Source: Zootoca vivipara (Eukaryota). From it: DNA of 64,000 nt. The notes under the pieces are model-generated. The model had not been told where the DNA came from and did not search any database. It saw only the letters and a list, made by a program, of their open reading frames with translations. This document shows, in pieces, positions 1-64,000 of the stretch. The stretch's first letter is position 1; each line of letters opens with the position of its first letter. The stretch spans positions 40,796,001 through 40,860,000 of the forward strand of contig NC_083288.1 in NCBI RefSeq assembly GCF_963506605.1, written 5' to 3'. The translations under genes were made by a program, and so were the position numbers.

Positions 1-890
1 CAAGCCCAGCAAACAGCGCCCGCCGATCTTCGGTGACAGGCGGGGGTGGGGGGAGAGCGGAGAACGATCTCCGCTTCCCCCCCACCCCCGCCTGTCACAC
101 AGCACAGGGCCGAAGATCGGCGGGCGCTGTTTGCCGGGCTTGTCAAGCCCAGCAAGGAGCGCCCGCCGATCTTTGGTGACAGGCGGGGGTGGGGGGAGAG
201 CGGAGAACGATCTCCGCTCCCCCCCACCCCCGCCTGTCACACAGGACAGGTCCGAAGATCGGCGGGCGCTGTTTGCCGGGCTTGTCAAGCCCAGCAAACA
301 GCGCCCGCCGATCTTCGGTGACAGGCGGGGGTGGGGGGAGAGCGGAGCACGATCTCTGCTTCCCCCCCACCCCCGCCCGTCATACAGCAGAGGGCCGAAG
401 ATCGGCGGGCGCTGTTTGCCGGGCTTGTCAAGCCCAGCAAGGAGCGCCCGCCGATCTTTGGTGACAGGCGGGGGTGGGGGGAGAGCGGAGAACGATCTCC
501 GCTTCCCCCCCACCCCCGCCTGTCACACAGGACAGGTCCGAAGATCGGCGGGCGCTGTTTGCCGGGCTTGTCAAGCCCAGCAAACAGCGCCCGCCGATCT
601 TCGGTGACAGGCGGGGGTGGGGGAGAAGCGGAGAACGATCTCCGCTTCCCCCCCACCCCCGCCTGTCACACAGGACAGGTCCGAAGATCGGCGGGCGCTG
701 TTTGCCGGGCTTGTCAAGCCCAGCAAACAGCGCCCGCCGATCTTCGGTGACAGGCGGGGGTGGGGGGAGAGCGGAGCACGATCTCCGCTTCTCCCCCACC
801 CCCGCCTGTCACACAGCACAGGGTCGAAGATCGGCGGGCGCTGTTTCCCGGGCTTGTCAAGCCCAGCAAGGAGCGCCCGCCGATCTTCGG
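1..890. repeat. GC-rich ~143-bp tandem minisatellite (~6.2 units visible), each unit a nested inverted repeat
   Basis: CAAGCCCAGC recurs at 1, 144, 286, 429, 572, 715, 858; internal inverted repeats within each unit. Confidence 0.95.
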
Positions 891-1082
891 CTCTGTCCCC
901 CGATGCGCTACGGCTCGGGGAAGCAGGCAGGGAGCTCCTGCTGGGTCCCGCGCCTTCGCCTCTCGCTCGGTCGGGGCTTTGCGATAGTGCTTATTTTCGG
1001 GGTATGTCTTATTTTTCACCAACCCTTAGAAATCCTGTCATGGCTTATTTTTTGGGGATGCCTTAAAATATGAGAAACACGG
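891..1082. mobile_element. Right end of a Tc2/pogo-like non-autonomous DNA transposon that probably carries the minisatellite
   Basis: Ends ...GAGAAACACGG|TA (reverse complement TA|CCGTGTTTCTC), with subterminal CTTATTTT repeats; left end is outside the window. Confidence 0.55.
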
Positions 1083-1142
1083 TAGCTTCCCACTACTCTC
1101 ACGTATCTGTTTGAAAGTTTTGGTATTGTTATTTATATTGTA

Positions 1143-1362
1143 CAGTGGTACCTCGACTTACGAAGACGATCAGATCCGCGGTGCTCTTCGTAAGTCAAGA
1201 TTTTCGGATGCCGAAGCGCCCGTTCTGCGCATGCGCGAAGCGTGATTTTTGTGCTTCTGCACAGGCTCAGAACACGCGCGGGGCGAAAAGACTTTCGGGG
1301 TTGTCGACTTCATAAGTCGAAACCTTCGGAAGTCGAAGCATTCGTATGTCGAGGTACCACTG
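1143..1362. mobile_element. Tigger/mariner-type MITE
   Basis: TIRs CAGTGGTACCTCGAC / GTCGAGGTACCACTG, TA on both sides. Confidence 0.9.
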
Positions 1363-1509
1363 TACATTTAAAACATTTCTAGACTGGCTTTCATTCAAAA
1401 TCACAGGGCAGGTGTACAGCAACACCGCTAAAAATCACAGCAATAAAAACCCCATATACAATATAAAACATGGAACAATAATATATTCAAACCAAAACGG
1501 GATAGGTTC

Positions 1510-1990
1510 CAGTTGCCAGAAGATGGGGTGGAAGGTTTTCAAGAAAGGGACATTAACCAGCTCCTTGGAGCCAGTGTCACAACAGAAAATGCCCTATCTC
1601 AATTACTGTGATGGAAAACTTGACCAACAATACGTCATTATCTGATCTCTGTGACACAGCAGCTCGATGTGGGAGAAGACGGTTCCTCAAGTAGTCGGGT
1701 CTCAAATCGCTCAGGGCCCTCTATGTCAATACAAGAAGCTTACACCTGGCTCTGTTCTATACTGGCAGTCAGTGCAATTCTCAAGAGGGGCATTACCTTT
1801 GCTGCACCACGTTCAGCAACCTAGCTGCAGCTTCCAGTCCAGCCTCAAGGGCAGGCCCACATACAGTTCATTACAGTAGTCCAGACTTGAGGTTAGCAAC
1901 AGGAACAACTGTATGTGGCAAATCAGACGAAGATGACAAAAGGTGCTCCCAAGCCATGAAGACTGATTGTGGACCACTCCCAAATGAGGC
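1510..1990 (-). mobile_element. Degraded L2-like LINE fragment
   Basis: Minus strand shows the ...SSLDYCN.LYVGLPLR... remnant shared with other L2 copies. Confidence 0.6.
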
Positions 1991-2154
1991 ACCTGTTCCT
2001 TTTTTTTGGGGGGGGGGGTACAATTCTGTCCAGAACAGCTAAATCACCTAATTCCTGGACCTAGGAACCATCCACAAGACCTCCTTCTTCTTGGGATTCA
2101 GCAGCAGCAGTTCCTTTTCACTCAATCTAGCTTCAGGGAAATTTCAAAACTCAC

Positions 2155-2205
2155 CGGGGCAAAAACGGAAGGCTCTCTGGGATCATGAACTACTTCATCT
2201 GTGCC
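2155..2205 (-). CDS. METTL17: METTL17 exon 11 ([17 protein letters not shown])
   Basis: ctgtag acceptor, gtgagt donor, phase 0/0. Confidence 0.9.
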
Positions 2206-5200
2206 CTACAGAAGAAGATGGATGGGGGTAGAGAAGCATAATTCATTTAAACAGTCATGCATGTCATTCTCACAGTCCTTCCTCGATCATGGGCAAGGAA
2301 GCTAAATATTGAGGAAAATACAGGGGCCAGAGGTCGAGCAGGTGCAGCCACCAAAGGGACAGCCCTATCAACTTGTTTAAAGGTTCAGGCCCATTTGAAA
2401 TGGAGACAAGCCTAAATGGCTGCTACAATTATGGTGGGTGGGAATGAACTTTCCTTCTTTAATTAAAATTGGATTTTTAAGTATCTGTGCTAATAAGAGA
2501 GGTAATCTAGAGCAGTTTTGTTAATTAGCAGAGTTTGGGGTTAAAAACCTTCAAGAGGGAAATGATGAATTTTGAACTCATTGATTACAGTCCACGCTCC
2601 AAAGAAAAACTTTGGGGAAGACATAAAGCAATAATCATTCTAAGAGAAGGAGGCTGACGTGCTTCCTGGCACGATATCCTTTTTTTAAACAATGGTTTTA
2701 TTTCAGGGGTCACCAACACAGCACCCATGGGTGTAACGGCACCCTTGATGTTGTCTTCTGGTGCCCACACTCACTGCCCCCCTTAGTTATGAGGCGATCA
2801 AGAACAGTTTCTTTCCTAGAGCAATCTTGGCCTTAAATGGAAACTCTGGACTCTGAAGTCATCGTATTTATTTGTTATATTGTTCTGTATTGTATTGCGC
2901 TTATTAGTATTTTAATTTATGTGGAGTGTCTTATTTGAGTTGAGTTGATATAGCAACAGAGAAATTTTGTTATTCCCACAAAGGGACAAAGACAATAAAG
3001 ATCTATTCTATTCTATTCTATTCTATTCTATTCTATTCTCACCTTTTGTCCCATGGAGAGTACGCAGAACTGGAAGAGGAAGGTGGAAGGAGGACACTCA
3101 TTCCCACTTGCTCACTCAGCACTTTTAAAGGCTGTGTGTATACGCGCACACACACATTTCCTGTCCCTGGGGAGCAGGAAGAAGTCAGGGGTTGCATCCC
3201 TAGCATTTGCTCGCAGGTCCAAAAAGGTCGTCAACTCCTATTTTATAGCCTGCATGCATTTCTTTAAGCCACACAACAGAGAAGTGCCTCACCTTTAATA
3301 TAAGATCCCGGGCTTCCATGAGCATCTGGTGACCTTCTTTGGTCCCGTTCTCTACCAGAACCTGGAAAAATGAAGGCAAGGGAGAGACTATACACTGGGT
3401 GGTGCTGAGCAACAGTCCCACCCCCCATTCCCAAACAAGAGCAGGCTTCTGCAGTGCATGGAATGCAAGGGAAAGTTGTTACTATCTATAGAACCACCAG
3501 CGGGCAAGGCACTTTGCCAAGCACATGAGAAGAAATCCCTGTCCCAGGGAGCTTACAATCTTAAGATTTTTTAAATAGGGGAAGCAGGTGCCTCCACTTT
3601 CTGCTGCTGTCTCAGCGCTGTGACTTGGTGATCCAGGAACAGCAGCTCAGAGTTTCCTCTGAGTTGCCCTGAGAATCAGGAGCCCCTTTTTCATTCAATA
3701 AATCCAGGTCACAGTCAGAGAAAAAGGGGGGAATTTCAGAGACAATAAAAATTGCATATCCCCCTCCATTTACTGGAGCCAATAGGAGCTCCCCACACAC
3801 CCTCACCTCTAATTATGGTGAGCGTGTAATATGTGTGCAGGGTCCAGATAGGTAGCTTTCTCCAAGCCTTACTGCAATACAGGGAGTGAGGGCAGAGAGG
3901 AGGCAAGGATATGCTGCAGGATGGGTAGGGAGGCCGCATGGGCCACACCCAGTTATTCCCCATCCCTGGAACAGAAGAATGGAAGGAAGATTAACAGGGA
4001 AGGTATATGTGGTTGCTTCAGTTGCACGTACTTAGGGGGAGAAACACAGTATCAGACGGGTAAGCTGTTTGCCCACTTACCAAAAAGCCACCTGTCTTTC
4101 TCCAGAGTGTCTGCGCTGTCTCCACTCTCTGAGCATAACTCTGGAGTTCGTTGAGTGAGAAAGCAGAAACCACAAGGTCAAATTTCACCTGCATGTGGAG
4201 CAAAGGGAGAGAGAAAGATGGGGCTGGAATATGTAGGAACAGTGTATTCAATTACAAATTTTAGGGTCCTTTAAAATAGAAAGAAAAGAAAAAAGGCCAA
4301 AAGTTTAATTTTAGAGCCAGCGTGGACAACTTCTGCAGTGTTAACGGTCAAGCTCTTGGACTTAAGACTGGGAAGATCAGTCCACGCTCTGCTCTGCCAT
4401 GACGTTTCCTGGGTGACTGTGACAAAGGTACACTCTCAGCTTAACCTACTTCACAGGGCAATGATCCAACTGGTGGTGGCTGGCAGCAGTTGGGGAGGGA
4501 GGAAGAGGCCTCCTTATACTGGATATTTTTAAGGGGTATGTTGAGGATCTGGTGGAAGTAGCAGAAGCATAGCTGCCAAGTTATCCCTTTTTTACAGGGA
4601 TTTTCCCTTATGCTGAATAGGCTTCCTCGCGAGAAAAGCGAAAACTTGGCAGCTATGAGCAGAAGACGCAAAAAATCCCTCCCATGAACTTCCTTATGGC
4701 TCAAGCCATTGGTATTATTCGAGAAAATCTCTGATTATTCTAAAGTGTAGCAAAAGTTGGTCACTTGCAGGGTTTTTTTAAATGGAAAATTTACACAGCT
4801 TAAGAAGTATTTTAAAACAAACTCAGGTGAAGACCAATTCCAATCATTAAGCCTGGGGAATGGGAGGGGGAACCTGTTTAGATGTGGAAGTTAAACAGTT
4901 CAAGTGGGAAATCCTTAAGTGGGACCATAGGCACCTGAATGGGGATTTAACGAGACCCCCTGGGACTCATCCTGCTCTGAGTGCAGCTGCCACTGGGAGG
5001 AAAATAAGATGATGAGTTATTATTACCTTTGGTGAAACTGGGAGGAACTGCCGAAAGTAGACTCCTGGGATGCAGATATTCTTGTCCCCAGAAATGCCTG
5101 GGTAGTTGTTGTTTTTAAAAAAAAAACAAAAACAAAGGTAGAAGCATGGAAAGGTTTGTGGGAGCTCAAATACAACAGGTGAAGTGCTGTAACTCAGTGA

Positions 5201-5348
5201 GTAGAATGTATGTTTTGCATGCAAAAGGTGCTAAACTCAATCAAATATCCCCAGGTAGGGCTGGGAGATACTCCTCAAACCTTGGGGAATGACTGCCAGC
5301 CAGTGTAGACAGTACTGAGAAAGATAGACCAATGGCCTGGCCCTGTAT

Positions 5349-5381
<33 letters not shown>

Positions 5382-8300
5382 TTCATTCCCCACCCATCTA
5401 GCCGGGCCTCCCCAGCCACTCTGGGTGGCTTCCAACAGGACATTAAAAACACAATAAATGATCAAACATGAAAAACTTCCCTAAACAGGGCTGCCCTTAG
5501 ATGTCTTCTAAAGGTCAGATAGTTGTTTATTTCCTTGACATCTGATGGGAGGGAATTCCACAGGGCGGGCACCACTACTGAGAAGACCCTCTGCCTGGTT
5601 CCTTGTAACCTTACTTCTAGCAGTGAGGGAACCATCAGAAGGCCGGCCCTCGGAGCTGGACCTCAGTGTCCGGGCAGAATGATGGGGGTGGAGATGCTCC
5701 TTCAGGTATACTGGGCTGAGGCCATTTAGGGCTTTAAAGGCCAGCACCAACACCTTGAATTGTGCTCGGAAACGTACTGGGAGCCAATGTTAGGTCTTTC
5801 AGGACCGGTGTAAAATAGTCTTGGCAGCCGCTCCCAGTCACCAGTCTAGCTGCCACATTCTGGATGAGTTGCATTTTCCGGGTCACCTTCAAAGGTAGCC
5901 CCACGTAGAGCACATTGCAGTAGTCCAAGCGGGAGATAACCAGAGCATGCACTACTCTGGCGATACAGTCTGTGGGCTGGTAGGGTCTCATCCTGCATAC
6001 CAGATGGAGCAGTTTCCTATGCTCCCATGATTCTAGTGGCAATGGGTGGGAATTGTAGTACGGAAAGGGTCTGAAGCCATATGGCCCAGACGCAGGTTTG
6101 ATGCTTAAAGAGTAGTAGAAGAAGAATTTGGACTTGATATCCCACCTTTCACTCCCACTCTCAAAGCGGCTAACAATCTCCTTTCCCTTCCTCCCCCACA
6201 ACAAACACTCTGTGAGGTGAGTGAGGCTGAGAGACTTCAAAGAAGTGTGACTAGCCCAAGGCCACCCAGCAGCTGCATGTGGAGGAGCGGGGAAGCAAAC
6301 CCGGTTCCCCAGATTACGAGTCTACCGCTCTTAACCGCTACATCACTAAAGAGTAGGGTTACATTGAACTGCCCTGTGCAAATCACAACAAAGGGGCAAA
6401 GGGGCAGAGCTTCCCACCATTTCAATGGTCCCTGCATATAATTTCCCCATTCATTGGGCATCTGGCATCCTACCTTTTAATCAAGGATGGGGCAGGACGG
6501 GGATGTATTTCACCGCCATGAAAGGGCTCCTGGATAGATGTCCGGCAAAGGATAACTCCCCCCCCCCGAAGTTCTCCACACAGCACCACTCACAACTCTC
6601 ACCTTTCATCAGCCTCTCAGCTAAGGCTAACATTGAAGCCGAACTATCGATGTTCATGTACTCGTTGATACTCTTGCCCCAGATGCCGTGTGCTGCCCTA
6701 AAGTGAAGCGGAAGGAGAGGGAAGAAAGGAGCAGGGTGGAACGTCTATGAATGGTCTCTTCTAAAAGATCCAAGTTGCTGGGATGGAAAGACTCCTGGAT
6801 CAAGGATAAAGAACCCATGGCCCTCCAGATACTGGAATACAGCTACTACTATTCTTGACCACGGACCTGCTGGCTGATGTGAGTTAAGAGTCCAGCAGCA
6901 GGAGGGCCACAGCTTCCCACCCCTATTTACATAAATTGTTCCCTCCCTCAATGCTGCTCAGGAATTAACATGATTTCTCACCAGGTGACAGCGCCCGTTC
7001 CTGAGCCGAAATCCAACAGGGTGCGCGGCTCAAAGTCCGAGACTCTCTTCTGGATCTGAAGGAGACAAAAAGAGAAATTGCTTCGTAAACCTGTCTGTCA
7101 ATTGAACATACATATGAACCTTTCAAAAAAACAACAACAAACAGAGTCCTTTTTGTTGGGGATAATTCAGAGGGAAATTCCCAGGTATTAAAAAAAGAAG
7201 AAGACTATTTATATGGATGCTACTACTGCGGCCCATGTTTTGTTAGCCCCAAAATGGAAAATGAGAGAGGTCCCAAACAAAGAAGAATGGGAACTTAAAC
7301 TGATGGAATACGCACAGCTTGCAGATTTAACATATAGAATAAGAGAACAAGAAGAATGCATGTTTAAAGAAGACTGGAAAATGTTTACTGAATATATGGG
7401 TGAAAACTGTGTTCATTGAAAAACACTGGTAGCATTAAGATAAATTCAACAGTGTAGATAAGTTTTGATGGATGTAACAATGGATTACTGAATGGTTTAG
7501 TTCATGTAAAATATGCAGGGATGTATGGTATGCAAAATGAACCATGGAAAGGGAAGAAGGGAAGCCATTGATTTAAGGTTGTTTAAATGAGTATTTTGAA
7601 ATGTAACTTAGAAAATTTAATAAAAATTGTATACAAAAAAAGAAAAAAAATGAGCCTGTTCGCCGTTTGAAAGTAGGGTACGGTATTTACAAACGCACCC
7701 TACAGTGCGATAACGTTTCTGTGAGGGACAGGGGATATCGCGAAGTCCCTCCCCTCCTGAGTTCAAGCCCATCCCCGAGCACAGGGGAAAGCAGAGAGAG
7801 TTCCGATTCCAGTGGGGAAGCAGGAAGTCGTGTCCGAGGCTCAGGCAAGGTAGCGGAGCCAGGGTCCCAGGTGGGACAGGAAGGGGCAAATAAGGGGGGG
7901 AGACCCATCCCCCCAACTCCGGAATTACGCAGAAAGCGGAGAGGAAAGAGGATGGGTCTACCCAGGCTTTTGTGTTGGAGAAAGACGCGCCAAAAGCCAC
8001 TCGGAGGTTCTGAACCCGACTGAACACATAGCTCCGTGTAAATAGCAATGACTTCAGCACTGTAAATACGCAGCACCAATAAAAGAATAAAATGCAGAGC
8101 TGTGTAGAGTCGTTACTCTGAAGTAGCCCGCTCCGGCCACTGTGACAGCAACCTCCGAGTCTTTTTTTGGGCTACTTTGGAGTTGCCGGGATGAGTGCGT
8201 CAGAGGCGGAGAAATGGCGGCAGATCGCGGAGAAAGCCCAACAGGACCTGCAGCAACTGGCGCTGCAGGCACAGGGGGAATTAAAGGCAGCTAAAGAAGA

Positions 8301-11300
8301 AACCAAGAAGGTCCAGGAGGACCGGCTACAACTTGCGGAACAGGTGAGAGCGCTTCAGGAAAAAGAGCAGCAATTAAGGGCGGTGGCGGTAGAGCTCCAA
8401 AACAAGTTGGATGCCGAGAAAAACAAGGCGGGAGGGGGCCCCCAACTCCAAGTGCTGCCAGGAAGGAGAGCGGGGACCCTAGTAAGCAAGTTCAATGGAG
8501 ACCCGAGGGAATATCATGGCTTTGAGACTGAGATCGTGTATGCTCTGGAGCTGCACCATGATGAGTTCCCTGATGATGAACACAGGGTAGCGTTTATTGT
8601 GGAACACCTTACAGGGGCAGCCAGGGAGTGGCTAAGACCGTTAATCGCGACAAAAAATCCTTGCATGAAGAATGTCAAACTATTTCTAGAGGCTTTAAAA
8701 ACTATGTATGCGTCCGATAGCCATATGGACCAGACCAAGGAGGAACTGCATAATTTAAGGCAAAGAACAATGACAGTTCGCGAATATTGGGCGAGATTCA
8801 CCATGCTAGTGCACAGACTGGGATGGGAACTGCACTCGCCTCCGATGGAAGCGGCGTTCTACCTGGGGTTGAATGAGGATGTGAAAGATGAGCTCTCGAG
8901 AGGTCCAAAGCCCAGTAATATGGATCAGCTGAGCAAAGCGGCTCTGGCGGTGGGGGTGAGACAGGAATCCCGGTGGAACGACAAGCAAGCAACGCGCGCA
9001 AAGCGGGCTTGGTTCCCACGGTCGCAGGAGAAGCCACTCCCCCAACAACCCTTCCAAGCCACGCCTGGGGCCAGCCAGGACCAGGAACCCATGCAAATTG
9101 ATAGCGCGCGCGCGTGGGCTTTTCAAACCCCAGCGGCGACCAGACGCAAGGAGGGAAGGGGCGGGAATTGCTTTCTCTGCAACTCCCCCCAGCATCTCGT
9201 CAGAGACTGCCCACATCGCAGAGAGTGGCAAGGAAAGGCGGGAACGGTTGTGCCCTCCCCCACTGACGCAGCACCACAGCAGGGAAACGGGAAAGCCTGG
9301 TTGCAGGAGACAAGGGGCAGCAGCCAGGCGCAGTCAGCAGACAACAGCCCCAGCCCGCCCACCCGCACAGCGCGGAGCAGAGCCAGCCCACCCCGCCCAG
9401 AGCAGGAGTGGTTCTAGAAGTGACGCTAACGCTCCCAAATGGCTATCCCCTGACGGTCCTCGCCTTAATTGACAGTGGTGCATCAGCCAACTTCTTCTCG
9501 AGAAACTTTGCAGAAGAGCACCAGATCCAGCTTCTGCAGCTGGACTTTCCCCTGCACGTAGCCACCATTGACGGCAGGGAGTTGCTGGGAGGGGCCATCA
9601 CTCATCAAACCCCCCCCCCATGAGAATGACGGTGGGAAGGCACTCAGAGACACTGGCATTCAACGTCACCACCATCTCAGACCCCCCATCGTCTTGGGCA
9701 TGAGCTGGCTGGCGCGCCACGACCCCTCCATCAGTTGGCACCAGAGATGCATCACGTTTGGGTCGGACTTTTGTCTGGAACATTGCATGCAGCACCAACC
9801 AGGGGAGGGGCCTCCAATAGCCACGGTGGCCACCATGCACGTCAAAGGGGGTGAGGCGATACCCAAACCATACTGGGACCTGCAGGAGGTCTTCAGCGAA
9901 GCGGAGTCCGACCACCTGCCCCCACACAGGTCTTTTGACTGCCAGATCAACCTGGTGCCAGGGGCAACGATACCCCCAGCCAAGCTGTACGCCATGTCAG
10001 ATCAGGAACTGGAGGATCTGCGTGCGTTTATAGACAAGAACCTCAAACGGGGGTTCATCAGAGAAAGCAAGGCAGCAGGGGGCAGCCCGGTCTTCTGGGT
10101 GGACAAGAAAGACACGCAACAGCGCCGACTTGTGGTGGATTTTAGACGGCTCAATTCAGTGACAGAGCCAGTGGCTTTCCCCATGCCCAGAGTGGACGAT
10201 CTCCTGACAGCGGCACGCAGGGGCAAGATTTTCACCAAGCTGGACCTGAGGGGGGCGTACAACTAGATCAGGATCCGGGAAGGCGATGAGTGGAAAACCA
10301 CGATGTTCACGCCTCTGGGCTCTTTCGAATATCTGGTGATGCCCTTCGGGTTGCAAGGGGGCTCAGCATGCTTCCAGGCCTTCATGCACCACGTCCTGGG
10401 GTCCCTCCTCTTCAAGAACTGCTTGGTCTTCCTGGATGACATCCTTATCTATTCCAATGACCCAGTGCAACATGTGAAGGATGTCAGGGAGGTGTTGCAG
10501 CGCCTGAAGGAGAACCACCTGTATGTGAAGCTGGAGAAGTGCAAGTTTCACACCAGGGAAGTAGACTTCCTGGGCTACAAACTGTCAGACAAGGGGCTGG
10601 CGATGGACAAGGACAAGGTGCAGGCCATCCTGGACTGGCACAGCCCCAGGACGCGCAAAGATGCCCAACGCCTCCTAGGCTTCGCCAACTTCTACAGGAA
10701 ATTCATCAAGAACTTCTCGCGTGTTACGGCTCCCATCACGGACTGCCTGAGAGGCAAGCAGAAGTTCAGGTGGACACCAGAGGCGCAAGCAGCGTTCGAA
10801 GGCCTCAAGAGGGTGTTCGCTTCAGACCAAAACCTGTTCCACGTGGTGCAGGATGCGCCCCTACGCGTGGAAACAGACGCTTCAGACAGGGCTTTGGGAG
10901 CGATCCTGTTGCAACTGGACGCCAACAGAGAGTGGAGACCTTGTGCCTTCTTCTCCAGGAAGCTGACCCAGCCGGAGCGCAACTACACGGTGTTTGATAG
11001 AGAACTTCTTGCGATCCACGCTGCTTTCCAGCACTGGCGACACTTCCTGGTGGGCGCCAAGCACCCCATCCAGGTGTGCACGGACCACAAGAACCTGGAG
11101 TTCTGGAGAACAGCCAGGGTGCTCAACCAGCGGCAGATACGGTGGGCAGAGTTCTTCTCGAACTTCAACTTCTCCATCCACTACATCCCGGGGGAGCAGA
11201 ATGTCAGGGCGGATGCCCTCTCCCGCAAACCAGAGTACATGGAGCAGGAGTTGCCACCAGCACCCAGGCACATTTTCCCCCCATCAGCATGGTCCTGCGG

Positions 11301-14300
11301 AGCAGCAGTGGTGAGAGAGGCAGAACTCACAGCACTGACAGCAGCTGATGAGTTTGCCACCCGCATCTTCAGAGAACTGAGAGGGGGGAGGGAGCAGGCA
11401 AAAGACTTTGCAGAACGCAGGGGGCTGCTTTTCTACAAGGGGGCACTGTACCTGCCCACCACCCAGCTTCGACGTAAGGTCCTCAAGCAGATGCACAACA
11501 ACCCAACGGCGGGTCATTTTGGAAGGGACAAAACCGCTCACCTAGTCATGAGACACTTCTGGTGGCCAGGGGTGCGGGAAGATGTTAGAGACTATGTACG
11601 GGGCTGTGACACCTGCCAGCGGGCAAAGGTAGTCAGAGCAGCGCCAGCAGGATTGCTGGAGCCCTTAGCCACACCACACAGGCCGTGGGAAGTGGTGTCC
11701 ATGGAGTTCATCATGGACCTGCCTGCGTCCAGGGGCAAGACCGCAGTGTTGGTGGTGGTGGACCTTATGTCCAAAATGTGCCACTTTATACCGTGTGCCA
11801 GGGCGGTCTCTGCAGAAGAGACAGCCAAACTGTTTGTTGACCACGTATTCAGACTGCATGGATTACCTTTAAGGGTTATTTCGGATCGTGGCCGCCAATT
11901 TGTTTCCAGGTTCTGGAGGCGGCTCATGAACCTCCTGCAGGTGGAGGTCAGCTTATCGATGGCTAGACACCCGCAGACCAACGGACAGGCGGAGAGGGTC
12001 AACGCCATTCTGCAGCAGTACCTGAGATGCTATGTCAGCCAGAGACAAACGGACTGGGTGGATCGCCTGCCACTGGCGGAATTTGCCTACAATAATGCAG
12101 TGCACGTCTCCACAGGGGTGTCGCCCTTTAAGGCCAACTACGGGCGCGACCTCAGATCTTTCCCGGAGAGGGAGGGGGAGGAGGAGGAGGAGGGCCCACT
12201 GGCAGAGGATTGGGCAGAGGAACTGGAGACGGTGCACCAGCAGCTCAGAGAACACTTGGAGAGGGCCAAGGAAGCGTACAAGAAGGGGGCAGATCGCCAC
12301 AGGCGACAAGGGGAGGTCATCAGGGTGGGGGACAAGGTTTGGTTGTCCTCGGAGGGCCTTCCCATTAGAGGGAGGTGCAAAAAGCTGGCGCCCAGACGGC
12401 TGGGCCCCTGCACGGTCACGCAACAGGTCAATCCGGTGGCCTTCAGATTGGCACTACCAGAGGACATGAGGGTGCATCCAGTGTTTCATAGATCGCTGCT
12501 GTCGCCGTACAGGGAAAGCAGCAGGCTCCGAGACAGCGAACAAACCCCCGAGGGAGGGGGGGAGAGGGAAGGCAGGGAGCAACTCAATGAGGCCACGGCC
12601 ATCCTTGATTCACGGAGAGGGGTGGGGGGCCTGGAGTACCTCATGGCATGGGAGGATGCTCCACCGTCACAGAATAAATGGGTCCCAGCCACTCAGATAC
12701 AGGAGGAATTCTTGGTGGAAGAATTTCACGCCCTCTTTCCCCACAGACCCAAGCCCTGGCACATGGAAAGGGAGGGGGAGGGGGAGGGGGAGGAAGTACT
12801 GGAGAGCAGTTCACCATGGGGATGGGAAGCGGAGTTTGAGGAACCAGAGGAAGAAGTATGGGCGTCGCCGAGATCCACCCAGTCAGAGGAAGAAGCAGAC
12901 TGGCAGCACATTTTTACCCCCACCAGCTCTGATGCCACGGACTTTTTGGGATTCCAGTCCTCCCAGGCGGAAGGGGGGGGCTCGCAGGACTGGGGGGAGG
13001 TGTTCACACAAACAGGCTCGGAAAGTACTGAGTTCTTAGGCTTCCAGTCGTCACCGACACCTGGGGGGGACCTGGGGAGGGGCGAAGGGGAGCTTGGGAG
13101 GGGGGTGGATGTGAGGGACAGGGGATATCGCGAAGTCCCTCCCCTCCTGAGTTCAAGCCCATCCCCGAGCACAAGGGAAAGCAGAGAGAGTTCCGATTCC
13201 AGTGGGGAAGCAGGAAGTCGTGTCCGAGGCTCAGGCAAGGTAGCGGAGCCAGGGTCCCAGGTGGGACAGGAAGGGGCAAATAAGGGGGGGAGACCCATCC
13301 CCCCAACTCCGGAATTACGCAGAAAGCGGAGAGGAAAGAGGATGGGTCTACCCAGGCTTTTGTGTTGGAGAAAGACGCGCCAAAAGCCACTCGGAGGTTC
13401 TGAACCCGACTGAACACATAGCTCCGTGTAAATAGCAATGACTTCAGCACTGTAAATACGCAGCACCAATAAAAGAATAAAATGCAGAGCTGTGTAGAGT
13501 CGTTACTCTGAAGTAGCCCGCTCCGGCCACTGTGACAGTTTCCGAGCACAATTCAAAGTGTTGGTACTGACCTTTAAAGCCCTAAACTGCCTTGGTCCTG
13601 TATACCTGAAGGAGCATCTCCACCCCCATCATTCAGCTCGGACACTGAGATCCAGCACCGAGGGCCTTCTGGCGGTTCCCTCATTACGTGAAGTGAGGTT
13701 ACAGGGAACCAGACAGAGGGCCTTCTCAGTAGTGGCACCCGCCCTGTGGAACGCCCTTCCATCGGAGGTCAAGGAGATAAACAACTACCTGACATTTAGT
13801 GGGCAGGGTATAAATCAATGTCTCCTGCTCACCAGGGTAGGAAGATAGAGGTGTGTGCATGTGGATGCGTATAGAAACTAGCCTATTGAACAAACTTTGT
13901 TTCCTGATCTGCATACTTTTGCCTCTCACCCTATCCACTGTCATTTGGCCCCCAGGTGGTCACCAAGAATGAAATACTGACCACAGGCTCAGAAAGCATT
14001 TATATGAGGGGCAGGGAACCCAAGCCATATCTATTTTATTCATCCCTGTATTTTTAATCCTGTTTGCAGAGGCAAATTACTGTTTGCCAAATTCGCTCAT
14101 ACCAATTGGTGGGGTGGGGCGTTTGCAAACCGTCTTACAAACCCAAAAATAAAAAGGCAAGACGTATGAGGAAGAGGTGCTGAGGGAAAATGTAGAGGGG
14201 GTGTGTGATCCGTTATTCAAGGCCAGGACAAAGCGGTGACCCATAGCAAGGCATTTATATGCAGCTCAGGTCAGCCTGATCTTCTCTTGAAACTATTCAT

Positions 14301-17300
14301 GGCTCTTGTTCCTTTGGGCCAATGGATGGAGACAGAACCCCTCTGGTTTTTTTGTTTTGTTTACATAAAGGTAGGGCTTGTCAGAAGACCCCAACAAAGC
14401 AAAGCCTTTGCTCAAAGGGGATGAGAAACTGGGGTTCTCATATCTAAATGATGCTGCACTAGCCCCAGGCCTGAATAATCCAGAGTTTTACCAAATGAAT
14501 GTTTGGTGGTGGTGTTTTAACTACTAGTAAATTCATAGCCACCAAGTTGTTTTGAAAATGTACTACACAGCCATCTTCTCACCCTGCTCCACCCACTAAA
14601 AACTTGAAACGTCAACTCACTTCATGGAAAGCTCGTGTCACAGCTGCAAAAACCCCGTCCATCCGGGCTGCCATGTATATAAAGCTGAGTTCTTCAGTGT
14701 ACCTAGGAAAAGACAAACCACATAACCAAGTCAGCAAGGAGCACAATTCTCACAGCCTGTGCCACTGAGAGAAATGGGAAAGCACTGTACCACAAAAAAG
14801 GGCTGAGCAAGAGTTCCCCACTGGTCTAAATTGTGTAATGATTACTACCGGTTCTACACCGGTTCTCACCCGGTACGCGGGTGGCACTGTGGGTTAAACC
14901 ACAGAGCCTAGGGCTTGCCGATCAGAAGGTTGGCAGTTTGAATCCCCACGACGGGGTAAGCTCCTGTTGCTCGGTCCCAGCTCCTGCCAACCTAGCAGTT
15001 CGAAAGCACGTCAAAGTGCAAGTAGATAAATAGGTACCACTAAAGCAGAAAGGAAAACGGCGTTTCCGTGTGCTGCTCTGGTTCGCCAGAAGCGGCTTTG
15101 TCATGCTGGCCACATGATCTGGAAGCTGTACGCCAGCTCCCTCGGCCAATAACGCGAGATGAGCGCCGCAACCCCAGTGACGGTCACGACTGGACCTAAT
15201 GGTCAGGGGTCCCTTTACCGGTTCTTGCTATCGACTTATCCCTGTTACAATAAAGAGCCAGGTGTCTTCTGCAGGCTAGCCAATTTTAATTCAACCATTT
15301 GAGAACCTCAGCTTTCCATTTAAGTAATAATGAACAATCTTCTAGTTCTTAGCGTTAAGACAAAATATGAACAGAGGCGGGCGAGAGTCTCAAAAGGCAG
15401 GCAACAGCAAAAAAAAGTATATATAAAATATTTGGATATGGATTTGGTAGCATATAGTTGTCAAAAGAACAGATCAGGACCATGGCCCATCTGGTCCAGC
15501 CTTCTGCTCCCATAATGGCTAACTAGATTATTGTGCAAAGCCCACAAGCAGGAAATGAGGGTGATAGCCCTATTCTACTTGCAGCTGATATTCAGACCCA
15601 CTTTACCTCTGGTACTAGAAGCAGTAAACATCCATTCTGCATAGCAGCCACCAACAGACAGTGCTACTCTCCATGAATTTATCTGAAGCCAAATAAGAAT
15701 GCATGTCCAGGACCACATAAGTTTGCTGCAGATTACTCTGTTTGGAATAAGCCACCATATTTATTCTCTATATTTAGAATGTGAAACAAAAAGAGAAAGG
15801 CTTTGCAAAAAAAGAAAGGATTTTATCTGCTACTCTGCATTCAGCAATATGAGACGGCATGCTATGCTCACGCCAAATCTTCCCAAGAGAATCCGGTCCT
15901 TGGTTTCTGGCAAGGTCCCCAGGACACTCACTTCAGCTCCTCCCAGTGGTAAGTTGCTTTTCGGAGGGCATCCAAGACCTTTTTCTGCAGCTTCGCCTCG
16001 GCTTGCTCATCCAGAGGGCCCGTTGCATCTGAGACAGAAGAAGTCGAATTATTTTATTTAATCCTACTCTTCTCCCACACTAGTATAAATCATTATTCAA
16101 CCCCCTATCTCCCACCCATCCCCATGCAACAACATGTGAGATAAGTCAGGCTAAAGGAGTGTGACTAGCTCAAGATCGCCCAGCAGGTTACATGGCTAAG
16201 TTGGGAATAGCGTCATAACCTCACTCTCTGGAAATAGGTACTGTCTCCTCCACAACTACCCCACAAATCTGCACTCACTTTTCTTCTCCTGAAATTTCTG
16301 CTCCAATTCACGAGCCTTCCTGTGCAGATCTGCAGCCTCCAGGGGGCGTTTGCGGCTCCACAGGTAGTTGGTGAGGGCCTTGGTTTGTTGCTCCAGATTC
16401 CGCATGGAGGATTCTGGGGGGAACAAAAAGCTAGTCAGTGTATGGGCACCTACAGAAGCTCTAACTTGAAGACTCAAAGCTCTTTTTCAGCTTGTTATGA
16501 TGCTATCAACATGCAGGGAACTTTCTTATCAGGGGATGAGCAACGGGTAGTAAGTACATCCCCCCAAAAAAATCTGCACTAAATAAGCAAGGGGTTTTGA
16601 ATTTTAATTATTTAATAAAGGCAGCAACAAAACAGAAGTCTTTTGCTCCCCAATCTGTCACCAACTCAAAATGTGGGTGTGTACAGTCATACCTCGTGTT
16701 GTGTTCCGCTCTTGTTACAGACTTTCAGCTTCCGAATGCAGCAAACCTGGAAGTTTTTACTTCCGGGTTCGCCGCCCGCACAAGCGCTCAATCACACCGT
16801 GCACATGCGCAGAAGAGGCGCTCTTGTTGCGGACTTTTCGGGCTGTGAATGGCACACCGAAACGGATTAAGTCCGCAACTAGATGAACCACTGTACTTGC
16901 ACAACAAGGGTGGGGAAGCGCTTAATTATTTATTGATTAAAGAAATGTATATCTTGCTTTTCCCAATGTGGGTCTCCAGGAAGCTTACAGCTATAAAATA
17001 TAAAGGTAAAGGGACCCCTGAACATTAGGTCCAGTCGCAGACGACTCGGGGGTTGCGGCGCTCATCTCACTTTACTGGCCGAGGGAGCCGGCGTACAGCT
17101 TCCAGGTCATGTGGCCAGCATGACTAAGCCGCTTCTGGCGAACTAGAGCAGCACACGGAAACGCCGTTTACCTTCCCGCCAGAGCGGTACCTATTTATCT
17201 ACTTGCACTTCGTGCTTTCGAACTGAAACTGAAACTCAGTAGGGATGGTGCCTGTCTAACTTTTTGCAAGAGGGAGTTGCACAGAGTTAGGTCCACAACA

Positions 17301-20140
17301 CTTGAAGGCTTAATTTTTCATTGATGCAAGTCCAAATCCCAGCACCTCCTTGAGGAATAAGCTACAAAATATTATTTTTATTATTATTGTTGTTGTTTAT
17401 TCATGCAGATTATTTATATCCTGCCTTTCTGATACATTTGCATTGCTCAGAGGAACAATACAATAAAAAGCAATCACTGCACATGTGTGTATACTCACTC
17501 TCTCTCTCTCCCTCCCTCCCTACCTAACATCAAAATAAGAAAACGAAGTCCCAAGGACCATTCCCTCTTCAAGGCTAGGAGACCTGTAGTCCTCCAGAGT
17601 TTACAGGTCTACAACTCTTATTTCTGACTACTGTCCATGCTGATTGGGAGTTGTAGTCCAACACACCCTGTAGGGTCACGTATTCTCCAGCCCCAATATA
17701 CAACATCATGGGACCAAGAAAACAACAATAGTTTATTACAAAATCATTCTTTAACTCCGCACCTCTGGAGTTGGGAAGAGTGAACTCAGCCCACCCAGCA
17801 AATCCATGAAGTGCATGAGAATCTTCTACCCTTCACCCCACCTCACATATCACAGAGGTGCCATTGTTAATGGGTTTTACTTACCAGTTACCAGAAAGTG
17901 AGCTACTTCTACCAGTTCAGGAGGAAGCCTAACATTTTTGAGATGGAGGATGCCCGGGTGCTGGCGATGTGGAATTTTGCCCAAGAAATCGGAAGAATTA
18001 TCTACTTGGGAGACCTTCGGTATGACAGTAGCCAGGCCCTGAGGGTAGACAAACAGAAAAAAGGGCTAGTTATGAGACCCAAAGACATGTTCGCAGCCAG
18101 GCAGAACTACAGCAGTGTTACAAACTGAGATATTAAAGAGCTAAATGGCACCTTAAAACTAGGTTATGGGCACAACCATGGAATGTCTAGGCACACTTTT
18201 AAAAAACCAGAATACACAGCTGAAAATGAATGAACTGGAGCTAAAATATTTCATTTTCACATGGTCTAGTCGTTACCCTGCCCACCCCCCCACTAATACT
18301 CCTTAGAGTAGCAGAAAGTGGGAGACAGAAAAAGGTCCTCCTTTCCTTCCACTCTGCAATTTTAATCTGAAATCTTAGGCTCAGTACTAAGCTCAGAAAC
18401 GGCTTGTGCTAATGAAATTCCCTGTTGCAAAATCCACCTAGATTAGAACAATGGTAGTTTCAAACACTGAACTATAGGGAGTAATGCAGGTTTATGCGGC
18501 CAAGGAAAGTAGTAGAAGGGCAACATTGCTAAGCTAGAGAGGCCCAATCCAGCACCTCTTTGCCAAACAGTGACCATCCACATCCCTAAGAAGCTCAGAG
18601 AAACAAACTTGCTAGTCTTCAAAACAATTTTTAATTGTTTGCTTTTATGCATTTCACAATGCTTTCTTATATTCATAGAAGTGTATCTATTTCACCATAT
18701 CATAAAGTATCAGGGCAACAATAAAAAAACACCATGGGGGGAATACTAAAAATCATCAGAATGCCTGTCTAGAGTTGCAAAGCTATGTTGGCATAAAACA
18801 ATCTTGCTGCTGTTGTGAGCTGCTTTGATAATAATAATAATAATAATTTATTATTTATACCCCGTCCCTATCTTTGAGTGGAAAAGATATACATACAATA
18901 CATACACAGAGAGAAAGAGAAGAGAAATGTAAACAAATAAGACTAGCATGGCATAAATAACCACCTGGTGGAAGTATGAACTTCATTATTCCAAGTGAGG
19001 GGAGAATGGTGGGCTAACCAACAAGTCATAGAGCCAAAAATTGGGGGTGGAACATTTGTGTCTTATCCATTTGCAAGCCGCTTTGAGGTTGTATGAATTT
19101 TACACACATTTCATGAAACAAACGGACAAAGTACAACCAAGCAGAATCCAGAGGAAGTCAAGTGGGGCCCCAAAAGAATAAAAATAACCACAATTATTGA
19201 TGGATCCACATTTTAGTTAGGGGTGCTGGTGGTCTTCATCGCCACCACTATTATTATTGCAATTATTAAGGCTGCATGCAATTTCATAACATTTGCATGC
19301 TGCTAGGTTGCTTTAAAAACAAACAAACAAACAAACAAAAATAATCGTCCTCGAAGCAGTTTTCAAAAAGAGAATAAAGCAATAAAATTATTAGTGTAAC
19401 CAATTCAACCCCCCCACCACCCAAATCCCGAAAACCAGGAATAAACTAAAAGACACACCAACATTTTAGGTTTATCTGGGTAGACACTGCGGTGTGTTTA
19501 CAACCTGAGAGCATCACATTCTCCCATAAGCCACAGTTCAGGAAAGTCTGATCACCCGCAAATTAATGGCACAAGCTACAGTAGTGATGTATGGAAGTTA
19601 GAGCTCGACCATAAAGAAGGCTCATCGCCGAAGAATTGATGCTTTTCAATTATGGTCCTGCAGGAGACTCCTGAGAGTCCCATGGACTGCAAGATCAAAT
19701 CTATCCATTCTTAAGGAAATCAGCCCTGAGTGCTCACTGGAAGGACAGATCCTGAAGCTCAGGCTCCAATACTTTGGCCACCTCATGAGAAGAGAAGACT
19801 CCTTGGAAAAGACCCTGATGTTGGGAAAGATTGAGGGCACAAGGAGAGGACGAGATGGTTGGACAGTGTTCTCAAAGCCACCAACATGAGTCTGACCAAA
19901 CTGCGGGAGGCAGTGGAAGACAGGAGTGCCTGGCGTGCTCTGGTCCATGGGGTCACGAAGAGTCGGACACGACTAAACAACAACAACCTAATAAACTCAG
20001 GCCTAAAGAAAGCCTGTAAATGCAAAGTTTGCAGCGCCCCCAGCCCTTTCGCGGATAAACGGGGGCGAAGGGGAAAAAATACCCACTCTAAACGCCGTAA
20101 GATAATTCCACGTTTTCCCCAAGCACCTCGCAGCCGCCAT
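2155..20140 (-). CDS. METTL17: METTL17 (mitochondrial small-subunit assembly factor, methyltransferase-like), exons 1-11; 3' end outside window
   Basis: Exons 20140-20087, 18038-17885, 16413-16279, 16028-15932, 14702-14621, 7055-6982, 6697-6603, 5097-5027, 4188-4081, 3361-3293, 2205-2155; all GT-AG with consistent phases (990 nt). Motifs [25 protein letters not shown] (SAM motif I), [19 protein letters not shown]. Confidence 0.97.
2790..3038 (+). mobile_element. Rex-Babar-like LINE 3' end with (CTATT)n tail
   Basis: KNSFFPRAI-type C-terminus, GACAATAAAG, then microsatellite tail. Confidence 0.6.
3293..3361 (-). CDS. METTL17: METTL17 exon 10 ([23 protein letters not shown])
   Basis: ttccag / gtgagg splice sites; peptide match. 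Confidence 0.95.
4081..4188 (-). CDS. METTL17: METTL17 exon 9 ([12 protein letters not shown]...LWRKTGGFL)
   Basis: tgcag / gtaagt; peptide match. Confidence 0.95.
4568..4657. mobile_element. Tiny hAT-type MITE
   Basis: TIR CATAGCTGCCAAGTT, 8-bp TSD AGCAGAAG; sister copy at 48447-48518. Confidence 0.85.
5027..5097 (-). CDS. METTL17: METTL17 exon 8 ([23 protein letters not shown])
   Basis: cccag / gtaata; peptide match. Confidence 0.95.
5350..6010 (-). mobile_element. L2-clade LINE 3' fragment with (TAAA)n tail
   Basis: [22 protein letters not shown]...IQNVAARL remnant. Confidence 0.85.
6110..6345 (-). mobile_element. tRNA-derived SINE with (TTC)n-like tail
   Basis: Minus-strand head GTGATGTAGCGGTTAAGAGC...CCGGGTTTG (A/B-box-like). 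Confidence 0.6.
6603..6697 (-). CDS. METTL17: METTL17 exon 7 ([19 protein letters not shown]...)
   Basis: tttag / gtgaga; peptide match. Confidence 0.95.
6982..7055 (-). CDS. METTL17: METTL17 exon 6 ([25 protein letters not shown])
   Basis: ttcag / gtgaga; SAM-binding motif I. Confidence 0.96.
7140..7650 (+). mobile_element. L1-clade LINE 3' end
   Basis: ORF2 C-terminus-like ...APKWK...EEW...DWKMFTEY, then AATAAA and an A-rich tail. Confidence 0.75.
7720..8147 (+). repeat. 5' LTR
   Basis: TGTGAGG...TGTGACA; AATAAA twice; one visible mismatch to the 3' LTR. Confidence 0.97.
8150..8160 (+). promoter_or_regulatory. Self-priming primer-binding site
   Basis: AACCTCCGAGT is the exact complement of LTR 7999-8009 ACTCGGAGGTT; no tRNA-type TGG PBS. 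Confidence 0.85.
8191..9417 (+). CDS. Retrotransposon Gag (coiled coil, capsid, CCHC zinc knuckle)
   Basis: First ATG at 8191; LTGAAREW, Qxxx[25 protein letters not shown]. Confidence 0.92.
   Translation: MSASEAEKWRQIAEKAQQDLQQLALQAQGELKAAKEETKKVQEDRLQLAEQVRALQEKEQQLRAVAVELQNKLDAEKNKAGGGPQLQVLPGRRAGTLVSKFNGDPREYHGFETEIVYALELHHDEFPDDEHRVAFIVEHLTGAAREWLRPLIATKNPCMKNVKLFLEALKTMYASDSHMDQTKEELHNLRQRTMTVREYWARFTMLVHRLGWELHSPPMEAAFYLGLNEDVKDELSRGPKPSNMDQLSKAALAVGVRQESRWNDKQATRAKRAWFPRSQEKPLPQQPFQATPGASQDQEPMQIDSARAWAFQTPAATRRKEGRGGNCFLCNSPQHLVRDCPHRREWQGKAGTVVPSPTDAAPQQGNGKAWLQETRGSSQAQSADNSPSPPTRTARSRASPPRPEQEWF
9282..9351 (+). promoter_or_regulatory. -1 ribosomal frameshift signal (G GGA AAC plus pseudoknot)
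   Basis: Slippery heptamer in the gag frame; -1 frame open into the protease; stem 9295-9304/9320-9329; loop GGGGC pairs with 9347-9351. Confidence 0.8.
9288..13413 (+). pseudogene. Pol (protease LIDSGA, RT FLDD, RNase H, integrase with HHCC and catalytic core, chromodomain) with three lesions
   Basis: Frame changes in C-runs at ~9610-9619 and ~9682-9687, in-frame TAG at 10264-10266; 10303-13413 is open and ends inside the 3' LTR. Confidence 0.9.
13110..13537 (+). repeat. 3' LTR
   Basis: Direct repeat of 7720-8147, preceded by the purine tract GGGAGGGGGGTGGA. Confidence 0.97.
13543..13797 (+). mobile_element. L2-clade LINE fragment, the target of the Gypsy insertion
   Basis: Same family as 5350-6010; consensus ACGTTTCCGAGC is split by the LTR element. 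Confidence 0.8.
14621..14702 (-). CDS. METTL17: METTL17 exon 5 ([27 protein letters not shown])
   Basis: cctag / gtgagt; peptide match. Confidence 0.96.
14872..15218 (+). mobile_element. Sauria SINE
   Basis: tRNA-like head GGTGGCACTGTGGGTTAAACC, tail CCCTTTAC; multiple copies in window. Confidence 0.9.
15932..16028 (-). CDS. METTL17: METTL17 exon 4 (...[17 protein letters not shown])
   Basis: ctcag / gtgagt; peptide match. Confidence 0.93.
16279..16413 (-). CDS. METTL17: METTL17 exon 3 ([25 protein letters not shown]...)
   Basis: cccag / gtgagt; peptide match. Confidence 0.95.
16684..16893. mobile_element. Tigger-type MITE
   Basis: TA|CAGTCATACCTC ... GAACCACTG|TA. Confidence 0.7.
17002..17223 (-). 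mobile_element. Sauria SINE, 5'-truncated
   Basis: AAAGGTAAAGGGACCCCTG tail and body match other copies. Confidence 0.9.
17885..18038 (-). CDS. METTL17: METTL17 exon 2 ([31 protein letters not shown]...)
   Basis: ctcag / gtaagt; peptide match. Confidence 0.96.
19579..19987 (+). mobile_element. RTE-BovB 3' fragment with (CAA)n tail
   Basis: Matches the 3' end of the 54071-55960 element. Confidence 0.9.
20087..20140 (-). CDS. METTL17: METTL17 exon 1 coding part ([18 protein letters not shown], transit-peptide-like)
   Basis: aagATGG Kozak; AGA|gtgggt donor gives the phase 0 required by exon 2. Confidence 0.8.
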
Positions 20141-20360
20141 CTTCGGAAGGGAATGGGTGCTCGTCGCGCCGTCGCATAAACGCTCCTCCCTCCCCCGAGT
20201 CTCATCCCAGCCGCCATCTTGGGAAGGGCACTGACCCAAGATCATATAAGCGCATGCGCGTAACTCTCCACAGAGCGAGGGCAAGCCAGAGAGGGAGGCG
20301 CCTGGTGTCCACGCCCGCTAAGCTGCTGATTGGCCCCAGAGTCACCAATTATCAGCAGCA
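20130..20360 (-). promoter_or_regulatory. METTL17 CpG-rich promoter: two YY1 motifs, NRF1 site, CCAAT boxes
   Basis: GCCGCCATCTT twice (~20133, ~20210); GCGCATGCGC at 20250-20259; ATTGG ~20329 and CCAAT ~20345. Confidence 0.75.
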
Positions 20361-21462
20361 GCCTCCCCTCAGTTGTTGGTCCCTTTTTTAAAAAAAAGTA
20401 AAAGAAGAGCGGTGTATTTGCATACTGCTCGCTGATTCGCTCGTTTGGCATTCTAAGGCCGTGATGTGCCCGCCTGCTTCCTTTAGCTTATCAGTAATAC
20501 GGCAGTTTGTTCTCTTTGAGTTCAGAGCATGGCTGCGCGTGTGAGCTTGGCTGAGTGAGCGTGCATATTATTATTATTTCTTCTTGCGCTTGCAAAAAAT
20601 AATAATGCGTTTTTGGGTCTCTGAAGCTTGAACTGTTATGGAGACCCATTCGCAAGTAGCAAGCAGCTCTAGATAACTACTGTTATCTTCAGTGAGGTTG
20701 TTCCGCGACAGTTACCACATTTATTTATTTTTTAATTAGCTACTACATCTCAGTCTTTGATTAAAATTGCTGTACTGGATTATTTCACATTTCAGAGTCA
20801 CTGATGTGAATAAAAATTTACTGTGCCTTATAGTTTTCAAGTCATTATGGGGGGGGGGGGGAGGATGAAAATGAGGGAAATACTAGATACATGCACGATG
20901 AATCGTAGAATGATGAAATAAAACGAAGAAAAGACGCCAGTCAATATAATCTTTTATTTTAGACACCTCTGGGAATACATACTACATTAAGCACAGGTGT
21001 ATATAACAAATCTCTATAGCAGAAATCTCTCTTCCCAAAAAGCTGAGATCCTCCCTTCAGAGCTCAGTTTCTTTTGCACCTTTGAAATTATATGTACTGA
21101 ATGCACATTGGCCAATAGATTATGCTGCCTGTGGGGAAAAAACAGGGTGGAACAGCAATGGGCTAATTACATTGGAAAAGGACCAAACTTAGGAGGTCAT
21201 ATAAACCATGAAATCCCATGGCCATTTATGTGAATAAAGAGCAGCAAGTGTGTAAGTTGTAGATTTGTGCATACATTATGTATTTTATTTTATTTTTGAA
21301 CATAATTCCTGAACTTAAAAAAACCACACCCAACTATATTAGAGTAACAGAAACAAGTGAGCACTTGGTGTACAAGGTGATCTGACACAGGACAAAGCTT
21401 GAGTGCAACTGTATCCACAAATCTGTATTGAATCTGTATTCATCGAGCATCCCTCATTCAAA

Positions 21463-22016
21463 CGAGATTAAAATAAAAATAAAAAATCCTTCCAGTAGCA
21501 CCTTAGAGACCAACTAAGTTTGTCATAGGTATGAGCTTTCGTGTGCATGCACACTTCTTCAGATACACTGAAACAGAAGTCACCAGACCCTTATGTATAG
21601 TCAGAGGGTGGGGTGGGGGGGTGATGGGAATGGGTGATGGGCTGATAGGAGTGGTAAACCTGTTGATGACTGTTAACGACTGTTAATGGCTGCAATTGGT
21701 CTTGTAGGAAAAAGCAAGGGCTGAGGTGCTAAAGAAAGCTTGATCATGTATAATGAGATAAGAATCCTATGTCTCTGTTCATACCAGGTCTCTCCATGGT
21801 TTTAAGCTTGGTAATGAGTTGCAATTCAGCAATTTCTCTTTGCAGTCTGTTTCTGAAATTTTTCCTTAATAAAACAGCTGCTTTGAGATCTTGTATAGAA
21901 TGCCCTGGGAGATTGAAGTGTTCTCCTACTGGTTTCTCTGTCCTACTGGTTTCTCCTACTGGTGTTCTCCTACTGGTTTTTGACTGCGTCAGACCAACAC
22001 GGCTACCTACCTGTAA
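21463..22016 (-). mobile_element. Penelope-like element fragment (pseudo-LTR plus GIY-YIG C-terminus)
   Basis: Minus strand EHFNLPGHSIQDL...REIAELQLI; GTAGCACCTTAGAGACCAAC and ACACGGCTACC termini; related solo unit at 43597-43722. Confidence 0.75.
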
Positions 22017-22486
22017 CTAGTACTATGGGAGGCTGAGATCATCGTCATACACATAATATCTTCTATTATCATCCGGGGGGGGGGGGGGAGTCATTGGAAA
22101 ACATATTGAAATGCAAATGTTCAAAAACGTTGCCAACTTTCAAATGCAGGCTTACATTTCATTTTCACTCTTCAGAAATCGTTGAATCCAAAATGACAGC
22201 AGTTTAATAGTTTCCTCAGCTATTGGACAGACAGCCTAATGCAAAGGCTGTCCACCTTTTAGGCCTCAAGGTCACATTTGCAAATGTGTGTGTTGTGGGC
22301 ACCACAAATGCACTGGAACCAAGCAAAAGCTGCAGCCTATTATACTGACTACAAAAGAATGCTTCTTTTGAGCCTCATTTCAGTGGGTGGAGCGGGGGAA
22401 CTTGAAGGCATCCGAAAAGACATCTGTGTATACCTTGGTGACCCCTGACCTGTTGCCACTAAACCTATAATTGTCTAATAGAGTAA

Positions 22487-22488
<2 letters not shown>

Positions 22489-22565
<77 letters not shown>

Positions 22566-22566
22566 T
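22489..22566. repeat. (CT)n(GT)n microsatellite
   Basis: Direct reading. Confidence 0.95.
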
Positions 22567-22655
22567 AAGCAGTGGGAAATCCAGCTTTACTTTTTGTCAT
22601 GACTGGGGCCAGGGAGGGAAAGATGTATGTAGAACTGGACAAGTTTTTTCTTATA

Positions 22656-22895
22656 CAGTGGAACCTTGGATGTCGAATGGCTTAGTTGACGAACAAATCA
22701 GCCCCCGAACACCAAAAACCCAGAAGTAAGTGTTCCGGTTTCAAACGTTTTTCAAAAGCCATACGTCTGATGTGGCTGTCGGCTATTGTTTCTGGGGCGC
22801 CTGTACCAATCGGAAGCTGTGCCTTGGTTTTCCAACATTTCGGGAGTTGAACGGACTTCCGGAACGGATTAACTTCGAGAACCAAGGTTCCACTG
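22656..22895. mobile_element. Tigger-type MITE
   Basis: TIR CAGTGGAACCTTGG, TA TSD. Confidence 0.9.
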
Positions 22896-23459
22896 TACTA
22901 ATGGCTGGAGAAAGAGTAGTAAAATCAATGGGCCAGATTAGATCGATACCTATCTCCAATATGTCCCACATGCGCAGAGGAGAGATGGCTCTGGATAGAA
23001 TTGGGTAACCAACCATGCAGATTGACCCTATGTGTCTTGGATCTTGTGGGTTTACAGCATATGCAAATGAACCTCAGCATGGACATGTGCCAGGAGTATC
23101 AAAGACAGGGCAGGAAAACAGCTGCTCTTTTTTGCCCATTCATGTATATTAGTTGAGTTTGGGAAACACATTGTTCGATGTGGCATGAAATCTCTGGATG
23201 ATCCAGTCCTGCAGTTTTGGATCAGATAATGGAGGCCAGCAATATCTGGAAAGCCACAGGTTCCCCACCCCTGTATTGTGTGGCCTGGCAGGTACCTGAC
23301 AATGCCTTAATCTGAATTTTAATGTCCCAGGCAAGTGGCCAAATGAAATCTTTGGCTTAATGGGTTATATAGTGATCAGCCCTGCATTAATCCAAGGCAT
23401 GGGCAATGTCATGCTTCGTTACATTGATGAGCCTCTGCAAATAAATAATAGGTGAATTC

Positions 23460-23850
23460 TTTTCTTCTATTTGTATATAATTTTTATTAAATTTTCTGTT
23501 TTGCAATTTAAAATTCTCATTTTTACATCCTTAAAATATCAGTGGCTTCCCTTCTTCTCTTTCCATGGTTCATTTTACATATCATAAATCCCTGCATATT
23601 TTACAAAAACTAAACCATTCAGCATTCCATTATTACATCCACCCAGTGCTTTCTTTTCTAAAAAATAAATAAATGTTTAGGGATACTTTCATTTACCTAC
23701 TTGTATTGAAATACTGCCCCTCAATGAGGCCAAACGTAGATACCCCTGCGTCCCCCCCCCCCGCGAAAAAAGCACTGCATTCATCAAAACTTATTTACAG
23801 TGTTGAATTTATCTTAATGCTGCCAACGTTTCCAGCTGTACACAATTATT
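23460..23850 (-). mobile_element. L1 3' UTR fragment with a nested hAT-like MITE (~23644-23777)
   Basis: Reverse-complement similarity to 7420-7650; CAGTGCTTT...AAAGCACTG insert. Confidence 0.6.
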
Positions 23851-24023
23851 TCCCAAGAAACAATAGGCGGATTCTTACTACACTATACAGTACATACATT
23901 AACTGAGAACTTCGGGTAAGTGAGATTCAAGTTGCAATTCTGTTGTGAATCAGCTCCGTGGAACACCTGCTTTCAAAGATTTTTACAGCTGTTTAGTGCT
24001 CATGTGGAAATGGCAAGCCTGCC

Positions 24024-24464
24024 CTACATGAAATTGCTTTCTTCAAAATGGACAGGCCACCCCGATGCATCGCAACCTATGACAATGTGCCTTTGTCCCG
24101 TGTGGGCCCAGTAGCGGCACTGGCCCCGCAAAGTTCCCTGCAGCTTGCAGGTGGTGACAGATAACTGTGCCCTGCTGAGCCTCAGGGCCCGGCGGTAATG
24201 GGTCCCGCCACTGCTGCAGATGTCCTTCACGTCGCTCCTGGGCGCATGGACAAAGCTGTTGGTGTCTTTGCAAGGCCTCGTCATCCCCCGGCGCAGCATC
24301 ATGGCCCCACAGTAATCCTGCCCGGCCACATTGGTCCGGGGGAAGTCGTTGTGCTGCCTCAGGAACTTCTCGTGCCGAGGATTCTGCGAGGAGACGCGGC
24401 TTACGATCAGGCAGGAGGCCAACAGGAGCAGCAATAGCGCTTCGTTTCCTTTCAGGGAGGTCAT
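24024..24464 (-). CDS. RNase A superfamily / angiogenin-like ribonuclease (gene A), 146 aa
   Basis: Signal peptide; FLRQH, CKDTNSF, PVHF catalytic triad; 6 mature Cys; acceptor ctgcag at ~24489. Confidence 0.95.
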   Translation of the reverse strand: MTSLKGNEALLLLLLASCLIVSRVSSQNPRHEKFLRQHNDFPRTNVAGQDYCGAMMLRRGMTRPCKDTNSFVHAPRSDVKDICSSGGTHYRRALRLSRAQLSVTTCKLQGTLRGQCRYWAHTGQRHIVIGCDASGWPVHFEESNFM

Positions 24465-24895
24465 TGTCGCTGCTGGTTTCCGATGAACCTGCAGCCATCG
24501 AAAGGAAGCAGGTGAAATGTTTATTTCGCATCAATTTTTTTTTAAAAAAAATGGGTTGCAGTGTATCGTAAAAGAAATACGCATTGCAAATGAAGGTCAC
24601 ATTTTTTTAAAAAAAGCATTTAAAGAAGCGTGATTGACATGAAAACAAAACAGAAAAAATCGAAAAACTGAAGGTCCACATGGAGCTTTTTTCCTTGTGT
24701 TTTTCACTTGTTTTACTTGTTTTTTACTTGCATCGTTGGTGATGCAGTGAACAATACAAGTGGTTTTATTCGGGGGGGGGGCGCAGGGGTATGCATACCC
24801 CTAAACATTTTGTGAATCTTTGTACTTCTGTCCATTTACTGTATTTATCTTTCCTGATCTGAACTATAAAATGGTGATTTTCTTGAGTCAAAATG

Positions 24896-25246
24896 TAAAG
24901 GTAAAGGGACCCCTGACCATTAGGTCCAGTTGTGACCGACTCTGGGGTTGCGCGCTCATCTCGCATTATTGGCCAAGGGAGCCGGCGTACAGCTTCCAGG
25001 TCATGTGGCCAGCATGACAAAGCCACTTCTGGCGAACCAGAGCAGCACACGGAAACGGCATTTACCTTCCCGCTGTAGCGGTTCCTATTTATCTACTTGC
25101 ATTTTGACGTGCTTTCGAACTGCTAGGTTGGCAGGAGCTGGGACCGAGCAACGGGAGCTCACCCCGTCACAGGGATTCGAACCGCTGACCTTCTGATCAG
25201 CAAGCCCTAGGCTCAGTGGTTTAACCCGCAGCGCCACCTGGGTCCC
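24896..25246 (-). mobile_element. Sauria SINE
   Basis: Full head-to-tail copy, flanked by TGAGTCAAAATG direct repeats. Confidence 0.92.
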
Positions 25247-25809
25247 TATGAGTCAAAATGAGAGTACCCCTAAACATTTTTTAAAAGAAAAAAAGTACTG
25301 AACAATACCATAAGAAGTATTGTTTACCATCAAACACAGACCATTGGTCCATCTAGCTCAATGTTGTCCACACTGACTGGCAGCTGTTCTGAGGGGTTTA
25401 AGTCAAATGGTCACATCTAGCTGTAAAAGTACCAATGTGAGAGAGCTGCTTTGCCCCAGTTTTGAGACACCCACCACAAAAACAGGCTAGGTCAGTGCAG
25501 TTGACACTAGATGGCAACAGAGAACAAAAGATAACCTGTCATGGAGCAGAAACTGTGTATGAGAGAGATTGCGAGCGCCTTCAATTTCTGTTCAGGAATG
25601 TTTTTTAGGGCGCCCATATGCGAAAGAGGACAAAGTCTCTCATGCGTTTTAAGAGTTCTCTATCAAAGCAGGGTGTGTATCAGGCACAGCTTGGTGGCAG
25701 GGAAAAGCAAAGTCAAACACACTGGAATTCCCACTTTCTGAAAGGCACAAGAACTGTGTTTTCAACACGACACCAAGTGATCATCTTAAAGGTGCTCTTT
25801 TGGCAATTT

Positions 25810-25811
25810 CT

Positions 25812-25900
<89 letters not shown>

Positions 25901-26321
25901 TCTCCATGGACTAGAACAAACCTCATAGGTGGGTTTCATTGGCAAGAGTCAGCTCTGGGACATACCAGGTAATTTAAAAAAGAAAGAAAGAAGGGAAGGG
26001 AACAGTCCCTGAGAACAAAAGGATTTACCATTATTTATTTATTTGCCATTTTGTAACAGAAAAAGCACCGAACGTTGAAGGGGAAATAGCTTCTCTCGAA
26101 CAAGTAAAAAAACAAAACCAAACCCAGGTATTGTTACCATTGTAACAAGGAACTAGTCCCTCCGGGGTCTCACACATCCCTTACCCCTTTCCTCAGTTAG
26201 TCAGAGGCTCAGCAATAGAGATGTACTTTCTGGGTGATTCTGCTGTGCGAAAGGGAATCAGGGCTACACGAGACCCCCTTTCCTCTGAGGGACAGTCGTG
26301 GGTACATGCAACAGGGTGCCT

Positions 26322-26410
<89 letters not shown>
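25810..26410. repeat. Two compound (TC)n(AC)n microsatellites
   Basis: ~25815-25896 and ~26325-26408, both preceded by CTTATTC. Confidence 0.9.
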
Positions 26411-27190
26411 CACACAGTCACACCCTTCAGACCTTCTTGTGTGCCATGACTGCAAAGCACATACTGTTAGAATCTTTTCTTTCTTTTTTTCTTTTTAGTC
26501 TGGGGGGGGGGCACAGAGACTGGATATCCTGTGTAACGGGTGTTCAGTGATGGGAAGGACGGTCTCTGCTTCTAGTCAGTCAATATTCTTCACATTTACA
26601 AAGCTGAGAAAGGTGCTTTTGAGGCCAAATAACATACATGCAGCTGGAGGGAACCGAACTTTCCCACTCTCCCGTTCCTTACAGCCTAGTTGATACTGGA
26701 GCTGGGATGGGGGAGAAAGCAGTTGAGGCACTACTAAGCCAAAGGGAAGTGATGCTGGGAAGGGTCCCAGCTCACGTCCATGTTTATTTTTATTCCAAAC
26801 ACAAAATCTCTCCTCTCCATCTTCTGCCGTCACAAATGCGCACGAGGAAACCAACAGGGCTGCTGCCGCCTCACGTAGTTTGACCTGTAAATTGTCACTG
26901 CGAGGGCCCCTCCATTCGCCCTTTGTGGCAAGGAGAGCGAATCTGTGGCCCTTCAGATGTTGTGGACTGCAACTCCCATCATCCTGACCACTCAGTATGC
27001 TGGCTGGCACTGATGGGAGTTGGAGTCCAACAGTATCCGTAGGTTGGCAGCTCCCCCCCCCAGCCTACACAGTGTAAGTCTAGCTGGGGTTGCAACCAGT
27101 GTTTCCTTTGGCGAAAAACTCAGCCTCACTCCCTGACACAAGCTAAGGACCACAATTTTATCACCCAGAACGATTTCTGTGCCAACTTAC

Positions 27191-27312
27191 CTGATCTGCT
27201 CTGCCAGCACTACTCAGAAACGCTTCCAAATCACCCTGGGGGCCTTCGGAGCGGTGAATTCAGTTTCCTGCAGAGCTGAATATTTTCCCGTCATATCCCT
27301 GGGCTCTTTATA
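27191..27312 (-). promoter_or_regulatory. Putative TATA promoter and non-coding exon 1 of RNase gene A
   Basis: TATAAA at 27312-27307; GATCAG|GTAAGT donor at 27191; RNase A genes typically have a 5' non-coding exon. Confidence 0.6.
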
Positions 27313-28049
27313 CCCAGCCTCACCAGTTGCTGGTAAAAGGTTAGTACTGATCACATGCAACTGGATTGAACAGGCAGACAATGTGCGGATCACTGAGAGG
27401 GAGGGTAGGGATTAAGAAGAACAAATGGACTAAGGGTCAAGACACAGTTAACCTCATCGTGGTTTGAAGTCTCTCTCTGATAACCAGTAAACATAACACT
27501 ACTTGCTGAATCCTAGCTTCTGAATATTTCTCCTAGGTGTGTGAATCCTGCAAAAATCAATAAATTCACTTCTTGGTTGATTTAAACAATACTTTTACTG
27601 GGAATGGGGAAGAAATTTGATTCAATTCGCAATTCATCATCAACATACTTAATTCACACTTTCTGGAACATTCTGCCTATCGAAAAATGGCCAACCTTAA
27701 AATTCGCACTTCTGTGAATTTTTCAGTGTTGTTCTGCTGCCAGGTAATGTGTGCAAGAATGCATGTGCTGGAGTAAAGCGTGCTTATAAGTGCATATGTA
27801 AAAAAATAAAAATAAATCAATAAATGCGCATATGATTGAGAATCACATAAAACTGGCATTATAGAAGGGGGAATTGCTATGCAAAAAGAAAAGGTATGCA
27901 CTGGGCAAAATGGCATAAAACATGTATGTATGTATTAGGAGAAATTCACACGAAATGCTGATGAATTTCCATGGAGACTTTTAAAAAATGAAACTGCTGT
28001 GGAGGTGAATTTAAGATTGGATTTAAAAACGAGAACTGGAGAGAAAATG

Positions 28050-28820
28050 GTAATCTTCGCCATTTCATCACAGTCTATCCTCTTCGTTATCCATTCTTCC
28101 TTCATTGGAACTTTCTGTTCCTTCCATCTTTGGGCAAATATCATCCTTGCTACTGTGATTGCATACATAAATAATTTTTTAACATTTTTTGGCAAGTCTT
28201 CACCTGTTATTCCTAATAAAAAGGCCTCTGGTTTTTTAACAAAAATTATCTCTTTCAGCTTCTGCCTTCTGGAAGAAGGTACAGAGTTATGAAGACTAGG
28301 ACTAGCGGCCTGAGAAACAGTTTCTATCCAAATGCGATTTTGGTTTTAAATGCAATGTAAGGTAGTCTTTATGGGAGTATATTGTATTTAATTATGGGGT
28401 ACCAGAGTCTGTGGGGTGCTAATCAGGATGGGATAGCAGGCTTGTTGGTTTTGAATATCTGATGTAGAGTTTTTTTTCCAGTTTCGTTGTTCTGTATGGG
28501 ACAATGACAATAAATCTATCTTAAACATTTTTTTCAATTCGTTATAAATCATTTCCCAGAAGCCCACTGCCTTTTTACATGACCACCACATATGATAAAA
28601 TGTACCTACTTTATCTTTACACACATTAGATAAATTCTTATACATTTTAGCTAAATTTACTGGCATGCATCCTTTTCATATAATTTTCTTTTAAAGCACT
28701 ACGAGCCATAAATTTTAAGTCTTCATTCCGCAACTTCTTCCATGAATTGAGTGGTATATTGTAACCTACAGGTATATCCTTTGCCCAATGTATCAAAACT
28801 GCCTTCGCTTCTTCATCTGA
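28050..28820 (-). mobile_element. L1 ORF2 fragment with a nested Rex-Babar 3' end (+, ~28262-28520)
   Basis: GTFYHMWWSC...FWEMI and LFMYAITVARM...W remnants; insert LPSGRRYR...RNSFYP ending GACAATAAA. Confidence 0.7.
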
Positions 28821-29488
28821 AGTGAAGGCTAGAACTGTCAGTCATGTCCACTTATGGCACTGTTGGTGAGTTTTACAAAGCATACAGCACTTTCATGTTG
28901 GACCCGGCATGTCACCCACTGCATGCTGCTGGTTGCAATGCATGCATTTTCCTATGCATACGTACCCAGATTGAGTAACTGCAGTTCACCCTGACCTTCC
29001 AGCATGCACAGATTATATATGCATGCAGTAAAACGCTCACTCATCAAACATGCATATTAATTCTTTCGATGAACCATTTGTAGCTCTGAAACTGTTTAAT
29101 GTCAACAGGTCTTTTCTCCGAGAAGCACCACTTGAGGAATAAAAGATTTCAGGGCTTATAAATGGATTTGTGCCAAGCTGCAAGAGAGTCAAGGGTGATA
29201 ATTTTTTAACTGGGGCCCTCTTTCCAATATTATCACATTTATTAAGTATGTATATACAGTATATGGAGAGAGAGGGAGAGAGAAACCTTCCATGGAGCTG
29301 TACAAGACACACCTCCAAGATTAAAGTGGTCATGTGCAGACATCCTGGAAACTAAGACACCTCTATATTTCTTCATCTTGCAAGGGAGGAAGCTAAGCAG
29401 GATGAGGGTGGTGGCAGTGAAGAAACCTGTTAGTGACATGGAGCAAACATACATCAATGCTTTTTTTCTCCTGCAGTGGCAAAAAGAA

Positions 29489-29986
29489 GTACCTTGGTTC
29501 TCGAACGCCTTGCAACTCGAACGTTTGGCTCCCGAACACCACAAACCCGGAAGCAGGGCGGTAGCTAGGGAGTGGCGGGGTGGGCCCCCCTGCAAAATCG
29601 GCTTAAAAGGTGTCCATAAATATGTCTATAAATAAAAATATTGATTATTGCCTCATAAGAAAAGGTTTTAAATACAGGGTGAATTGAATGGGGGTAGGGT
29701 TGGAGGAGAGGCGGAAAGAAGAGCTAATTTGTCGGTGGCTAGGGGGCGCAATCTGGACAGTTCTGCTAGGGGCACAATATCACCTAACTACGGCTCCGCC
29801 CGGAAGTGAGTGTTGTGGTTTGCGAACGTTTTTGGGAAGCCGAACATCCTACACGGCTTCCATGGCTTCCGATTGACTGCAGGAAGCTCCTGCAGTCAAT
29901 CGGAACCTGCGCCTTGGTTTTTGAATGTTTTCAGAAGTCGAACGGACTTCCAGAACGGATTCCGTTTGAGAACCAAGGTACAACTG
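29489..29986. mobile_element. Tigger-type MITE interrupted by an hAT-type MITE (29554-29798)
   Basis: 8-bp TSD CCCGGAAG at 29546-29553 and 29799-29806; flanks match other Tigger MITEs. Confidence 0.75.
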
Positions 29987-30752
29987 TACCTCAATATTGT
30001 CCTCCCTGATTTTGGATAGATGTTGCCTTCTTACAAGGCACAACAGCTGCGTCCAACTCTACGACCCCCTATTCTCTACACTCCAACTGTATAATTATTA
30101 GAGGAACAGAACTCCACAAAACACAAAGGACGGTTCAGTTTCACAGAGAATTAGACTTCTGTTGAACTCTGAAGTGTAACTGCTGGATTTCTTCAGCAAC
30201 ATTCTGGACATTCTTAGCTGATCCTGCGCCTTGTCCTGAAATGGGAACACCATTGTCTCCTGAGTCAGTCAATATTTGGCCACTAATAAAGGAACAGCAA
30301 ACAGGAACAATCCATTGTAGGCAGGAGGACTTGCTGAATTGATCATAAGCTATTGTTCACCAGCCTTTCGGAGCCACACTCTTGCTTATCTCTTGCCCAA
30401 TCTCCCATTTCTTATCCCAGAGGTGATGGCTGGGGAAAACCCATCTAGATAAAGCCCAAAGCCTTTTCACTGCATCAGGTTTTATCCAGGCGGAACAGGT
30501 TGCAGCTGGCCTGCCTCACTAGGAGGGGCTGCCACATTTCCAGGAGTCACTTCAAAGAAACAAATGGACAATTAGTGTTTTTTAAAATCTCCCTCCAGTA
30601 CTCAGATTGGTCCAGCAGGGCTCTTATTACATTATGTTCCTTGCATTCATTTTAACCACTTTGGTGTTTTTCTTCCCTGTACTCATTTGGGGCTCTGATT
30701 CAGTTATGTTTTCGGTGTTTGGTTGATTTGGTCATTTCTGTTTTCTTTGGCA

Positions 30753-31200
30753 GAACAAACAAGACGGTTCGACCTTGGCAGATACGTTGCCCCACGAGAC
30801 ATGCCAACTGCTGCGTTGCAATTTCCTACCTCCCCTTTGGAAAACGTCTAGAAACATATCAATCATTTGGTCATTGGCTTGTTTCCAAACACCCCTACCA
30901 ACTTCTGTGGCCAAATGGAGGCCTCTCTTCTGGGGGGAAGATGTGCAAATGCTTGAGATTACAGGAGGTGACTTTCACAAGCCAATTTAGCTAGTTCAGA
31001 GTAATGGCACCATTGAACAAGTTTGCAATGGTCATCACTAAGAGGCACTTAAAAGGTGGTGAAACCATACCTCTTGATACTGGTGATCTGAGGGTAGAGA
31101 AACTGCTAAAAGAAAATTTATGTGGTGCAGACTGGATAACATCACAAAAGACCAGCCTCCAGAATCCATGTTTTCATAGGTTCCTGTGCATTCAGGCCTC
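30753..31200 (+). pseudogene. Heavily decayed RNase A-family pseudogene
   Basis: Acceptor tttggcag|AACAAAC, then collinear remnants across frames: KHI (30852), NFCGQM (30900), CK (30944), VTF, IEQVC (31012), C..VPVH (31169-31191). Confidence 0.55.
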
Positions 31201-32246
31201 ATCCTATTCCTGTTACTATAATTTGTTTTAACAACTTTCAATACTGAATTCTAAGTTGCTGCTTTTGAGCCTGTTAGGATGGTCCATGCTGCCTTCTAGC
31301 AGGTCACCTACTTAGTTCAGTATTGCCTTCTCTGACTTCCTCAGAGTCTTAGGCAGAGGCCATTCAAATCACCCCTGATAACTTTAAAAACAAAGCAAAA
31401 TCTGTAGATGCCTGGGACTGAACCAGTGGCATTATTGTGCTATTAGCAATGAGTTATAACTTGTTCTCCAAATTTACTACTCCCCAGGAACCAGAATCAA
31501 CACCTGACGTCCTTAGAAGAGAGGCGGGAGAAATTTGTCTCTTTCTTTGTATACAATCATACATCATTGTGCAACAAAATGGTAGACTGAAGCTTTTCAA
31601 AACTGGATTTGTTTGTTTGTATTCTTGAGCAATGCCAAGTATGAGGCTGCTGGTATATATCGCAAACACATTTAAACTCAGTAGTCAAACAAATACTATC
31701 CGCACACAAAAGGGGAGGTCTTGGGAAACCCCAAAGTTTACTAAGGTACCCAAGCAGAAGGACCCTAAGTTTTGAAGATCTTTAAAAAGTTCAAAGAGGG
31801 GTGGAGCAGGGCATGTGTAGCTGACTGGCACTTCACTGCAGCCTTTTGTTCCAAATAGCAACACAGTTCTACATATGCAAAGGAATATTTTATTACATTA
31901 AACTGCAAGAGAAGACCATTCAGTCACAGGTTCCAGTTCTTAGCCTTAATCTTTAGCGGGCGTTAAAACACACTTAGGCTTTAATGGGCTAACACCCTTA
32001 TCCTTTAACGGCTGTTAAAAAGCAAAGATAGGAAACTGCATTTATACTGCTTTATGACCACTAGATGGCATGCATTTTATTAAAATACAAAAGCAGGAGG
32101 AAAAGACTGGAGGGAAAGAAAACGGTAGCATTTGATAAGGCAAACTGCAGTTGAGATACACAAACAGAAATAGATTTTTTAAAATTCTACCCGATTCTAA
32201 AAAGGGATTTAAAACATTGCGATTCAACACAAGTAAGCAGAGACAT

Positions 32247-32678
32247 CTAAAGAGGCGTTTTGAAGTGAACCGGCACCCCGTTAGTGCAGCCCACCCGAAT
32301 GCGCTGGGAGGTGGACCTGCCTCTGTAGTTACAGGGGGGTCTCTGGGAGCCTCCCCCAACTATGCGGCAAGCAGTGATGTCAAAGGGTGTGTTGCTGTCA
32401 TAGTAATTCTCGCTGGAGTGGGTCCCCCCGTCACCGCAGATGGCATCCACAGCCATGGGGTCCCCATGGATGAAGGTGTTGGAAGGTTTGCAAACACTGT
32501 CAGTCATCCCCCGTCTCTGCATCATGAGGTTGCAATAGCGTCGGGCATCCAAGTCGCTTCTGGTCTTTGGGGAGTCCATGTGCTGCCGGTTGAATTTCTC
32601 GTGACGGGATTCCCTCTGGGTAAGCGCCGGCAAGACCATCAGGAATATCAGCAGCGAGCAAGCAGTCGTCTGAGCCAT
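32247..32678 (-). CDS. RNase A superfamily ribonuclease (gene B), reptile pancreatic-type, 143 aa
   Basis: accATGG start; FNRQH, CKPSNTF, PVHF; 6 mature Cys; resembles turtle/iguana RNases as recalled; AATAAA ~32076. Confidence 0.95.
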   Translation of the reverse strand: MAQTTACSLLIFLMVLPALTQRESRHEKFNRQHMDSPKTRSDLDARRYCNLMMQRRGMTDSVCKPSNTFIHGDPMAVDAICGDGGTHSSENYYDSNTPFDITACRIVGGGSQRPPCNYRGRSTSQRIRVGCTNGVPVHFKTPL

Positions 32679-32743
32679 GGTGTCAGCTGCACTTAGGAAT
32701 TGAGAAAGTGTAAGGTGATTTGCACACAAAACTAAATGATTTG

Positions 32744-33096
32744 GTAAAGGTAAAAGGACCCCTGACCATTAGGTCCAGTCGCGGACGACTCTGGGGTTGC
32801 GGCGCTCATCTCGCATTATTGGCCGAGGGAGCTGGCATACAGCTTCCGGGTCACGTGGCCAGCTTGACTAAGCCGCTTCTGGCGAACCAGAGCAGCACAC
32901 GGAAACGCCATTTACCTTCCGGCCGGAGCGGTACCTATTTATCTACTTGCACTTTGATGTGCTTTCGAACTGCTAGGTTGGCAGGAGCTGGGACTGAGCA
33001 ACAGGAGCTCACCCCGTTGTGGGGTTTCAAACCACCGACCTTCTGATTGGCAAGCCCTAGGCTCTGTGGTTTAACCCACAGCGCCACCCACGTCCC
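32744..33096 (-). mobile_element. Sauria SINE
   Basis: Full-length copy. Confidence 0.92.
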
Positions 33097-33104
33097 TATG
33101 CAGA

Positions 33105-33366
33105 ATGTAGGCACCCTATATATAGAAATGAGCAAACCAGTGATATTTTAGGGAGCAGGCTAGCAGGCGGGGCCCATTACTTACATCATAGGAGCCTACA
33201 CAACACAAAACACTGTTGCTGTATGTAGGTTTTATTTTATTTATTTTTTTATCTTATATTTTGGAAATGTACATCCAGTTGTTTTTTCCTTTAATTTTTT
33301 TGGGGCCCCCCAAGAGAGTGGGGCCCTGAACTATACCTTGTTCAGCTTATACGTAAATCCAGCACT
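33105..33366. mobile_element. Non-autonomous DNA transposon (hAT-like); related copy at ~34626-35141
   Basis: Shared GGAGCCTACACAACACAAAA...TACGTAAATCCAGCA block. Confidence 0.6.
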
Positions 33367-35181
33367 GTTCACATGCAGCAGAAGTCCCTAACTCACTGAG
33401 GGTTTGAGACCCACCTGGTTTAGCTGGCCAGTCAAAACTGTTCCGGGGTGTGGATGCTTTCGCATGCTGACAGCTTCTGGGAGCCACAGGTGAGAACTGA
33501 ATGCAGGGTGGGGACCAAAAGCAGCAGAAGAAGGAGTACAATGCATCCCTCACCAGAGATACTACCCCCTCCCCTAACACCCCATACACTTCAGAACATT
33601 TAATTATAGCAACTCATTTGAATGCTTGGGCCCTAATCCCCTCACTTTTTTCAACAGATCCTACCTGCTTTGCAGAGCAAAATGGTCCCCCTTCTGAGCT
33701 GTGTTTTTCCCTTCTCGAGATCTCGTTTTACTGAGATGGCGAAACAGATCAAGTTCCCAGAAAAACGGTTGTTGTTTTTTTAAATGGCATATTTTGCAAT
33801 CCTCTGGACTGTGTGGAAAAGTGGGAGGCTCTGTTGCAAAGCTGTTTTCGGCAAATTGGCTGGTTCTAGACCACTCGTTGCTTATTAACAAATGGATCTG
33901 GCTCATTTTAAAAAAACAATTAAATCAACATCATCATCTCACCCTTGAGAAGGTGTTGTGCTGCCAAAATGTGTCAGGGCCTCAGTGTTGACAAAGCCAG
34001 AATGGACAAGGCTGAAAACCGCACCCCACTGACGGCGGGAAGGGGGGGGGGAAGAGACTTTTGTTTCATGTTTCTAAGGAAAGAAAAGATGCAGAGCATC
34101 TGGAACTGATAATGTTTGGAAAGGAAAACATCGCTAGCTACTTTCTTCTGTTACACGTCAACCAAGCGAGGGGGAGCCAGGCAGGAGAAAATAACTGCTG
34201 CTGAGACTGAAGAAGATGACTGCGCTTTGGAGCTAAGGAAGAGCAGTTCAGATCAGCCTACTCTCTCTCTCTGAAAGGCAAATGCCACAGACCTTCTCTA
34301 TTTCCCCTCGCTGAAACCTGAATCTTGTGGCATGGGTCTGTGCTATTGATAGTCTTGTATTCTCTGCCTTATACTGAGTGAGGCCATTGGTTTGCCAGGA
34401 TCCAGGCAGGGGACATTCCCCCTTGAGATTTCAGGGATTGAACATAGGAATTTCTGTATGCAAAGCAGAGCCACTGCCAGTCAATGTAGACTGAGCTAGG
34501 TGGGCCTGACTCAGTATAAAACGCCTTCCATTGTTCCTTTAGCCTGATCTAGTTTGGCACTTAAGCTATCTTAAGTTAAGAATGTGCAAGGGTGACCAAT
34601 GACATCAACATGAGCATGTGCACTCAGGACCAGATTTAGGTTTGATGAGGCCCTAAGCTCCTGAAGGTAATGAGGCCCTTTATATGTCCAGCTGTCCTTT
34701 GTCAACAACAAATTGTTGCTGTTTTTTTGTGTTGAATATATGCTACATGGTAATTTATGGACCCAATAGATATCTAAAGCCATTTGCACATAACAAATAG
34801 GAGCCTACACAACACAAAATACTGTTGCTGTATGTAGGTTTTATTTTATTTTTATTTTTTTGTAGTTTTAATAATTATTTTTATTAAGGATTTTCTTGGG
34901 TTGGGTTACAAAGGTAGTGCAATGTCTCATATATATATTTTTCTCCCCATGTATCATTTTTACACATCAATTTTACTTGTTGAGACATTATAAGGAAGAG
35001 GTTTTATTTTATTTGTTTTGTTATCTTATATTTTGGAAATGTACATCCAAGCTTCTTTCCTTTAATTTTTTTTTGGGGGGGGGCCCAAGAGAGTGGGGCC
35101 CTAAGCCAAAGCTTGTTTAGCTAATACGTAAATCCAGCAATGTGTGCACTAATGAACTCTGATCAATGGTGATAATCTTAC

Positions 35182-35250
35182 CTGATCGCCTTCAGGTATT
35201 GCCACCAAGCACTTATTGTCACTGGTCCTCCTTCCAAATTATCTTCAACT
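35182..35250 (-). other. Putative non-coding exon 1 of RNase gene B
   Basis: GATCAG|GTAAGA donor, same context as gene A exon 1; 5' end uncertain. Confidence 0.45.
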
Positions 35251-35454
35251 CTCTGGGGAAGGGGGGGGGAGAGAGAACCCTTTCTTTGTTCAAGACAAAC
35301 CTTCTCTGTAAGTTTCACATGCTGCTGTGAATTATTAACTTATAGTTTTAGTAATTTATTAACTTGCTATAAAAGTTGAAATTATTCACATACACATTTT
35401 TCATTCCTTTATAATGGTGTGTGTGTGCTCCATGAGGCAATACCCCCTCTTTCC

Positions 35455-35835
35455 ATATCAACCTACCTGAACCCTGAGATCATCTTCTGAGGCCTTCCTT
35501 CATGTGCCTCCTCCTCGAGAGGTCCGGAGGGTGGCAACATGAGAATGGGGCCTTCTCTGCAGTGGCTCCCCGTCTGTGGAATGCTCTCCCCAGGGAGGTT
35601 CACCTGGTGCCTTCATTATACACCTTTAGGCGCCAGACAAAAACGTTCCTTTTTAACCAGGCCTTTGGCTGACCTGATCAACACCCTATACCCTTTAAAA
35701 TGTGGCTCTTTTGGGGTGGGGGCATTACTGGATTATTGTTTTTATTTTGTTTTTATATATTGTGATCCTTTTTGTCAACAGCCCTGAGACCTCTGGGTAT
35801 AGGGTGGTTGGTATATAAATTCAATAAATGAAATG
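35455..35835 (+). mobile_element. L2-like LINE 3' end (second family)
   Basis: LRSSSEALL..P...AFS..AP.LWN.LP remnant, A-rich tail. Confidence 0.65.
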
Positions 35836-36802
35836 AAATGGCTTGTTAGAAGGGGATCCAGGAGGGCACAATAGCTGGTGGGTAAAGGTTAAGTATCTCC
35901 TCTTCCCCGCTTCTTCCACTTCAAAAACACTGTCTCAAAAACTGGTCAGGAGGATATCGTCAGTGGGGATATATCTGACCTTTGGGATGATGTTCTGTTG
36001 ATACCAATATCACCTGAAGATTTCCAACAGACTTCCAAGCTGACTTGGAAGTCTGAATATCCTAGTACACATTTAAGAGGAACATTTGTCTTCCAAAGAA
36101 GGTAGTTTACATTCTCCATTATATTTACCCCCAGCCTCAAAGCACCCACAGAGCCGCCACAAACGACAAGATGACTGTTTATTAGGCATCCTGTAGAATG
36201 TGCTCAGAAGCAGAATAAGGAGAGAATATAAATTATATATTAATCATATATAAATTATATGAAAAAGGAGGTTCCCAGATCATCACTTGGCTTAGTGTAG
36301 ATTAAAATCCCACTGACAATCCGAATGTTCCTCCACAGCCCTGGGCTTGTGGTGCCTGATTGCACGATGACAACTGGCTGTGTCTATAAACATGAACTCT
36401 GCACACTGGGACAGAACTGAGTGGGGAACCAGAGTTGTGAAAGTGTTGGGGGAAGCATTCAAAGCTGCTAGACATTAAGGCTGAACCATATGCGCTCTGT
36501 ATTGTGAATACCATATGGGTGGGGGTTAAATGGAAGGAGAAAATCTAGACATTTGGGGGATGGTGAAATGGGAAAAAAGGAGTGGGGGCCTTACTGAGAA
36601 AGGCATTGGTGACAGCTCCCCACCCTAATATTTGCCTCCTATTCCTTTCTTTCTGAAACCTGATTTTGCTACAGTCATGAGCAACCAAAAACCTCCTATC
36701 CATCTCCCAGCAGACACTATGTCCCCCCAACAATGATTCACTTGGAATAACTGTATGCCATCATGTAGTATAATTCCTGGCAGGAAATGGTTGTAGCCTA
36801 CC

Positions 36803-37900
36803 TGCTCTCAAAAAAACATGTTGCAAACACTGAGCGCCAATTCAATCTAGCCATGACCCCAACTTTTATCGCCAATGAATCTTCCAGGTACTCTGCCTCC
36901 CCTATGGTAAGGTAGAGGTAAAGGTAAAGGACCCCTGGACGGTTAAGTCCAGTCAAAGGTGACTACCGTATGGGGTTGCGGCCCTCATCTCACTTTCAGG
37001 CCGAGGGAGCCGGCGTTTGTCCGCAGACAGCTTTCCGGGTCATGTGGCCAGCATGAATAAACCGCTTCTGGCGCAACGGAACATCGTGATGGAAGCCAGA
37101 GCGCACAGAAATGCTGTTTACCTTCCAGCCACAGCGGTGCCTAGTTATCTACTTGCACTGGTGTGCTTTCGAACTGCTAGGTAGGCAGGGGCTGGGACAG
37201 AGCAACGGGAGCTCACCCCGTTGTGCGGATTTGAACCTCCAACCTTCTGATTGGCAAGCCCAAGAGGTTTATCTAGCTAAACTCGGAAGTCCCTAAGCAC
37301 CAGAGGGCCTTTACCTTGGCTCGATGACATGCCCTTCCTTCAGGTGTCCTTGAAGGCCGATACAGGAAGATTGTTTTACTGGAGAGACAACACCCCCTGT
37401 GACTCTGGACAAATAGAAAGCATGTGCTTCTCCAGTGTCTTTATTATAGAGACATTCATACTAGCCTCATCTTACCATTACTGCATAAGTAGCCAGGGCG
37501 CACAGGGCAATTCTATACCTCTCTGCCACTTTCAGATACCAATCCTGCTACAACACACATTGCCAGATTCTGGACAATAGAGCTCAAAATTCGTCGGATG
37601 GTGACCTGTGTCACAAACTAGATATAATGAGCACTGGTATTAGAGTGCTCTGTAGACTGTCAGCTATAGTCTTATATATACTAACCTTTTACGCTCTTTC
37701 ACTCTTGTCTAATGTTCCTAACCCTTCTTTTAGACTCCCTTAGTTTCTTTTGGATTCTGATAGACTTATATATATATACTTTCTGTTTTAACTCCTTTTA
37801 AAATAAAACAAAACAAAATGTTTTTAGATTTTAAATGATTGTACCCTTCCCTCCTTACGCTGGTCTACAACCGAAATAAAGATTTGATTTGATTTGATTT
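36803..37900 (+). mobile_element. 5'-truncated non-LTR retrotransposon (possibly RTE-X) with (GATTT)n tail; nested Sauria SINE (-) at ~36917-37268
   Basis: 14-bp TSD GGTTGTAGCCTACC at 36789-36802 and 37901-37914; RAFTLAR..LEGRY..PCDSG remnant. Confidence 0.75.
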
Positions 37901-38248
37901 GGTTGTAGCCTACCACCTACATGGGCGGAAACATGAAAGAAAATCTCGGACAGTGCATTACTGCAACCCACATTCCCTCCCTTGGATGCAATAGGAAAAA
38001 GAAAAGGAAATGAATTTAAACACACATCAAATGTTATGCAACTTTCTCCTCAGTTTAATAGTAACAGACATTGCTGCTTTCACAGAATCAAAGCATGTTT
38101 GTTTGCCACTTAAGGGTTTTTTGTTTGTTTGTTTTTTAATTGCAGTAAAGCAGAGCTAGACAAAATGGCAGCAAAGGGGGATTTTCCGTGGAGTTGCAAA
38201 GGATGGCATAATTGTTTAAAAGCTGAATGTTTGGATCTGGGCATTGTC

Positions 38249-38692
38249 TTACACTGTGACAATGATGCTTTCGTCAAAGTGCACAGGTTCTTTATTCTGA
38301 TTACAGGCAATGACGATGTATCTGGACGATTTGTTATCAGAATATTTGCAAGGTGGGCGAGTTGAGCCACCTTTGTGCTTGCAGGTGGTGACAGTGAAGG
38401 GGCGGAGGGCGATCCTCAGCCCGTTCCCGTAATCCTTTCCTCCAGATTCAGTGCACACAGCTTTGATGTTATTCATGGTGTCGTGGATGAAGGTGTTCAC
38501 GTCCTTGCATGGTCTGTCCAGCCCACGTCTTTTCATCATGACGTCACAATACTTATTTCCAACGCTGCTCTTGGGATAATCATAGTGCTGCTTTAGGAAT
38601 GTCTGATGGCTAGGTGCACAGTAGGCTCCCAGTGCCAGAACAGACACCAGAAAGGTGAGGAGCCCAAGGCCAGATCCCTTGAAAGGCATCAT
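38249..38692 (-). CDS. Angiogenin-like ribonuclease (gene C), 147 aa
   Basis: Signal peptide; FLKQHYD, KRRGL, CKDVNTFIH, PVHFDES; 6 mature Cys; acceptor tttcag at ~38709; ATTAAA ~38054. Confidence 0.95.
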   Translation of the reverse strand: MMPFKGSGLGLLTFLVSVLALGAYCAPSHQTFLKQHYDYPKSSVGNKYCDVMMKRRGLDRPCKDVNTFIHDTMNNIKAVCTESGGKDYGNGLRIALRPFTVTTCKHKGGSTRPPCKYSDNKSSRYIVIACNQNKEPVHFDESIIVTV

Positions 38693-38822
38693 CGTGGGCA
38701 ACCGCCGCCTGAAAGAGATACCTGGGGGGGGGGAGTAAAGTGGATGTGTAAATGCTTTCTTTCCGTTTGCCCCCAGAGGGTGCTTTGTGAAACAGCTCGG
38801 AGTTCAAATGAATGCTGTACAG

Positions 38823-39227
38823 CAGGGGTCCCCAGACTACGGCCCCCGGGCCGGATGCGGCCCAGTTGGCCTCCCAATCTGGCCCGCAACGACCCCCGCC
38901 GCCCGCTGCCACTGCCCGCTCTTACAGCGCGCAGCGCGGCGGCGATCTTCCAAATCGGAAAAAAATCGCCGAAAATCCTTTGTGCGCATGTGTATGGGCC
39001 TCTCCCGACCCAGAAGAGGTCATTTCCAGTGCACTTCCGGGTCGGGGGAGGCCCATACGCATGTGCACAAGCGATTTTCGGCGATTTTTTCTGACCAGGA
39101 AGCGCGCCAGTGCACCAGTAAGTGTGTGTGCGCATGCGCACAGGCGTGCACTCCCCCGCCCTCCGGCCCGCTGCGTGTGCACTCCCCTGCCCTCCGGCCC
39201 AAAGCCCGGTAAGTCTGGGGACCCCTG
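38823..39227. mobile_element. hAT-type MITE
   Basis: TIR CAGGGGTCCCCAGACT, 8-bp TSD CTGTACAG. Confidence 0.92.
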
Positions 39228-40241
39228 CTGTACAGTATATCCTTGCAAATTCTTATCTGCAAATGCTGTGGTGGTTGCTATCTAGCCAGGATCACATATC
39301 CATGTGGATATTGATACAAACCAGTCACATTGCTGCTTATGCATCTTATAATACATCTTATAATGTATTAAAGAAGTTTAATACACAATTTATTTATTTA
39401 TTTTAAAAAACACACTAAGTAGAATAATAGAAGCATAACCACCCCACCCCACCCCACTCACCCTCTTCTCCCTCCCCCCTCTTCTTCTTCCTAATTGTTT
39501 GAATCAATTCATAAACCAAGAGTTTATGCATTCACCACTAATAATAAAACACATGTTGAAGATATTTTTCAATTGTGATATACAATGACATGAGAAAACT
39601 TGGTATACTTATTCGTATAACATCATTCTTGTTTGTAAAACCCAATTAAAAAAAACTCCAATATAAAAGAAGGAGCTTAGACCGTTGTTGAGGGTCAGGG
39701 AGAGGAGGCCAGAAGATAGGATATTTGTACAAGCTCAGTTAAGTTTCTGGCTGAAGTGAGATCTGAGCAAGGGACTCACTGGTATGAATCTGAGCTCCAG
39801 ACTAGCACCAAGAGGCCAGGGTTCAAATCCCCACTCAGCCGTGAAGCTCATTGGGAAACCCTGGGTCAGCCTCAGTCTCTTACCCTAGCCTGCCTCACAG
39901 GATTGATGAGAGAACTGATTGGAGAATGATGGATGCTGCCTTGAGCTCCTTGGTGGAAAGGTGTATAAACTCCCTCAAAATCCTTCTGAAAGTCTTCACC
40001 AAGCACCACCAGGAGCTCAACAAGAGAGTGGGGTATAAGATTTATTTCCTAACCTTCAGGTTAAAGTGCTGTACACCTGGGAACACCATGAGCTTTAAGT
40101 AGCTGGGTTGGTGTTGCAGCATCAATAGATTTAAACAATTGTTCCAATTGTTGCTATAATTTGGCTGCTATAATCTTTTCACATAGCCTCTTACATAAAT
40201 GCATCTTAAGCTCCCCCGCTCCCCTTTTCTAGTAGGATTTA

Positions 40242-40598
40242 AAGGTAAAGGTAAAGGGACCCCTGACCATTAGGTCCAGTCGTAACCAACTCTGGGGTTG
40301 CGGCGCTCATCTCGAGTTATTGGCCGAGGGAGCCGGCGTACAGCTTCCAGGTCATGTGGCCAGCATGACAAAGCCGCTTCTGATGAACCAGAGCAGCACA
40401 CGGAAACGCCATTTACCTTCCCACTGGAGTGGTACCTATTTATCTACTTGCACTTTGATGTGCTTTCGAACTGCTAGGTTGGCAGGAGCTGGGACTGAAC
40501 AACGGGAGCTCACCCCGTTGCAGGGATTCGAGCTGCTGACCTTCTGATCAGCAAGCCCTAGGCTCTGTGGTTTAACCCACAGCACCACCTGCGTCCCC
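40242..40598 (-). mobile_element. Sauria SINE (3' part of the tRNA-SINE chimera)
   Basis: Full-length copy; TSD TAGGATTTA encloses it together with the tRNA. Confidence 0.92.
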
Positions 40599-40610
40599 AA
40601 AATCTTGAAC

Positions 40611-40684
40611 AGTCCCTGGGTGGGCTAGAACCACCAACCTTTTGGTTAACAGCCGAACGCGCTAACCGATTGTACCACAGAGAC
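40611..40684 (-). tRNA. tRNA-Asn(GTT) copy, probably a retro-pseudogene
   Basis: GTCTCTGTGG..CAATCGGTTAGCGCGTTCGGCTGTTAACC..GGTTGGTGGTTC.AGCCCACCCAGGGAC; ~5 changes vs the recalled vertebrate tRNA-Asn, including T-loop and discriminator. Confidence 0.85.
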
Positions 40685-40959
40685 CTCTAGGATTTAGTAA
40701 TAGCTAAATTGGACTCACTTTTGCATGTTGCAATTTGTGCACACAACAGCTCCCTCATCTTGTGGTTCAATGTGGTATGTTCACCCCTCTTTAAACTATA
40801 TATTCCCCTAATAATAACTGCATGCTTTATATTCTGCCTATGCTTCCTAGGCATTTAATGTTCTCTAACATTTCGCTTTTCTAAGATTCGTCTGTGTGGA
40901 ATGTGCTTTGAATTTCCTTTGTTACTCTGTGAGATTATTCCTCCCATCCAGGCCCATGG

Positions 40960-41900
40960 GAGGGTGGGGGGCAGCCAAGTACCGCCAAGACTATAAGTTG
41001 GGCCAAACTTATTCAGGGACAGCCCCATGGAGGCCATGCTTTCCACAAAGTCCCAAGTGGCCCCTTGTAAGGTCATGTCAGCATGGATGTTAAAACCCTC
41101 CAGGACAACCAAACTAGGTGTCTCCAGGAGAACATCCGCCACGACCTGAAGCAGCTTGGGCAGGGAATCCTAGGTGCAGCAGGGAGGCTGGTACACCAAA
41201 AGGAATCCTGTACTACCTCTATTGCTCAACTTTCCGAACATGCAGTCAGAGAACTGGGTCATTGCAATAGGATGCCTGGTGCAAGCTAATGACTTCCTAA
41301 AACTCACTGCAACCCCACCTCCCCGCCCATATGACCTGGGTTGCTGTGTGTAAGAGAAACCTGGTGGACAAGCGGTGACAAGGACAGGCCCATCTGCTTC
41401 ATCCAACCAAGTCTCTGTTACACATGCCAGGTCAAGTCCTCCATCCACAATCAAGTGGTGGATGACAGCCGTCTTGTGAATAATTGATCTGGCATTGCAC
41501 AGCAGCACCTTCAGGTCGCTTGGGTCTACCTTGTTGAATCCAGTATCCTTGCGGTCAAGACCAGACCCAGAGGCAGGGATAGTTTTCAAACAATGACTAA
41601 ACCTGTCTCCTTGGTAATGACCTGGTCATAAATCCACCATTGCTCTGACCTTTCAATAATTGTTACGCTCTTAGGCATCTACCACCAGACCCAATAACTT
41701 ACTATTTCTTCTCTTTAGCCTCCTTTCTTCTCTCTTAGCCTCTCTTATGTTTTGCTCAGCTCCAGGTGATACTCTGTCAACCTTTGTCCAACCTTTTATT
41801 CTCTAGCGGCCAAAGCTTCTGGCCAATAGCACATGGCCAGGTTGCAAGACAGTCTTCTACTGGACCTCAGCCAGGTCCAATAGGAATCCTTTAGTGACCC
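40960..41900 (-). mobile_element. L2-clade LINE 5' part (AP endonuclease remnant)
   Basis: LLCNARSI..K...DLACVTETWL...GGGVA...LLVYQPP. Confidence 0.8.
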
Positions 41901-42765
41901 TCACCCGGGATTGGTCCCGGCTAGTGTGAGCACAAACCATTGAAGGCTGGTCCTTTAGGATGAATGGAACAATGCCCCCCCCCAACAACAACAGCGTGAT
42001 CCTAGCCACTTCCTCCAGCCAGCCCAGAGCATGCCCCTAGCTGTCAACTTCCTCTTCCTCAGTATCAGATCATGCCAGTCATGAATGGATAATTAAATGC
42101 AATTTTGCAAAGCAGTTCAGATATGCCGAAATGTGTTTTCGAAAGCCAAAGCTGACGGAAGTCCTTCACAATGTTTCTGGAAAAGGGTCAGGGTTGCAAC
42201 TGTAATCATTAGGAACCCCTTCTTAGTCACTGCCGAGAGCTAGTAGGAAAACAATGTCTACTTGGAAGAAGGTTGGACCTGTTCACTGGCATCCAAAAGT
42301 GGTCGTGCGTTCGGTTTCCCCACCTCTGCTCTTTTAAATGCCTCCTGTATTTTGCTGCCATGCAAGATTCTTTGGCCTGTCTCCATCCCAACCCCGATCC
42401 ATCGTTCCCCACCCCCTGTAATTTCTTCATTACCACTTATATTCACCTTGGTAAAGACTGAATTCCTCAATGAATTCTGCTCATGTGTCAGGGTCAGTGT
42501 TCGTTTGTAATGAGGGGCAGAAATCCACACTCAAAAACGGCAAAGTCATAACATACAACTCAATTAATACTTCAAACAACAACAACAACAACAACAACAC
42601 AAAAACCTGAAAAGGCAACCAACCGAAAGAGGAACTTGCTGCCAAACATGGATGGCTCAATGGCAACCTTCAGGAAATGGGGACACCAGTCATCTGAATT
42701 TGAGGCAGAAATGAGACCCAGACCTTTTCTATTAATCTGTGGAAGACTTCACTGATAGCATAGGC

Positions 42766-43151
42766 CAGGGGTTGGCAAGGCTTACCGGGCATGGGCCAGA
42801 TCACTCCCGCAGAGATCCTCCGTGGGCCGGACTGGCGCACCGCAACTCCGGAAATCGCGTCTGCGTATGTCTGTGGCACCGGAAATCACTTCTGTGCATG
42901 CCCAGGTGCTGAAAATCTCGCCTGCGCAGGCGCAATTTTCAGCATCTGGGCATGTGATTGCTGGCGCTGCGGACATGCACAGAAGCGATTTCCGGAGCTG
43001 CAGAAGAGAGTCCCCGTGCCATGCTGTGCTGGTTTAGCGCAGCGCACGGGGACTCGCTAAGCGGGCAGCTCAGTTCGGGGCAGCTCATGGACTGGTTAAG
43101 CGACCCTCATGGGCCACCTCCGGCCCATGAGCCTTAGGTTGCCGACCTCTG
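42766..43151. mobile_element. hAT-type MITE
   Basis: CAGGGGTTGGCAA...TTGCCGACCTCTG, TSD GCATAGGC. Confidence 0.88.
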
Positions 43152-43596
43152 GCATAGGCCAAGGATGGGGAACTGGGTTCAGCTGGTGGGGGCAGGTCCT
43201 TGGTTTCCCCCACCCTTGGTATGCCATTTTAACAAGTGTCCATCACCTGACATCACTATGACGCCAAAATATCAATTCTTCCTTCCTAGTGATGTAAGCT
43301 GCGCTAGAAAGGAAAATGCAAAGCCAGCTAAGCAAGGCTGGAAATTTCTGTCATGGAAACATAGGAAGTTAGCTGACCAGTGCTGTCTTCACTTTCTGAT
43401 CACTTGAAGCTGATCCCAGGGAAACTGAAGCCCATCTTAGTCTGGAAGCTATGCAACTGGAAGTATTATCTTAAAAAACCAAACATAGCTCTATCACCTT
43501 GCCTTGAAATAGAACAAAAGGAGCTTATTATTTTGAATTTTTCTCATTTAATCCCCCATTTGCCTCTTCTCACTTTCATAACACCTCTTTTTATTA

Positions 43597-43722
43597 CAGG
43601 TAGGTAGCCGTGTTGGTCTGAGTCGAAGCAAAATAAAAAAATTCCTTCAGTAGCACCTTAAAGACCAACTAAGTTTATATTTTGGTATGAGCTTTCGTGT
43701 GCATGCACACTTCTTCAGATAC
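43597..43722. mobile_element. Penelope pseudo-LTR solo unit
   Basis: Matches the 21470-21565 block; flanked by CCTCTTTTTA repeats. Confidence 0.7.
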
Positions 43723-45285
43723 CTCTTTTTATGTGTGACTATGTCCCGCCTTCTCTTTCCTGCAGGATATTCTGTAGCAGCAAAAGCCAAAGGGGCCATG
43801 CCACACCTGATATGATCACAAATTTAGTATAGCGGTAGTTCCTAAATTTCTCCCATGGCTACTTGAAAATTACCAAGGATATTGTCAGACCACTTAATGA
43901 TTTCTGTTGTAGTATTTGCAACACATGGCAACAAGTGCTCTGTTGTTCTTGATTGTATTTCAGTGCTTCTTTTGTTTCTTATATTGTATTTTATTGCATT
44001 ACAATTAGGATTGTATATAATTCAGTGGAATTCACAGACACACCAATGGACCACAGTTAGAAAACATCTGTATCATAGGATAAGAGTTCACTGCTTAGAG
44101 TCCACTTTTTCAGATATATCTGAAATAGTGGAATTTTTAAATGTATTAATACACTTTTCCCTCAAAAATACTTTCCAAGTGAGAAGGAAGGAAAATTCTG
44201 TGTCTCAAATTAGCAATAATCCCCAGATTACCAGTTTTCATTCTTTTTCTCCTTAAAAAACAAAAACAGATTCCTAGCATTTTTATAACATTTATATAAC
44301 AAAATGTGCATTCTCCAGTTTTCTTCTTTTTTTGTGATAAATAAACATGTCTTTCCATTTTCAGTATTTTATTCTGTCCCTCCCCTATAGAAAGAAAAAA
44401 TCACTCCATGCTGTAGAATAATTTCTACAGATGTCCAAGCCTCCAAGACTTGTTTCTTTCTTCTGTTTAATAGAATTCAAGTAGAAAAGTGGGGAAATAT
44501 AATTGAAACAGCTTTCTCTAAATGGCAGCAAAAAAGAGAGGTTTGATGTGGAAAGTGATGGATCTTTCAAAATCCATTCAAACCAGTCTAATTAATTCTT
44601 AATTTTTATTTCTTGCTCTCTCTACATCGATAGAAAGAAATAATTGAGTATTATTACATCCAGATACTAGAGAACTTGTAGTAACCATATGATTGTGAAA
44701 TGTACCGTACAATTGGGACTGTAAATCACTAAAAACAAACTCAAAGAATGGGAAGGATTATAGTACAGCGTTACAAAATACCACAGTTTAGGATTGTGAC
44801 AGGAGCCATATTGGTTATAGCTGCTTGTGCATAGTGGAAATTTAACTGAGTTAAAACCAGTTCTTCTTTTCTGGGGGTACGCATACCCCTAAACTGTTTG
44901 TGAATTGAAGTTTGGCCTCATTGAGGGGCAGTATTTTAATATGGTTAGGAGAAATGAGAGTACCCCTAAACATTTTTTTAGAAAAAAAACAATGGTTAAA
45001 ACTATAGCAAAAATACTGACAAGACACGTGGACAGCTACCCACCAAGAAGCAGAAGTAAGTATTAGGCAGTTTCTGGTGAGCAAATCAGATGTTACAGAA
45101 TCTGAGCCACAAAAAGTAAATCGTTAGCTTGCTTGACAAATAGACAGGAGCCTAACCACAGCAAGTAACCACCAGCTTGCTTGACAAATAGCAATGATAA
45201 ATGTATAGATATTAAGACGTGATAAACAAACTTGTGTGCATGGACGGAATACACCCCTCAAAAAGCACAAAAAAATTGTGCAGAG

Positions 45286-45420
45286 CAGGCTTCCTAAACT
45301 CGCCCCTCCAGATGTTTTTGGCCTACAACTCCTATGATCCCTAGCTAGCAGGACCAGTGGTCAGGGATGATGGGAATTGTAGTCTCAAAACATCTGGAGG
45401 GCCGAGTTTGAGGAAGCCTG
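45286..45420. mobile_element. hAT-type hairpin MITE
   Basis: TIR CAGGCTTCCT, TSD GTGCAGAG. Confidence 0.88.
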
Positions 45421-45714
45421 GTGCAGAGGTTTGGATAGGGAGAGTCTAGAAGTTGCTGCAGCAATGAATATAGATCACCTAATGGGTGCCTTGCTTCATA
45501 TCTTAGTCTTGGCCAGTTATTTCCCGCCTGGGACAGGTATTGAGGATTCTACCACAGGGTCTCAGGGACAACTTGAGAAAAAAGGTACATCTTCAAATGA
45601 TGAACAGAGATTGATCTGCCTGCCCAATGTATGTTTCTTAGTCTCTTGACTGAGTCAGATGAACGTATGATAGGAAAAAAATTAACAAATGTATTGGTCC
45701 GTGCTGTTTTAATA

Positions 45715-46381
45715 CAGTGGAACCTCGGTTTACGAACACCTCGGTTTACGAATTTTCAGTTTATGAATGCTGCGGACCCATCTGGAACGGATTAATTCAC
45801 TTTCCATTACTTTCAATGGGAAAGTTGGCTTCAGTTTATGAACACTTCAGTGTATGAACAGACTTCCGGAACCAATTACACCCATACTTCGGGTTAAGTA
45901 TGCTTCAGGTTGAGTACTCTGCGGACCCGTCTGGAACGGATTATTCCACTTTCCATTACTTTCAATGGGAAAGTTCGCCTTAGTTTATGAACGCTTCAGT
46001 TTATGAACAGACTTCCGGAACCAATTACACCCATGCTTCAGGTTAAGCACGCTTCAGGTTGAGTACTCCGCGGACCCGTCTGGAACGGATTAATCCACTT
46101 TCCATTACTTTCAATGGGAAAGTTCGTTTCAGTTTATGAACGCTTCAGTTTAAGTACTCCGTGGACCGTCTGGAATAGATTAATCCACTTTCCATTACTT
46201 TCAATGGGAAAGTTTGCTTCAGTTTAGGAACGCTTCAGTTTAAGTACTCCGCGGACCCATCTGGAACGGATTAATTCACTTTCCATTACTTTCAATGCGA
46301 AAGTTCGCTTCAGTTTATGAACGCTTCAGTTTATGAACAGACTTCCGGAACCAATTGTATTCATAAACCGAGGTACCACTG
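45715..46381. mobile_element. Tigger-type MITE with 5 internal tandem subunits
   Basis: TIR CAGTGG[A/T]ACCTCGGTTTA, TA TSD; CCATTACTTTCAATG five times. Confidence 0.9.
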
Positions 46382-46779
46382 TAATGTATAATTTGCTTAA
46401 AAGCATGGTTTCCTAGCTGTGTACAGCAGGAATACAACATACAAAAGAAAATCAAATACAGTTGAAATTTTTTGGGGGGGAGGGGGTGTTTTTTAAAATG
46501 GCTGCTGAAATTTTTAAAAGTCACCGTTTTGGCCGTATGGGTTTTGTGTGTTCTGAAAGGAATCATATAAGTATGTGGACCGTTCTCACAACATTGCCTA
46601 TGCCAGCCACTGAAAGGTGTAAAAGACAGAAGTGAAATATGAAAAGAAAAGAAAATGAATATGAAAGAAAAAGTGATTGATATGTGTTGTATTTGCAATA
46701 TAACATTGTTGGTGATGTGGAGTCCTGTTTTTCTCTACCTGTTTTTGCAGTTTAAATTTACAATGGAAGGGGGAAGAGA

Positions 46780-47640
46780 TACCAACAGTGCAGTGCAGGA
46801 TTGGCAAGTAAAAATAATAGAATTTATGAATTTAGCCAAAATGACTGCAGCTGTATAAGGAACATCCCCAAACAAAAAATTCAAAACGAGTGGAAATTGG
46901 TAGAGGACTATCTGAAAAAAGAAGGTATAAAAACTGATCTGGTGATTTGCTTAAGTTAAGTAATGTATAAAGAGAAACATTTATTAGACAAAGGAAGAAG
47001 GTACTCCTGTGGTAGGTGGTTCAAATAAAGGGATTTAAGAAAGTGAGTTTGGCTCACTTTCTCACTTGAGAAAGTGGTTCAAATAAAGGGATTTAAGAAA
47101 GACCCTGATGTTGGGAAAGATTGAGGGCACTAGAAGAAGGGGACGACAGAGGACGAGATGGTTGCACAGTGTTCTCGAAGCTACGAACATGAGTTTGACC
47201 AAACTGCAGGAGGCAGTGCAAGACAGGAGTGCCTGGCGTGCTATGGTCCATGGGGTCACGAAGGGTCGGACACGACTGAGTGACTGAATAATAACAAGAA
47301 AGTGAGTTAAGAGGGATGAAAGCTATAGGAAGTGATATGCTAAAAATCGGAAGTATTTTAAATTTTTATTTTTATTTCTTTTCTTTTTTCCTTGTTTTCT
47401 TTTTGAAATTTTGTGCTTTGATTTCATCTTGATTTAAACCATTTGTATCTCATTTGATATGTATTGTGTCGAGTATAAGTTTGGATGAAATTTTATTTTG
47501 AGCATTTATTTTTATGTTTTGCTTTTGATATTCTTATATCTTTTTCGGTTTCTTTATATTTTGTAAATCTTTTGTTTTTGTTATATTTTGTAATGTTTTA
47601 AAGAATTAAAATAAAGGTCTTTTTAAAATAAAAGACTTTT
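46780..47640 (+). mobile_element. L1 3' fragment with a nested BovB 3' fragment (~47097-47297)
   Basis: DWQVKIIEFMNLAKMT remnant; BovB flanked by AAGAAAGTGAGTT. Confidence 0.7.
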
Positions 47641-47842
47641 TTTTTACAGTGCTTTAAACTGAAACGCTTCTTTGATGGGTCTAGATCCAGCTTCAGAGTC
47701 AGCTGGGTACATTAACCTAGGCATCAGAGAGCAAAGCCAGGCAGGGGTCGGGGGAGGGGGAGGCTGCCAGAGGCCTGCCAGACTTATGCCCCGTGCCTCC
47801 CTGCCAACCAGTCAGGGAAATATGTATCTCCCGCAGAGACAC

Positions 47843-48444
47843 ATCTGACCTTTGGGTTGATGTTATATTGATGCCTTTTGAAGATTTCTCTCTCTCTCAG
47901 TTTCCAACAGACTTCCAATCTGACTTGGAAGTGTGAGTCCCATGTGAGTCTAAATATCCCCACACACTTTCAAGGGAAAATTTGTCTCCCTAAGAAGGGA
48001 ATTTTCATTCTCCATTATATTTATTCCCAGGCCTCCAGACTCCCACAGAGCCACGAATGGCAAGATGACTATTTGTGCGCCCCTTGGGATGTGCTCAGAA
48101 GCAGCCCTGGGGTTGTGGTGGCTAATCACATGGTGACAACTGGCTGTGTCTATAAAGGTAGGACGTGGGTGGCGCTGTGGTCTAAATGACTGAGCCTCTT
48201 GGGCTTGCTGATTGTAAGGTCAGCAGTTTGAATCCACATGGCGGGGATAAAACAGGAAACTTAGACCATTGTTGAGAGTCAGGGAGACGAGACCAGAAGA
48301 TAGGATATTTGTACAAACTAAGTTAAGTTTCCGGCTGAAGTGAATTCTGAGCAAGGGACTCATTGGTACGAATCTGCGCTCCCGACTAGCATGGAGAGAC
48401 CAGGGTTCAAATCCCCACTCAGCCGTGAAGCTCATTGGGAAACC
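47843..48444 (-). pseudogene. Ghost duplicate of RNase gene C lacking the coding exon
   Basis: 47843-48156 matches 35973-36389 (3' flank of C); 48255-48444 matches 39670-39860 (intron of C); joined by a Sauria SINE head. Confidence 0.75.
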
Positions 48445-48446
48445 AG

Positions 48447-48518
48447 CATAGCTGCCAAGTTTTCCCTATTCAGCATAAGGGAAAATCCCTTTAAAAAAGG
48501 GATAACTTGGCAGCTATG
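48447..48518. mobile_element. Tiny hAT-type MITE
   Basis: TIR CATAGCTGCCAAGTT, TSD GAAACCAG. Confidence 0.85.
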
Positions 48519-48650
48519 GAAACCAGTTTCTTCCCTCCTCTATTATATAAAGGAGGATTGCTGAATCATAAATGTAGAGAAGAAAACTTTATATAAAGCA
48601 AATGTAAGCTCCCCTCCGCCCACACCGTCTTTTGCACCAAATGAAGTACC

Positions 48651-48703
<53 letters not shown>

Positions 48704-48905
48704 TTATTATTTATACCCCGCCCATCTGGCTGGGTTTCCCCAGCCACTCTGGGCGGCTTCCAACAGAAGAATAAAACACAGTAATCTATTAAACATTAAA
48801 AGCCTCCCTGAACAGGGCTGCCTTCAGGTGTCTTCTAAAAGTCTGGTAGTTGTTTTCCTCTTTGACATCTGTTGGGAGGGCGTTCCACAGGGCAGGCGCA
48901 ACCAC
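48651..48905 (-). mobile_element. L2 3' end with (TTA)n tail
   Basis: Same family as 5350-6010. Confidence 0.85.
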
Positions 48906-50615
48906 CTTATCTCAAGTGTTATCTCAAGTTCGAACCTTAATGACCTTGCAGCTGGTTCTGTTCCGCAGTTTGTGATCTCATATATTCTAGCACCCGCCTA
49001 TACTTTAGTCCATTTAAGGTAATTAATTTAAGCGTTTAAGCTCTAATTAACAAGAGAACAATGGCTTCTTAATGGCGGCGTTGGAGGGTTTTTGGCAGGT
49101 GAAGTGCCTCAACCTCTAATATGATTGTCATCAATTAAAGAAAAATGTTGCTATGTTTTACCCACTGTTTGGTTACCATAGTAAATACATTGGGAACAAT
49201 CTATGAATGAAAATATTGCTGGCCGCCACCCCGTAAACTAGGTTTTCTTCGGTCTTGCTGTAGCCTTATTAGCTGATAAGGGTTCTTAAATTGTGCCCAG
49301 GCAGGGACAGAAACAGTCAATAACGACACCGGGGTTGAGTTCCATTCAGAGAAAGAGTTTAATTCTTATTAATAAGAGACTCTTGGTGATCAGCTCACGA
49401 CAAGAGTAAAGAAACACAAATTTGCAAAGCTTCTTATACACTTCTTGGGCTCCTTCCCCCCCCCTCTGTAAATGTGCGCACGCAAGGGGGTCACAAGTAC
49501 ATATAAGGAAGATCTGTATCCTGTCATAAACACATGCTGACTCAGCAATGCTACCCCGGTAGCATCCTCCAGCAGCCTTTAGTGGGGGCTTGCCAGTTCT
49601 GTGCGTCAGACTGATAGCGTCAGACAAGGCCAGCCATCCGGCCTTGATAGCAAGCTGGGCATCCTGTTCCTTTTGCTTACATTACACAGAGAGAGGCAAA
49701 GAAAAAAACATTTTAAGCAAGACATCCCAGGGATATTGGGGGGGGGGGGCTAAGCCATACACTCAGAATTATACAATGCAGGCAATGCAAACTATAGGAT
49801 CAGATCTAGCTCAACAACACAATTAAAAAACCTCTCCCTTCATTGCCTACGTTCTGCAAGTTGACTCATTTTTAATTATGTATGGGCTGTAGCTAAATGA
49901 AAACATAAATTCTGAAAATTAAAGCCTGTAACCTCAGACATCTTGGTATCCACTGTGTACGTAGCAAGGTAAACGTTGGTGCCCGTTCAGGTCTTCAAGC
50001 TAATTTCGTGAGTCATGTGAGTGGAACTGGGTTTTATTTATTTCTTAAATCTATCTGTCTAACTACACTATACTTTCATGGTTGTAATGGGGTGGAGGAA
50101 GAGATATGGGAATGGGGAAGGGCCACAACTCATTGCTAGGCAATACAGTTGTACCTTGGATCTCGAACTCCTTGCGAGTCGAACATTTTGGGTCCTGAAT
50201 GTTACAAACCCAGAAGTGAGTGTTTTGTTTTGTGAAAGTTCTTTGGAACCCGAACGTCTGACGCAACTTCCTCGGCTTCTGGCTGGCTGCAGGAGCTTCC
50301 TGAAGCCAATCGGAATCAGTGCCTTGGTTGCCGAACATTTGGAAGTGGAACGGACTTCTGGAATGGATTCCGTTTGACTTCTGAGGTACCACTGTACTGA
50401 AGTAGATGGGCCAATGTCTGACTACAGTATAATGCAGCCTCATAACTTCCTTTTTTCTGGATACAATTTATTAATTTTATAATAACAAAAAAGAACAACA
50501 AAGAAAGAACATCATAATCAAAAATTTAACTCATACATCTTAATTGACTTCCCTCCACTCCCCCTCTTGGTTCCATTATTTTATACTTATTCATGCACGT
50601 CTATGGAATCTTATA

Positions 50616-50835
50616 CAGTGGTACCTCTGGTTATGGATTTAATTCGTTTCGGGGTGCCGTGTGCAACCTTAAAAATCCCTAACTAGAGGTGCAGCTTCTT
50701 TGCACGCACGGGGCACAATAGAGCGCTTCTGTACACGCGTGAGCGGCGAAACCCGGAAGTATACACTCCCAGGGCGCTGCGGCTGTAACACAAAGATTCC
50801 ATAACCTGGAGGTTACGCAACACGAAGTACCACTG
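50616..50835. mobile_element. Tigger-type MITE nested in L1 debris
   Basis: TA|CAGTGGTAC...GTACCACTG|TA. Confidence 0.8.
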
Positions 50836-51910
50836 TATTCTTAACTGTTCAGTTTTAAAATCTTATTCATGTTGTTACAAGTGACCTTAAGAAGTTTGAC
50901 TAATGTAGAAACCTATACGCAAAGCTTGCAATATATGCCTCAAACATTTCCTCCCTTTTTTTGAAAAAACAATGTCCTTTTCTTTCTTGGGTTTCAAATT
51001 GTATTATATGTCCTGTATAGTTCATTAGTTTGTTTTGCCAATCTTCTTCATCTTCTTTGGTGGTGTCTTCTTCCTTCTACAGCGATGGCCTGGTCTTGGC
51101 CTGGTGTCCACTCTCAGTTGCAGGAACAAAGTCTTTTGCATGTTAAATCCGTTCAGTCCTGTACCTTTCAAAATGATAGCTTCTGGGTTGTTGTTTTTTT
51201 AAAAAAACACAAAAATAATTTTCAACTTTCTCTTCAAATCTTTATATGTCACTTCCCAGGCCTTCTTAATAACTTTACATGCCACCACATATAGTAGCCT
51301 CTCATACCATTTCCCCTTCCTTCCTGCTTCGTCTCCATCACAACCAAAGCCTCCCAAATCAATTCACATGAGGTCCATTTTTATCATGGACCACTCTTAC
51401 TTTCCCTTGCAGTTTCCTAGATCCTCCCACCTCCACCTTTCCCACCTTAGTAGTTTGTACATTCACCTCTTTGAATTCTCCACAGCCTCTGAAAGTAAAT
51501 TGGTGTTTTCCCAAACTTGAGAAGCTGCCTTTACACTATTTCCCCTTATTTCTTTTGTCTGTTCAAACAATTCGCTTTTAAATTCTAAAAGCAAATCGTA
51601 TAAAACATATTTCTCTTGTTTTACGACCTTGCTGGTTATTTTTCCTTTTGCCATTTCTAATTTGGGATGCAAATATTATATTCCTCTTTTCTTTTTTAAT
51701 CTTGATTTTTAACCACTGTTACCTTTTAATAGAATAAGTCCACAGTTAGAGTTCCTTAGGTTAGGAGTTTTCAATGCTCTGACACTCTGAAAGATCAAAA
51801 ACATCTTTCCCAAAAAATAATGTAGATTCAGAGGACCAGAGAGGAAATTTGTGGTATTTTTCCATAGAGTAACATGGCAGTCTTTCTCTGGTTTAGCCTC
51901 CATTTTAAGC

Positions 51911-52368
51911 TGTTGATAAGGCTCTATCACTAGGCATATTATCCAGCCCTGGAGATTGCTGAATCACTCTTCTGGGCATGTTGCCAGCTCTTAATTGCTA
52001 TGTGACCAGATGTGACTCACACAGTGAAAAAACCTCAACACCCCCTCACATCTGGTCATCAGAGCAATTAGTTCCTGAGCATATACAAAGTTTCTTTCAA
52101 CACACTTTGTTAAACAAACCCAAACTTTTACACATTTGTTCGTTCTTGACACTTGTTAGCGGTTTTGTCATCACATCTGCAATGTTCTGATCACTAGGCA
52201 CATATATACATTCAATTACATTCTTTTGTATATTGCATCTGACATTTTGGTCTTTAATTGACACATGTTTGGATTTTGATTTGAACTGGTCAGTATAACT
52301 CAATGCAATACAAGCTTGATTGTCAACAAACACTTTCACTGGTGCATCACATTTTATATCAAATCCAA
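51911..52368 (-). mobile_element. Ty1/copia remnant: RNase H C-terminus, PPT and ~130-bp 3' LTR (51911-52040)
   Basis: DNQACIAL...KSKHV...YVPSDQNIADVMTKPL...LGL; GAGGGGG|TGTTGA...TCAACA. Confidence 0.8.
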
Positions 52369-52370
52369 AC

Positions 52371-52437
52371 TCTTCTTCTTCTTCTTCTTCTTCTTCTTCT
52401 TCTTCTTCTTCTTCTTCTTCTTCTTCTTCTTCTTCTT
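52371..52437. repeat. (TTC)n microsatellite
   Basis: Direct reading. Confidence 0.95.
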
Positions 52438-52992
52438 GCTGCTGGTCGCTTATCTAACTCTTCCACCTTGTGACTCAGATAAGCAGACATGGAATACTTT
52501 GATTATGGGCATTGCCCTGAAGGATTGTACCCAGAAAAGGAGGCCACTTCATTGAGAAACTACGGGCGGGCACTTCTCAGCTTAACAGCTCACTGGATAC
52601 AGGTATAGCAGGTTTGAAGTAGGGTGACGAAAAATAGGGCCTCTTGATTCTATCCTCCTTTGGCCAGAGACAGGCAGGCAGACAGAGAAGGGCAAGAGAG
52701 AAGACTGGAAGCCAAATAAAGGAAACAGTAAGTTATTGTGTTTGATTGTTGTTGTATAAGAGCATAACAGTTATTGAAAGTTCACAGCAACCGTGGATCC
52801 ATTTCAGTTGATGAGAGGTGGGAGTAAAAATCTACACAGAATTAACACTGGAAACTTTAAGCACATTATACCTAAATGAATCTTGGGTAGGGCTTTTAAT
52901 GTTTAATAGATTATTTTATTTCATTTTTCTGTTGGAAGCCACCCAGAGTGGCTCGGGAAACCCAGGCAGATGGGTGGGGTATAAATAATATA

Positions 52993-53035
<43 letters not shown>

Positions 53036-54070
53036 TATTATTATTATTATTATTTCTGACATGGGCTGCCATATGGTGAGTTTTTTCTGGACATTTCAGC
53101 AAATTCCACCCAGACACTGGCCAAATCCCACCTGTGTCCGGGAAAGTCTAGACATATGGCAACCCTAATCTTGGGTAAAGAAAAGAGAACATTACATGCT
53201 TATAGGTCTTTTTCAGACAGAACTCCCTGGAACTCAGTCCTGGCACCTCTCATGAAGGCACCATTGCCATTCAAAGAGAAGAAGAGAGGTGTTCGTGATG
53301 AGTTCTGGCACCTCTTTTTCTAGAAAAATAGCATTGCATGCTTGGGAAGCATAAGTAGAATGTAAAACATGCTGTTGCGTGCCAGGGCCCCCATTATTAT
53401 CCACCTAATGGACAATAAACACACAGACACAAGTATTTTGGTTTATGGGCTCAAATAGGCCACAACTTTATTAGTTACAGATGTGAGCGGTTTCGCTTAG
53501 GCATTGGGTGAAGCCAGGCTATATCTTGACTCCTGCCCATATGCTGGGAGTCATAGGGTGCCCCCTAACGGTGGTTTACCCTTAGATGAAGGGTAAACCA
53601 CCTTTAGGGGGCACCCTATGATTGACATCAAATAGGGACACCCTGAGGGGTTCCCTAGTAGGGGTTGTGACATGGCCCTAGCCCACGTCCCGGCTTTGTA
53701 CAGAATCCACAACCCCAGGATACCCTTACTTAGGACGCTCGGAAGTGTCATTCAACCGGATATCATTGAAGTGTCATTGCCGACATAGGCAAGGTGTATA
53801 CTCCGTCATTGCGAGACAAGGCTTCCTTGTTGAAGGTGATGGCAGGTGATTGCTTTCTTTCTGGCTCTATTAATGGCCAGAAATGAAAGCTTAGACCATT
53901 GTTTAAGCTTTGTTTAAGCATTGTTCAAGCTGCCCACCGGGAAAGGTGAGCAGATTTATTTTAAGGGGAATACTTTTTTTTTTTAAGAGGGGTGAACATA
54001 CAGCGTTAAACCACTAGATGGGGGAGCTGTTGTGTGTACGAATTGCAACATGCAAAAGTGACTCCGATTT

Positions 54071-55960
54071 GTTGTTGTTGTTGTTTAGTCGTTTAGTCGT
54101 GTCCGACTCTTCGTGACCCCATGGACCATAGCACGCCAGGCACTCCTGTCTTGCACTGCCTCCCGCAGTTTGGTCAAACTCATGTTCGTAGCTTCGAGAA
54201 CACTGTCCAACCATCTCGTCCTCTGTCTTCCCCTTCTCCTAGTGCCCTCAATCTTTCCCAACATCAGGGTCTTTTCCAAGGATTCTTCTCTTCTCATGAG
54301 GTGGCCAAAGTATTGGAGCCTCAGCTTCACAATCTGTCCTTCCAGGGAGCACTCAGGGCTGATTTCCTTAAGAATGGATAGGTTTGATCGTCTTGCAGTC
54401 CATGGGACTCTCAAGAGTCTCCTCCAGCACCATAATTCAAAAGCATCAATTCTTCGGCGATCAGCCTTCTTTATGGTCCAGCTCTCACTTCCATACATCA
54501 CTACTGGGAAAACCATAGCTTTAACTATACGGACCTTTGTCGGCAAGGTGATGTCTCTGCTTTTTAAGATGCTGTCTAGGTTTGTCATTGCTTTTCTCCC
54601 AAGAAGCAGGTGTCTTTTAATTTCGTGACTGCTGTCACCATCTGCAGTGATCAAGGAGCCCAAGAAAGTAAAATCTCTCACTGCCTCCATTTCTTCCCCT
54701 TCTATTTGCCAGGAGGTGATGGGACCAGTGGCCATGATCTTGGTTTTTTTGATGTTGAGCTTCAGACCATATTTTGCACTCTCCTCTTTCACCCTCATTA
54801 AAAGGTTCTTTAATTCCTCCTCACTTTCTGCCATTAAGGTTGTGTCATCTGCATATCTGAGGTTGTTGATATTTCTTCCGGCAATCTTAATTCCGGTTTG
54901 GGATTCATCTAGTCCAGCCTTTCGCATGATGAATTCTGCATATAAGTTAAATAAGCAGGGAGACAATATACAACCTTGTCGTACTCCTTTCCCAATTTTG
55001 AACCAATCAGTTGTTCCATATCCAGTTCTAACTGTAGCTTCTTGTCCCACATAGAGATTTCTCAGGAGACAGATGAGGTGATCAGGCACTCCCATTTCTT
55101 TAAGACCTTGCCATAGTTTGCTGTGGTCGACACAGTCAAAGGCTTTTGCATAGTCAATGAAGCAGAAGTAGACGTTTTTCTGGAACTCTCTAGCTTTCTC
55201 CATAATCCAGCGCATGTTTGCTATTTGGTCTCTGGTTCCTCTGCCCTTTCGAAATCCAGCTTGCACTTCTGGGAGTTCTCGGTCCACATACTGCCTAAGC
55301 CTGCCTTGTAGAATTTTAAGCATAACCTTGCTAGCGTGTGAAATGAGTGCAATTGTGCGGTAGTTGGAGCATTCTTTGGCACTGCCCTTCTTTGGGATTG
55401 GGATGTAGACTGATCTTCTCCAATCCTCTGGCCATTGCTGAGCTTTCCAAACTTGCTGGCATATTGGGTGTAGCACCTTAACAGCATCATCTTTTAAAAT
55501 TTTAAATAGTTCAGCTGGAATATCATCACTTCCACTGGCCTTGTTATTAGCAGTGCTTTCTAAGGCCCATTTGACTTCACTCTCCAAGATGTCTGGCTCA
55601 AGGTCAGCAACCACACTACCTGGGGTAGTGTCTTTCTGGTATAATTCCTCTGTGTATTCTTGCCACCTCTTCTTGATGTCTTCTGCTTCTGTTAGGTCCT
55701 TACCACTTTTGTCCTTTATTATGGTAATCTTTGTACGAAATGTTCCTTTCATATCTCCAATTTTCTTGAACAGATCTCTGGTTTTCCCCATTCTATTGTT
55801 TTCCTCTATTTCTTTGCATTGCTCATTTAAGAAGACCCTCTTGTCTCTCCTTGCTGTTTTTTGGAAATCTGCATTTAGTTTCCTGTAACTTTCCCTATCT
55901 CCCTTGCATTTTGCTTGTCTCCTCTCCTCCGCTATTTGTAAACATGCCTTACAAATAGCG
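54071..55960 (-). mobile_element. 5'-truncated RTE-BovB LINE with an open ~620-codon RT region
   Basis: QAGFRKGRG, FIDYAKAFD, GVRQGCILSP, LRYADD; (CAA)n tail; TSD GACTCCGATTT at 54060-54070 and 55961-55971. Confidence 0.95.
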
Positions 55961-56001
55961 GACTCCGATTTAGGTCTCATTAAATGCTACTCATTAAGTG
56001 C

Positions 56002-56493
56002 TTCCCAGTAGTGATGTATGGAAGTGAGAGCTGGACCATAAATGCTACTCATTAAATGCTTCCCAGTAGTGATGTATGGAAGTGAGAGCTGGACCATAAT
56101 AAGGCTGATCGCCGAAGAACTGATGCTTTTGAATTATGGTGCTGGAGGAGACTCTTGAGAGTCCCATGGACTGCAAGCAGATCAAACCTCTCCATTCTGA
56201 AGGAAATCAGCCCTGAGTGCTCACTGGAAGGACAGATCGTGAAGCTGAGGCTCCAATACTTTGGCCACCTCATGAGAAGAGAAGACTCCCTGGAAAAGAC
56301 CCTGATGTTGGGAAAGATTGAGGGCACTAGGAGAAGGGGAACGACAGAGGATGAGATGGTTGGACAGTGTTCTCGAAGCTACCAACATGAGTCTGACCAA
56401 ACTGTGGGAGGCAGTGGAAGACAGGAGTGCCTGGCGTGCTCTGGTCCATGGGGTCATGAGGAGTCGGAAATGACTAAACAACTAAACAACAGC
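56002..56493 (+). mobile_element. Second RTE-BovB 3' fragment, opposite orientation
   Basis: TSD AAATGCTACT (55982, 56494); 58-bp tandem duplication at the 5' junction. Confidence 0.9.
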
Positions 56494-56924
56494 AAATGCT
56501 ACTGCGAATGGAGAAATGAGTTAAACTGTATGTTTCAAAGTTCCGTTTATTGAAAAGGCTGTGTGAAAAGATTGATTATTTCAGGCAAATTTAGCAACAG
56601 TTTTCATGCCTACATGTTAGAGTGAATATCCCTTCTCCCCACAATCACCAGCCCCCATAGATTTATCTTCTATGGACAGTGAGGTGGGAGCACACAATCC
56701 TGAATATGGCAACTTCAGAACCCCCCAAGGCATTACTTCACCCCCACATAATATCCAACACATACATTTTTTCTAAAATGCGAATGAAATACTAAGCACA
56801 GGAATTTGCATATCATGAGGACTGTCCCTTGTAAATGTAGATAGATGTACATTTTCTCTGTCTCTGGCCAAAGGAGGATAGAATCAAGAGACCCTCTTTT
56901 TCATCACCCTACTTCAAACCTGCT

Positions 56925-57360
56925 AGGCCTACATTGGCTCACAGTACATTTCCAAGCACAATTCAAAGTGTTGGTGTTGACCTTTGAAGCCCTAAACAGC
57001 CTCTGTCCAGTATACCTGAAGGAGCGTCTCCACTCCGATCGTTCTGCCCGGACACTGAGGTCCAGTGCCGAGGGCCTTTTGGTGGTCTCCTCACTACGAG
57101 AAGCCAAGTTACAGGGAACCAGACAGAGGGCCTTCTCGGTAGTGGCATCCGCCCTGTGGAACGCCCTCCCACCAGATGTCAAAGAGAAAAACAACTAGCA
57201 GACTTTTAGAAGACATCTGAAGGCAGCCCTGTTTAGGGAAGCTTTTAATGTTTAATAGATTATTGCATTTTTATGTTCTGTTCTGTTGGAAGCCACCCAG
57301 AGTGGCTGGGGAAACTCAGCCAGATGGGCGGGGTATAATAATAATAATAATAATAATAAT
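56925..57360 (+). mobile_element. L2 3' fragment with (TAA)n tail
   Basis: [15 protein letters not shown]...LWNALP. Confidence 0.85.
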
Positions 57361-57892
57361 CCCCTCTCTATGGTTTAGGGTCAGAGCTGGAGCTCAGATT
57401 CATTCATTCAGTCCCTTGCTCAGATCTCACTTCAGCCATAAACTTACTTGGATTATACAAATATCCTATCTCTTCGCTGCATCTTCCTGGCCCTCAACAA
57501 TGGTCTAAGCTTCTTGTCTTACGTAGCAAAATCCCAGAGGCATGGTGGGTAATTTAATACAATAGCCAGCATCAGTAAGGTGGATGATGTTAATTTTTTC
57601 ACTGCCTGCATTTGAAATTTGTCCCGTTGTCAAAAACATAATAGCCAAAAGTCTACCCACTTGTGAAGGGTGTGCACAAATGGAGTGGTGATGCGGTATA
57701 AAATACATTGTGTGGATACTGTCTTCCGTAGACTGTTGTTGCATGACAGTGGTCACGTACTGTGAAATGCTGACTCACCACATTGTCATTTATCAAGTAC
57801 TGACTGGCAAGTGTCAATATTCACATGGATATGCAATCATGACTAGACAACATCCACTACAACATTTGCAGATGTGAATTTGAAAGGATATA

Positions 57893-58142
57893 CAGTCGTA
57901 CGTTGGAAGTTGAACGGAATCCATTCCGGAAGTCCATTTGACTTCCAAAATGTTTAGAAACAAAAGCACAGCTTCTGATTGGGTACAGGAAGCTCCTGTA
58001 GCCAATTGGAAGTCGCAAAAGCCCCGTTGGACGTTTGCGTTCCAAAGAACGTTCGCAAACCGGAACAGTCACTTCTGGGTTTGTGGCATTCGGCAGACAA
58101 AACTTCCAAGTTCCAGGGTGTTTGGGATCCACGGTATGACTG
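57893..58142. mobile_element. Tigger-type MITE
   Basis: TA|CAGTCGTAC...GTATGACTG|TA; absent from the paralog C intron. Confidence 0.85.
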
Positions 58143-58258
58143 TACTGTACAGTATTCATTTGAACTCCAAGCTGTTTCACAAAGTACCCTGAAAGAAAGC
58201 ATTTATACACCCACTTTCCTTTTCCCCCCAGATATCTCTTTCCAGTGGTGCCTTGAGG

Positions 58259-58735
58259 ATGCCTTTCAAGGGGTCTGGCCTTATGTTTCTCATCTCCCTG
58301 GTGTCTGTGCTGGTCCTGGGAGTCTATTGCCAAGCCGGCTATCAGAAGTTCGTTACCCAGCACTACGATAATCCCAAGAGCAGTGTCGGCAAGCAGTATT
58401 GTGACGTCATGATGAAAAGACGCGGGCTGGACAAACCAGCATGCAAGCAAGTGAACACCTTCATCCACGACACCAAGAAGAACATCATAGCTGTGTGCAC
58501 TGCATCTGGAGGGAAGGATTACGGGAAAGGGCTGAGGATCAGCCTCCGCCCCTTCACTGTCACCACCTGCAAGCTCAAAGGTGGCTCAAGTCGCCCACCT
58601 TGCAAATATTCTGATAACAAATCATCCAGATACATCGTCATTGCCTGCCAGGATGGGAAGCCTGTGCACTTTGATGAAGGCATCATTGTAAGAGAGGATT
58701 TTCAAGGCCCAGATAAAAAATGTTCAGCATTCTAA
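58259..58735 (+). CDS. Angiogenin-like ribonuclease (gene D), 158 aa, close inverted paralog of gene C
   Basis: Acceptor ttccag at 58245; FVTQHYD, KRRGL, CKQVNTFIH, PVHFDE; AATAAA at 58924. Confidence 0.95.
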   Translation: MPFKGSGLMFLISLVSVLVLGVYCQAGYQKFVTQHYDNPKSSVGKQYCDVMMKRRGLDKPACKQVNTFIHDTKKNIIAVCTASGGKDYGKGLRISLRPFTVTTCKLKGGSSRPPCKYSDNKSSRYIVIACQDGKPVHFDEGIIVREDFQGPDKKCSAF

Positions 58736-59170
58736 TGATCATGTTCACCTTCACTGAAAATGTTTGATTTCTTTAAAAGTTTCCAGTTCTAAAACTGAAC
58801 CAAAAAGAAATGTTTAACAGAGTCTTTGCTTATTGTTAATTACCTTGCTGATTTCCTGCATATGTATCTTTCCTGTGTCTGAGCCCTGAAAGCTCAAGGG
58901 TGTGTGTTTCTAATGCATGTGGAAATAAAAATGGCCTGCTTTAATCACCCGTATCCATACCTGGTTTTTTTTTTCATTTAGTCTTTTTATTTTATACATA
59001 AATACATACATCAAATATACAAAGAAATAGAATAAAAGCATACAAAGAAAAAAAGAAAAAAGCCTCAAAAACAAACATTTTCAAATACACTTCTATGTAG
59101 GGAGTGCAAAGCCATCTTTTTGGCTTGACTCCTTGATTCTTAACATGACTTCCCACTGCCCATGAACATA

Positions 59171-59507
59171 CAGTGGAACCTCGGTTTATGAACACCTTGG
59201 TTTGCGAATTTTCGGTTTACGAACGCCGCGGACCCATCTGGAACAGATTAATTCACTTTTCATTACTTTCAAAGGGAAAGTTCGCTTCAGTTTATGAATG
59301 CTTCAGTGTATGAACAGACTTCCGGAACCAATTACACCCATGCTTCGGGTTAAGTACGCTTCAGGTTGAGTACTCTGCGGACCCGTCTGGAACGGATTAA
59401 TCCACTTTCCATTACTTTCAATGGGAAAGTTCGCTTCAGTTTATGAATGCTTCCGTTTATGACCAGACTTCCGGAACCAATTGTGTTTATAAACCGAGGT
59501 ACCACTG
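59171..59507. mobile_element. Tigger-type MITE with 2 internal subunits
   Basis: Same family as 45715-46381. Confidence 0.9.
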
Positions 59508-60628
59508 TACTTAATAATTCCTTTTTCTCAAAATCTGTATTCAGTTGGTAAGTCTGTGGAGAAACATTCTGATTGCCAGTGGGATTTTAATCTACACTAA
59601 GCCAAGTGATGATCTGGGAATCTCCTCTATTCTTATAATTTATATATGATTCAGAGATTTCTGAACAAACAATGTTTATGCAGGGAAAATGTTTATTTTA
59701 GCAAAGTCAGAAAGGCCTGTAAACTCAGACATTGAGGACAATAAGCCACAACATACAAGAGCTATGTAGAAACTAGTTAACAAGAAAGGGACTTGAGGAC
59801 TTGGCCAACATGGTGGACTCAACTCAAAGGAACTCTTGAAATTCCCCAGGGTTTCTGGACCCTACCAGCTGTTGGTCTTAGATTACGAACACCCAGCCTT
59901 GGCTGGCGCCATCCTGCGTCTTCTGGAGCTCATTCTGCACTAAACTGTTGCATTGCGAAGTGCTCTAGTTCATTGATCTAGGAAATAAGTTGTTAGTTTA
60001 TGCTGAGTTGTTCAGCTGAGAAGTACCCCTAGTTTCTCAATGAAGTGGCCTCCTTTTCTGGGTACAATCCTTTAAACATAAACCAAGTCAGTTTGCTATG
60101 CATGCAGCAATAAATCAGGGAAATGCCCATAACCAAATATTCCATGTCTGCTTATCTGAGTCACAAGGTGGAAGAGTTAGAAAAGAGGCTGGGTTTTAAT
60201 AAGTGACCAGGGACACTGCAAATAACTGCTTTGTCCCACAGCAGCAAGAATCATGAGAAAAGGAATGAGATCACACTTATAATCTGCAAAGTGAGGTAGG
60301 AGATGAGCGGTGAGCCAAAGTGGAGGCCCAAAGTGATCAGAGTGGCCTTTTCACCCTCAAGAAGGAAGGAATCCTGGTGGGAATCCAATGGTGACTGTGA
60401 ACAGGTAAAATAGATTATGGGAAAGAATTAAGGAAATGGATTTCTTCAACTTCTCCTTCTTGCAGTCCTCTTGCCTTTGCCAAGACCTGCCCTGGAAGAT
60501 TGTAGGACTACCTTGAGAGGTTTCTTGGGAGGGATGCAGTGCAGGAGGGGGAAAGTGGAGGGGGCTCCTGAGTGTCGAAGAGGATGGTTTATTGCCTAAG
60601 CAGAAGTCTGCTTGTGGAACAATGACAT

Positions 60629-61018
60629 TCAGTATCTTAATTCAACTGGGTATCCATTCTCACATGAGAGGGAAATTTCCTTAGTTATGGCAAGACTGAT
60701 GTAGCTGTAAAAATGTTTAAAACACAGGGTGACTGGAACAGGAGATAAGCTCTGCATGGGACCAGTTACTGGTGTGCCAAAAAAAGTGCAGATTTCTTTA
60801 AGATCTTGGTCTGAGACATGAATGAAAGTATGTTCCATTCTGTTATTCAGACCCCTTTTCCTGAGTAAATAGTTGCAGTAATCTTTGACGTCAGTCCTCG
60901 GGTAATCGACATACTCGTCTTTGAAGGATTGGAAATCCCAGGAGGCTTCAGTCCCCAGCACCGTCCAGGAGAGCAAAACCAAGAATAGCCATAAAGGAGA
61001 GGGCCCCTTGGCAGCCAT
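60629..61018 (-). CDS. Divergent non-catalytic RNase A-like secreted protein (gene E), 129 aa
   Basis: gccATGG, signal peptide, F...VDYP..YCN...RGL...TFIH...IC...VTLC...CENGYPV skeleton; acceptor cacag at ~61046; AATAAA at 60593-60588. Confidence 0.85.
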   Translation of the reverse strand: MAAKGPSPLWLFLVLLSWTVLGTEASWDFQSFKDEYVDYPRTDVKDYCNYLLRKRGLNNRMEHTFIHVSDQDLKEICTFFGTPVTGPMQSLSPVPVTLCFKHFYSYISLAITKEISLSCENGYPVELRY

Positions 61019-61267
61019 GGCTCTCTGTGGCTCTTGGTGTTTGTTCTGTGCAGAAAAAGCAGGAAACGATGTAAAGTTCAACAGAGCATTATCATACTTT
61101 CCCTTTTCCCACCAGATTTATTATATAACCCACTTCCTAGGAAATATCAAGGAGAAATCTGAAAAGGGCTATGACAGCCTTGCTCAAATTGTAATCCTAA
61201 TTTCCTCATTAGGTAGTTATGAGGCTGCCTAATACTGCAACCAGACACTGCCCCATCTACTTCAGTA

Positions 61268-61516
61268 CAGTGGTGCCCCAGAAGTCAAACGGAATCCGTT
61301 CCAGAACTCCATTCAACTTTCAAAACGTTCGGAAACCAAGATATGGCTTTTGATTGGCTGCAGGAAGCTCCTACAGCCAATTGGAAGCCACAGAAGTTGT
61401 GTCGTACTTTTGGGTTCCGAAGAACGTTTGGAAACCCAAACACTCACTTCTGGATTTGCAGCATTCAGGACCCAAAATGTTTGACTCGCAAGGCGTTTGG
61501 GACCAAGGTACGACTG
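61268..61516. mobile_element. Tigger-type MITE
   Basis: TA-flanked; same insertion as 50146-50394. Confidence 0.85.
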
Positions 61517-62870
61517 TATCAGGCATCCCCTTTCTTCCTCCACCCCATTATAACCAAGAAACTACAGTGTAGTTAGACAGATAGATTTAAGAAAGAGATA
61601 AAACTCAGTTCCAGAGACTAATAAGCACCTCAAAAATCACACAAAAATTGGCCTCTGCAAAGACAACAAATCACACCATTATTCTTCATGTCACCACAGC
61701 AGAAATAAACAGGAGTGAGTTCCCCAAATTAGCACACTGAGATTCAAGACATTACTTCCCAAACTGTTAACCTTAGTCAGAGTGTTGTGGCTTCCTCAGG
61801 CAGCTAATTCTGGTTGTCATGAAATAATAGCAATTTATTGATTTTTGCCATTGCATTTTTATTGCCAGAAATAAGGAACAGTGTTTGACTCCCAGGGCAG
61901 CTTACGTACAACCAGTTGAAAACATGTTAGTCCCTACTCGCAGGCTGAAGATTGTAATGAAACAAAAGGAAAAAGGAATGAGTGGAGAGGAAAAAAGTCA
62001 AACAGAAGGACTAAGAAATTCATGAAAAAAATTTCAAGTCAGCCCCTCCTTTTTCTTTGAGACATCACAATGTTGAGCATCTACTTTCATTTCTTCCTCC
62101 AAAAGTTAAACAAATCCTGCACATAGCAATATTTAAATTCTGGAGAAAGCATTGTAACCTAAATGTCAACATGGCTATTACATACAGTCATCTTATCAGC
62201 ATTCTGTACTTTGAGTTGATGCAGCCAATCCACAGCTCTGCCACCACATTTATTGTCGGAGAGCTTGTGCTCAAAGATGATTGGCTGCAAGTGAAATGCA
62301 GGTAAAGAATATAGCTGCCATGTCTAGAACTTGGGAGAAGGAGTCACACAAAGGTTAAATATTTATTCACAAAAATGAATATCTGCTTACAAAAAATAAA
62401 TTCCCAGGGAGAGCATACAATGAGAAAAGTGTTTTTAAACGTGGAAAGGTTTACTCTATCAAAGACAGAAGAAATTTGAAATCAGGTATGGAAGAAAACA
62501 AATGACAGACAAAGCTTTTTAGATAAGCAAGGCCAGGCCTTTTTCTTACCTAGTGTAATAGAAATTTGATCCACTCCCAAAGAGTGGATCAAAATATCTT
62601 CTTTCATTCGTATGCGCCTCTGAGGATCCTTCAGGAAGAGACACCTTATATACAGAGAATTCAGCTATGGTGGGTGGTGATATATGGAAAATTGTTACTG
62701 GATGTCCTGGAACAAAAGCAGGAAGCATATTTTTTTCCCTGTAAGAGATGGAAATGAAGCAACATTACTGGAAAAACATGAAGGTCTACTTGCTAAAAGG
62801 TTCTGAATGTTATAGTAGTTCCCCACTATTGTTGTACTGGAAGGATGCATTCTGTACCGAACAGGTTGAT

Positions 62871-63046
62871 CAGGGCTGGCTCTAGGGGAAGGCTGGGTGG
62901 CGCGGGGCGCGGGGCTGCCAGGGGGATGCCGCGCCATGCGCCGTGCCCACTCACCAGCCGCGGCAGAAAACGGGGCGAGGCGGGGGTGCCGGAGCAATCT
63001 CCGCACCACGGCGCCAGGGCGCCTGACATGCTTAGAGACGGCCCTG
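62871..63046. mobile_element. GC-rich hAT-type MITE
   Basis: CAGGGC...GCCCTG, TSD AGGTTGAT. Confidence 0.85.
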
Positions 63047-63254
63047 AGGTTGATGGTACAGCTGATGTCTATGTTCTCACATAAACATTTTTACTCACTC
63101 CCGACATGCTTATTACATTGGCCAATGCATGGGGAAGTGTTCATCCACCCATATTTATCAGGGATAATCCGGATTCTCTACGGTGGATACAGTGCTTATA
63201 GCATGAATGTTCCCCCTTGAAAGACTCACTGAAAGACCCAAGAGGAAGATATCT

Positions 63255-63495
63255 TCTACTTGGGGGTACATCTGGATCCTTTGCTGTTGCTTGAGGCTCA
63301 GGTGGCTTCAGTGGCACAGAGTTCCTTCCATCGGCTTGAGCTGATATCCCAGCTGTACGCCTATCTGGACACAGACAGCCTAACTACAGCTGCCTATGCT
63401 CTGGTAACCTCTAAGTTAGATTACTGTAAGGTGTTCTACTCAGGGCTCTGAAGGCAATTTGGAAACTTCAGTTAATGCAGAACTCGGTGGCCAGA
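63255..63495 (+). mobile_element. L2 ORF2 fragment
   Basis: LGVHLD..L....QV...ALVTSKLDYC. Confidence 0.75.
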
Positions 63496-64000
63496 CATAA
63501 GCAAAGGAGAAGATCTCATTGACCTGTAGGTGAGAACTGGATTTATTCCATCTACTGATTGAGAAGAAAACATGAATATGGTTGTGCAAGAGTTGAAAGT
63601 AGCTTCCAAACTCACAGTGGGTGGATCAGAAGCCCAGAGCAGGTGAATTACTCTGGGCAGAGAATTGTGGGAGATTTAAATCAATGCTCACATTCCAAGA
63701 GCTTGATGCCACTTCTGGGGTCGAAAATGTGGGGCCAAATTGAGATCTGCCATGGTTCTTTTTTCATTAAACTCCATTTGCTCTCTTGTAGAATAATATA
63801 ATTATTATTTTGTTCATTTGATGTTCAGTAATATTCCTCCCAATTGTGAAAATTGCAATTAGGGCCTTGAACCACTTTCATGGCTATGAGTGTTAGGTCG
63901 ATGTATGGATACTTGTTAATGAATGGCATTGGAAGAATGGAAGTTTGTTTATTACTCTTAGGGAGTAATAAACTGCCTTGCAGTTATCATGTAAGCAAAG

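Follow-up and report, generated by a model that had tools for sequence, protein, structure and literature searches.

What primes reverse transcription in a Ty3/gypsy element whose primer-binding site (PBS) has no TGG? The question is raised by an element on the forward strand at 7720-13537 of the window, by which we mean the whole 64,000-nt stretch of the Zootoca vivipara genome analysed here (NC_083288.1, 40,796,001 to 40,860,000). The original prediction was that the element self-primes, in the manner of Tf1 of Schizosaccharomyces pombe, with the first 11 nt of its own RNA.

The element has LTRs with a target duplication, gag, pol in the order PR-RT-RH-IN and a polypurine tract. The 5-bp duplication GTTTC lies at 7715-7719 and again at 13538-13542, and the 428-bp 5′ LTR (7720-8147, TG..CA) has 427 of 428 bases in common with the 3′ LTR (13110-13537). 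Two AATAAA poly(A) signals are found in the 5′ LTR, at 8078 and 8086 (8078-8091). The gag frame (8191-9417) is open and carries Retrotrans_gag, Ty3_capsid, DUF4939 and a weak zinc knuckle. It overlaps pol (9267-13413), and the heptamer G GGA AAC inside the overlap (9282-9288) is a predicted site for a −1 frameshift, itself also predicted. Protease, RT, RNase H, integrase, SH3_Tf2-1 and a chromodomain are encoded in pol, and the polypurine tract follows at 13096-13109. The chromodomain, at the integrase C-terminus, scored 27.2 bits against the Pfam Chromo cut-off of 25.1; two sister copies scored 26-27 bits and a second family, described below, 40-45 bits. In PDB searches pol matched relatives from Ty3 and foamy virus, the nearest solved structure being that of Ty3, and gag gave no match; an Rfam search of 7600-8400 returned a chance-level match only. 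In the window copy, pol is disrupted by a frame change at a C run near 9610-9620 and by an in-frame TAG at 10264-10266, so RT would have to come from another copy, while the element's own cis signals are intact. The description of a young element holds for the insertion, but pol of this copy no longer works. Elsewhere in the window, a GC-rich tandem repeat (unit ∼143 bp, at least 6 copies) occupies 1-932, and a tRNA-Asn(GTT) gene lies on the minus strand at 40610-40685.

The PBS (8150-8160, AACCTCCGAGT) begins two bases behind the 5′ LTR, after a GC linker (8148-8149) that is identical in the second family, and is the exact reverse complement of ACTCGGAGGTT at 7999-8009 within the LTR, the predicted self-primer and predicted RNA start. 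The complement is limited to 11 nt on both sides, with C at 7998 opposite C at 8161 and C at 8010 opposite C at 8149. Eleven nucleotides is also the length of the Tf1 primer. The orientation suits priming, as the 3′ end at 8009 lies opposite 8150 and extension from it would enter the LTR end. Of 3000 dinucleotide-preserving shuffles of the LTR, one contained a perfect 11-nt complement to any word that begins 0-4 nt past the LTR end, and the analytic estimate is ∼5e-4.

Around the PBS, a U5-side arm (8115-8129) pairs with a leader arm (8169-8183, ending 7 nt 5′ of the gag ATG) at 15 of 15 positions, two of them G-U. Both this stem and the 11-nt complement are exactly as originally described. 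The minimum-energy fold of 7999-8200 (z −1.86) contains the U5/leader stem and lacks the primer duplex; since the two cross as a pseudoknot, a plain fold cannot display the latter. With primer and PBS blocked, the fold energy was −50.8 over 207 nt, to which the primer duplex would add roughly −18.2 kcal/mol before loop costs, and the unconstrained fold for comparison gave −60.1 over 202 nt. Among 48 distinct copies of the family, 97.7% of the stem cells are paired (a count slightly lowered by one copy, L044, whose leader is misaligned by one column); most changes are one-sided and preserve pairing, and double-sided change was seen in only 1 of 15 pairs. On the 5′ side of the PBS, the best pairing of the preceding 20 nt was no better than in shuffles for 52 of 52 copies in a coarse test, and amounts to only 3 bp in the window copy. 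Of the two duplexes that flank the PBS in Tf1, only one is evident here.

The family to which the element belongs is large and young: 2,245 copies in the genome fit the PBS pattern, and LTR pairs were identical in 31 of the 46 read in a sample. Copies of this kind can be asked if a change in the primer is accompanied by a change in the PBS, and the window copy already presents such a case. It carries a rare C at 8000 in both LTRs (the 3′ LTR copy of the primer is at 13389-13399) together with a compensating G at 8159, while all of the nearest 29 other copies have T and A at the equivalent positions. Genome-wide, primer position 2 and PBS position 10 are T/A in 413 copies and C/A in none, and R has C at all seven loci with a G-type PBS; at one of these, another primer position is mismatched. 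A-type sites number 439, of which 26 match neither R pattern. Fisher's test gives p 2e-15 for this association on the assumption of independent copies, which these are not. The seven G-type copies come from subfamilies ∼80-100% alike. A tree computed after removal of the primer and PBS columns requires six changes for them, and places the window copy among T/A copies by a branch of 0.003. Well-supported branches force only two of the six changes, the bootstrap being unsettled, with two rows on long branches and trees of this kind blurred by LTR recombination. The number of independent origins is therefore soft, because LTR recombination can spread one variant across the tree. The T-A to C-G swap at this position (8000/8159 in the window) turns up in several subfamilies, and the genome has no C/A intermediate; a hot spot, selection or recombination could account for this.

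Paired variants also occur at primer positions 4, 7+8 and 11. In the 48 distinct copies, double-sided changes affect 5 of the 11 primer pairs, with four pair types at position 4. Pairing holds in 98.3% of primer/PBS cells, a value matched by 0 of 500 shuffles and compared with 30-54% in slid registers; the rows were picked for variety, with L068 (a one-base PBS insertion) and rows below 9/11 matches left out of tree and alignment, so that this figure is not a rate. The first 56 Mb of contig C1 contain 56 matches to the family, of which 52 were examined as a sample ordered by position. They gave 50 perfect pairings and two with one G-U, and contained five different primer sequences, each perfectly paired; the other four matches have a common type of PBS. 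From the loose pattern search, 6 of the first 62 matches were dropped as a different repeat or chance. An unrelated repeat on C1 (L062, L067, L071, L080) fits the LTR-end pattern by chance, with 5 copies among the first 100 pattern matches plus a variant, and no pol match on the retrieved side.

Uncompensated changes occur as well. Two are in the 5′ LTR alone (L176, L121) and so arose after insertion, and several are in the PBS alone. In one copy, L177, both LTRs carry two changes in R while the PBS is unaltered. Compensated primer variants, by comparison, were present in both LTRs wherever both were read. We are highly confident that the primer/PBS signal is real and non-random, and very likely functional at the level of the family.

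LTR elements as a rule are primed by tRNA, and half-tRNAs are also known in this role (PMC6317226). A small RNA of the host, such as a tRNA or half-tRNA, might likewise be the primer here, the match to R being incidental. However, the PBS offers no TGG to a CCA end. Moreover, at least seven PBS sequences, from two families, are each complementary to the LTR that they stand behind, and no single host RNA could track them all. The second of these families, with pol 54-59% identical to that of the window family, has the PBS ATGACTCATCT behind the same GC linker (offset +2) and its LTR partner AGATGAGTCAT at a similar distance. It comprises ∼39 copies (L090-L092, L099, L146-L175) with a self-match of 11-12 nt, and the pairing is perfect in 29 rows, 10/11 in one and without an R match in two, a few loci being counted twice. 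A clear counterpart of the U5/leader stem was not found at the same place in this family; most folds have a 5-bp hairpin before the PBS, and in some copies the leader can pair with R instead of U5.

TGG-type Gypsy families of the same genome look quite different, with pol identities of 29-38%, at most 7 nt of LTR complement and a chromodomain in 0 of 6, against 4 of 4 frames scanned from the two self-complementary families. Several retrieved stretches that lacked an LTR pair or a pol match were left out of this comparison. In a tree containing only this genome's families, which separates self-complementary from TGG families, both self-complementary families are split from the others by a branch supported at 100%, for which the tool warned of long branches meeting. 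Judged from these PBS and LTR sequences, we regard a host RNA primer as extremely improbable. Some Gypsy families with TGG-type primer sites (L082, L086, L089, L095; G000:C1, C15) have integrase before RT and a SCAN domain in front, and are presumably Gmr1-like.

The direction in which the complement is maintained can be read from the base behind the PBS (8161 in the window). It is C in 2,221 of the 2,245 copies, G in 19, T in 3 and A in 2. Thus, G accounts for 19 of 24 non-C copies, where one third would be expected (p 5e-6), and G is the complement of the base that precedes the primer. The primer is immediately preceded by GCC (7996-7998), and the rare copies carry its complement as G, GG or GGC behind the PBS: the sequences in the 19 G copies are GGC in 11, GC in 5, and GCC, GA and GTC in one each. 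The GTC copy has a private GAC in place of the usual GCC upstream of the primer, in both LTRs. Copies with such extensions are scattered among ordinary ones, and two are identical to ordinary copies over the tree columns. The mirror change was not seen in LTRs, where position −1 is C in 3,217 of 3,218, T in one and G in none. These counts carry a one-way signature of copying, from the LTR side to the PBS side.

Template switching between inverted repeats turns imperfect repeats perfect, and the imperfect inverted repeat does become perfect in the GGC class, over up to 20 bp. A DNA-level process of this kind, acting between nearby inverted repeats and unrelated to priming, might then maintain the complement. 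Such switching is expected to work both ways, but the U3 letter is found on the PBS side in 19 of 2,245 copies, and the PBS-side letter in U3 in 0 of 3,218 LTRs. It would also alter the 5′ LTR only, contrary to the compensated variants present in both LTRs, and would leave the element without a primer. We give this explanation hardly any probability, and return to copying of the PBS from the RNA end.

Since 99% of copies have no extension, the usual RNA 5′ end should be the equivalent of 7999. The extensions would fit RNA starts slightly upstream, a start at −1 giving G and a start at −2 or −3 giving GG or GGC, with the final C fitting a copy of the cap. We lean towards reading the bases behind the PBS as a fossil 5′ RACE, in which the capped RNA end is copied in each round. 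Starts at −1 to −3 would then be preserved in ∼1% of copies, and the fixed C would be copied from the cap G. The last element, the templating of C at 8161 by the cap, is the part of which we are least sure. In the second family the base behind the 11-mer is A in 38 of 39 copies, matching the T at their −1, so a general rule of cap copying does not fit.

RNA data bear on the start more directly. We read ∼6% of each of three raw RNA-seq runs under the same species label, together with one contig set. Family transcripts are present and mostly sense, and many LTR reads enter from flanking DNA, such that read-through dominates; most reads carry alleles of other copies rather than of the window copy. 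In one run, depth has its minimum near the predicted start and reaches 50-60 over the PBS and gag. None of the three runs, at this depth of reading, has a pile of 5′ ends at 7999, and in one run five molecules have 5′ ends at 7980, 19 nt upstream. The transcription start predicted at 7999 is supported indirectly, by where the complement stops and by the 19 copies in which it runs on, and is neither shown nor contradicted by the RNA-seq reads. In run X14 only, 20 minus-strand first mates start at 8095, a possible 3′ end located 12 nt past the first AATAAA.

These RNA data leave room for a primer that comes from the element's own RNA but not from its capped 5′ end, in which case transcription would start further upstream and the 11-mer would be cut out on both sides. 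The small pile at 7980, the missing pile at 7999 and the lack of a TATA-like word within 7940-7999 speak for this, as do 11 copies in which the complement runs 6-9 nt further into U3. Those long extensions, however, need only two or three changed letters, since TTTT(GG) already lies opposite (CC)AAAA. In the GC class (six copies including GCC) only one further base matches U3 and the last base is C, the outcome expected from a capped RNA begun at −1, and the C−1/A+1 context of the predicted start is retained in 3,217 of 3,218 LTRs. On balance we consider a cut-out primer quite unlikely.

With priming from the RNA 5′ end retained, the following cycle is proposed. Transcription would start mainly at 7999 and sometimes 1-3 nt earlier. 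RNA bases 1-11 would anneal to 8150-8160, and the U5/leader stem would keep the PBS in a loop. By analogy with Tf1, RNase H would cut after base 11, between 8009 and 8010, and RT would extend from 8009 across GC into the LTR end. Plus-strand synthesis would then copy the primer, so that the PBS is rewritten from the RNA 5′ end in every round and therefore tracks changes in R. Because the progeny would take R bases 1-11 from the 3′ LTR, the PBS should lag a change in R by one round, and L177, with R changed and the PBS old, suggests this lag. Judged from sequence features, it is very probable that reverse transcription in this chromodomain Ty3/gypsy family is primed in the Tf1 manner, by RNA bases 1-11 of the element itself. 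The R 5′ end and the PBS were compared within and across families and do covary, and the self-priming originally put forward for this element is supported to that extent.

The mechanism is not new. Self-priming was first demonstrated in Tf1 and has since been implicated from fungi to vertebrates (PMC4600332), and together with a three-duplex ‘pretzel’ is described as common to the Tf1/sushi group, vertebrates included (10.1101/2022.12.06.519325); the statement that it had been proposed for sushi-type elements is thus borne out by the literature. The group and its vertebrate V-clade are defined in PMC6317226 and PMC2774666, and PMC3601003 contributes no more than LTR profiles. In Tf2, start-site choice is reported to determine whether the RNA contains its primer (PMC5341516), and the Tf1 primer to be copied into single-stranded PBS DNA (PMC11042837). 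Our literature search returned no paper on copy-level covariation or on a reptile case, and cap copying or PBS rewriting in Tf1 may already be in print. What the present copies add is a series of naturally compensated changes and a signature of copying in one direction.

More than 2,000 young copies amount to a natural compensatory-mutation experiment, which supports the predicted self-priming of vertebrate elements without a bench assay, and the one-way signature is a general test for any large family suspected of self-priming. The window family is transcribed and comes with base-level predictions, namely a start at 7999 and a cut between 8009 and 8010. If the bases behind the PBS do record the RNA end, the start of a self-priming vertebrate retrotransposon, and the spread around it, could be mapped from genome sequence alone, and this would be the first genetic evidence that such vertebrate elements self-prime.

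Head-to-tail arrays were also seen in this genome. One belongs to the window family (G000:C2:16765331, 16770716 and 16776099), with a spacing of ∼5.4 kb that equals the element minus one LTR; others with ∼5.4-kb spacing, at G000:C4:43036157-43047302 and G000:C8:86372047-86377712, have RNase H matches and are unassigned to family. Tf1 is described as making head-to-tail tandems without integrase (PMC11042837), and unequal recombination would produce such arrays too.

In retroviruses, the progeny PBS is copied from the tRNA primer during plus-strand synthesis. Here, by contrast, the primer would be the element's own RNA end, so that the PBS follows the LTR and can record the transcription start. 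Among the closest parallels are Tf1 and Tf2. They too have a primer in R that pairs with a PBS directly after the 5′ LTR, lack a tRNA site, form a flanking duplex between the LTR and sequence next to the PBS, and carry a chromodomain on integrase (10.1101/2022.12.06.519325, PMC4600332, PMC5341516). Unlike them, the window element is hosted by a vertebrate, has only the one evident flanking duplex and is known from its sequence; moreover, Tf1 is described as having one frame and no CCHC knuckle (10.1101/2022.12.06.519325), whereas the window element has a knuckle of this type and two frames joined by a predicted −1 shift. A −1 frameshift at gag/pol is reported as usual in the Tf1/sushi group outside fission yeasts (10.1101/2022.12.06.519325). 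The element shares with this group the lack of a tRNA-type PBS, a PBS complementary to its own LTR, a flanking duplex 3′ of the PBS and a predicted −1 frameshift; it would work like Tf1 and have the Tf1/sushi features that were examined, apart from the third duplex, which the coarse test did not find. This placement is made by features rather than by a tree of named members. Vertebrate Tf1/sushi chromoviruses resemble it in chromodomain, predicted self-priming ‘pretzel’ and −1 frameshift (10.1101/2022.12.06.519325, PMC6317226, PMC2774666). For those elements self-priming is described as predicted or implicated (PMC6317226, PMC4600332), and to this the window family adds covariation at the level of copies and the signature of one-way copying.

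Follow-up and report, generated by a model that had tools for sequence, protein, structure and literature searches.

The RNase A superfamily is defined by a signal peptide and a single coding exon of about 130 codons (PMC3845642). Its canonical members, RNase A and the angiogenins, carry the catalytic triad His12/Lys41/His119, the CKxxNTF signature and between six and eight conserved cysteines joined in three or four disulfides, and are strongly basic. In mammals, the non-canonical RNases 9-13 are secreted proteins of the RNase A fold which lack the full triad and are presumed to be non-enzymatic (PMC3845642). In squamates, a family of related sequences, whose cDNAs were obtained from oral glands, has been discussed as an oral-gland or 'venom' ribonuclease; ribonucleases of snake venoms had earlier been suggested as a source of free purines, and no orthologs were found in seven further gland transcriptomes from toxicoferans (Hargreaves et al., bioRxiv 10.1101/006031). 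'Cysteine-pattern changes' are mentioned in a 2026 review. We propose that the gene described here represents, in lacertids, an ancient squamate family of secreted proteins with the RNase A fold, one that had lost the Cys40-Cys95 disulfide with its two loops, Lys41 and His119 by the time of the common ancestor of the sampled squamates, a reading to which we assign a probability of roughly 0.6.

The gene lies on the minus strand of the window, by which we mean the whole 64,000-nt stretch of Zootoca vivipara DNA that was analysed. Its open reading frame runs from 61018 to 60629, with 129 codons and a TGA stop, uninterrupted and in a single coding exon, and the start codon has the context gccATGG. 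Together with an N-terminus that is hydrophobic, as judged from the sequence and the family alignment, these 129 uninterrupted codons agree with the one-exon definition of the superfamily. The parts of the gene are the following.

60629..61018, minus strand: complete coding sequence of an RNase A-like protein, by frame and homology.
60944..61018, minus strand: putative signal peptide, residues 1-25 (MAAKG..., hydrophobic core, ...TEA), with a predicted cleavage site before mature Ser26.
61046..61066, minus strand: candidate 3' splice site (pyrimidine tract and CAG), with the AG at 61047-61046, 27 nt 5' of the ATG.
61117..61127, minus strand: TATA-like TATATAATAAA, about 100 nt upstream of the ATG.
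60588..60593, minus strand: AATAAA poly(A) signal, 35 nt past the stop.

The clean frame, Kozak context, splice acceptor and poly(A) signal reported in the preliminary description were thus all located between 60588 and 61066, the acceptor as a candidate, and the signal peptide that it had claimed corresponds to a MAAKG-type N-terminus, which aligns with that of a squamate four-cysteine clade and is characteristic of its members. The TATA-like element could possibly serve as an alternative, unspliced promoter. The region is single copy according to k-mer depth.

A tblastn search of the window with the protein revealed four further RNase A genes, which form one cluster with it.

24024-24464, minus strand: intact canonical RNase A/angiogenin-like gene.
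32247-32678, minus strand: intact canonical RNase A/angiogenin-like gene.
38249-38692, minus strand: intact canonical RNase A/angiogenin-like gene (w38).
58259-58735, plus strand: intact canonical RNase A/angiogenin-like gene (w58).

These four paralogs have the full triad, with QH, CK..NTF and PVH, at least six cysteines and a predicted mature pI of 9.2-9.8, and they are 28-32% identical to the focal protein. An acceptor-like site with the identical spacing of 27 nt precedes w58 and w38; no upstream homology that could place a 5' exon was found between the focal gene and the canonical paralogs. The w58 copy bears a C-terminal extension of about 14 residues that contains a seventh cysteine. 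Lying on opposite strands, the focal gene and w58 are convergently oriented, and two inverted copies of a high-copy interspersed element (61281-61518 and 57906-58144, 75% identical over 239 nt) flank the pair. A very high-copy repeat occupies window positions 59000-59600, with a summed k-mer depth of up to 10^6 in WGS contigs; it has 16-nt internal tandem repeats and abundant RNA-seq reads with many 'goes back' joints, and represents a family of transcribed repeats that has no relation to the RNase genes.

The homology of the protein is clear. In a phmmer search of all PDB chains, the best match was the turtle egg-white RNase 2ZPO (E = 2e-8), followed by dozens of angiogenins, and a phmmer search of 1.8 billion proteins gave E = 3e-18, so that the resemblance is not due to chance; the relatives of the protein carry the Pfam domain PF00074 of the RNase A superfamily. 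AlphaFold2, run on a 17-sequence family alignment, returned a mean pLDDT of 91.7, with values of 96-98 across the mature domain, and the top Foldseek matches of this model were 2ZPO and angiogenins, with TM-scores of 0.67-0.77. The protein is therefore predicted to adopt the RNase A domain fold, in agreement with the RNase-like nature first attributed to it. It shares with 2ZPO, human angiogenin 1ANG and the paralogs of the window this fold, a length of about 130 residues, a single coding exon, a signal peptide and the equivalents of the Cys26-84 and Cys58-110 disulfides. The canonical hallmarks are in contrast all missing, and the protein is left with two disulfides and a mature form that is acidic, with a predicted pI of 5.8. 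Alignment with the four canonical paralogs and 2ZPO gives the following residue equivalences, the cysteine pairings being those expected by homology.

60911..60913, minus strand: codon of Tyr36 at the His12 position (DEY instead of QH).
60839..60841, minus strand: codon of Arg60 in the Lys41 column, the three preceding residues, including Cys40, being deleted.
60641..60643, minus strand: codon of Glu126 at the His119 position (PVE), Glu being the commonest residue of the family there.
60875..60877, minus strand: codon of Cys48, equivalent of RNase A Cys26, probable partner of Cys99.
60722..60724, minus strand: codon of Cys99, equivalent of Cys84.
60788..60790, minus strand: codon of Cys77, equivalent of Cys58, probable partner of Cys119.
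60662..60664, minus strand: codon of Cys119, equivalent of Cys110.

None of the triad residues is present, Tyr36, Arg60 and Glu126 standing in their place, and the protein has four cysteines. The CKxxNTF signature is reduced to RMEHTF, its cysteine being deleted, and a six-residue deletion takes out the Cys95 loop, so that the Cys40/Cys95 pair is missing. The preliminary description had counted all three catalytic positions as lost, which holds insofar as all are replaced, although the Lys41 column is not simply gone but holds Arg60; it had also described four remaining cysteines, one lost disulfide pair and shortened loops, as is borne out by the absence of Cys40 and Cys95 and by the deletions of three and six residues. 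Most of the stability of RNase A comes from its two terminal disulfides, and folding studies of des[40-95] RNase A and of the C40A/C95A variant have established that the native fold is stable without the 40-95 disulfide. Those laboratory variants keep the triad and the loops, whereas the protein described here has lost both.

An exhaustive HMMER search of 1.84 billion representatives with the focal protein yielded 57 matches. The top matches share a MAAKG..LW..W.V.(E)TEA signal peptide, four cysteines and both loop deletions, and lack the CK motif and His119. They are 33-42% identical to the focal protein, the range over the relatives as a whole being 32-42%, and the nearest is the 'ribonuclease-like' protein of the amphisbaenian Rhineura floridana (42%). 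The relatives further include proteins of the iguanian Sceloporus undulatus, of Thamnophis sirtalis ('angiogenin-like'), of Laticauda and Ophiophagus, and of the geckos Sphaerodactylus and Gekko kuhli (two proteins), in addition to cDNA-derived sequences: RNase-Cwar1 of Caribicus/Celestus warreni, RNase-Ginf1-5 of Gerrhonotus infernalis, and the 'ribonuclease' of Psammophis mossambicus and Erythrolamprus (Liophis) poecilogyrus. The oral-gland 'RNase' cDNAs of Fry and co-workers, from anguimorph lizards (Gerrhonotus, Celestus/Caribicus) and colubrid snakes (Psammophis, Liophis), fall in the same clade as the focal protein. The RNase-Ginf/Cwar clade is like it in the type of signal peptide, the four cysteines, the two loop deletions and the absence of CK and of His119; its members differ in that most retain His12 and are basic, whereas the focal protein has Tyr, is acidic and comes from a lacertid, outside Toxicofera. 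A word-index protein search was far narrower: the focal protein retrieved a single match, a chimeric Podarcis muralis model discussed below, and the family alignment retrieved five proteins only.

In a maximum-likelihood tree of 53 proteins, the focal protein lies inside a 16-member squamate clade with a support of 99/96, and it remains in the squamate clade (100/97) when more outgroups are added. A control tree was calculated on the mature sequences, without the signal peptide and with the three catalytic columns and both loop regions masked. With koala RNase 12 included, it grouped the focal protein with 14 of the 16 members and with the long-branch koala sequence; without koala RNase 12, all 16 were grouped, with a support of 98. 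Within the family, the His119 column holds Glu in seven of 15 members and His in none of them, and the residues in the Lys41 column vary (L, I, Y, G, K, M, Q or R). The His12 column still holds His in most members, with Asn, Ser or Tyr in several; Tyr is also found there in one gecko protein of the family. The mature pI ranges from 4.7 to 9.2, most members being basic and the focal one acidic. It follows that the losses of the Cys40-Cys95 disulfide, of Lys41 and of His119 predate the split of the sampled squamate lineages and are ancestral to the family, and that the change of His12 to Tyr is the only one specific to the focal lineage. The gene is a new, unannotated lacertid member of a squamate family that has already been sequenced. 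The preliminary description had argued from the reciprocal loss and the open frame to a fold maintained by selection; that argument gains from the sharing of the losses across Squamata, their conservation by descent being strong evidence for the selection of a folded, non-enzymatic secreted protein, but the losses are neither novel nor specific to lacertids.

We propose that the pre-protein enters the secretory pathway by means of its signal peptide, and that the mature protein folds as an RNase A-type alpha+beta domain held by the two terminal disulfides, presumably 48-99 and 77-119. As the general acid/base pair is absent, it would act by binding rather than by cutting RNA, and the mild acidity of the mature protein makes RNA an unlikely ligand. 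The likeliest setting would be an exocrine secretion with expression in a narrow range of tissues, possibly an oral gland by analogy with the relatives. The fast evolution of the squamate family, no member of which is more than 42% identical to the focal protein, fits a role at the interface with other organisms or with conspecifics. Overall, it seems rather probable that the gene encodes a functional, narrowly expressed, non-enzymatic secreted protein.

Several lines of evidence bear on whether the locus is still in use. Of 36 positions shared by 60% or more of the other members, the focal protein retains 30, the family spanning 57-87%, which speaks against any decay of the protein. Against a leave-one-out family HMM its score is 137.7 bits, which ranks fifth of 15 and exceeds those of the cDNA-derived Ginf1 and Cwar1, and its branch in the 53-protein tree is of ordinary length. 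In a neutral simulation (ts/tv of 3; 0.12 indels per substitution; 80% of indels frameshifting), about 6% of the frames were still open after 5% divergence, and 0.3% after 10%. This low survival points to coding constraint through nearly all of the history of the gene.

The most serious competitor is that the gene belongs to the same family but was recently silenced, or released from selection, in the focal lineage, and that its frame has not yet been broken. We regard this as possible but the less probable of the two, and the evidence is divided. A frame of this length would outlast a few percent of neutral divergence. Over positions 60,401-61,200, no RNA-seq read was found in two runs of the species (2026; tissue not given) among about 7.5 million reads from each run, 6% of each; the canonical neighbour w58 received a few reads, at about 1x depth in one of the two runs. 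The focal sequence was found in none of the indexed runs recorded as RNA, and its words were absent from five probable RNA assemblies of the species. With no expression in the RNA data examined, function at this locus is something that we infer. For the relatives, expression has been recorded in oral glands only, tissues that the runs examined here probably did not cover, and this weakens the case for silencing.

The comparison with a second genome that carries this species label (X6) is similarly divided. It differs from window positions 60336-61339 at 13 of 1004 bases, about 1.3%, and the divergence is no lower in the coding sequence (6/390) than in the flanks (5-7/614), as would be expected of a released gene. 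The six listed coding differences lean towards constraint, with four synonymous and two non-synonymous (S7P and Q89R; two contig differences are unlisted), a 4:2 split that falls short of significance when the neutral model allows transitions only (P = 0.11). Another run (X3) is identical to the window over 60336-61339, and the species label hence spans fairly divergent lineages.

No lacertid ortholog annotated as a protein was found in the collections searched, in which the canonical P. raffonei and P. muralis neighbours are present, and the proteomics of lacertid femoral glands records no more than a peptide of the canonical angiogenin type. Among the P. muralis models, a focal-type N-terminus occurs only in P0001 (UniProt A0A670KCI5), in which 30 of 35 N-terminal residues are identical to those encoded at window positions 60914-61018 (minus strand); these are joined to a w58-like body (93% identical), and the His12-Cys26 segment is missing. 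Since the focal gene and w58 lie on opposite strands here, this model looks like an annotation chimera or artefact, or else reflects a rearrangement.

The additional loss of the equivalents of His12 and Asn44 could likewise be taken as a sign of relaxed selection, but both are also replaced in other intact members, such as the gecko protein P0023. The start, the stop position, the signals and all four cysteines are intact, and the retention of the consensus and the HMM score, both among the best of the family, speak against a relic. We retain the reading of a conserved secreted protein, the silenced gene being a tentative second.

It is very improbable that the protein is still an enzyme, acting through His63, His67, His102 and Arg60 on RNA or on another phosphodiester. 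Several histidines and an arginine do lie near the former active-site strands, and snake-venom ribonucleases have been proposed to make free purines, the squamate family being counted as a venom component. Both general acid/base histidine positions are nevertheless replaced, the family conserves neither the Lys41 column nor, in any of the 15 members, a histidine at position 119, and the mature protein is acidic when compared with the canonical paralogs. That a duplicate of a neighbouring canonical gene underwent a reciprocal loss recently and in lacertids only, as was implicit in the preliminary description, can be practically set aside: the gene does cluster with four canonical paralogs, but its identity to them is low, upstream homology is absent, and the tree contradicts such an origin by grouping it with gecko, snake, anguimorph, iguanian and amphisbaenian four-cysteine proteins.

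With the conserved squamate family as the preferred reading, its relation to other non-catalytic RNases can be considered. The gene had been likened to a squamate analogue of mammalian RNASE9-13, and the analogy is a fair one, as both are triad-less secreted proteins of the RNase A fold; orthology is a separate matter. The only mammalian non-canonical match was the marsupial 'probable inactive ribonuclease-like protein 12', which retains Cys40-Lys41 and Cys95, unlike the focal protein. Koala RNase 12 (P0036) is 44% identical over 62 residues to focal residues 30-85, including the stretch FKDEY(I/V)DYP. We considered shared ancestry as the source of this FKDEY.DYP motif and rejected it, the Tyr being specific to the koala among six marsupials; since the five others have His at position 12, the DEY match between the koala and focal proteins is convergent. 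A word-index search with koala RNase 12 retrieved marsupial orthologs only, and marsupial RNase 12 is a clade by itself (100/100). Joining RNase 12 to the squamate clade was neither supported nor rejected (AU p = 0.33 and 0.22) in a sample in which RNase 12 stood for the mammalian non-canonical RNases.

Turtles possess a comparable four-cysteine clade ('ribonuclease-like' proteins of Mauremys, Pelodiscus, Chelonia and Chelydra), which is like the focal protein in lacking Cys40, Cys95 and His119. It differs in its signal peptide, in the retention of His12 and of NTFIH, and in its C-terminal PVLY or PVYY. In the tree it is separate (99/95), and its union with the squamate clade was not rejected (AU p = 0.32). 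This expanded clade, which is the turtles' own, consists of P0012, P0013, P0015, P0026, P0030, P0037, P0038, P0040, P0042, P0044, P0050, P0052 and P0056. It can be speculated, as a doubtful extension, that the squamate and turtle four-cysteine proteins, and perhaps mammalian RNase 12, go back to a single ancient lineage of amniote RNase A-fold proteins devoid of catalysis. If so, one conserved pseudoenzyme of great age, presumably with a binding partner, would take the place of several enzyme losses that happened independently.

For the locus itself the stakes are modest, since its contribution is one more member, unannotated and from a lacertid, of a sequenced family. The family bears more directly on the debate over Toxicofera. 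Its occurrence in geckos, lacertids and amphisbaenians indicates that the 'venom ribonuclease', which has been counted among the toxins common to Toxicofera, predates that group, and a protein devoid of the catalytic machinery cannot generate purines by RNA cleavage; that the oral-gland 'ribonuclease' is a two-disulfide, triad-less and squamate-wide protein thus argues against an RNA-degrading or purine-generating role in venom. The family also represents a natural case of a fold that tolerates the loss of exactly the Cys40-Cys95 bridge, and it offers a natural parallel to mammalian RNases 9-13 for the use of the RNase A scaffold after catalysis.
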